Assembly (NCBI GenBank): GCA_964611975.1
Contig: CAZTBK010000004.1
Span: forward strand, 319 to 35,735
DNA length: 35,417 nucleotides
Reading direction: 5' to 3'
From: an uncultured Candidatus Bathyarchaeia archaeon
GTDB lineage: Archaea; Thermoproteota; Bathyarchaeia; RBG-16-48-13; JAGMEO01
Shown piece after piece: positions 1-35,417 of the stretch. The stretch's first letter is position 1, and every line of letters begins with the position of its first letter. Both the position numbers and the translations under genes were made by a program. The notes beneath the pieces were generated by a model. It saw only the letters and a list, made by a program, of their open reading frames with translations. It did no database searches and was not told the origin of the DNA.

Positions 1-759
1 ATAGTACGTTCCAGGATGAAGTTCACCTTGGGGAGGGGTGAGCGAAAGCTCGAATCTCCTCGAATATGTGGGTATTATGGAAGATGCTGTCAGCGGCGTC
101 GAAGCCTCGGCGAGGATCGTGCCCTCCTCATCCTTTAGGCAGGCTTCCGCGAAGGCCTTGTAGTGGTGGTTCCCTGTGTTCATGAGAACCACGGACACGC
201 CTATCGGTCTGCCGGAGACGAGCTCGCCTACGCTCAGGTCTGTGATCTTCCCCGTCTCCTCGAGCACAGATCCCGATACCGTGAGTGCCACTGGCACATC
301 GATCGCGCAGACGACACCGACGCTTCCACCACCCATCGGAGGGGTGTGGATGTGGACGAGTGCGTATCTCCCCCCGTCCCCAACATCGACTGGGACGTCG
401 ACCTCCAACAAAACCTCCTGCGAGCTCCCGGGCTCGAGGTGAAAGCTTGCAGGAGAAACCCTGATGAGACCCCTCGCGGAGTATGGGCTCACGTCCTCCT
501 CATCCTCGAGCGCCACGTACCCACCGTCCAAGGATTGTCCGAACCCCCTCACCTCGACGAATATATCCATCGGAGGGTCCGCCTCATCGATGCTAACAGT
601 CATCTTGTGGCTTATGTGCTCTCCTGGGGAAACGTCGACGACGAGGATAGCGCCTGAAACGCATAGGCCCGGAGAGGCGAAGGCCGTAGCTGAGAAAAAG
701 GTCAGCACCAAAAAAAAGAGGAGGATGGAATGCGCCAGCAGGGCGCCCCTGACACGCAC
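1..759 (-). CDS. Secreted multi-domain beta-rich surface protein, N-terminal part only (gene runs off the window)
   Basis: Absent from the ORF track because it has no stop in the window. The minus-strand frame is open from GTG at 759 to base 1 (253 codons), with a TGA just upstream at 768-766. The N-terminus VRVRGALLAHSILLFFLVLTFFSATAFA looks like a Sec signal peptide. The rest is Val/Gly/Asp/Glu-rich beta-type sequence (SFHLEPGSSQEVLLEVDVPVDVGDGGRYALVHIH; GVSVVLMNTGNHHYKAF). The + strand ORFs 163-657, 176-442 and 464-796 are its antisense shadows. Confidence 0.6.
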   Translation of the reverse strand, partial: MRVRGALLAHSILLFFLVLTFFSATAFASPGLCVSGAILVVDVSPGEHISHKMTVSIDEADPPMDIFVEVRGFGQSLDGGYVALEDEEDVSPYSARGLIRVSPASFHLEPGSSQEVLLEVDVPVDVGDGGRYALVHIHTPPMGGGSVGVVCAIDVPVALTVSGSVLEETGKITDLSVGELVSGRPIGVSVVLMNTGNHHYKAFAEACLKDEEGTILAEASTPLTASSIIPTYSRRFELSLTPPQGELHPGTYY

Positions 760-773
760 GATGCCTCACCAAG

Positions 774-1292
774 CTACACTATCAGGGATCCAGTGAAGGT
801 CACAACTATCCGGTACGTTTTCACATATGCGTCATCATCCCAAGTGACCGTCTGCTTGAACGTGACCGTGATGTCCATCCCGCCGCTGCCCGTCTCCTCG
901 CCTTTCTGAATCACACCCCCTGTTGGAAGTGTAACCTCAACTTCGGCTGAAACTTTCATTGGATTTGAGAGCTTTCTCTCTCCGTAATTACTACCATCCC
1001 ACTCAGTCATATGACCATTTGTATTCATGTCTTCGTCACTAGCTGTCACTTGCCAGCCTTTGTTGGCCTTGACGTGAAGTGTGCCTGTTTGTGTATTGGG
1101 CTGCGTGATGCTCGGGTCGAGTTCCCAACCGCTGATGTCGGCTGGCGCTGTAATTTCGATGGCTCCAATAACATTGCCAGAAATCTCAGTTGTATCATTA
1201 TCACTGCTCGCGGCGAGGGCATTCAACATCGGCATCGACAATATAACCAAGCAAAGCATCAAAAACAGAATGGATTTTCGCATTATGTTCAT
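774..1292 (-). CDS. Small secreted beta-rich protein (signal peptide, unknown function)
   Basis: 172-aa ORF. The N-terminus MNIMRKSILFLMLCLVILSMPMLNALA|ASS is a Sec signal with an AxA cleavage site. GGAG lies 6 nt upstream of the ATG. The stop is 14 nt before the GTG of the next minus-strand gene, which suggests co-transcription. The mature part is Thr/Val/Gly-rich (GTLHVKANKGWQVTASDED, YRIVVTFTGS). Confidence 0.7.
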   Translation of the reverse strand: MNIMRKSILFLMLCLVILSMPMLNALAASSDNDTTEISGNVIGAIEITAPADISGWELDPSITQPNTQTGTLHVKANKGWQVTASDEDMNTNGHMTEWDGSNYGERKLSNPMKVSAEVEVTLPTGGVIQKGEETGSGGMDITVTFKQTVTWDDDAYVKTYRIVVTFTGSLIV

Positions 1293-1432
1293 AACATCTC
1301 CAGTATTTTGACTTTGTGAGATATTTAGCCAAAAACGTCATAAGTTAAAATATTTAAATGTTTCTATTCGTTACCTTCGAGTACGGTTCTTCGATCGATC
1401 GCTAAGAAAGCGGAATAAAAAGGAAGGTCTAG

Positions 1433-1762
1433 CCGTACCTATTTCGACACACTTTACCTAACATCACTAGCGAAGTTCTTTATGAAGATGGGCTGGACTA
1501 TATGCCAGTTGGTTCAAGAATCGAGGACGACCAAGCGGTACGTCCACTTCTCGGCAAGAGATCTGCTATTGACGGCTTCAAGATCATCGATGCGGATGAG
1601 GGTATCCATATTGCCTGTGATCAATCCACTTGGGGGGACAGAGAAAACGTTGTCCTAAAGAATAACTACATCGACACCACCGAAGGTAACCCCGACGTTG
1701 GTATTGCTGCAACCGGGATCGTCTTTTACAGTTTGTATGATGGCGCCGGGGATGGGATTTGA
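1433..1762 (+). pseudogene. Possible fragment of a parallel beta-helix repeat protein, truncated at the tRNA
   Basis: The frame is open from 1433, with the first ATG at 1502. The sequence GIHIACDQSTWGDRENVVLKNNYIDTTEGNPDVGIAATGIVF resembles right-handed beta-helix repeats. The ORF has no plausible N-terminus and its last 22 nt overlap the tRNA on the opposite strand. Confidence 0.25.
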
Positions 1763-1884
1763 ACCCATGGTCTCCGTCCTCCTGATCTTTAACAGCTGAG
1801 AATGCGGTCAAAGGGAGAACTGGATCTCGAGTCTGACCCCCCTTTAGGCGTCCAGCGCCTTAAACCTGACTTGGCTACCCCGGC
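1741..1884 (-). tRNA. tRNA-Ser (probable anticodon CGA) with two putative introns and encoded CCA
   Basis: Minus strand reads GCCGGGG-UA-GCC..GGC-G-CUGGA[..26 nt..]UCCAG-[51 nt]-AUGGG-UUCAAAU-CCCAU-CCCCGGC-G-CCA. It has a perfect 7-bp acceptor stem, a T arm with loop UUCAAAU, a 3-bp D stem, discriminator G73 and a long variable region (type II, Ser-like). The total of 144 nt is about 55 nt too long. The loop CUCGAGA (anticodon CGA) is preceded by a ~19-nt insert, and the variable arm (UCUCC/GGAGA) encloses a ~34-nt insert. Confidence 0.82.
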
Positions 1885-1962
1885 GTGGCCTCCCTACAAC
1901 CTCTCTAAACATCTTCGTAGTTTATTAAGATAAACTTTTCAATAGGGCAGTAAATATTTAAT

Positions 1963-1989
1963 CTATAAAGATTTATTAAATCTTTATAG
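1963..1989. promoter_or_regulatory. Perfect 27-bp palindrome (13+1+13) overlapping TATA-like sequence, directly upstream of the AbrB-PhoU regulator gene
   Basis: CTATAAAGATTTA-T-TAAATCTTTATAG, verified base by base. It ends 4 nt before the GTG at 1994. Confidence 0.5.
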
Positions 1990-1993
1990 TGAG

Positions 1994-2971
1994 GTGAGCA
2001 TGAACTTACGTCGAGTTCAGGAGACGGGTGGAGGGACGCTCCTAATCTCGCTGCCGAAGGACTGGGCTAGGAGGTGTGGCTTGACCCGCGGATCCACAGT
2101 CGCGGTGATCGAGGGAAAGGATGGGCACCTAACCGTAATTCCAAAGTATGACATAGATGAAAAGCTAAAGAAATCGGTCGTCCTTTTGTCCCCCCATACG
2201 ATCAGGGAGCTCATCGGAAAGTACCTGCTTGGTGACGACTTGATTGAAATCAGAGGTAAGACTCGGCTCCCCCCTACTGTGCGCAGACAAGTAAGGAAGA
2301 CCGTCCGTAGGCTTATAGGGTTGGAGGTCATCGAGGAAAGTCCTAATAAGATGGTTCTGCAATGCCTTCTCAAACCGACGTCGCTTTCGCCCAATAGAAC
2401 TTTATGCAGAGAGCACTTACTTTCCCTTGCCATGCACAGGGATGCTATGGAGTCCTTCGTTAGGGCTGACCCTCATTTAGCAGAGGAGGTCGTCGAGCGC
2501 GATGAAGAGGTCGACAGGCTTTATTTTCTCCTGATCAGAGTTTTACGAAAGGCCGTTACGAACCCCCTTTTAAGCAAGAAGATGGGGCTATCATCAATCG
2601 ACTGTTTGGATTACCGTTTGGCAGCGAGCCTCATCGAATCGATGGGGGACCAGGCGGTTAAAATAGCTCAGAACGTGATGAAGTTTTCAAATACCCCCCT
2701 CTCAGAAAGCCTCCTCAATCACATTTCGCGCCTAGATGATTTGTCGTACGAAATACAGGAAAGATCCTCACAGGCCTTCCTTTCTAAGAGCCTTAATGGG
2801 ATAGAAGATCTTTCGGAGAAAGGCGCCGTCATAAGGGAATTAAGGGGAAGCATTGAGAGAGAGTTGGCTAAGCAAGATCAAGACGTGATTTCATATGTCT
2901 CATCGGTTTCATCATCCCTTTTAAGGATATGTGATTATAGCTTTGACTTAGCTGATCTAGTTATGCCCTAA
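1994..2971 (+). CDS. AbrB/SpoVT-domain plus PhoU-like-domain transcriptional (phosphate uptake) regulator
   Basis: The N-terminus RRVQETGGGTLLISLPKDWARRCGLTRGSTVAV is a swapped-hairpin AbrB motif. The helical C-terminal two thirds show the PhoU-like repeat pattern (EVDRLYFLLIRVLRKA). Confidence 0.8.
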   Translation: MSMNLRRVQETGGGTLLISLPKDWARRCGLTRGSTVAVIEGKDGHLTVIPKYDIDEKLKKSVVLLSPHTIRELIGKYLLGDDLIEIRGKTRLPPTVRRQVRKTVRRLIGLEVIEESPNKMVLQCLLKPTSLSPNRTLCREHLLSLAMHRDAMESFVRADPHLAEEVVERDEEVDRLYFLLIRVLRKAVTNPLLSKKMGLSSIDCLDYRLAASLIESMGDQAVKIAQNVMKFSNTPLSESLLNHISRLDDLSYEIQERSSQAFLSKSLNGIEDLSEKGAVIRELRGSIERELAKQDQDVISYVSSVSSSLLRICDYSFDLADLVMP

Positions 2972-3014
2972 AAACGGGTGACTAAAAGGGCCTTCAACTC
3001 ATTAAAGCACAATT

Positions 3015-4673
3015 GTGATCAGATTGAGCCTCTATGGGCCCATTCCCAGAATTAGAAAGCTGTGCTACGAAATAGCCAAGGAAAACGAAGTGGTTGCTGC
3101 GTGCCTTTACGGTTCAAGGGCTTGCGGGTATGCGCGCCCCTCCAGCGACTACGACGTTCTTCTCATAATGGATCCTTACAGTAGAAAGGTGAAGTATCAC
3201 TACGTAAAATTAAATCACGTTGATGCCTCCATTTTAGCGGTTGAGAAGGAAATCTTTGAAGACGACGTCGCTAATGCTTTTTTAGGGGAGTTCGTTTCCG
3301 GCCGTCTACTTACGCCCTACATCCCCATAATTAACGGCGACTATTTGTGGGAGCAAGAAATAAGGATGAAAAGGCGGATCATACTTGAGGCGCTCGAGAA
3401 CCTCGTCCATCGATATAAGGACCTATGCTGTGAAATCCTCATAGATCCATATTTCTTCATTTATAAAAAAATGCAGAAGAGGGCGATGATATACCCTCCT
3501 GTTAAGTACAGTTATCTAGAAATGCTGTCCTCAGAGCGACGGAAACAAAATATAAAAAGCATTATGAGAGGATACGAGGCGGCCCTCGAAAGCCTTCGTG
3601 CGGAAAACACGATCATCTTCGAAGACGGATACGTGAAAATCTCTGAATCATTTGCTGAAGAAGTGAGGAGAAAGGTATACGGAGTCGTAGCTCCCATCAG
3701 GGAAACCGAGAGGATCATCCGTCAGTACGTATCACATGGTTTTGCAGGAGCCGGGGTGACCCCTCAGATTGTTCTGAAGGAGTTCGCGTCAAAGGTCGAG
3801 AGGGAATTAACGGGTAAAAGCTTCATGGAGTTAGAGGATCCCAAAAACTATTTATACCTTCGCTCAGCGCTTGGAACGGTAAGTTTGGGCGAGAAATACA
3901 CCTTCAGGGATATAATAACAAAGGCAGCTCCATTCGGTAAGGTTTCAGATCTATCCGTTCGAAAAATAGGTGGGACGCTTAGCTTTGTGTACCTGTTGAG
4001 CTTTCGTGAAGATGGTAAAGAGAGGAAAGTTGTTGCTAAGAGGTACGAGGACTGGTGCGGGTTTAAGTGGATGCCGTTGTTCATATGGGCCATAGGCATT
4101 CGAGCGTTCGACGTCCTTGGGGAGAAGCGACTGATAAATGAGTACAAAATGAACAGATTCCTTACAAGGCATGGCATACCTGCACCTGAAATATACTATA
4201 TGAACCTCGAGAGCAGGGTTCTCCTTCAACAATACATTGAGGGAAGGAGCCTTAAGGAGATTATCCACGGGGTCCTCAGTGAGGGCAGTAAGATGAAAAA
4301 AGACTTGAATCTAATTCGTCAACTAGCTCAACGGTTAGCTGAGGTACACTCCCTCAACGTAACGATCGGAGACTGTAAACCTGGGAACATCATATTCGAC
4401 TCAAATAATGAAATTTACTTCATTGACCTGGAGCAAGCAGGTGAGGGGGATCCGGCCTGGGATATAGCTGAGCTTTTGTATTACACAGGCCACTATGCTA
4501 TAAAGGAGGAGAAAATAAAACCTCTGATAAATGCTTTTATTGAAGGTTATACCGAAAGGGGAGACGCGCGGTACGTCAGGGAGGCTGGGTCGCTGAAGTA
4601 TGTTCGGGCATTCAGCTTTTTCACAGCACCGAACATATTGACGGAAATATCAAAAACATGCTTAAGGCGCTAA
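3015..4673 (+). CDS. Fusion protein: N-terminal Pol-beta-type nucleotidyltransferase domain plus C-terminal APH/Bud32-like kinase domain
   Basis: NTase signature CLYGSRACGYARPSSDYDVLLI (GS..DxD). Kinase-like C-terminus: HGIPAPEIYY..LLQQYIEGRSL, catalytic-loop-like IGDCKPGNIIF, and DFG-equivalent YFIDLEQAGEGDPAWDIAELL. Confidence 0.7.
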   Translation: MIRLSLYGPIPRIRKLCYEIAKENEVVAACLYGSRACGYARPSSDYDVLLIMDPYSRKVKYHYVKLNHVDASILAVEKEIFEDDVANAFLGEFVSGRLLTPYIPIINGDYLWEQEIRMKRRIILEALENLVHRYKDLCCEILIDPYFFIYKKMQKRAMIYPPVKYSYLEMLSSERRKQNIKSIMRGYEAALESLRAENTIIFEDGYVKISESFAEEVRRKVYGVVAPIRETERIIRQYVSHGFAGAGVTPQIVLKEFASKVERELTGKSFMELEDPKNYLYLRSALGTVSLGEKYTFRDIITKAAPFGKVSDLSVRKIGGTLSFVYLLSFREDGKERKVVAKRYEDWCGFKWMPLFIWAIGIRAFDVLGEKRLINEYKMNRFLTRHGIPAPEIYYMNLESRVLLQQYIEGRSLKEIIHGVLSEGSKMKKDLNLIRQLAQRLAEVHSLNVTIGDCKPGNIIFDSNNEIYFIDLEQAGEGDPAWDIAELLYYTGHYAIKEEKIKPLINAFIEGYTERGDARYVREAGSLKYVRAFSFFTAPNILTEISKTCLRR

Positions 4674-4712
4674 CCCCCTTCCCGCTCATATAGAACCATC
4701 TTGCGTTGCTGT

Positions 4713-5813
4713 CTAGCCACTGATCTCCCTAAACTTATCTGGCAAATACTTTTTCACCACGTAGTCTAAGCCGTATCTGGAGAAAGCCTCCAGTTCACAT
4801 TTCTTTTTCTGTTTCAGAAAATCGTTGATTTGGGTGATCCAGGGCTCGCTTTGGTACCTAGGATCCCTCAGCATGTCACGTAGCCTCTTGATATCGACCT
4901 CGCTGAGCCTATCACTGGGTAAATTATACCTCCTGATGTCAGTGCTATAGATGCCCATCCAGACGGCATCAGGGGTCGTAAGCTCCTTGATGTGGGCCGC
5001 ATTTGCACTACCACAGATTATAGTGACCGCTATTGCCATGCCCCATGGGTCGGCGTCGCAGAAGATGAAAATGGGAAGGCCGAGCTCTTCATTTAACCTC
5101 CTTATAAAGCTCCTTGTGGCTCTAGGGGGCTGACCAGCGGTGTGAACGAGAATGGCGTTGAACTTCTTAACGGCCCCCTCCTCTACGAGCCTGGTGAACA
5201 TCGCCCCCTTCTCAACAACGATGACCATTTTAGCAGAGGTTTCAATAAAATCCGCGCTCGTGAGGGCAGGTCCAATCATGATGCCGTCAGGATGGGCCGT
5301 CAAGTTAATCCTGTTCCCCTCATATCCAGGAACAGTATACTCAACAGTTAGGTCGCCAAAAACAGCGCTTCTTTCCTCCGGGAAGACATTGAAGTCCTCG
5401 CGGGCGCATCCCAAGACAGACTCAAGGTCTGTTATTATGTTGTCAGATTCTGATTGATCTTTGAAGTAAACATCGTAGGCCTGTGCTGAGTAAAACACAT
5501 CTCTTAGAGTGGACGTCTTCTTAGCCTTGCATAGGTTATAGACAAAACTAGCCGTCCAAATAAGCCTGGTGAGGGGCCTAATGTGGCGGATGTTTCTGGA
5601 ACTTCTCTTGACGCTCTTATCTCCCAATACGTACTGGCGATGTTTTTCATCATAATGGATGTTTGCCGTTGACCTGCTTGGTATCCTCACCCAAGGAAAT
5701 TCTCCGTTCATCATTTGGTTATATAGGCTCTCTCCAAGGCTTTGGAGGGACTTTATAGTAGTTGCCTTCCTTTCCTTAGCAAACATAGAACTAGCTTCTT
5801 TTTTCTTTCCCAT
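4713..5813 (-). CDS. top6A: DNA topoisomerase VI subunit A (Spo11-like)
   Basis: 366 aa with a Toprim region (MVIVVEKGAMF, FIFCDADPWG). It lies directly downstream of and overlaps top6B by 23 nt. Confidence 0.93.
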   Translation of the reverse strand: MGKKKEASSMFAKERKATTIKSLQSLGESLYNQMMNGEFPWVRIPSRSTANIHYDEKHRQYVLGDKSVKRSSRNIRHIRPLTRLIWTASFVYNLCKAKKTSTLRDVFYSAQAYDVYFKDQSESDNIITDLESVLGCAREDFNVFPEERSAVFGDLTVEYTVPGYEGNRINLTAHPDGIMIGPALTSADFIETSAKMVIVVEKGAMFTRLVEEGAVKKFNAILVHTAGQPPRATRSFIRRLNEELGLPIFIFCDADPWGMAIAVTIICGSANAAHIKELTTPDAVWMGIYSTDIRRYNLPSDRLSEVDIKRLRDMLRDPRYQSEPWITQINDFLKQKKKCELEAFSRYGLDYVVKKYLPDKFREISG

Positions 5814-7311
5814 ACTTGATCAGCCTCCTTAAAAGCTTATTAACGTCAGGCTCTTTCTTCTTGCCAGCTAACTCAGTCGAAAACCTAGCTATCTTGGGTA
5901 AGTACTTAGCGAAAACAGCCAGCCTCCTCCTCTCATGCTCAATGCTGATTTTTCTGGATAAAAAGCGTGAAAGTCGCCTGGCGACCCCCCTCACCCCGCT
6001 CAGCAACTCAGCTTCTACCTCAGGTCGATCAGCAATGAACTCCTTTCCAACGGTCTTGTACGGTATTTTTGTGGAACAAATGTGCACGATCACGGCGATA
6101 GGCATATCGGGTGTTACTTTATAGTATCTCCAGTTGATCATGTTGTTGATTACCTTTGAGGAGACATCGCTTGCCTCATCGAATAAAAGGGGGATCCTGT
6201 TTGCGAATCTATATAAAACGATCCCAGGTCTATCTGGTACTCCTCCACCGTATGCTATGCCAACCTCTACGATGAAGGGAAAACCAGAGTAGGTCGATGG
6301 AGGGCGCTGCTCGACGGCAACGAACTCGGGCTTTAACTCCTTCCTGATGCCGATCTCAAGCAACTCAACGCCTATAGGTGAAAGGCAGGAAGCTGATGGA
6401 GGCAAAAAACCTTTAAAACTCTTCGCAGCTCGCACCAACCTTACGATATCATCTGGTCCCAGGGTCTTTGGGTTTCTTCCGATCTTAAATCCGGCGTACC
6501 TGAGGAATTTCTTGGCGGTATTGCTGCCAACGCGATGGAAGTGGCTCCTCATAAAGCAAAGCATATCCGGACAATTTGTCGCGCTGATTATTCTCTGGAT
6601 CGTTTCAACGTCAACACCATAAGGATGTGGAAGAGTTTCTCTGGGGGGAGGTGGCATCCTTTTCGTTGTCCTTTCAAACCTGTAAAGCCTGCCTCTCGGG
6701 TCGATGAGCATGATATTTGCATAAGGACAAGCGATAGCGGTCTGCATCAAATATTCGAGAATTTTGCGCATCGCTCTAGTGTAGTTCCCCTCAAAGGTGA
6801 ACTCGACGACTGTTCCATGCCACCCCCTCTTATTGGGGTAGACTTCCCTCTTTAAGATGGTCGGCCTGTTCCGCTGAATATCAATGGATATGACAAATTC
6901 ATGTATTTCATCTGTTCCTGTGCTCGAAATAATGTGAGCTGAGCTGTGCGTCGTTATCTGTCCATAGAGGATGGCCATCTTCCCACCTAAGCCGAATGTA
7001 CCACGGTCCTGTCTTAGTGTGTACTTTGATCCAAACAGAATTCGGCCAAACGCTGATGGGATATACGCTGGAGGTACACCGCTCCCATTATCGGCGACTC
7101 TTATTCTGTAGACCCCCTCCTCACCCCCCTCCTCCTGAGATAGACGGATATATATGTCCGGTGGGACCCTGATCAGCTCACACGCATCCAATGAATTTTC
7201 CACGAGCTCCCTCACAATCGCATAGACAGCACGAGTTGGATTGCTGAAACCGGCCAAATCTCTATTTCTATAAAAAAAATCGGCTGGGCTAATTTCTTTG
7301 AAAACTTCCAA
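5791..7311 (-). CDS. top6B: DNA topoisomerase VI subunit B (GHKL ATPase)
   Basis: N-terminus ISPADFFYRNRDLAGFSNPTRAVYAIVRELVENSLDA (Bergerat fold N box), plus DNGSG and GTFGLGGK motifs. Confidence 0.93.
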   Translation of the reverse strand: MEVFKEISPADFFYRNRDLAGFSNPTRAVYAIVRELVENSLDACELIRVPPDIYIRLSQEEGGEEGVYRIRVADNGSGVPPAYIPSAFGRILFGSKYTLRQDRGTFGLGGKMAILYGQITTHSSAHIISSTGTDEIHEFVISIDIQRNRPTILKREVYPNKRGWHGTVVEFTFEGNYTRAMRKILEYLMQTAIACPYANIMLIDPRGRLYRFERTTKRMPPPPRETLPHPYGVDVETIQRIISATNCPDMLCFMRSHFHRVGSNTAKKFLRYAGFKIGRNPKTLGPDDIVRLVRAAKSFKGFLPPSASCLSPIGVELLEIGIRKELKPEFVAVEQRPPSTYSGFPFIVEVGIAYGGGVPDRPGIVLYRFANRIPLLFDEASDVSSKVINNMINWRYYKVTPDMPIAVIVHICSTKIPYKTVGKEFIADRPEVEAELLSGVRGVARRLSRFLSRKISIEHERRRLAVFAKYLPKIARFSTELAGKKKEPDVNKLLRRLIKYGKEKRS

Positions 7312-7431
7312 CCCCTATCCTCCTGGCTCACAGATCATTCTTCAACATAGTTAAGTCCATTTAGCTTCGTTGATACCCTTAAACTTCCTTTATAACCCAA
7401 ACTGCAAAATTTCTGGAGAAGTATTCCAACT

Positions 7432-8013
7432 CTAACATAAGTTTTTATAAAGGGGTTTCCAAATCTTCATTCCTTCCTTTTTTAATTCCCTCCTTTTATG
7501 GTAAAGGTAGCTGTAAACGGTTTTATGCAATTTTCCCTCTATCAACATCTTTATGGCCTCTGCTGCGATTTCTAGCTGAGCGCGGCTCCCTATAATGGAA
7601 ACGGTGTGTCCGTAGACAGATAGTCGCGCCCCAGTTAGGTCCTCGATTAACATCCTCGTCCTACCGTCCTTTCCTATGATTCTGCCCTTAACTCTCCGGA
7701 TATCAGAGGCCGATCTTCCGAAGTAGTCCCTAAGGTCTATTACCCTCAAAAAAGTTCCATCATCTAAAAGCCTGAGTGCCGCCTCAGGTGAAAACCCCCT
7801 TCCAATCGCGTTTACAACGCTTCTCGCGTTAAATATCGATGTTGGATCAGGCGCCTCTGGTTTTAGCGTCATCTCAACGCTTCCCGTTTTACTATCGATA
7901 GTCAACCTAACGTTTAGTTTTTTCTCAATTATACTCTTTACGATCCCGCCTTTGCCTATAAGGACGCCGATGCGTTCCTTTGGTATCAACATGCGTAGCG
8001 TGGCCTCAACCAT
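7432..8013 (-). CDS. Two-KH-domain RNA-binding protein (archaeal Dim2/Pno1-like)
   Basis: Two GxxG KH motifs (IGVLIGKGGIVK, IIGKDGRTR). It sits in the conserved aIF1A-Rio1-KH gene order and overlaps rio1 by 8 nt. Confidence 0.85.
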   Translation of the reverse strand: MVEATLRMLIPKERIGVLIGKGGIVKSIIEKKLNVRLTIDSKTGSVEMTLKPEAPDPTSIFNARSVVNAIGRGFSPEAALRLLDDGTFLRVIDLRDYFGRSASDIRRVKGRIIGKDGRTRMLIEDLTGARLSVYGHTVSIIGSRAQLEIAAEAIKMLIEGKLHKTVYSYLYHKRRELKKEGMKIWKPLYKNLC

Positions 8014-8797
8014 CCTGGGTTACCCACCTATATGTCTCTTCAATGCTCTTGACCTTTACACCAAGTCTTCCGAAGAAACGGTTTAAGTTGGTCAGGTCCC
8101 TTCGTAGGAACTGCTCCGCCAGCGGGTGCTCAAGGAGGACTGCTTGTGACATATCAAAGATGACCGGTCTTTCGTTCCAATTCATGATGTTATACTCGCT
8201 GAGGTCTCCATGGACAAGACCTGCTTTTCTGTAGAGGTCCTTGACGCACTTAAGCAAGCGGGCATACATCTCATTTGGGTTCTTTGGAGCCGCCTCTTTC
8301 AGAAGAGGGGCTGAGATATTTCCATCACCGACGAATTCCATCACTAGAACGTTTTTCTCGACCTGGATCGGTTTTGGCACGCATATGCCTGCCTCATACG
8401 CCCTTTTGAGGTTCTTATATTCCTTTTGAGCCCAAGCATAAACGAATGATCGAGCATCTTGTTTGACAGCCTTAAATCTGGGATCTCCTTGAATATACAT
8501 CAATCTCCCCCTCTTAAATTCGGAGGAGACGGTTAAGTAGATTTTTACTGCTAGATTCCTTCCATCAGGACCTATGCCATGATATATCCTGGCTTCTTTT
8601 CCTGATTTTACGACCCCCCCTATTCTCTTTAGCGTTCCTTGGTTTAGGAAGCGGTAAAGCGTCATTAAAGTTGGGCGATCAAAGACCTCTTCTAAGACCT
8701 CGTACTCCTCTGACCTCTTGTCCTTCATCAGTTGACTTTTTTCGTATCTCTCCTCCCTCATCCTCAGCTTATCCTCAACTCTTTTGCTCGTACGCAC
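8006..8797 (-). CDS. rio1: RIO-type serine protein kinase (Rio1)
   Basis: GGVVKSGKEARIY, LAVKIY, VHGDLSEYNIM and IFDMSQAV motifs, 263 aa. Confidence 0.9.
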   Translation of the reverse strand: MRTSKRVEDKLRMREERYEKSQLMKDKRSEEYEVLEEVFDRPTLMTLYRFLNQGTLKRIGGVVKSGKEARIYHGIGPDGRNLAVKIYLTVSSEFKRGRLMYIQGDPRFKAVKQDARSFVYAWAQKEYKNLKRAYEAGICVPKPIQVEKNVLVMEFVGDGNISAPLLKEAAPKNPNEMYARLLKCVKDLYRKAGLVHGDLSEYNIMNWNERPVIFDMSQAVLLEHPLAEQFLRRDLTNLNRFFGRLGVKVKSIEETYRWVTQDG

Positions 8798-8809
8798 ATC
8801 CTCTCATCC

Positions 8810-9118
8810 CTATTCTATTTTGATGTATCCATGTTTTCGTAGCCACTCAGCTTGGGCATCTGTGTATCTCCAAATAACATCCGCCCTTGTGTCGCGTTGA
8901 AAATCCCAAGGAGATACAAGAACTGTATCGCCTTCCTTTATCCAAACCCTCCTCTTCATCTTCCCTCTGATCCTGCAAGTCCTCGTATGCCCGTCTGTGC
9001 ACTTTACGAGTATCCTGTCGTATCCTAGTAGCCTGACCACTATCCCCAGAACCTCTCCCAGTCCTGGTAAAACTAGCCTCTTTATCTCCTTCTCTGTGAT
9101 GACCTTCCTCTTTCCCAC
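8810..9118 (-). CDS. eif1a: Translation initiation factor aIF-1A
   Basis: OB-fold sequence LGYDRILVKCTDGHTRTCRIRGKMKRRVWIKEGDTVLVSPWDFQ, 102 aa. Confidence 0.92.
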   Translation of the reverse strand: MGKRKVITEKEIKRLVLPGLGEVLGIVVRLLGYDRILVKCTDGHTRTCRIRGKMKRRVWIKEGDTVLVSPWDFQRDTRADVIWRYTDAQAEWLRKHGYIKIE

Positions 9119-9233
9119 TTCTTCTCCTTTCCCTTGCTAATCTCTCCTCTTTATAAGGGACCCCCTGTTTTTAAACATATAGAGCATCCACATAATCTTC
9201 CACCCATCCTTTACGTTCCTCGCTAACTAAGGA

Positions 9234-9668
9234 TCAGCCCAAAACTGTTTGTCCCCTCTTAATTATGTGAGTTACCTTTACCCCCATCTGTTGAAGATAT
9301 CTGCTGATATGTCTTCTATGGCAATATCTCGGGTCAACTTCCATGCACATTATGCAAACATTGTTCTTCTTCGCTAGCTTGATCAGATCACTTATGCCTT
9401 GCTTGAACATCTCCGTCTTCATCCAGTTCACATATCCTCCTGATCTGTAACCTCCAAGGCTTTCACCTAACCACACATATCGGATTCCAACCCTAGGAAG
9501 CCATTCCTCCATACGTTCACGCCTGAAGTGCTCAACTTTTGACGTTGGGAAGGAGCGTACATCACAAACGAGGGTTATCCTATGTTCCTTGAGCAAGGAC
9601 ACGAATTCCGGAATAGAACGGTTACTGTGACCGATAGTCCATATGGTAATGTGTTTCGACATGTGCAC
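9234..9668 (-). CDS. DUF488-family protein
   Basis: IWTIGHSNRSIPEFVSLLKEHRITLVCDVRSFPTSK..YVWLGESLGGYR is the characteristic DUF488 pattern. Confidence 0.75.
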   Translation of the reverse strand: MHMSKHITIWTIGHSNRSIPEFVSLLKEHRITLVCDVRSFPTSKVEHFRRERMEEWLPRVGIRYVWLGESLGGYRSGGYVNWMKTEMFKQGISDLIKLAKKNNVCIMCMEVDPRYCHRRHISRYLQQMGVKVTHIIKRGQTVLG

Positions 9669-9725
9669 GATGACCCCCTAAAGCGCGATTTTAATTCTCA
9701 AATCATAAGAGCGTTTTAGCACGCA

Positions 9726-10313
9726 TTAACCCGTTAGATTGCGTCCCCTTGTTGAGCAGAATTCGAGGGCGGAGGACGTGATCCATAATGAAGCGGCTGC
9801 TGAGGATATAATTTCAGGTACAGCTACTCCGGCATTATATGCCCCGGCCCAGTACAATATCCACGAGCTAAGGCCCATCATAAATGCTATCAAGGCCATG
9901 GGCGACCGTCTCTCTATGGAATATACGATAGATGTGAGCCCCAGTAATACAAAGAACAGTACAGAAACAACGTAATGCAAAAAACCGTACGCCTCATCGA
10001 ACGTGGCTATCAACTGGAGTGCAAAAGACGATCCCAGTAAACAGCGTCCACTATGCTTAGCATACTTCCTTAACATCATGACCGAATATATGGCGACGAG
10101 GAGACCAGCTGCCAGCAAACCAAAATTAAAGATCGGCGCAACCCTGCTTCTGATCGCGTGTCCGAGGTCGCTTAAAGCGTTCTCCTGCCAATTAAACCAT
10201 GGCGAGAGCATGACCGATGCTCCTATGAAAAAATATGCCACAAGAGGCCCAATCACACCTAAAATTGCGCATCCTCTCCATTCCATATGATCACGGCAGT
10301 AAAGAAAGATCAT
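9726..10313 (-). CDS. Multi-pass membrane protein (DUF998-like)
   Basis: About 6 hydrophobic helices. The WFNWQENALSDLGH motif after the first helix is typical of DUF998 as I recall the family. Confidence 0.6.
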   Translation of the reverse strand: MIFLYCRDHMEWRGCAILGVIGPLVAYFFIGASVMLSPWFNWQENALSDLGHAIRSRVAPIFNFGLLAAGLLVAIYSVMMLRKYAKHSGRCLLGSSFALQLIATFDEAYGFLHYVVSVLFFVLLGLTSIVYSIERRSPMALIAFMMGLSSWILYWAGAYNAGVAVPEIISSAAASLWITSSALEFCSTRGRNLTG

Positions 10314-10929
10314 ACCCCTTAAAGAAAAAGGCTATCGATTGTGTCGACGTTTTTACTTGATTTTAAAACATTTTAGATGCTGTAATCATCCTGTATCGTA
10401 TCCTCCACAAATGCTTTTTAATTCGCCCTTTAAGACCCCCGATATTGAGGTACCAGAGGACGGTAACTGATGTCGTAGATGGCTGAACTTGTCTTAGCTG
10501 AGACGACCACATAGTTTAGACATCATATGGTTAAGTATGAGGGTATGGTGGGAAGCAACGCAGATCAGGAAAACCGTTAAGGGCAAAGGTGGTCGCTCTC
10601 ACAAACATCGAGAAGGAACTTGACAATGAATACAAAAGCCTGTAGCGGCCCCCAAGACGACGAGAATGCGCCCCTTACTCTGCTAACAGGCAACAGGCAA
10701 AAAGACTCTACGAAAGGATTAAACGAGGCGGGAATGCCCCTTCAATTAGAAAGGACTTAATCAAGGTTAAAGGACACGGTTCGAAGATCCTAAGTGTTGG
10801 GCTAGATTTCAGTTAATGGCAGATAGAGCGGAGTATATGATAGCCATCAAACCTCACCGCGATAGGAAGGACATCACGAGGACGAAACATTAATGTTCAA
10901 CTACAACAATCTATCGTAGGTGTTCAGGT

Positions 10930-11112
10930 TTGAGTTCAAAGAGAAGGAGAAGTAAGGAAGCTCCGCTACCAGCAACGTCAGCAGGTTTGCTCAGGTTTTA
11001 CGAGGAGAAAACGCCCTCAAATCTAAGGCTCCGTCCAGAACTGATAGTTGTCCTGGCCTTTGCTCTTATGCTAATAGTCGTGCTGGCGGGCTGGTTGATA
11101 CCGGTTACTTAA
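10930..11112 (+). CDS. secG: Preprotein translocase Sec61 beta / SecG subunit
   Basis: 60 aa with a TTG start. Basic N-terminus, SAGLLRFYEE motif and a single C-terminal TM helix. Confidence 0.85.
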   Translation: MSSKRRRSKEAPLPATSAGLLRFYEEKTPSNLRLRPELIVVLAFALMLIVVLAGWLIPVT

Positions 11113-11160
11113 ATAAGAGCATCGTAGATAAACTATGGATGTCAAAGGGGGCTTTTAACG

Positions 11161-11913
11161 TTGTTTAGGGCAAAAATGCTGGACGCCCTCGCCTGGAAGA
11201 ACGCGATCACGGCCATATCATCGATCGTAGATGAAGCAAGCTTCAACATAACCCCGGAGGGGATCAGCCTGAGGGAGATGGACCCCTCACATGTGGCGAT
11301 GGTCGAGTTTGAGTGGCCAAAAGCATCTTTCGATGAGTACGTTTGCGATAATCCCATGAGGGTCTGCATAAACATAAGCGAAATGCTTAAGCTGCTGAGA
11401 AGGGTTCGAGGGGGCAATACGCTCGAGCTCACAGTAAATGAAGGGAAGAGCAGGCTGAACATGAGGTTAAGTGACAGCTACATCAAAAATTTTAGCGTCC
11501 CCATCCTGGAGCCGATAAGCGAGGAGGTCCCAACTCCTAATGTGGCCTTTGACGTAAAGGCCAGGGTTACAACGTCGTTCCTTAAGGACGCTATAGATGA
11601 TGCTTCCACAGTGAGCGATAGCATCAAGTTAGAGATGACGAAGGAAAAAATGATTATGAGTGCAGATGGTAGCCTCGGTAGCGTATCGATTGAGATAGAG
11701 AAGGAAAGCGAAAGCGCCCTTGGATTTGAGGTTAAGAAGGAGGCAAAGGCAACGTTCAGCCTGAGCTACCTGAGCGATATAATCAGATCAGCTTCCCCAT
11801 CCTCAAAAGTGGTTACGCTCGAGTTTTCCACAGACATGCCAATCAAGCTAAACTTTGAGCTGCCCAGTAAAGGGAAGCTTCAGTATTATCTTGCTCCGAG
11901 GATCGAAGGATGA
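11161..11913 (+). CDS. pcn: DNA polymerase sliding clamp PCNA
   Basis: 250 aa. MFRAKMLDALAWKNAITAISSIVDEASFNITPEGISLREMDPSHVAMV is the canonical PCNA N-terminus. Start is TTG at 11161 (alternative ATG at 11176). Confidence 0.93.
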   Translation: MFRAKMLDALAWKNAITAISSIVDEASFNITPEGISLREMDPSHVAMVEFEWPKASFDEYVCDNPMRVCINISEMLKLLRRVRGGNTLELTVNEGKSRLNMRLSDSYIKNFSVPILEPISEEVPTPNVAFDVKARVTTSFLKDAIDDASTVSDSIKLEMTKEKMIMSADGSLGSVSIEIEKESESALGFEVKKEAKATFSLSYLSDIIRSASPSSKVVTLEFSTDMPIKLNFELPSKGKLQYYLAPRIEG

Positions 11914-11958
11914 TCCCCTTAAATCTCAGTTAATGTTTTTATACTTACAGAGAAGGAA

Positions 11959-13011
11959 ATGGTTCTATCCAAGGCTGACATCGCAAAATATCCCTTTACT
12001 GTTGAATCAGCCAGATATGTCAAGAGCCTGGGCATCAGAATTGAAGATCTGGCCAGTAGAGAGTATGTGGGGATCGTAAACAGGGCTAGAGAGAGGATTG
12101 AAGAAGCCATCCTATACGGCATTGTAGGATGGAATGAGACCCCAAACTATGACATCGAAATTCTCTCCTTCCCGGTCTCGGTCATTATAGTATTATCGAT
12201 CGAGAGCGACCTTCTTAAAAAAAGATACTCTTTGGCGGAAGCGAAGAAGGCTTATAACTTGCTCAGAGTTGAGGACGACGAAAAGCTTGTCGATATAGCC
12301 TCCTCCTCGTTCGGTTGGGATACCAAGATGGTCACAGAAAACGCGCATCAAATTTACGACTTTGAGCTTAGCTTCGTTGATTACTTGAAGAATGCGCCTA
12401 GCTTTCATGACTATAAGTGGAAGCTAGTAAACAGGCTAATGGTCAACGGATACGTCTTTCTGATGAAGGATGAGATGGCAAGGCTGATCTCTGAGGAAGC
12501 GAGAAAGCGTATCCAGAGGAAACTGGAGGGAAGGATTAGAGTCGAGTTGCCGCCCATGTTAATTCAGGCTGCAAACGCCATCAGGCATCTACTCTTAACG
12601 CATCATAAAATCATTAAAATTGAGGAAACCCCACAGGTGGTTGTTAAGGAGGCGTATCCACCATGCATCAGAGAACTTAGTAAAAAACTCCTCTCTAACA
12701 GGACCCTCTCCCACATCGGTCGTTTCACCCTAACGTCATTTTTATTGAACATCGGTGTAAGCGTCGAAAATGTTGTCAAACTATTCACATCAGCGACGGA
12801 CTTCGATGAGGGCCTGACAAGATATCAAGTTGAGCACATAGCCGGAAAGAGGGGTTCCGGCACAAAATACACCCCACCAAGTTGCAGTACTCTGAGGACC
12901 TATGGTCTATGCCCAGGCATGGATAGCCTCTGTAAGAAAGTTAAACATCCGCTGAGATATTATAAGATAAGGCTCAAGCAAGTAAAAGCGGGAAGAGCAA
13001 AGAATGAATAG
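11959..13011 (+). CDS. priL: DNA primase large (regulatory) subunit PriL
   Basis: PPCI..HIGRFTLTSFLLNIG..YQVEHIAGKRGSGTKYTPPSCSTLRTYGLC matches the Fe-S domain region. Confidence 0.9.
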   Translation: MVLSKADIAKYPFTVESARYVKSLGIRIEDLASREYVGIVNRARERIEEAILYGIVGWNETPNYDIEILSFPVSVIIVLSIESDLLKKRYSLAEAKKAYNLLRVEDDEKLVDIASSSFGWDTKMVTENAHQIYDFELSFVDYLKNAPSFHDYKWKLVNRLMVNGYVFLMKDEMARLISEEARKRIQRKLEGRIRVELPPMLIQAANAIRHLLLTHHKIIKIEETPQVVVKEAYPPCIRELSKKLLSNRTLSHIGRFTLTSFLLNIGVSVENVVKLFTSATDFDEGLTRYQVEHIAGKRGSGTKYTPPSCSTLRTYGLCPGMDSLCKKVKHPLRYYKIRLKQVKAGRAKNE

Positions 13012-14245
13012 AGTAGCCGTGGAAGATTTCATAAGAAGCGAGTTCGCCCGCTATTACCACGACAACCCAGTTCAACCGCCGTCCTCTATGGAAAAGAGGG
13101 AGTTCGGCTTCCTCCTCTTCGGGGAGCGCACGATGCTTCGCCATAAATCCTTCCGTACCGAAGAGGATCTCAGAAACTTCATCAGGTCGATGGTCCCCTC
13201 AGACGTCTATTATTCAGCAGCCTACTATGAGAGGGCTGATGAGGAGATGAGTATGAAGGGTTGGCTCGGAGAGGACCTGATATTTGACATAGATGTAGAC
13301 CATATACATACGCCATGTAAAGCTCAACATGCGTATTGGGTATGTGAAAGGTGCTCAGAGATAGGCAAAGGTAAGCCCCCTTTGAGATGTCAGAGATGTG
13401 GGGGGAATAAATTCAGGGAGGAGATATGGCCGTGCGAAACGTGCATGGAGGCAACAAAAATGGAGACCTTAAAGCTAATAGACTTCTTAACGGACGACTT
13501 CGGCTTCTCCGAAGATGAGATAGCGATCTCGTTCTCTGGTCATAGAGGATATCACGTCCATATCGAGAGTGAGAAAGCATTATCCCTTGACCAGCTCGCG
13601 AGAAAGGAAATCGTCGATTACATCCTTGGAACAGGGTTGAAGGCAGAATTGCATGGATTATATGAGGAGGGAGGGAAGGGATCTAGAATGGTGGTGGGTC
13701 CAGACTTAGATGACAGAGGGTGGCGTGGTAAAATAGCCAGAGGGATATATGACTTTTTTGCCTCGCTCACACCAGAAAATCTGGAGGGGTTTGATGAGAT
13801 CGGAAAGAGAACTCTAAAAAGGCTCATTGACAAGAGGGATGGTATCCTTAAAAGTTGGAGGAAGGGGCAACCTTGGCAAGCCATTAGGGGGATAGGAATT
13901 AAGACTTGGGAAAAAATTCTGAAATATGCAGTCCAAGAGCAGGCTGCATGCATAGACACCGTAGTCACAACAGATATCCATCGACTGATACGCATGCCGA
14001 CGACCTTACATAGGAAAACGGGCTTCAGGGTGATAAAAATCCCAGTTAAAGATCTAGAGAGCTTCGATCCCTTCAGTGAAGCCATAGCCTTCAAAGGAGG
14101 TAACGTTGTTATCCGAGTTAACTGGGCTGAGAGGTTTAGGATTGGAGACACGATCTATGGGCCATATAAAGGGGAGACCGTTGAGTTACCACGAGGAGCT
14201 GCTATATTCCTACTCTGTAAAGGGGTCGCTGAGCCAGTCATATGA
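13004..14245 (+). CDS. priS: DNA primase small (catalytic) subunit PriS
   Basis: Catalytic DLIFDIDVDH, zinc-knuckle cysteines (CERC..CQRCG), SGHRGYHVH. Overlaps priL by 8 nt. Confidence 0.9.
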   Translation: MNRVAVEDFIRSEFARYYHDNPVQPPSSMEKREFGFLLFGERTMLRHKSFRTEEDLRNFIRSMVPSDVYYSAAYYERADEEMSMKGWLGEDLIFDIDVDHIHTPCKAQHAYWVCERCSEIGKGKPPLRCQRCGGNKFREEIWPCETCMEATKMETLKLIDFLTDDFGFSEDEIAISFSGHRGYHVHIESEKALSLDQLARKEIVDYILGTGLKAELHGLYEEGGKGSRMVVGPDLDDRGWRGKIARGIYDFFASLTPENLEGFDEIGKRTLKRLIDKRDGILKSWRKGQPWQAIRGIGIKTWEKILKYAVQEQAACIDTVVTTDIHRLIRMPTTLHRKTGFRVIKIPVKDLESFDPFSEAIAFKGGNVVIRVNWAERFRIGDTIYGPYKGETVELPRGAAIFLLCKGVAEPVI

Positions 14246-14270
14246 TTAAGGGAAAAGGGATATAGGGGCT

Positions 14271-14825
14271 ATGGACTACAAAGGTCTTTATAAGGTATGG
14301 AAGAGCGAGAAAGAGAAAAGTGAGCTATGCCCCCTGCCAAAAGGGTTTTACGGTAACTTGAGTCGATATGTAAAGGAGATCCAAGAGAAGAAGCGAGTGT
14401 TAGATAAAGGGACGATTGAGGCGAAGCTCATGGATAAGGAGGCTGAAAACGTGAGCGAGATGATCAGAGGTCTGATAGGCGCTCGCTGCCGAAAGATTAT
14501 TAGGGCCGCCTTGGAAGGGGAGGTACTGACTGAGGGCATGCTCGCACCAGAGGAAAAATACGCGTACGATCGCTTGACATCGGTTACAGATGCATTCGAT
14601 GAGCTTCTAAAGGATGTTTTATCCGGGCGACAGCCTCAAGTAAAGAAGGGACCAGCGAAGGGGCCCAAAAACATGGTTGTGAGGCTCCTCCAAGAGACAC
14701 CCGCCATAGTCGGCGTAAACATGAAAACCTATGGCCCATTTAAAGCAGAGGATGTGGCATCCCTGCCTGTTGAGAACGCCAAAATGTTAATAAGGAGAGG
14801 CGTGGCGGTAAGGGTGGAAACGTAA
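14271..14825 (+). CDS. GINS complex subunit (Gins51/15-type, judged from position next to priS)
   Basis: 184 aa and helical. The N-terminus LYKVWKSEKEKSELCPLPKGFY is GINS-like. The gene sits directly after priS, as in many archaea. Confidence 0.65.
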   Translation: MDYKGLYKVWKSEKEKSELCPLPKGFYGNLSRYVKEIQEKKRVLDKGTIEAKLMDKEAENVSEMIRGLIGARCRKIIRAALEGEVLTEGMLAPEEKYAYDRLTSVTDAFDELLKDVLSGRQPQVKKGPAKGPKNMVVRLLQETPAIVGVNMKTYGPFKAEDVASLPVENAKMLIRRGVAVRVET

Positions 14826-14826
14826 A

Positions 14827-15105
14827 ATGAAAGCGCCGAAAGTCATAGTGACATACTGTCCGCGATGTAAAAAACACACGGAACATACGGTATCCCTCTA
14901 TAAGAAGGGTAAGGACAGTGTACTAAGCGAGGGCGCGAGGAGATATAAGCGCAAACAAAAGGGATACGGAGGACAGAAGAAGCCCAAACAGAGGAGGGCG
15001 GCCAAGACAACAAAAAAGCAGAGTTTGAAATTAAAATGTAAGGTCTGTGGGTATGTAATCCAGAGAGCGGGTATAAGAGCGAAAAAGATCGAGGTTGAGA
15101 CATAG
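14827..15105 (+). CDS. rpl44e: Ribosomal protein L44e (eL42)
   Basis: YCPRCKKHTEHTV..KRKQKGYGGQKKP..KCKVCGY zinc-ribbon pattern. Confidence 0.92.
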   Translation: MKAPKVIVTYCPRCKKHTEHTVSLYKKGKDSVLSEGARRYKRKQKGYGGQKKPKQRRAAKTTKKQSLKLKCKVCGYVIQRAGIRAKKIEVET

Positions 15106-15120
15106 GCTGGTCGGTCTTGT

Positions 15121-15318
15121 TTGGGTAAATGGGGGCTTTTAATACCGAAACCCAAAAGCAAGTTCGTCTTAGTAAGATGCCCAAGCTGCGGGAATGAGCA
15201 GGTGGTCTTTGATCGAACCGCCACGGTCGTGAGATGCTACATATGCGGAGAGGTCCTGGCTGAACCCACAGGTGGCAAGGCTAAAATTCAGGGTGAAATA
15301 CTAAAAATATTGGGATAG
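15121..15318 (+). CDS. rps27e: Ribosomal protein S27e
   Basis: [40 protein letters not shown]. Confidence 0.92.
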
Positions 15319-15373
15319 GTCTTCCGCAACCTCTTTTATAAAGAATCACGATTGAAGATGGAGAGGTTTCACA

Positions 15374-16168
15374 ATGTCGCAGAAGAAGATGAAATGGCCT
15401 GAGGTCGGCGACCTAGTAATTGGTACAGTAACTCAAATAGTCCCGTATGGAGCATACGTCACTCTTGATGAGTACGGCATCAAAGGGGGGCTTTTGCACG
15501 TCTCAGAGCTCTCATCAAAGTGGGTAAAAAACATTAGGGATCATGTCAGGGAAGGGCAAAAGGTCGTCTTAAAGGTTATGAGAGTAGACGCTAAAAGGGG
15601 GCACGTGGACCTTTCATTGAGGAGGGTCACTGAAAGGGAACGAAGTACAAAGTTACTTGAGTGGAAACAACTAAGAAAGGGCATGGCCATCGTAAGGGCC
15701 GCGTCAGAGAAAATGAACGTCGATCCGAACAAAGCATACAAAAATATCGGCTCAAAGATAGAGTCGTACTACGGAAGCTTATATCTCGGACTTGAAGAGG
15801 CGCATGAGAAAGGAAAGGAAGCCCTATTAAAGGCCGGCGTCCCCGAGAGATGGGCCGAGGTCTTATCTGAAATAACGAAGGAAAAGATAAGAGTGCCGAA
15901 GGTCAAGGTCAAGGGCATCCTCCGCATCTCTTGCAGAAAGCCAGATGGGGTCAAACGCATACGCAGGGTCTTCAAGGAGGTTATGAGCATAGAGAAACCT
16001 GAGGGGATAAGCCTTAAGGCTTACATCCTAGGCGCCCCAAGATACAGGATAGAGGTCTCAGCTAAGAATTATAGGGACGCAGAAAGGGTTTTGGAGAGGG
16101 CTGTGCAGGTCGCCTTGAGGGGGATCAAGGCTGCTGGCGGCGAAGGAAGCTTCAAACGTGAGGTCTGA
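15374..16168 (+). CDS. eif2a: Translation initiation factor aIF-2 alpha
   Basis: N-terminal S1 domain (GDLVIGTVTQIVPYGAYVTLDEYGIKGGLLHVSELSSKWVKNIRD), 264 aa. Confidence 0.92.
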   Translation: MSQKKMKWPEVGDLVIGTVTQIVPYGAYVTLDEYGIKGGLLHVSELSSKWVKNIRDHVREGQKVVLKVMRVDAKRGHVDLSLRRVTERERSTKLLEWKQLRKGMAIVRAASEKMNVDPNKAYKNIGSKIESYYGSLYLGLEEAHEKGKEALLKAGVPERWAEVLSEITKEKIRVPKVKVKGILRISCRKPDGVKRIRRVFKEVMSIEKPEGISLKAYILGAPRYRIEVSAKNYRDAERVLERAVQVALRGIKAAGGEGSFKREV

Positions 16169-16179
16169 GGCTTAGGGAA

Positions 16180-16368
16180 GTGAAGCGACTTCTCAGAAGG
16201 TGTAAAAGATGTGGAAGGTACACCTTACATAAAGATAAGTGCCCGTATTGTGGAGGAGAGGTGCGAATACCCCATCCAGCCAAGTTCTCGATAGACGATA
16301 AGTATCTAAGATATAGGGTATTGATGAAAAGGAGGTCTCGAAGCGATGCAAACGGCCATCAAGGTTAA
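16180..16368 (+). CDS. nop10: H/ACA RNP component Nop10
   Basis: CKRCGRYTLHKDKCPYCGGEVRIPHPAKFSIDDKY. Confidence 0.9.
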   Translation: MKRLLRRCKRCGRYTLHKDKCPYCGGEVRIPHPAKFSIDDKYLRYRVLMKRRSRSDANGHQG

Positions 16369-17110
16369 AGAGGATGTCGAACTCAGAAATCCGGTTCTGA
16401 TTGAGGGTCTCCCAGGATTGGGGTCTGTGGGGGCGATCGCTGTTTCATATATGATAAAGGAGTTGAAAGCGATGAAGTTCGCAGAGCTCTACTCCCCATT
16501 TTTCCCACATCATGTGATAGTGGATAAGGATGGGAACGTTAGGCTCCTACGAGCGGAGTTTTACTTTTCGAGGGCAGGAGACAGAGACGTTATCCTTTTA
16601 ACGGGGGACAGTCAAGCTCAAACCATCTATGGCCAGTACGAGATGGTGAGCAAAATTTTAGATTTCGTAAAAAAATATGGGGTTAAGGTGATAATCACTC
16701 TAGGGGGATATTACGCAACGGTGAGAGGAGAAAGCCCTCGAGTGATCTGCGCTTCCACAGATCCTGCGCTTCAAAGTATTTTTTTAAATTCAGGGGCAGT
16801 CTCTAGCCCGACGAATAATCCCATAGCTGGGGCTGCGGGCCTCTTCCTAGGGTTGGCGAGGCTTAGAGGGATGGACGCCGCATGCCTTTTAGGCGAAACA
16901 GCGGGTCACATGCCTGACCCAAGGGCCGCAAAGAGCGTTTTAACGGTCCTTTGTGAAGCCCTCAGGTTTAAAATTAGCTTAAACGACTTGGACGAGGCCA
17001 TCAAGAGATCTGATAGGATCGTTAAAAGCGTCAGGGAGATTGAGAGGAAGGTGGAGTCGTTCGAAAGGACTCTGCGTAGAAGGAAAGAAGGGATCACTTA
17101 CATCAGCTGA
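16346..17110 (+). CDS. PAC2-family proteasome assembly chaperone-like protein
   Basis: NPVLIEGLPGLGSVGAIAVSYMI..ILLTGDSQA pattern. The position after nop10 is conserved in archaea. Confidence 0.78.
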   Translation: MQTAIKVKEDVELRNPVLIEGLPGLGSVGAIAVSYMIKELKAMKFAELYSPFFPHHVIVDKDGNVRLLRAEFYFSRAGDRDVILLTGDSQAQTIYGQYEMVSKILDFVKKYGVKVIITLGGYYATVRGESPRVICASTDPALQSIFLNSGAVSSPTNNPIAGAAGLFLGLARLRGMDAACLLGETAGHMPDPRAAKSVLTVLCEALRFKISLNDLDEAIKRSDRIVKSVREIERKVESFERTLRRRKEGITYIS

Positions 17111-17120
17111 TCCCCTCAAT

Positions 17121-19235
17121 TCAGTACTTCACTTCGTAGACGAACACTATGCCGTTTGAAGATGTAAAGACTAGTTCAAAATGCTTTGGCGTGACTTGGC
17201 TTAATATGTCGTATACTGGAATTCTCTGTTGGTATAAGAAGCGTTGAACACGAGGGTCCAATAAGGATCCATAAATCATGAGCTTCGTGAGCACCTTATC
17301 GGCCTTAGGAATGTAAAATTCCCGAAATCCGAGCATCTCAGTAATCGACTTGTCTCTCAATTCCGTCGAATTCAATCCGGCTATCTCCGCCATCCAGTAC
17401 CACTTCACCTCGTCGCCATACAAGATGCTCTGCCTCAACATTAAGGAAAGGCGGATCGTGGTGAAGACGACAACATGTGTCGCGTTGTATCCTTTAAGGA
17501 TGGCTAGAGCTCGAGTTTCGTTCGACATGAACATGCGGCCGATCTGAGCGATCTGCGTGGTGTTTAACGTCCCATTATCTGCCAGCGTAGATCTGTTTGC
17601 CCCAACCGAAATCCAATATCCGTAGTCCCACCATGAGACAACGACGGCGTCGCTTGGGAGGTTCTCCCTCATCCAGATCAGAGCCTCCTGCCAATCGTCA
17701 AATTTCATACGCACAGGTATGGACGAAGACGCTATAGTGGTTGGCGTATTGCTACTTTCTACTCCCCTGACCAGAGTCAGCGATAGGAGCAAGAACAGAC
17801 AAACAGCGAAACTCAAGCTAAAACCTTTGCCAACAGGACGAACGGGTGCAAAACGTACCCTCCTCCTCACGAACCCCTTCCTCGTGGCTATATCTACAAA
17901 CGGTTTGAGAACCTCAACTGTAGTTAGGGAGCCTAACGCGCACAGTGCAGGGGCCAAGAGCACGGTTAATCGGATCATAGAACCAGCAAAATACAGGGAT
18001 GTAAGCGTATAAACGATTAAAAACACGTTGTGAATTGTCAACCTTCGAGAGGCAAAGTAGAACCCCAGTGGAGCCAAGAAGACGAGCGCACCGAACTGAT
18101 AATAAATTGCACCCCAAGTTGCTGGTCTGTGCTCTTGAACAGACTCTATGATCGGTAGCTCCAAGCGCTTAAAGGGGTTAAGAACTGATATGAACCTATC
18201 CGTTAGAAATGAAACGTAGTCGTATCGCCACAGCAGATACGCGATCAAACCCATCACTGCAAGCGAGCATAAGACGAAAGCCGTTTTAGATCGGTCAGTT
18301 TTGAGTGAGCGTGTTACCTCGAACACGCATAATAATAGAAATACGCCTCCTACGGCGACGACCTCAAATTCCGTTAGGAATGAGAGGCCAAGTTTCGGTA
18401 CGGAAGAAGCCATCAGGAGGCCTATGCCAAAAAGGATGCTATAGGATATGAGAAGTCGCCGAGAGTACCTCCTTAAAATTAGCAGGGCAAATGCAAATAA
18501 AGATAGAAGCCCAAATACATAACGAGAGGCCCCCCAAGAGGCACAGAGGTAGCCAAGGGAAAGGCCGGCGGCGACAGCGTAACCTATGCTGCTGATAGTT
18601 GACTTTCTCGGCTCTAACGAACGCAGGAAAAAGAGTTGTACGAGAAGCATGGCCAGGATGCCCACTGTTTCATCGTCATAGAACCCAAGCATAGTCCGGC
18701 CTATATATGCTGGGCTTACGGCAAGGAAGAGCGAAAAAAATAATCCTGCCTCCTTACCACCGATATCCTTCCCCAAAAAATACGCGATGACGCACGTTAT
18801 TGCGGCCATCACGACCGGGAAGAGGATGCAGACGTCGATCACCCTTACTGAGATGCCAAGCCCCGATGCCAAGAAATACAGAGCGGCCCCCGTGAACGGG
18901 ACTCCAGGAAAGGACGAATGCGGTATATCTCTCCCGTACGGATACCAATACTTCGTCCAATCGCTGCGCGGCGTCGTGAACCAGGCTAAAAATCCGTGTT
19001 CGGTGACGAACCTAGTCACGTCATAATGGAAATACGGATCGAATTCTGAGAGAGAGAAACCCCATCTCAGGGGGAGCAAACGAATTAGAACCGATAAAAC
19101 CACGATGGATGACACACATAAGAACCAGATGGCCCCTCCCCTAGAGACCTTCCTTCGAAGATACCTGATGCCTTGAGAAAAAAACGATGCGCCTTCGCCC
19201 AACTTCCTGCCGATCTTTTTGGGCATATCAAACAT
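17121..19235 (-). CDS. aglB: Oligosaccharyltransferase AglB (STT3 homologue)
   Basis: 704 aa with a multi-TM N-terminal half. Contains the WWDYGYWI signature (VVSWWDYGYWISV). Confidence 0.92.
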   Translation of the reverse strand: MFDMPKKIGRKLGEGASFFSQGIRYLRRKVSRGGAIWFLCVSSIVVLSVLIRLLPLRWGFSLSEFDPYFHYDVTRFVTEHGFLAWFTTPRSDWTKYWYPYGRDIPHSSFPGVPFTGAALYFLASGLGISVRVIDVCILFPVVMAAITCVIAYFLGKDIGGKEAGLFFSLFLAVSPAYIGRTMLGFYDDETVGILAMLLVQLFFLRSLEPRKSTISSIGYAVAAGLSLGYLCASWGASRYVFGLLSLFAFALLILRRYSRRLLISYSILFGIGLLMASSVPKLGLSFLTEFEVVAVGGVFLLLCVFEVTRSLKTDRSKTAFVLCSLAVMGLIAYLLWRYDYVSFLTDRFISVLNPFKRLELPIIESVQEHRPATWGAIYYQFGALVFLAPLGFYFASRRLTIHNVFLIVYTLTSLYFAGSMIRLTVLLAPALCALGSLTTVEVLKPFVDIATRKGFVRRRVRFAPVRPVGKGFSLSFAVCLFLLLSLTLVRGVESSNTPTTIASSSIPVRMKFDDWQEALIWMRENLPSDAVVVSWWDYGYWISVGANRSTLADNGTLNTTQIAQIGRMFMSNETRALAILKGYNATHVVVFTTIRLSLMLRQSILYGDEVKWYWMAEIAGLNSTELRDKSITEMLGFREFYIPKADKVLTKLMIYGSLLDPRVQRFLYQQRIPVYDILSQVTPKHFELVFTSSNGIVFVYEVKY

Positions 19236-19250
19236 CAGTTCATCTGCCCC

Positions 19251-19427
19251 TCAATGCGTGTACTTTTTATAAACTTTAATTTCTAGGTTTTCAGGGTCGA
19301 AGTGCAATTTGTTACCGCACCGTGGGCATCTTCCACCATACCTCCTGATGACGTCCTCAGGAGGTAGGAGTTCTAAACCGCTGTAAAGAACTTCGCCACA
19401 TTTTCTGCAGACGATTCGTTGAGGCAC
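19251..19427 (-). CDS. Small zinc-ribbon protein (CxxC..CxxC), function unknown
   Basis: The track ORF extends to 19508, but that extension covers a TATA-like TTTTATATTT. GTG at 19427 is preceded by AGGGGGG and gives a 58-aa protein: VPQRIVCRKCGEVLYSGLELLPPEDVIRRYGGRCPRCGNKL. Confidence 0.5.
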   Translation of the reverse strand: MPQRIVCRKCGEVLYSGLELLPPEDVIRRYGGRCPRCGNKLHFDPENLEIKVYKKYTH

Positions 19428-19607
19428 TGAGCGCCCCCCTAATATGATGGGGTAAATTGACGTATTAACGTTTAACTCCGTGTGATAGGGAAATATAAAA
19501 CTTATCATTCAGACAGGGAACCTTTAAATTGTATTTAAGTATAAAAGAGGATGAGGGCATTAGTTAAGGAGATCTAAAGATTACCTGGATGAACTTAAGA
19601 AAAGTGA

Positions 19608-20024
19608 ATGTGCATGGTTGCGCCTGTTAAAAGGATCGTCAGGAAATTGAGGGAGAGGATCCCCCCTCACATTTCAATAAGACCCCCGATCGCATTTACG
19701 ATCGCTCTTCTGACTCTGGTATCCATTTTCCTCCTCGCTGGTGGGGTTTACAACATAATGATGAAGCCGCTGGTCTTGCTCCCGCGCGCGAGCGGCTTCC
19801 CGATATTTTATTATTATGGGCTGCATGAGCAGACTTGGTTTGAAAGCTTAGCTGCAATCATCCTGCTCATAATAGGGATGGCCGGGATGTTTGTCTCCTA
19901 TAAGAGCACGCGTTATGCCTATAAACCTAGGCAAGCAACGACGTTGCTCTTGATAGGAGTGGCCCTGCTCCTCATATCCTTCGTCGGCTGCGAGTACATA
20001 ATTATGCTAAAAAGAGGCATCTGA
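19608..20024 (+). CDS. Small membrane protein with 3 predicted TM helices
   Basis: 138 aa. Basic N-terminus followed by three hydrophobic segments. Function unknown. Confidence 0.55.
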   Translation: MCMVAPVKRIVRKLRERIPPHISIRPPIAFTIALLTLVSIFLLAGGVYNIMMKPLVLLPRASGFPIFYYYGLHEQTWFESLAAIILLIIGMAGMFVSYKSTRYAYKPRQATTLLLIGVALLLISFVGCEYIIMLKRGI

Positions 20025-20507
20025 TCACCAAGGTCTGCTCTTTATTTTGAGGAGGTAGGCCATAATGTTTGTGAAGACATGTAGTATAAGGGTTATAAGA
20101 ATTACAGATCCTATCGTCATAACATCATACGAGTAAAAGCGTGAGCTTATGATAATGGCACCAGCGATAAAGTCCAACTGATCAAGGATTGGAAGAGGCG
20201 CGCCTGGTGCCAGACCTATTCTCCTTTTGATAAACGCCCCTGTCAGATCTCCTGCTAAAGCGCCTAGAGACAGGAGGAAACCATGTAAGGCCTCCTTTTT
20301 CATGGCACCTACGATCGTTCCAAAGGCTAACCCAGCCATAAACCCCCTTATCGTTTTGTTATCACCAAACACTCTGCGCCCATCAATAAATTTGTGACTT
20401 AGATCTATGGGTGTACCTCCGCCGAATACAGTCGGCGTTGCATTAGCAAAATATGCTGGAAGAAAATGGTAAAAAACGCGCATCCATTCGTAAAGGATCC
20501 CATGCAT
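20025..20507 (-). CDS. carS: CDP-archaeol synthase
   Basis: PIDLSHKFIDGRRVFGDNKTIRGF and GDLTGAFIKRRIG motifs, 160 aa, multi-TM. Confidence 0.82.
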   Translation of the reverse strand: MHGILYEWMRVFYHFLPAYFANATPTVFGGGTPIDLSHKFIDGRRVFGDNKTIRGFMAGLAFGTIVGAMKKEALHGFLLSLGALAGDLTGAFIKRRIGLAPGAPLPILDQLDFIAGAIIISSRFYSYDVMTIGSVILITLILHVFTNIMAYLLKIKSRPW

Positions 20508-20569
20508 CTTACGCTTTAAAGCCCCTTGATATTTATTTTTTTATGATATAAAAATTGGATGAAAAATCA

Positions 20570-21288
20570 TCATCCGACGCCCATTAAGCCACAATCAGTT
20601 AATTTGAACAGGACATGGGCATCTGCGCATCTAAATCCTAGATGCCTTTCTATGAGCGCCTCCCGGATACCGGGCCTCTGGGAGCTCTTAAGGCGCATTA
20701 TGCTTTGAGACCAGAACTTCAGGACCCTTTCAGCTACGGGCTCTATTCTTCTAACGCCTATCTCATTTAGCACGCTGTGCACCTGACTAGTGAGGAGCAG
20801 GGCGACGCCTCTGTCTTTAGCTATCTTGACCAAGTAGGCGAGTTGCCTGTTAAGCCCTCGATTCAGGGCGAACGTTTCTTCCAAGCCCCCCAACTCAACT
20901 CTATAGAGGGACGTTATAGTGTCGACCACTATCAATGCCACCTTTTTTGATACGAAGTTCTCCAGATTTTCGATGAGGATACACTGCTCTTGAAAGCTCC
21001 TAGGTTTGAAGAGGATGATCGATTGGGCGACGGAGTCTACATCACGTCCAGCCATTTGAGATAATCTTATGGTAGAAAAGCCATCATCTGCGTCTATGAA
21101 CAACGTCTTCATCCCCATCCTAGCGCAGGTAATTGAGCACTGCATGGCTAGCGTGGTTTTTCCCGTTTTAAATGGTCCATAAACGAGGGTGGCGCTCCCC
21201 CTCGGAATCCCCCCCTTTAGTGCCTCATCGATCGAGCTGCAGTTTGTCGGTATGCGATCGATTTGGATCTCCTTTAACGTCCCTCTCC
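20570..21288 (-). pseudogene. radB: RadB-like RecA-family ATPase with an apparent frame disruption in a homopolymer (or a sequencing error)
   Basis: The track ORF (20570-21145) starts at a Met inside the P-loop helix. Upstream in the same frame lies GIPRGSATLVYGPFKTGKTTLA (Walker A), which is preceded by a stop. The expected N-terminus IPTNCSSIDEALKGG is in a different frame. The two frames meet at the C6 run 21209-21214. Confidence 0.75.
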
Positions 21289-21441
21289 CTCAAAAACCCT
21301 ATATACGGACTTTAATATTAATTTGACTCCACGTCGTATTGAAGCGCGTATGAACGATGGGATGAAATGAGATGAGGCCCCAGTAAAATTAAGGATCCCC
21401 CCAAAGTTCACGCGACAACAAAAGGAGTGCGGTAATTAATT

Positions 21442-22095
21442 ATGTTCGGCTTCGTTGCTGTTGTAACCGCTTCTGGAAAGGCGTATTATAGACTGGCCAA
21501 TGAATTGAAAAGGGAGGGCGTCCCCTTTCTGAGCTTAAAACCTGGGGAGACGATTCCACCATCTGTGAAAGTTGTGATCACCACAAGTGGAGAGAAAAAC
21601 AGGGTTCATTTCCCTAAAGTTTTAGTATATGATGATAAAGATCCTGTAAGCAGTGTAGAGAAAGCGCTCCAGCTGCTCAGCGGCAAATCAATATATGATC
21701 AGATAGTTATAGGTGTTGATCCAGGAAAGACATTCGGCATAGTCGTGGTAGGGGACGGTAACGTATTAAGATCTATGAGCGCCTTCGACGCTAGGGAGGC
21801 AGCTCAGAAAATACTGCTGGCTTTGAACACAATGAATGCTCATAGGAAGAAAATAAGGATCGGTGATGGTGCTAAGGAGTACCAACTAAAGTTGGTTAAG
21901 CTCCTAGATGGGAAGCTCCCACCAGAGATAACATTGGAGTCGGTGAACGAGAAGGGGACAACGAAGACCCATGGTGCCCTCTTAATGAAGTATCCACATG
22001 CCCCTCGTGACATCAGGTCAGCTATAAGGATCTCAATGCGAAGGGGGCATGAGATTCGAAGGGAAGGTCATGAACAGGCTCGTGGGAAAAAATAA
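21442..22095 (+). CDS. Uncharacterised protein with a YqgF/RuvX-like RNase H-fold domain
   Basis: IVIGVDPGKTFGIVVVGDG resembles the first-strand Asp motif (compare LAFDFGTKSIGVAV). ESVNEKGTT resembles the DERLST motif of YqgF. The 3' end overlaps the Clp1-like gene. Confidence 0.5.
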   Translation: MFGFVAVVTASGKAYYRLANELKREGVPFLSLKPGETIPPSVKVVITTSGEKNRVHFPKVLVYDDKDPVSSVEKALQLLSGKSIYDQIVIGVDPGKTFGIVVVGDGNVLRSMSAFDAREAAQKILLALNTMNAHRKKIRIGDGAKEYQLKLVKLLDGKLPPEITLESVNEKGTTKTHGALLMKYPHAPRDIRSAIRISMRRGHEIRREGHEQARGKK

Positions 22096-23383
22096 AACGA
22101 TTTTGGTCAGCGGCCCGTCGTCAGTTAGGCTTTTGAAGGGCGAGGTTAGCGTTCTTGGGGCCAAGCTGTCTATTGGAGATAGGGTCATCGTGAGAAGGGG
22201 AAAGACCCTTCCGTTTGAAGCGAGATCCCCCTCCATCCTTGAAATCGTTAACGGTGGTGGGACCGATATCGAAGAGGTGGATGGTAGCACTATTCCCGTT
22301 CCTTGGAGGAGGGCGGTAAGGGAATTACTATCGTCATCCAAGCCCTGTACCGTCATAGTTCTTGGTGGTGTGGACTGCGGTAAAACTTCCTTTTGCACGT
22401 TCATGATAAATAAGGCGCTATCATCGGCGCTCAAACCATTGATCATAGATGCCGACCTTGGTCAGTCAGACCTAGGGCCACCTGCAACGATAGGGCTAGG
22501 GGTAGTTAAGAGACCCGTCGCCGACCTCTTTTTCATAAGAGCTACGGCGACCTTTTTTATAGGAAATACCAGCCCAAGAGGCGTGAAGGATGCGTTGATT
22601 TTCGGGCTGACCAAGTTGAAGGAGAGAGCTTTGGAAACAAACCCAGAAATTATTGTGATAAACACCGATGGTTGGGTTTATGGGGATGAGGCTAGAGAGT
22701 ACAAAGTCAGAATGATAAAAAGCATCCTGCCAGACGCTATCGTTGCTTTACAATACAATGATGAACTGGAGGGCATACTCTCCTCTATTGAGGGGGGCAG
22801 GACTACGTGTTTTAGATTGCCCCCCTCACCCTCGGCGAGGAAGCGAAGCAAAGAGGATAGAAAAATATTGCGAGAGCAGGGCTATAGGAAGCTTTTAAAG
22901 TCCTCGATTTTAAGGCGCCTCCCTATAAACTGGGTAAAGCTCGAAAACACGCCCCTCAGCCTTAAAAGCGCGTCCAATGAAAGGAAGTTGAAGCTCAGCC
23001 AAATCCTAGGGCAAAGCGTCCTATACTGTGGAGAGGGTTCAGATACTGTCTTCGTTTTTTTAAAAAAAGGAGAGGTTATCGATGATGAAAGGATTAAGCG
23101 CATCGAAAGAGTTTTTCATAAAAAGCTTCAGATTATGAATAAAGGCGACGAGAAAGGGCTGCTAGTTGGCTTGCTGAGTGATGACAGGGACTTTTTGGGT
23201 CTAGGTGTAATTCAAGGGATAGATTACGAAAAGGGGGTCTTAAAATTATATACTCCATATAGGGGGAAGGTAGGGATCGTTCAGTTCGGTCAAGTAAAAG
23301 TAGACCGCTACGGTAAGGAGCTCGGAATTGTGGCGGCTCCTATGAGGCCGATTACAACCCCTCATAAACTTAATGACCGCTAG
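22049..23383 (+). CDS. Clp1/Grc3-family polynucleotide 5'-hydroxyl kinase
   Basis: P-loop VLGGVDCGKTSF, family-typical IIDADLGQSDLGPPATIG, and INTDGW. An alternative start exists at ATG 22070. Confidence 0.82.
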   Translation: MRFEGKVMNRLVGKNKTILVSGPSSVRLLKGEVSVLGAKLSIGDRVIVRRGKTLPFEARSPSILEIVNGGGTDIEEVDGSTIPVPWRRAVRELLSSSKPCTVIVLGGVDCGKTSFCTFMINKALSSALKPLIIDADLGQSDLGPPATIGLGVVKRPVADLFFIRATATFFIGNTSPRGVKDALIFGLTKLKERALETNPEIIVINTDGWVYGDEAREYKVRMIKSILPDAIVALQYNDELEGILSSIEGGRTTCFRLPPSPSARKRSKEDRKILREQGYRKLLKSSILRRLPINWVKLENTPLSLKSASNERKLKLSQILGQSVLYCGEGSDTVFVFLKKGEVIDDERIKRIERVFHKKLQIMNKGDEKGLLVGLLSDDRDFLGLGVIQGIDYEKGVLKLYTPYRGKVGIVQFGQVKVDRYGKELGIVAAPMRPITTPHKLNDR

Positions 23384-23476
23384 TGAGTGCACGTTCCATG
23401 TGTCCTCTTCCAACCCCTCGTATCTTCTTCCTAATACTAGCGCAATAATTACGCATAATACGGATCCTATACGATC

Positions 23477-24151
23477 CTATCTGCCACTTTTAGATGCGCT
23501 ACCAGACGGGCAGAGATCGAGAAGCGGGCAGCTCCCGCAGAGCGGTCGTCTCGATCTACAGAACACCCTTCCGAGCGAAATTAGCAAAAGGTGGAGCGTT
23601 AGGTATTCGTTTGATCGATAAATTTCTTGTAAAGATCGGCGGACACCCTCATAATCAGCATCTCTAGGAGATAGACCTAGCCTTTTGGATACCCTGAACA
23701 CGTGCGTATCTACGGGGATCGTCGGTTTGTTTCCGCAGAACAAGAGGAGGACATCCGCCGTTTTTGGTCCGATCCCTGGCAAACTTAGCAGGGTTTTCCT
23801 CGCTTGGCCTAGGGGGAGTTTTAAAATCCCCTCCAGATCTCCGTTAAACCTCTCCATGATCGACCTCGCTAGATGTTTGATGACCTTAGATTTGTTGCGA
23901 TACAACCCGGCAACCCTTATCGCTCTTCTGATCTCCCCCTCGTCTGCCTCAGCCAACGATTTTGGGGTTATGGGAAGAGTACGAGAAAGATTTTGGAACG
24001 CCCGCCTCGTGTTTTTATCATTCGTGTTCTGAGACAGAACGGTGAGTATGAGGGTTCGAAATGGGTTCGATCTTTCCGGAAGCTCTGGTATGGGAAAGCT
24101 CTCTTTAAGCCTTCTCAAGATTAGGGCAGCCCTCTCGTCCCTCATACTCAC
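23477..24151 (-). CDS. nth: Endonuclease III (HhH-GPD glycosylase with 4Fe-4S cluster)
   Basis: LLSLPGIGPKTADVLLLF, VDTHVFRV, and C-terminal CRSRRPLCGSCPLLDLC. Confidence 0.9.
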   Translation of the reverse strand: MSMRDERAALILRRLKESFPIPELPERSNPFRTLILTVLSQNTNDKNTRRAFQNLSRTLPITPKSLAEADEGEIRRAIRVAGLYRNKSKVIKHLARSIMERFNGDLEGILKLPLGQARKTLLSLPGIGPKTADVLLLFCGNKPTIPVDTHVFRVSKRLGLSPRDADYEGVRRSLQEIYRSNEYLTLHLLLISLGRVFCRSRRPLCGSCPLLDLCPSGSASKSGR

Positions 24152-24199
24152 GCACAGTCCCTTCAGGTGCCGTTTTAAGCCTCAATAAGGAAAGATATA

Positions 24200-24583
24200 T
24201 TGGGGATTGAAATGTCTTACCCAAGGACCTTAAGCGAGGGGATAGAAGAGGGCGATTATAACTTTACGGTGTTCCTTTTTGAGGTGGAAAACGCTGCGAT
24301 AGTGCTATTCAACGAAAATGGGTATATGCGCTTAGGAACCCTCGCTGTGGCTATGCCTCATTTTAAGGGAGGTCCTAGCATCTCCTCTGCGATCTTAGGT
24401 GAAAGAAATGTGGTTATTACCAAAATATTGGCTGAGCGCCTCTCAGTCCATTTTAACAAAATAGTCCTCGTCTCAACTCATCTAAAGGAGATCAGGGAAA
24501 ACATGGCAAGATCTGCTTTAATGAGATTGACAAAGAGGCTGCTTGATAAGATTAAGAAAATTGATGAAGAATCTAACTTGTAG
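24200..24583 (+). CDS. Small conserved-looking hypothetical protein
   Basis: 127-aa ORF (TTG at 24200 or ATG at 24212) with coding-like composition. Its 3' end overlaps the convergent AcnX gene by 11 nt. No motif I can name with confidence. Confidence 0.55.
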   Translation: MGIEMSYPRTLSEGIEEGDYNFTVFLFEVENAAIVLFNENGYMRLGTLAVAMPHFKGGPSISSAILGERNVVITKILAERLSVHFNKIVLVSTHLKEIRENMARSALMRLTKRLLDKIKKIDEESNL

Positions 24584-25793
24584 TGCAGATTTCAATGCAT
24601 TTACGAAGGGGCACCATGCCCGATTTACATTTGCCCCTTGTTATCCTCGGAACATAGAAGGCTGCTTTAGCAGAGTTTGTGTACACGCATCTAAATCCCA
24701 TCTCCTCAATTGGAGCTACGACCATGCATGTATTCAAGAAAACATCCCCCCCGGCCGACTTTATTCTGTTCACGTATCCGGATTTTTTTGCCTCTCTGAA
24801 AACTTCCGGTGAAGTGAAGACCCAAAATTTGACACCCTTTTTAACCCTCCTTCCAGAGAGCAATTCCGCGGCCCTTTTTAGCTCTTGAATAGAAGAATGT
24901 GGGCACCCTATCGCAACTAGATCAGGCTCCTCATCCGTCGACAGCTCGTCATAGACGGATTCTATATCCCTCCTTGTCACCTCTATCGTGTATTCTGCCT
25001 CTCCTCCTCCAAAGGCGTCTTTGACGTTCTTAGCCTCAGGCGTTAGCCCTAGTATGTGGAAAAGGGCTACTGAGCCTGAGGCTGCTGAAGCAGCGCCTAA
25101 GAGCATGACCTCATTTAAAGAAGCGTTCCTTATTCCATCATACACGGGAACCTCGTCTATTTTAACTTCTCTGCCAACATAATACCCCAAAGCGGAGTAG
25201 TCCGCCTCACTATTAGGTTTAAAATCGACCTTTACGTGGACGTTCCCTATCCTATTTTCATCGATCAGATAACCCATCAACGGGACTTTGCCGATCATCG
25301 CAGCTGATAAGGCGTCTAACCCCCCGTGTCTGTTCGTCCTCGCCCCGATCACTGAGTTAACGAAGGCGACGGCTGATGACTCTGAGAAACCAACCATCTC
25401 ACCGAATTCAGGCTTGTTCCCTGAAAGATACGGTGTACATGTGCACGTGGCTCTCACTCCTAATTTTTCATATGCCCTACAGAGCCTTAGTTGTTTTTCA
25501 GCGAACTCATCTGGTATTCCCATCTCTCTCCATCTCTCGAGGTCCATCCCAGCAGGATTTTGGGTCGCCTTTGTCCTCACCTTGACATTCTCCTTGGCGA
25601 GTTCCTCTACCAGATGGAGAGTAGGACCTCCAGCTGTTTTATATGATACCCCAGCTATTTGCGACCTCTTAATCGGGACAAGCCTCTCGGCATCGTTCAG
25701 GTCACCGATCGTGGTTAACAACCTCATCGCTCTTTCTAGAGCCCACCCCCCCTCCCCATCAAGTATTTTCTCTTCCTCTTTGGAAAGGAACAT
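24573..25793 (-). CDS. Aconitase X catalytic subunit (DUF521), likely phosphomevalonate dehydratase large subunit
   Basis: CTCTPYL, GFSESSAVAFVNSVIGARTNRHGG, and 406 aa are typical of AcnX. It is paired with a DUF126 gene and has a UbiD gene nearby. Confidence 0.85.
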   Translation of the reverse strand: MFLSKEEEKILDGEGGWALERAMRLLTTIGDLNDAERLVPIKRSQIAGVSYKTAGGPTLHLVEELAKENVKVRTKATQNPAGMDLERWREMGIPDEFAEKQLRLCRAYEKLGVRATCTCTPYLSGNKPEFGEMVGFSESSAVAFVNSVIGARTNRHGGLDALSAAMIGKVPLMGYLIDENRIGNVHVKVDFKPNSEADYSALGYYVGREVKIDEVPVYDGIRNASLNEVMLLGAASAASGSVALFHILGLTPEAKNVKDAFGGGEAEYTIEVTRRDIESVYDELSTDEEPDLVAIGCPHSSIQELKRAAELLSGRRVKKGVKFWVFTSPEVFREAKKSGYVNRIKSAGGDVFLNTCMVVAPIEEMGFRCVYTNSAKAAFYVPRITRGKCKSGMVPLRKCIEICTTS

Positions 25794-26212
25794 CAGACCC
25801 TGCTGACCTCCTCTACATAGGCTACGTTACCCTTGATATATGCCTCTACCTCATCTCCGTTTTTTAGGAAATCGAAAATTCTCTCATCGATGTTCGAGAT
25901 CATCGGGACCTCGCCGAATACTGCTCCTGAAACGGTTATGAGATCTGCCCTGCGCGTGACGATCAGTTTCGGCGCCAGCCCCCTTTTAGATAAACCATAT
26001 ATGATATTGGACCCGACAGTGCTCCCCCTTCCCTCTTGAAATATGAAGATCTTGGATGACACACTCTTCCCCCTTATATCTAAATCTGCTCCAACGATCC
26101 GTCCCGTGTTAAGGTCCACATCGCCAAGGAACGATATTTTTGACTTGGTTATCAGGACTTCCCCCCGAATTCCTCCGCTCCATCTCTGAATGACCCTTCC
26201 TTTGAAGATCAT
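25793..26212 (-). CDS. Aconitase X swivel-domain subunit (DUF126), phosphomevalonate dehydratase small subunit
   Basis: GEVLITKSKISFLGDVDLNTGRIV..IFQEGRGSTVGSNIIYGL. It overlaps the large-subunit start by 1 nt. Confidence 0.82.
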   Translation of the reverse strand: MIFKGRVIQRWSGGIRGEVLITKSKISFLGDVDLNTGRIVGADLDIRGKSVSSKIFIFQEGRGSTVGSNIIYGLSKRGLAPKLIVTRRADLITVSGAVFGEVPMISNIDERIFDFLKNGDEVEAYIKGNVAYVEEVSRV

Positions 26213-26277
26213 GGCCCCAACCCCCTTCTTAAAAGATTTAAGGGTTCTGTAGGAGTATAAAGATTGAGACGGGCCAT

Positions 26278-27600
26278 ATGCATATAAGAGAGTTTATTGA
26301 GCTTCTTCGGAACGAGGGATGTTTGAAGGAGATTTCGGAGACCCTTTCTACAAAGTATGAGATTCCGTATGTACTTAAAAAATACGATGGTAAGAAAGCA
26401 GTTTTATTTACAAGCGTTAGGGGTTACAAAACGCAGATTTTCGGCGGCGCCCTCTGCAGGAGAGAATTTATAGCAAAGGGGCTGCAAACCTCACCTGAAA
26501 AAGTTCTCCAGAAAATAATACAATCCATGAAGAAACCTGTTAAACCTAAGGTCTTCAGCGATGGAGCATGCCAGGAGGTGGAGAGAGACGACGTGGACTT
26601 AATTCATGATTTGCCCATATTGACGCATTATGAAAAAGACGGTGGTCCATACATAACGAGCGGCATCGTGCTTGCCAAGGAACCTGAAACTGGAAGGGTG
26701 AACGCATCTTACCATCGAATGATGGTTATTGGGAAAGATAAGCTTGCGGCGCGCCTAGTAGAGGGTCGGGACCTCCACAGGTTTTATTCACAAAGCGAGT
26801 CTAAAGGGAGACCCCTTGAAGCAGCCGTGGTTATAGGGGCTCCTGTGGAGTTGCTCGTTGCCGCCGCTACTTCCCCTGGCCAGATGTGTGAGCTCGATGT
26901 GGCAGGTGGCCTCACCGGTTCTCCGTTAGAGCTAGTACATTGCAGAACAATCGACATCTCTGTCCCCCGTTATGCGGAGATGATCTTGGAGGGAGAATTC
27001 CTCCTCGAACATGCAAAAGAGGGCCCCTTCGTTGACGTCACAGGTTGCTATGACACCATCAGAGATCAGCCTGTTTTCGAGGTGGGCGCCCTCACCATGA
27101 GGGAGGACGCCCTCTATCAAGCTCTGTTGCCGGGCGGGATGGAGCATAAGTTGTTGATGGGTTTACCTCGTGAGGCTAAAATACTCGATACCGTTAGGTC
27201 AGTCAGCAAGGTCAGCGATGTCTCCCTTTCCATGGCAGGGTCGAACTGGCTAGATGCCATCATATCCATTAGGAAAACCCATCCGAACGAGCCATACTTG
27301 ACGGGTATGGCTGCGCTCACAGCTCATTACAGCCTTAAGAGGGTAATTATAGTTGACGATGACGTTGACGTCAGGGATATGTTGGCCGTTGAGAAGGCGA
27401 TCATAGAAAGGGCCCATCCTGCTGAGGATTACTTCATCATCAAGAATGTAAAGGGATCGACGTTAGACATGAGCGTGCTCCGTGAAGGAGGTGTAAAGTT
27501 GGCGCCTGCGAAGTTGATAATAGATGCCACGATCAAGGGAGAAAGGATGTTCTTTGAGAATGCTAAGATTCCAGTAAGAAAAAACTTTAAAGCGCCTTAA
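26278..27600 (+). CDS. UbiD-family decarboxylase, likely anhydromevalonate phosphate decarboxylase
   Basis: 440 aa. GGPYITSGIVLAKEPETGRVNASYHRM and the rest of the UbiD-like layout. Divergently transcribed from the AcnX pair. Confidence 0.82.
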   Translation: MHIREFIELLRNEGCLKEISETLSTKYEIPYVLKKYDGKKAVLFTSVRGYKTQIFGGALCRREFIAKGLQTSPEKVLQKIIQSMKKPVKPKVFSDGACQEVERDDVDLIHDLPILTHYEKDGGPYITSGIVLAKEPETGRVNASYHRMMVIGKDKLAARLVEGRDLHRFYSQSESKGRPLEAAVVIGAPVELLVAAATSPGQMCELDVAGGLTGSPLELVHCRTIDISVPRYAEMILEGEFLLEHAKEGPFVDVTGCYDTIRDQPVFEVGALTMREDALYQALLPGGMEHKLLMGLPREAKILDTVRSVSKVSDVSLSMAGSNWLDAIISIRKTHPNEPYLTGMAALTAHYSLKRVIIVDDDVDVRDMLAVEKAIIERAHPAEDYFIIKNVKGSTLDMSVLREGGVKLAPAKLIIDATIKGERMFFENAKIPVRKNFKAP

Positions 27601-27652
27601 AATCACCCTTCTACTTTTTAAGGGGGTGAGTGTGATAGGACCCCTTTTCGTT

Positions 27653-28249
27653 TTAAGATCTGGCTTGTTTGATACTCCTTAAGACGACGTCGTAAACTTT
27701 CTCAGCGACTTCATCGAGCGGTCTATCTCCGTTTATAATAACCCAATTAAACTTCTTAGCGAGGCTTAAGTAAGCGGCTCTAACCTTCCTCTGAAATAAT
27801 ATGTCCCTTTCATAGACGTCCTTTTTCTTCTCCCTATGATAAGCGACCTCGGCAGGCACATCAATCACGATTACGACATCAGCATTCGGCAATCCCCTTT
27901 CTAGGTTGACCATCCAGTCTACGTCAAGGCCGTTCGCGAGCCCATAGGCTATGCCAGAAGGGGTATACCTATCGGCGATCACGACTTTGCCCATATCTAG
28001 CCAGCTCTGTATGTCTTTTTTCCTCTCAAATCTGTTTGCTACATATAGGAATTGTCTTACCTCCGGACCGTAATCCCTTTTACCTTGCAGGAACATCCTG
28101 ATCTCCTTGCCTATAGGTGTGTTGTAGTCAGGGAAGGAGATGACCTCAACTTCGTATCCGATCTTCATGAGCCTCGCGGCGATGATGCGTGCGGTGCTCT
28201 TCTTTCCTGATTGATCAAGCCCCTCTAAGCATACGAGAAACCCCCTCAA
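27653..28249 (-). CDS. tmk: Thymidylate kinase
   Basis: P-loop LEGLDQSGKKS and DRY motif (IADRYTPSG), 198 aa. Confidence 0.88.
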   Translation of the reverse strand: MRGFLVCLEGLDQSGKKSTARIIAARLMKIGYEVEVISFPDYNTPIGKEIRMFLQGKRDYGPEVRQFLYVANRFERKKDIQSWLDMGKVVIADRYTPSGIAYGLANGLDVDWMVNLERGLPNADVVIVIDVPAEVAYHREKKKDVYERDILFQRKVRAAYLSLAKKFNWVIINGDRPLDEVAEKVYDVVLRSIKQARS

Positions 28250-28382
28250 TTACATGAGCTCCCAAATGCTGTCCATAGTTAATTTAGTTACTTATGACTG
28301 AGATAGGTTTATATGTATAAAGAATTGAAAGGGAAACCGACTTTATTATCATTGCTGGCTCTATAGTAATCGGCGATAATTT

Positions 28383-28727
28383 ATGGGTAAAGAGGAAGAC
28401 TTAAAGAGGATGACCAACCTGCTCCGGCAGGGCGCGACGTTGCTCAGCATCTCCTGTCCGGCATGCGGCTCTCCCCTGTTCAGGTTGAGGAGCGGCGAAC
28501 TTTACTGCCCCGTCTGCCAGAAGCGCGTCGTGAGGGCTGAGAAGGAAGCGTTAAGGCTCTCACAAAGCGAGATCATCAGCTCATTAAACCGGACGATCTG
28601 CCGGAAGCTCATGGAACTTAATGAGTTAATCATGAAAGAAGAGGATCAGGAACGACTAAGCATCTACCTGAAGAACCTGATCTCATGGCTGGAAGCCTTA
28701 GAGAAGGCACAGCGGCTCAGCGCTTAA
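28383..28727 (+). CDS. UPF0148 / autoantigen p27-like zinc-ribbon protein
   Basis: LLRQGATLLSISCPACGSPLFRLRSGELYCPVCQ. Confidence 0.78.
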   Translation: MGKEEDLKRMTNLLRQGATLLSISCPACGSPLFRLRSGELYCPVCQKRVVRAEKEALRLSQSEIISSLNRTICRKLMELNELIMKEEDQERLSIYLKNLISWLEALEKAQRLSA

Positions 28728-28730
28728 TCC

Positions 28731-29012
28731 TTATTCTTTTATTACCTCTAGAAGAGAAACGACGTTCCATATGCGCGTCCTAGTGTACAATGGCATGTTT
28801 GGATCTAGGCTTATGTCGTCCATGATGCTTATGGCGTTCGCTGCTCTGACAGCTTGACTGAGTTCCTTATTGGATAGTATGTCCAAAGCTTCTTTCGCTG
28901 CCCTTCTGATGTTCCTCGGTGTTGTATTATCCTCACTGATTGTGGTGAGAATAGAGGATGCCTGCCTGATCCTCTCCTCATACTCAGCTCTTCTCTTCCT
29001 TCTAGAAGGCAT
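28731..29012 (-). CDS. UPF0147-family protein
   Basis: DNTTPRNIRRAAKEALDIL..AVRAANAISIMDDISLDPNMPLYTRTRIWNVVSLLE. Confidence 0.78.
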   Translation of the reverse strand: MPSRRKRRAEYEERIRQASSILTTISEDNTTPRNIRRAAKEALDILSNKELSQAVRAANAISIMDDISLDPNMPLYTRTRIWNVVSLLEVIKE

Positions 29013-29672
29013 ACCCTGGCCCCCCGATGAGATAAAAGCTCAATCTTATTTAAGAAGCTCAATTCCTGCTAATAAGGGTTCAGTTCACGTGAGCCCTACT
29101 TGATGACCATGAGGCCCAAGGCCTCACTAATCTCAGTCCCCTTGAGTTTATCAAGGATGCGCTATCAACTGAGAGATAATGCTTGGTCGGAAGGGGTTGT
29201 GAAGAGCTTATTACATAAAAGTGTTTTTCTATAATTCCCATGATAGCTAGTGGCAGCATGAAGTCGGCCCTGTGCTCTGCTCATAAAAACAGGGGGTAGG
29301 GAAGCCCACGACGTGACCGCGACATTCAAGGGCGCGGAACAGTGGTTGGTGTTATGACCCTGGAAGCTTTAGGTCTAGAGGGTTATCAACAACCAGAGAA
29401 CTCGAACCGCTGAGGCCAAAGGGAGTTATGTAACATCTAAAAACAGAAATCCTGAATAAGTCCGCTTTAACTTATCGATTAGGGCACCTTAAAACTATGA
29501 TAAAAACTATGAAGGATGTGGAGGGATAAAACTGAGGAATGAACGAACAAGACCTCCAATCATCGGAGTAGTTGGATCTGGTAGGGAAACTTCTGGTGGC
29601 CTCGCATACTCTTTAGGCAAGAGAATAGCCGAAAATGGCTTCATCCTCTTAACAGGTGGTGGATCTGGAGTT

Positions 29673-30035
29673 ATGGAGGAGGCATCGAGGGGGGCGCATG
29701 ATGCAGGTGGTCTAGTGATCGGTGTACTCCCAAATGAGCGGAAATGCCCTAAGCGAGGCTATCCGAATAAATATGTAGATATACCTATCTACACAGGGAT
29801 GTCCGATGCCAGAAATGCCATAAACGCTAAGACTAGTGATGTAATAGTTGCCTTAAAGGGAGGCGCAGGGACCTTATCCGAGATGGCTCTGGCTATAAAG
29901 AGTGGGACGCCGGTCGTTGGACTTGGTTGTCCAGCAATAGACATAGATACAGGCGGCCTCTTCGTGAGAGTCTCCTCGGTTGAAGAAGCGATGAGGGAAG
30001 TTAAAAAATTTCTAAGGAAACCTCTAACCGAGTAG
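29673..30035 (+). CDS. TIGR00725/LOG-like Rossmann-fold protein (track ORF; the conserved N-terminus lies upstream with no in-frame start)
   Basis: GVMEEASRGAHDAGGLVIGVLP..ALKGGAGTLSEMALAIKSGTPVV. In the same frame upstream (from about 29547) lies PPIIGVVGSGRETSGGLAYSLGKRIAENGFILLTGGGSG, but there is no ATG/GTG/TTG in that frame. Confidence 0.8.
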   Translation: MEEASRGAHDAGGLVIGVLPNERKCPKRGYPNKYVDIPIYTGMSDARNAINAKTSDVIVALKGGAGTLSEMALAIKSGTPVVGLGCPAIDIDTGGLFVRVSSVEEAMREVKKFLRKPLTE

Positions 30036-30047
30036 CGCGATGAGAAG

Positions 30048-30686
30048 TTGTCTCAGGTTAGACGTTTAATAGAGTATTACCAAACAAAAAAGAACGATAT
30101 TAAGAAAAAACTTCATGAATTTGAAGATGTTTTAAATCGGCCTGATGAAGAGGTCTTTGCTGAACTTTGTTTTTGCATATGCACACCGCAGTCAAAGGCC
30201 GTGCTTTGCGATAAGGCCATCGCTGCCTTGAAGAGGGAGAGGCTACTCATAAACGGAGAAGCTGACCAGATAAGGTCATTTCTGAAAGGGGTGAGATTCG
30301 CCAGCAATAAGGCCATGTATATCGTCAAGGCAAGGGAGTTGTTCAAAAGGGATGGTGAGATAAGGATTAAAGAGAGACTGGCGTCCTTTGATGATATTTA
30401 CAAGTTGAGATCGTGGATAGCAGAAAATGTTGATGGAGTGGGCATGAAAGAATCAAGCCACTTTCTAAGAAACATTGGCCTCGGGAAGGGCCTCGCGATC
30501 CTAGATAGACATATACTGAAAAACCTAAGGGAATTTGGCGTCATTGGGGAAGTAAGGAATCTTACAAAGAAGAGGTATCTGAGCGTAGAATCAAAGATGA
30601 GGGCTTTCGCGGAGGAAATTAACATACCAATGGACGAATTAGATCTATTGCTCTGGTCTAAAGAAACTGGAAAGATTTTTAAGTGA
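30048..30686 (+). CDS. ogg: N-glycosylase/DNA lyase (archaeal Ogg, 8-oxoguanine glycosylase type 2)
   Basis: HhH-GPD-type sequence: ELCFCICTPQSKA, VGMKESSHFLRNIGLGKGLAILDRHI (catalytic Lys and Asp). Confidence 0.82.
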   Translation: MSQVRRLIEYYQTKKNDIKKKLHEFEDVLNRPDEEVFAELCFCICTPQSKAVLCDKAIAALKRERLLINGEADQIRSFLKGVRFASNKAMYIVKARELFKRDGEIRIKERLASFDDIYKLRSWIAENVDGVGMKESSHFLRNIGLGKGLAILDRHILKNLREFGVIGEVRNLTKKRYLSVESKMRAFAEEINIPMDELDLLLWSKETGKIFK

Positions 30687-30798
30687 TTCAAGCTCATTTT
30701 CCTGAAAGGGATGTTCAACTTTTCTTGAGAAAAACGCTTTAATAATATATAAGATTATACTTTTTTAGGGGCTGATTCCTTCGTCCGAGATAACAAGC

Positions 30799-32118
30799 GT
30801 GCCCAGAGCCGAGCCTGAGTTTAGCGCATCTAAGGGGATAAGCGTCCCGGCTAAACCATGCCTCGTGCACGTCGGGAGCATAGGCACTTATGCCAGCAAC
30901 ATGTCTGCGAGGATCTGTTACCTTGCTCAGGCACTTGGATGCATGGGGATGTTTGGAAGCTGTCTGATCAGCGACTCTGAGATCGTGAACGTTGAGGCAA
31001 ACAGGCGTGCCCTCAAATTCATTAAAAGCGGGGTAATCGATAAGATCAAGGACATCATCAAACCGGTCAAGCGTGGAAAGAACTTCTTCTACACGACCTG
31101 GGGTCACCTTGGGTATGGGAAAAACGTCAATCGTGCGATCAGAAATGCTAGGTACTGGAGGCGAGACGTCCAACGGATAGAAGATGCCCTCCATAAGCAC
31201 TTTGAAGAGATCGGGTTTAGAACTAAGGTAGCGATCGTGGAGGAAGGTTTTGGCGGCACCAGCTTATCCCAAGGTGCTTACTTTCGCGCTCTGACCCGGA
31301 GGTACATCAGTGAGCTAGAGCATTACATAGGTATAGGGGTGATTGGTAAAGACCTACCGACCCAGCGTAACTTCAAGAAGTACTTCCCATTGCTCCTGGA
31401 GAGGGGCTTTAACCATAATGCTATGGTGTTATATGCGAATTGGCGCAGACCTCTTAAATTGGCGAGGAGGGAAATCGACTATCAAGTTGCCTATGGGGTG
31501 CTGGCGACCATCGCATCTTCGTTGTGGTGTCGAGATAAGCCAAGCATGATAGACATCTGGATGAACCTCGTAAGAAGCAGCCCGATAATCGCCGTTTCCA
31601 TAGATAATCAATACCTGCCGAGATATAGAAAGATGTTCCGGGAGCGAAAGGACAGCCCAGCCACGGTCAGCGTGCTGACATCTATGTTAAAGGGAGTTTG
31701 GCGAGATCCCAAAAAGTCTCTGCTTCGAGTCTGCGCTGACGCAGAAGAATTGGAGGGCCGAAAGGTTTTTGAGGTGGTCTCGGTGGTCGGGGACATCACC
31801 CGCGAAGAACTGGAAATCGCTGAAGAGTTAGCTGAACTCCCTGACACCGCTACGACTTTATTGCTAAGTTCTAGACGTATGAAAAAGATTTACGTCACTA
31901 GGTTTACTCCATTAGTGACAACCTCGCCTGAAATCGATAAAGTATTTAATGTGAAGCGTGAACCTGAAATGATCGAAGAGATTAGTGACCTCATCCCTGT
32001 TGGGAAGAAGCGTTATAATGAGTTGGTGGAAGAAGGGTTAAAGGACTATAAGGTCTTTGAGAAGGTCGTTGAGTTTCCAGTCGATGAGTTAGTTGGGGAG
32101 GCTTGGTCGTATGAATAA
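30799..32118 (+). CDS. Highly divergent FtsZ/tubulin-superfamily-like protein with degenerate GTP-binding motifs
   Basis: 439 aa, GTG start. Collinear weak matches to FtsZ landmarks: VHVGSIGTYASN (T1), GHLGYGKNVNRA (T3), VEEGFGGTSLSQG (T4), IGIGVIGKDLP, SMIDIWMNLV (T7/H8), FEVVSVVGDITREELEIAEELAE (C-terminal domain). The antisense ORF 30739-31200 is a shadow. Confidence 0.55.
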   Translation: MPRAEPEFSASKGISVPAKPCLVHVGSIGTYASNMSARICYLAQALGCMGMFGSCLISDSEIVNVEANRRALKFIKSGVIDKIKDIIKPVKRGKNFFYTTWGHLGYGKNVNRAIRNARYWRRDVQRIEDALHKHFEEIGFRTKVAIVEEGFGGTSLSQGAYFRALTRRYISELEHYIGIGVIGKDLPTQRNFKKYFPLLLERGFNHNAMVLYANWRRPLKLARREIDYQVAYGVLATIASSLWCRDKPSMIDIWMNLVRSSPIIAVSIDNQYLPRYRKMFRERKDSPATVSVLTSMLKGVWRDPKKSLLRVCADAEELEGRKVFEVVSVVGDITREELEIAEELAELPDTATTLLLSSRRMKKIYVTRFTPLVTTSPEIDKVFNVKREPEMIEEISDLIPVGKKRYNELVEEGLKDYKVFEKVVEFPVDELVGEAWSYE

Positions 32119-32932
32119 GTATGGTTTATTCTTACTTGTGGCTCTGCTCATGGTAACGCTGCCAGTCACATCAGCTGCATCAAGCGTCCAGGTTAAGTTA
32201 ATTGAATTCTATTTGGGTGGGGAATCTGTCGAGACCATAGCTAACCCCCCATCATCGAAAACGTTGACTTTAGGTTCCGAATATGTGGGGCAGGAAACCG
32301 CTCGGATAGTGATCACAGTGGTGAACCCTGATGGCATGAACGTCACATGGGACCTCTGGACTGGCCTCGTGGGATCAGCGATCAAGGGAGAGAGCGGGGT
32401 GCCCATTGGAGAGCAGACGAGCGGGAGCACTTGGAGAGCCACGACGGACGCTAAGATTATTATAATTACCGTTACGGGTACCGTTGACTGGGAGAACCTT
32501 CAAGAGGCAGCTCCTGTCATCATACTGCGCTACTCAACAAATGAAGACGTGTTGACTCCGCTATTGACCTTTAGCCTGAAGGTGTCTGAGCCTTCTGGTG
32601 GGCCTAAAGTGGAGGCACAGGCCGCTATCACGGAGCTGGAGACCGAGCTCTCCGGCTCAAACCTACCTGCATACAGGAGGAGTTACTATGAGTCACAGTT
32701 GTACAAAGCTAAACTATACCTTCAAAATGAGGCCTATGACAGCGCGTTGATCACGGCGCAGACGGCCCTAAATGACCTACGTGCGGAATTAGCTGAATAC
32801 AATAGCCCGGTGAACGTCGTATTTCGGTTCCTATATAACAATGTGATGTTGGTGGCCGGGTTAGCTGGTATAGCGGCTCTTGTACTGTTCGCTTCTAGGC
32901 TGTGGAAGGGAGGGCCTGTGACAATGCCCTAG
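32111..32932 (+). CDS. Signal-peptide protein with beta-rich ectodomain, helical stalk and C-terminal TM anchor
   Basis: MNKYGLFLLVALLMVTLPVTSAAS signal peptide, and a C-terminal hydrophobic helix VMLVAGLAGIAALVLFA. ATG 32111 overlaps the upstream TAA (ATGAATAA). The track start at 32093 is less likely. Confidence 0.72.
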   Translation: MNKYGLFLLVALLMVTLPVTSAASSVQVKLIEFYLGGESVETIANPPSSKTLTLGSEYVGQETARIVITVVNPDGMNVTWDLWTGLVGSAIKGESGVPIGEQTSGSTWRATTDAKIIIITVTGTVDWENLQEAAPVIILRYSTNEDVLTPLLTFSLKVSEPSGGPKVEAQAAITELETELSGSNLPAYRRSYYESQLYKAKLYLQNEAYDSALITAQTALNDLRAELAEYNSPVNVVFRFLYNNVMLVAGLAGIAALVLFASRLWKGGPVTMP

Positions 32933-33091
32933 CTCCTGCCCTCCTTTCATCAAAAACTGCCATTTTATAAAGCCCCTCATTATCCTCGTGATGCAAAGTG
33001 ATTTGAGGATAGATCACTTGATCCATAGTGAAAGTTTGCTTCACTAAGGGCTCTAATGTGGACGAGGGGAAAAAGAAAGAGGGGAATAATC

Positions 33092-34199
33092 CTATTCATA
33101 GAGCTTGGAAGCTAGGGCAGCTCCCTTGACAAGGCTTCTAAGCTTGAGCTTCGTCACCTTATAGCTCACGTTTCTAAGCCCAGCAAACGTCCCAAACCCA
33201 CAGTCCGGTGCCCCGAGAAGGTTCTCTGGTTTCACTATCCCCTCATCAACGAATCTGCATAAACTCTGCTTCACTGCTTCCGGCGTCTCTACAATCGGCG
33301 TCTTTACATCTATGACACCAGCAGCAAGCTTTTTTCCATCTGGCAGCGGGTGCTCCTTGAACGCGGTCCAGTCAGCTCTGTGCCTAGGATTTGCTAGTTC
33401 CAGCACATACGTCCCAACCTTCGCCTCATATATCTGAGGTAAGAGATCAACTAACGGAAAATCCTCATTGTGAGGACCAATGTAATTTCCGTAGCAGGCA
33501 TGCAAGGCAAGCTTATCTTTGCTTATTCCATCTATCGATTTGTTTAAAGCCTCCACATGAAGCCTCTGATATTCGATGTACTTTTCCTTCGTGAACTTGA
33601 GAAAAGGTCCAACCATAAGGAGGTCTGGCGAATCCAACTGAACTAATGCCCCGGCGTCCGTTAAAGTTTTATATTCACGATGCATGGCCTCAGCAAGTTC
33701 AAAGAGACGGTCTTCAGCCTGATAAAAGAACGCTAATACCCCCCGGCGATGCAGCTGGGACCTTAATAGTGACATCTAGAGGCGCGCCCCTCTCCTTCTC
33801 TACCTCCTTTAGAACCTCCTTCGAAAAATTATACTCCTTTAAGGCGTCTTCCTCTCCTATGTACTCAGGTTTGCTGACGAGTTTAGGGAAACGGAACAAG
33901 CTAGGCTCGATCGGCGGCATCTCCACTGGAAGCTCTGTTGGAACAGGAAGACTTACGAACTCTTTATCAGAGAATCCCTTTAGCCTTTTTTGCACATAAT
34001 GGACGTATCCTCTCCTTGTTAGCTCGCCGTTAGAGATTTCGTCCAAGCCTATATCCACCTGATCTCTTATCACCCTCCTGATGGCTATGTTAGAAAGCTC
34101 CCGTAGTAGGTCTGGTGGAAACTCAGGATCCTTTTGCGCTGCCAAAAGCCAGTCCGGCCTCTGTAAGCTACCTATAACCGTGGTTCGAATTTTCCCCAT
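33092..34199 (-). pseudogene. metE: Cobalamin-independent methionine synthase (MetE C-terminal-domain)-like methyltransferase, split by a frameshift at a C6 run
   Basis: Two overlapping ORFs (33714-34199 and 33092-33775) are the N- and C-halves of one family member: TTVIGSLQRP..; VQLDSPDL; HACYGN; PDCGFG. Removing one G from the G6 run (plus strand C6 at 33739-33744) gives a continuous ..KVPAASPGVLAFFYQAED.. Confidence 0.82.
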
Positions 34200-34255
34200 T
34201 TTCCATCATCGAATGAAAGATAGGAGCGACATCTATTAATTTTTACTGAAAAAAA

Positions 34256-34273
34256 TATTCCTAAAGGAATATA
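34256..34273. promoter_or_regulatory. Inverted repeat ATATTCC-TAAA-GGAATAT in the divergent intergenic region
   Basis: Perfect 7-bp arms with a 4-nt spacer. It overlaps the AT-rich TATA-like sequence between the metE-like gene (minus) and the HTH-CBS regulator gene (plus). Confidence 0.3.
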
Positions 34274-34298
34274 TAGTACATAGGCGCAATTCTAAACC

Positions 34299-34859
34299 AT
34301 GCTTCCGGAAATAAACGAGATAAAGAGAAGGAGAAAAAGCCTAGATTTGACCCAAAAGAAGCTAGCAGCGTTAGTAGGAGTGAGCCAGTCCTTAATCGCG
34401 AAAATAGAATCGGGGAGGCTAAACCCTTCATACTCCGTTGCTAAAAGGATCTTCGAAACCTTAGAAAGCTTGGAAAAGAGAGTTGAGACCACAGCAAAGG
34501 ACATTCTTTCTCCAAAAGTTGTATATGTGAACAAAGATGATCCAATAAGCAAAGCTATGAAGTTGATGGAGGAAAATGGTTACTCCCAGCTTCCGGTGTT
34601 TGATGAAGAAAAGATCATAGGTAGCATAAGCGATAGGACAATTTTGGACATGATCGCAAAAGGGAAAGATTTATCCAAAATGCTAAAGCAACCCGTGAAG
34701 CTCGTGATGGGGGAGGCCTTCCCGAGGATCAGCGAGGATGCGTCCCTAACGGTCATATCCACTCTGCTGAAGTACAATCAAGCAGTGTTGGTCACAAAAA
34801 GGGATAAATGCGTTGGCATAATAACCAAAACCGACCTATTCAAAGTAGCTCGCAGGTGA
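34299..34859 (+). CDS. XRE-type HTH plus CBS-pair domain transcriptional regulator
   Basis: LTQKKLAALVGVSQSLIAKIESGRLNPS (HTH_3) followed by two CBS motifs (..GYSQLPVFDEEKIIGSISDRTIL.., ..AVLVTKRDKCVGIITKTDL..). Confidence 0.87.
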   Translation: MLPEINEIKRRRKSLDLTQKKLAALVGVSQSLIAKIESGRLNPSYSVAKRIFETLESLEKRVETTAKDILSPKVVYVNKDDPISKAMKLMEENGYSQLPVFDEEKIIGSISDRTILDMIAKGKDLSKMLKQPVKLVMGEAFPRISEDASLTVISTLLKYNQAVLVTKRDKCVGIITKTDLFKVARR

Positions 34860-34876
34860 TTGGGCTATCACCTAAC

Positions 34877-35417
34877 TTAGCATTTGTGAAATGTCGTGGG
34901 GATTACGTGGTGGGCAAAAATTTTAAGAACTCGTGCTCGCCTCTCAGCCACTAGTCGTAAACCCTCGTCCCATGTATCACCAGCGTTTAAATCTTCAGGC
35001 ATATCAGGTCCTAACTGGATCATGTGAGACCCTCTTGAAGTCTGAGCCCCTAGTAGCTTAAGCATCATATGATGACAAACCTTTAACCCAGAATCCTTAA
35101 GTATCCTCGTGGCTTCTATGAGGTTTTCAACGCTGTGGGGTAAGCGCATGGAAAGGGCTTGGACATGAGAATGGTCTTGTCATGACAGCTATCGCAGTAA
35201 TGCCGCTGATCGTCCTAACGGCCTTCCTCCTCAGGATGGGAAGAGGTCTCTCGCGTTTGCTCTCTCAGACAAATTTAATTATCTCGCTTTTTCCCGGTAT
35301 ATCTGTCCTGTATTTTTGACAAACCCTTAAGGCTTTACCCTGTCCAAACCCCCCTCCTAGTTGGGCTTGGGGCGCTCATCGATCGATGGGTGATCTCTGT
35401 AGATATGCCTTTTTACA
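34877..35417 (-). pseudogene. elp3: Decayed relic of an Elp3-type radical-SAM (tRNA modification) gene, continuing beyond the window
   Basis: Minus-strand pieces in three frames match Elp3 landmarks in order: RKAVRTISGITAIAVMTRPFSCP; LPHSVENLIEATRILKDSGLKVCHHMM; GPDM / LKI*TLVIHGTRVYD*WLRGE with in-frame stops. About 140 codons between the first two pieces are missing, as is the whole GNAT domain. Confidence 0.7.

Follow-up and report, generated by a model that had tools for sequence, protein, structure and literature searches.

Proteins of the tubulin/FtsZ superfamily share a fold composed of a Rossmann-type N-terminal domain (S1-S6, H1-H6), the core helix H7 and a C-terminal domain (H8-H10, S7-S10). 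FtsZ proper has an FtsZ_C domain, a linker with a C-terminal peptide that binds SepF or FtsA, and a division-gene context. The TubZ/PhuZ segregation systems are located on plasmids or phages and include a DNA-binding adaptor, TubR, and a centromere; both TubZ and PhuZ carry C-terminal extensions. The Ced and Ted DNA-exchange systems of Thermoproteota derive from T4SS; Ced includes the polytopic CedA, the pilin-like 2-TM protein CedA1 and the VirB4-like ATPase CedB. We know of no FtsZ or CetZ that is attached to the membrane through a type-I extracellular protein. In archaea, SepF has been described as the membrane anchor of FtsZ (PMC8178401). FtsZl-1 and FtsZl-2 (Makarova & Koonin 2010; Tubulin_2) are divergent superfamily members encoded in operons with membrane-associated proteins, their neighbours being a vWA protein, a distinct GTPase and OmpA-family proteins, and a role in membrane remodelling has been proposed for them (PMC2875224). 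Superfamily surveys collect members of the Pfam Tubulin profile; for example, PF00091 was used in PMC9871819.

Here we describe two overlapping genes, A and B, in the window, a 35,417-nt stretch of DNA from an uncultured Bathyarchaeia archaeon. Bathyarchaeia are abundant and uncultured, and to our knowledge almost nothing is known about their cell biology.

Gene A encodes a conserved protein with a predicted tubulin/FtsZ fold

Gene A (30799-32118, + strand) starts with GTG and encodes a predicted cytoplasmic protein of 439 aa with a predicted tubulin/FtsZ-superfamily fold, the founding member of a new family (subfamily 1). In the 112-nt gap after the upstream Ogg gene lies a BRE/TATA-like element, GAAAAACGCTTTAATAATATATAAG (30728-30756, + strand), which probably acts as a promoter, and its core, TTCTTGAGAAAAACG(C/T)TTTAATA, was also found upstream of gene A in two other loci (L016 and L017). 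The homologues of gene A form ten clusters with 63-82% identity, all of them unnamed metagenome proteins. The dN/dS ratio was ~0.08 for gene A and 0.08-0.19 for gene B, with dS near saturation. Since homologues of the two genes exist at 49-82% identity and dN/dS is low, A and B are real genes under purifying selection.

Protein A matched no Pfam family at E<=10, including PF00091, FtsZ_C, Tubulin_C, Tubulin_2 and Tubulin_3, and the same was true of its distant relatives. No NCBIfam match was found, and phmmer and hmmsearch profile searches of the PDB returned no tubulin or FtsZ. When the A family profile was compared to tubulin or FtsZ by hhalign, the E values were non-significant (0.07-0.4). 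The non-significant alignment with tubulin was collinear over residues 18-435 and placed the conserved Gly-rich loops of A on the matching T-loops, while the S6/T6/H7 register, also non-significant, was that of M. jannaschii FtsZ. At the level of sequence profiles (Pfam, PDB profiles and hhalign), A is therefore not recognisable as a tubulin or FtsZ. The original prediction had paired motifs of A with those of FtsZ; the register of these pairs held, and they coincide with loops of the predicted fold, but their sequence similarity does not rise above chance. No database name, Pfam or NCBIfam family or paper describing this family was found, which agrees with the earlier suggestion that it had not been characterised under another name.

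The structure of A was predicted by AlphaFold2 without templates, in one run on a shallow 13-sequence alignment (A3) that included the distant relatives. The best model had a pLDDT of 74.7 and a pTM of 0.80; the five models spanned pLDDT 44.6-74.7, and two were confident. With a 10-sequence alignment the pLDDT was only 31. Within the model, confidence was at best moderate in the N-terminal domain and the T3 region (pLDDT 48-70), and low at T3 itself (~50). The order of elements was S1-H1-S2-H2-(S3)-H3-S4-H4-S5-H5-S6-H7-H8-S7-H9-S8-H10-S9-S10, followed by C-terminal helices. A Foldseek search of the PDB with this model gave 1006 matches at E<=1e-3, and all 50 of the matches listed were tubulin or microtubule entries, aligned over the full length (E~1e-12, TM 0.50-0.55, ~480 aligned columns, rmsd 8-10 Å). 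In the viral library BFVD, five of the eight best matches were named FtsZ, cell-division protein, tubulin or PhuZ, and three were unnamed. The AlphaFold2 model and the Foldseek matches thus assign to A the two-domain tubulin/FtsZ fold, as had been proposed. The best full-length structural matches were tubulins (eukaryotic alpha, beta and gamma; Odin and Asgard tubulins; BtubA/B) rather than FtsZ, and the predicted helices after S10 are tubulin-like.

The putative nucleotide-pocket loops are non-canonical and strongly conserved

The putative T1 loop, residues 24-34 (HVGSIGTYASN; 30868-30900, + strand), lies between model S1 (23-28) and H1 (30-45). Nine of 12 columns do not vary within subfamily 1, and the distant subfamily also has G29 and T30; alpha-tubulin has HVGQAGVQIGN in the register given by the non-significant hhalign alignment. 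The putative T3 loop, residues 100-110 (TWGHLGYGKNV; 31096-31128, + strand; 8/11 columns invariant in subfamily 1), was aligned by hhalign, again non-significantly, with tubulin GAGNNWA. The putative T4 loop, residues 148-159 (EEGFGGTSLSQG; 31240-31275, + strand), follows model S4 (144-150) and is invariant in 11 of 13 columns. In the hhalign alignment, tubulin GGGTGSG stands against GFGGTSLS in A; the distant subfamily has SLAGGHAGAP. The signature [SAG]-G-G-T-G-[SA]-G is thus absent from both A (G-F-G-G-T-S-L-S) and the distant subfamily (L-A-G-G-H-A-G), and the core GG[T/H] alone is kept.

Residues 211-227 (31429-31479, + strand) correspond to a putative S6/T6 and the start of H7 (model S6 208-213, H7 223-243), with the register taken from hhalign against FtsZ and tubulin. 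The putative S6/T6 has LYANW with N214, compared to DNEA in tubulin and PNE in FtsZ, and D227 in H7 is invariant in both subfamilies. In the putative T7/H8 segment, residues 250-257 (MIDIWMNL; 31546-31569, + strand; model H8 250-260), D252 and L257 are invariant in the two subfamilies, and I253 and W254 are almost invariant. The T7 +3 position, M255 in A, was non-acidic in both subfamilies in an alignment by eye (M/V/T/Q/H/Y/F/R/N/A). G26/G29, N214 and D227 are conserved at the expected places, the equivalence being drawn from the non-significant alignment and the model secondary structure and not from superposition.

In subfamily 1, 59% of positions in the putative T1-T7 loops are invariant, compared to 35% in the rest of A (Fisher p=9e-5). 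Since these loops are the best-conserved parts of A, the putative pocket is diverged rather than decayed. The original prediction had called the protein degenerate and every glycine-rich motif eroded. The motifs are indeed non-canonical, but "eroded" is too strong for loops that keep T1 HVGxxG...N, T3 GxG and T4 GGT, and "degenerate" does not fit strongly conserved loops in which the T1 GxxG, the T4 GG[T/H], the T6 Asn and the invariant H7 and T7 Asp residues survive. In FtsZ and alpha-tubulin the T7 position is acidic and activates hydrolysis in the neighbouring subunit, whereas beta- and gamma-tubulin lack this acidic residue and yet assemble. Because GGGTGSG is not intact in A and the catalytic acidic residue of T7 is apparently missing, GTPase-driven dynamics may be absent.

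Gene B encodes a single-pass membrane protein and overlaps gene A

Gene B (32111-32932, + strand) encodes 273 aa, and hydropathy and alignment identified the product as a type-I membrane protein. It begins with a Sec-type signal peptide, MNKYGLFLLVALLMVTLPVTSAAS (residues 1-24; hydropathy segment 1-28), followed by a beta-rich ectodomain of about 140 aa (25-~158) and a Pro/Gly linker, EPSGGP. An invariant helical hairpin (~168-232), YYESQLYKAKLY...ALxxLRAExAEYN, leads to a single C-terminal TM helix (~240-265) and a tail of 8-11 residues (..RLWKGGPVTMP). This layout is the one first proposed from the sequence. Homologues of B form ten clusters with 61-70% identity, named at most "hypothetical protein", and the copies encoded at the loci share 48-56% identity; searches of Pfam, NCBIfam and PDB sequences gave no match to B. 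SlaB-type S-layer stalk proteins have a Sec signal peptide, one or more beta domains, a coiled or helical stalk and a C-terminal TM anchor. Compared by architecture only, B resembles SlaB in its signal peptide, beta-rich domain, helical stalk and single C-terminal TM helix, but it is much smaller, has one beta domain and no SlaA-like partner, and shows no sequence similarity to named families.

In the model, protein A ends in C-terminal helices after S10 that resemble H11/H12 of tubulin (residues 403-432), followed by the tail DELVGEAWSYE (together 32005-32115, + strand). The helices 403-424 and 428-432 had pLDDT values of 80-89, and a non-significant alignment places tubulin H11-H12 ALEKDYEEVG against EEGLKDYKVFEK in A. 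L431, G433 and W436 of the tail are invariant in subfamily 1. The last codons of A contain a Shine-Dalgarno-like GGGGAGG (32095-32101, + strand), a candidate ribosome-binding site that ends 9 nt before the ATG of B. It is formed by the codons G-E-x-W (GGGGAGG..TGG), 9-15 nt upstream in all loci, and an equivalent purine-rich GAGG is present at the same spacing in L016, L017, L007, L004, L001 and L005. Only E-x-L-[LV] of the tail is shared with relatives that lack B. Part of the tail conservation would double as the candidate ribosome-binding site of B, which weakens the idea that the tail docks onto B, and no covariation between the tails of A and B was seen across the compared loci. The start codon of B overlaps the stop codon of A in ATGAATAA (32111-32118, + strand), with the same form in L016 and L017 and a 4-nt ATGA overlap in L001-L005 and L007; the coordinates and the overlap given for the two genes in the original prediction were exact.

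The A-B pair is conserved while its flanks vary

Conservation of the pair was scored in every relative with enough flanking DNA. Gene B directly follows A with a start/stop overlap both in the window and in each of nine other Bathyarchaeia loci (L001-L007, L016 and L017), and the pair is also present in L018. The pair and its overlap are thus kept in all examined subfamily-1 relatives, the outcome expected if the pairing is not incidental to this genome. Upstream of A, in contrast, are variously Ogg, tRNA-Glu with an integrase, TraX, EamA or a 2229-aa surface protein, and downstream of B a MetE-like gene, an ELP3-like radical-SAM gene or a PUA-domain methyltransferase.

In the window, A has Ogg, SLOG, UPF0147, Tmk and the MetE-like gene as neighbours, in the synteny Tmk-p27-UPF0147-Ogg-A-B beside genes for RNA polymerase and Nop5/fibrillarin; the window further encodes Topo VI, primase, AglB and eIF2alpha. 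No SepF or division genes were found near A in the window. Conserved core-gene synteny with no integrase surrounds the pair in the window, L016 and L017, while L001-L003 have an integrase upstream of A. A tRNA-Glu with an intron stands between A and the variable integrase/TraX side in L001, L002 and L005, which places the element beyond the tRNA. The GC content of the pair is like that of its flanks, and A had no match in 72,556 plasmids, 50,697 phage records or IMG/VR.

Two distant relatives of A are coupled to Ced-like ATPases

Only five distant relatives of A were found among 1.8 billion representative proteins, at ~20% identity (subfamily 2), so that the family comprises ~10 + 5 clusters (50-90% clusters) among billions of proteins. 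Two of them, P0025 (L008) and P0024 (L009/L010), are 44% identical to each other, and each starts 1-4 nt inside the stop codon of a gene for a 913-958-aa VirB4/CedB-like ATPase with two N-terminal TM helices (DUF87 7e-17, P-loop_TraG 8.5e-11). In L008-L010 the ATPase gene is preceded by a CedA1-family 2-TM gene, a polytopic CedA-like gene and a small 2-TM gene. These operons have exactly the four-part Ced composition described in PMC9905601 (CedA, CedA1, CedA2 and CedB), with P0024 or P0025 as a fifth, translationally coupled gene. The link of the A family to Ced comes from two independent operons and was not part of the original prediction. Neither Ced nor Ted is known to have a tubulin-like component, and the components most recently reported, CedD, CedE and UpsC, have CedB, CedA and UpsA/B as their paralogues (PMC11868833, PMC11823120). 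The Ced genes (CedA, CedA1 and CedB) were found only at L008-L010, and none is present in the 35-kb window. None of the distant relatives' loci contains gene B, and a further relative, P0026 (L011/L012), adjoins neither Ced genes nor B. Loci of the distant subfamily also show a nearby SIR2_2 gene, PycTM, an integrase-like fragment and, in L019, a truncated copy.

Discussion

A is tubulin-like in its T1 motif HVGxxGxxxxN, in the helices after S10 (H11/H12) and, judged by eye, in a T7 that has no acidic residue, like that of beta- and gamma-tubulin. It differs from tubulins in its low identity (11-15%), shows no sign of a heterodimer partner, and is paired with a single-pass membrane protein. 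With FtsZ and CetZ it shares the superfamily fold and a short conserved C-terminal peptide after the globular part, but T7 NxDxxD is down to a single Asp. With no FtsZ_C match, no division-gene context and extra C-terminal helices after S10 unlike FtsZ, A was rejected as FtsZ proper. TubZ and PhuZ are similarly very divergent in their tubulin fold and have C-terminal helical extensions, and the distant subfamily occurs in mobile-looking loci; A-B, however, is in the core chromosome. That synteny, the lack of plasmid, phage or IMG/VR matches and the fact that no TubR, centromere or adaptor-like gene was noted beside A led us to reject a TubZ/PhuZ segregation system. FtsZl-1 and FtsZl-2 are a precedent for divergent superfamily members in operons with membrane-associated proteins. 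A is not one of them, as it has no Tubulin_2 match and lacks the vWA, GTPase and OmpA-family neighbours, and the taxonomic range of its family is different and far narrower.

Our preferred reading, held tentatively at just under an even chance, is that A represents a very divergent, previously undescribed tubulin/FtsZ-superfamily family that would act at the membrane with envelope-spanning partners. We infer nucleotide binding, polymerisation, an A-B contact and a cellular role for the pair as follows. With its predicted two-domain fold, H7, helices after S10 and conserved non-canonical pocket, A would bind nucleotide, probably GTP, and self-associate head-to-tail on the cytoplasmic side of the membrane. 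Hydrolysis would probably be slow or lacking, since T7 of A is non-acidic where FtsZ and alpha-tubulin have an acidic residue. The start/stop coupling and internal ribosome-binding site may keep the ratio of A to B constant. Because B is predicted to be single-pass and almost wholly extracellular, the pair would connect a tubulin-like assembly in the cytoplasm with an envelope structure. Two of the distant relatives are coupled likewise to a membrane-anchored VirB4/CedB-like ATPase, so the ancestral protein was probably a scaffold, positioner or motor that partnered an envelope-spanning machine from the cytoplasm; the Bathyarchaeia clade may have inherited its chromosomal A-B pair vertically, as a derived version. 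It is possible, if doubtful, that the family is a deep superfamily branch whose ancestor formed a nucleotide-driven filament or ring with the Ced VirB4-like ATPase and was exapted with B into an envelope-coupling chromosomal module.

A could instead be a tubulin-fold regulator or pseudo-GTPase that does not polymerise, a monomeric or dimeric adaptor with B as its co-expressed partner or client; we regard this as rather unlikely. The disrupted T4 signature, the non-acidic T7 +3 position in both subfamilies and the extreme sequence divergence of A from all polymerising families are consistent with it, and the 1:1 coupling to a hexameric-type ATPase in the Ced-like operons suits an adaptor as well as a polymer. 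However, D252-I-W-x-N-L of T7/H8, the segment that forms the longitudinal interface in tubulins, is one of the few stretches that the two subfamilies both conserve; beta- and gamma-tubulin assemble without the acidic residue, and A retains the full two-domain architecture with C-terminal helices. It is unlikely that the adjacency of A and B reflects genome compaction only, with no joint work and a role of A unrelated to the envelope. In compact archaeal genomes, neighbouring genes often overlap slightly; the cytoplasmic part of B comprises only ~8-11 residues, the tails do not visibly covary, and the distant relatives of A occur without B. Yet the pair is kept in 10 of 10 subfamily-1 loci, the window included, while the flanks change; the overlap persists in two sequence forms with the Shine-Dalgarno-like site kept; and a promoter-like element of its own, likewise conserved, precedes the pair.

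The integrase upstream of A in L001-L003, the mobile-looking loci of the distant subfamily, the C-terminal extensions of TubZ/PhuZ and the fact that phage FtsZ, tubulin and PhuZ top the viral structural matches would fit a mobile-element remnant, with A a TubZ/PhuZ-like segregation protein and B a surface protein of the element, for example for exclusion or adhesion. This origin is very unlikely given the integrase-free core synteny in the window, L016 and L017, a GC content like that of the flanks, the tRNA-Glu that separates A from the integrase/TraX side, the empty plasmid, phage and IMG/VR searches, no TubR-like or centromere-like partner noted next to A, and a divergence of A (63-82% identity, conserved neighbours) that fits vertical inheritance. 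Most improbable is that the tubulin fold is a modelling artefact, A being another Rossmann-like alpha/beta protein with coincidental T-loop likeness. Sequence-level support is absent, the 10-sequence run scored poorly, two of five models were confident in the 13-sequence run, and a TM of 0.5 with an rmsd of 8-10 Å is moderate; but the template-free model matches tubulin across both domains, the 50 listed of 1006 PDB matches belong to one superfamily, and BFVD, an independent library, returns FtsZ, PhuZ and tubulin. The separate, non-significant hhalign alignment is also collinear, with the conserved Gly-rich loops in place, and the original prediction reached the same loop mapping from sequence alone.

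The fixed pairing of A with an extracellular membrane-anchored protein has no known precedent for tubulin-like proteins, nor has the translational coupling of its relatives to a Ced VirB4-like ATPase. Given the rarity of the family (about fifteen 50-90% clusters), its biological scope may be limited. Were A to polymerise, it would represent a new membrane-tethering logic for prokaryotic cytoskeletons and a candidate missing component of the poorly understood archaeal DNA-exchange machinery; should its relatives form a filament or ring with the Ced partner, a tubulin-like component would be known for the first time from a type-IV-secretion-related apparatus. As the A family falls outside the Tubulin profile, superfamily branches visible only by structure appear still to exist in archaea.

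Genes A and B are conserved as an overlapping pair

Gene A, which encodes the 439-aa protein under study, occupies 30799-32118 on the forward strand with a GTG start. Gene B (32111-32932, forward strand) starts with an ATG that overlaps the TAA of A, the overlap reading ATGAATAA at 32111-32118. Homologues of A fell into ten clusters of 63-82% identity and those of B into ten clusters of 61-70% identity (48-56% for the B copies encoded in loci fetched from other contigs); all were metagenome-derived, none had a Pfam domain, and 'hypothetical protein' was the only name given. Against the closest relatives, A had a dN/dS of ~0.08 and B one of 0.08-0.19, with dS near saturation. A and B are genuine genes. 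In a GTDB scan, A was encoded in three genomes, each of them a Bathyarchaeia MAG. The window also carries genes for Topo VI A/B, primase, AglB, eIF2alpha, a Clp1-like kinase, AcnX/UbiD, Tmk and Ogg, and is core chromosome. The in-frame codons 5' of the GTG of A (30766-30798, ..LIPSSEITS) match N-terminal extensions of homologues (SSEITSVPR in the relative P0003); this segment has no canonical start codon, and the start of A varies by a few codons among relatives.

Alignment and hydropathy bore out the layout originally predicted for B, in which a Sec-type signal peptide is followed by an ectodomain of ~140 aa, the linker EPSGGP, a helical segment, one TM helix (~240-265) and a short tail of 8-11 residues with an invariant Pro at its end. 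Conservation in B is highest in the helical segment (YYESQLYKAKLY...), which is invariant in 11 sequences. By eye, no charged-[GA] cleavage motif of a type-IV-pilin-like (class III signal) protein is present at the N-terminus, which was therefore read as a Sec signal peptide. The likeness of B to SlaB-type stalk proteins is one of architecture alone.

The gene pairing noted in the original prediction recurs in relatives, B being located directly 3' of A in the window and in the fetched loci L001-L007 and L016-L018. The overlap takes two forms, ATGAATAA and ATGA, and at every locus a Shine-Dalgarno-like purine-rich motif (GGGGAGG, GAGGTG and variants) lies ~9-15 nt 5' of the ATG of B. The gene layout shows A to be strictly paired and, as read from these overlaps, translationally coupled with B, a mostly extracellular single-pass membrane protein by prediction. 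The Shine-Dalgarno-like bases double as codons for G-E-x-W in the tail of A, so that part of the tail conservation, earlier taken to mark a docking peptide, may be a ribosome-binding constraint. The sole tail feature in common with relatives without B is E-x-L-[LV], and no covariation between the tails of A and B was visible.

In the closer relatives the gene order Tmk-p27-UPF0147-Ogg-A-B is kept, beside RNA polymerase and Nop5/fibrillarin genes, and a BRE/TATA-like element 5' of A is kept in the window, L016 and L017. In the more distant loci, A is preceded by tRNA-Glu with an integrase or TraX gene, by an EamA transporter gene, or by a gene for a 2229-aa CBM96 surface protein. Regions L001:3-776, L002:726-824 and L005:5061-5797 include an intron-containing tRNA-Glu(TTC) just 5' of A; beyond this tRNA, L001 has a tyrosine recombinase gene and L005 a gene of the TraX family. 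The tRNA separates the integrase from A and so marks a hotspot of integration that adjoins the A-B pair; the pair is not itself within a mobile element. The predicted 2229-aa surface protein (L004:1166-7855; CBM96, CarboxypepD_reg and SpaA-like domains) is encoded on the same strand, and ends 146 nt 5' of A; before it comes a protein of 260 aa whose HTH and CdvA-like coiled-coil matches are weak (E~1e-3, below threshold).

A is predicted to have a tubulin/FtsZ fold

The original prediction had placed A in the tubulin/FtsZ superfamily, and this was not recognised by the sequence searches. Pfam gave no family at E<=10, NCBIfam, PADLOC and PHROGs returned noise only, and phmmer/hmmsearch of PDB sequences with A and two alignments of its family (A1, A4) matched neither tubulin nor FtsZ. 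Noise matches across these searches included aspartate kinase (0.033), RecO (0.084), YbaB-like (0.05), DruE (0.009) and Mitoguardin (0.13). When 1.84 billion representative proteins were searched exhaustively with an HMM, only five further relatives were detected, P0023-P0027, with ~20% identity and E values of 6e-17 to 4e-5. A word-indexed search with A3, the 13-sequence alignment that includes distant relatives, again recovered P0025 alone; a metagenome scan for the family returned L009, the locus of P0024, and two fragments, and searches of the IMG/VR, plasmid and phage collections gave no family member.

AlphaFold2 with the ten close homologues only gave a pLDDT of 31. Addition of the distant relatives, as in A3, gave a usable model (pLDDT 74.7, pTM 0.80); its C-terminal half is at pLDDT 80-95 and its N-terminal domain at 50-75. 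The order of secondary-structure elements is that of tubulin/FtsZ, with additional helices past strand S10. Foldseek of the model against the PDB gave 1006 matches at E<=1e-3, and among the matches listed, 50 of 50 were tubulin or microtubule entries (E 1e-12 to 4e-11, TM 0.49-0.55, ~480 aligned columns, 11-15% identity). Among the eight best matches to viral models, five were named FtsZ, cell-division protein, tubulin or PhuZ and three were unnamed. These matches agree with the fold first proposed, and we consider it very probable that A has a tubulin/FtsZ-superfamily fold, as predicted by one shallow-alignment AlphaFold2 run in which two of five models were confident. A is like the superfamily in predicted fold and departs from it in sequence profile and signature motifs.

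The putative nucleotide pocket is non-canonical but constrained

A1, A3 and A4 were compared by hhalign with reference sequences of alpha-, beta- and gamma-tubulin and FtsZ (Mj, Ec, Bs), single and in mini-alignments; the MjFtsZ and alpha-tubulin references were confirmed against the PDB (762 and 1053 bits, full length). No comparison was significant (E 0.07-0.9), and the alignments were used for register alone. A and alpha-tubulin were collinear over residues 18-435, though non-significantly, pairing HVGSIGTYASN with HVGQAGVQIGN at T1, GYGKNV with AANNYA at T3, GFGGT-S with FGGGTGS at T4, VLYAN with MVDNEA at T6, VVGDITREELEIA with YRGDVVPKDVNAA over S8-H10, and EEGLKDYKVFEK with ALEKDYEEVG at H12. 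Against FtsZ, VLYANW...IDYQV paired with VVIPNEKL...ADEVL over S6/T6/H7, again not significantly. The aligned motif positions of A fall on loops of the AlphaFold2 model.

The glycine-rich motifs had been described as eroded. They are indeed non-canonical, the signature GGGTGSG not being intact, but they are strongly constrained: in subfamily 1 (A and its close Bathyarchaeia homologues) the putative pocket segments are 59% invariant, compared to 35% for the remaining protein (Fisher p=9e-5). This constraint argues for a working putative pocket rather than a decayed one. Common to subfamily 1 and the distant relatives are G29-T30 (T1), D59 (T2), G105 (T3), D227 (H7) and D252-I-W..L (T7/H8). The residue three after D252 is never acidic in the family alignments, and the equivalent T7 position is acidic in FtsZ and alpha-tubulin. 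Judged by eye, this suggests a T7 state like that of beta- and gamma-tubulin, with hydrolysis that may be weak or partner-dependent.

Two distant relatives adjoin Ced-like operons

P0025 (locus L008) and P0024 (L009/L010) have 44% identity between them and 22% identity to A (BLASTP E~1e-13, small database). Each begins 1-4 nt within the stop codon of a gene for a 913-958-aa ATPase, which carries two TM helices at its N-terminus and P-loop domains of the HerA/VirB4/TraG type (DUF87 7e-17, P-loop_TraG 8.5e-11). These overlaps show the two relatives to be likewise coupled, on the reading applied to A and B, to a membrane-anchored VirB4-like ATPase. Located 5' of the ATPase are genes for an 84-aa 2-TM CedA1-family protein, a polytopic protein of ~290 aa whose N-terminus is CedA1-like, and a 2-TM protein of 65 aa. 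The complete four-gene Ced-like set followed by the coupled tubulin-fold gene spans L008:3918-9299 and L009:3767-9281, and is also found in L010 and L013. The Ced DNA-import system has four parts, CedA1, CedA, CedA2 and CedB (PMC9905601), a make-up shared by the P0024/P0025 operons. The A-B locus in the window does not qualify as a Ced system. No B homologue was found in the P0025/P0024 loci. The Ced-linked contigs, which yielded no informative shared marker genes for taxonomy, are probably from TACK/Bathyarchaeia.

P0026 (L011/L012) has neither B nor Ced genes beside it; nearby (L011:6954-8222) are a gene for a Pycsar effector-like PycTM protein and a fragment resembling an integrase. P0027 (L019:173-1057), on a 2-kb contig, is an N-terminally truncated copy of 294 aa without the T1-T3 region that may be in decay or may represent a short variant; Pfam gave no confirmation of its downstream ORF as an integrase. 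A SIR2_2 gene, like PycTM and the integrase-like fragment of defence or mobile-element type, is present near the relative in L008 (L008:1-1085). Ogg/HhH-GPD was considered as a common neighbour of both subfamilies; the window Ogg and the L009 HhH-GPD had no BLAST similarity, and the likeness is treated as coincidence.

Relation to known systems and possible function

A is not FtsZ, CetZ, TubZ/PhuZ or FtsZl-1/2, from which it differs in their defining profiles, C-terminal domains and neighbours. The literature search returned no description of the A family, nor of a component resembling tubulin in any T4SS-type system, Ced and Ted included. The 2023 superfamily survey would have missed the A family because it gathered members by PF00091 (PMC9871819). 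The single 'Bathyarchaeia tubulin' of PMC13394414 is a different protein from A, since sequence methods detect it as a tubulin, placed near the Odin clade. The A family is real and conserved and apparently undescribed, lying within the tubulin/FtsZ superfamily by its predicted fold, and a fifth Ced-associated gene encoding such a fold is apparently without match in the literature searched. The family is very rare, and its two genomic partnerships, with B and with the VirB4-like ATPase of Ced-like operons, are without precedent.

We tentatively propose, as a reading that may well be right but on which our confidence falls somewhat short of even, that A would bind nucleotide and self-associate at the inner face of the membrane, with B as its membrane partner in one subfamily and the Ced machine in that role in the other; the A-B pair on the chromosome would have been exapted from the form associated with DNA transfer, or descent would have run the opposite way. 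With the T4 signature not intact and the T7 position non-acidic, A could instead be a non-polymerising adaptor or pseudo-GTPase, which we regard as possible though rather unlikely. That A and B have no functional link would fit the missing tail covariation, but their pairing is strict and the start/stop overlap and Shine-Dalgarno-like site are kept while the flanks differ, making this distinctly improbable.

Descent of A-B from a mobile-element segregation system is suggested by the integrase 5' of A in L001; we rejected this integrase as a sign of mobility because tRNA-Glu intervenes and the closer relatives show core synteny, and with no family member found in the IMG/VR, plasmid and phage collections a remnant of this kind is very unlikely. 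A modelling artefact could arise from a single shallow run with few confident models, but it is hardly to be expected when every listed PDB match is a tubulin or microtubule entry.

Other observations in the window

A SLOG/LOG-like gene (29526-30035, forward strand) is full length in frame, with 79% identity over 164 aa to its L016 homologue. No ATG/GTG/TTG occurs upstream of 29673, and an ATA aligns with the GTG start of the homologue; either the start is non-canonical or the product would lack the N-terminal GVVGSG motif. A cobalamin-independent methionine-synthase-like gene (Meth_synt_2; 33092-34199, reverse strand) lies in two overlapping frames, 33714-34199 and 33092-33775, and on this reading is frameshifted, as a pseudogene or through an assembly error. 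Rfam matched a 141-nt tRNA at 1744-1884 on the reverse strand (43 bits) where ARAGORN gave none; this tRNA presumably contains an intron. AcnX-family and UbiD-family genes lie on opposite strands at 24573-27600 with a small ORF in between, a pair that resembles the dehydratase/decarboxylase of the archaeal modified mevalonate pathway.
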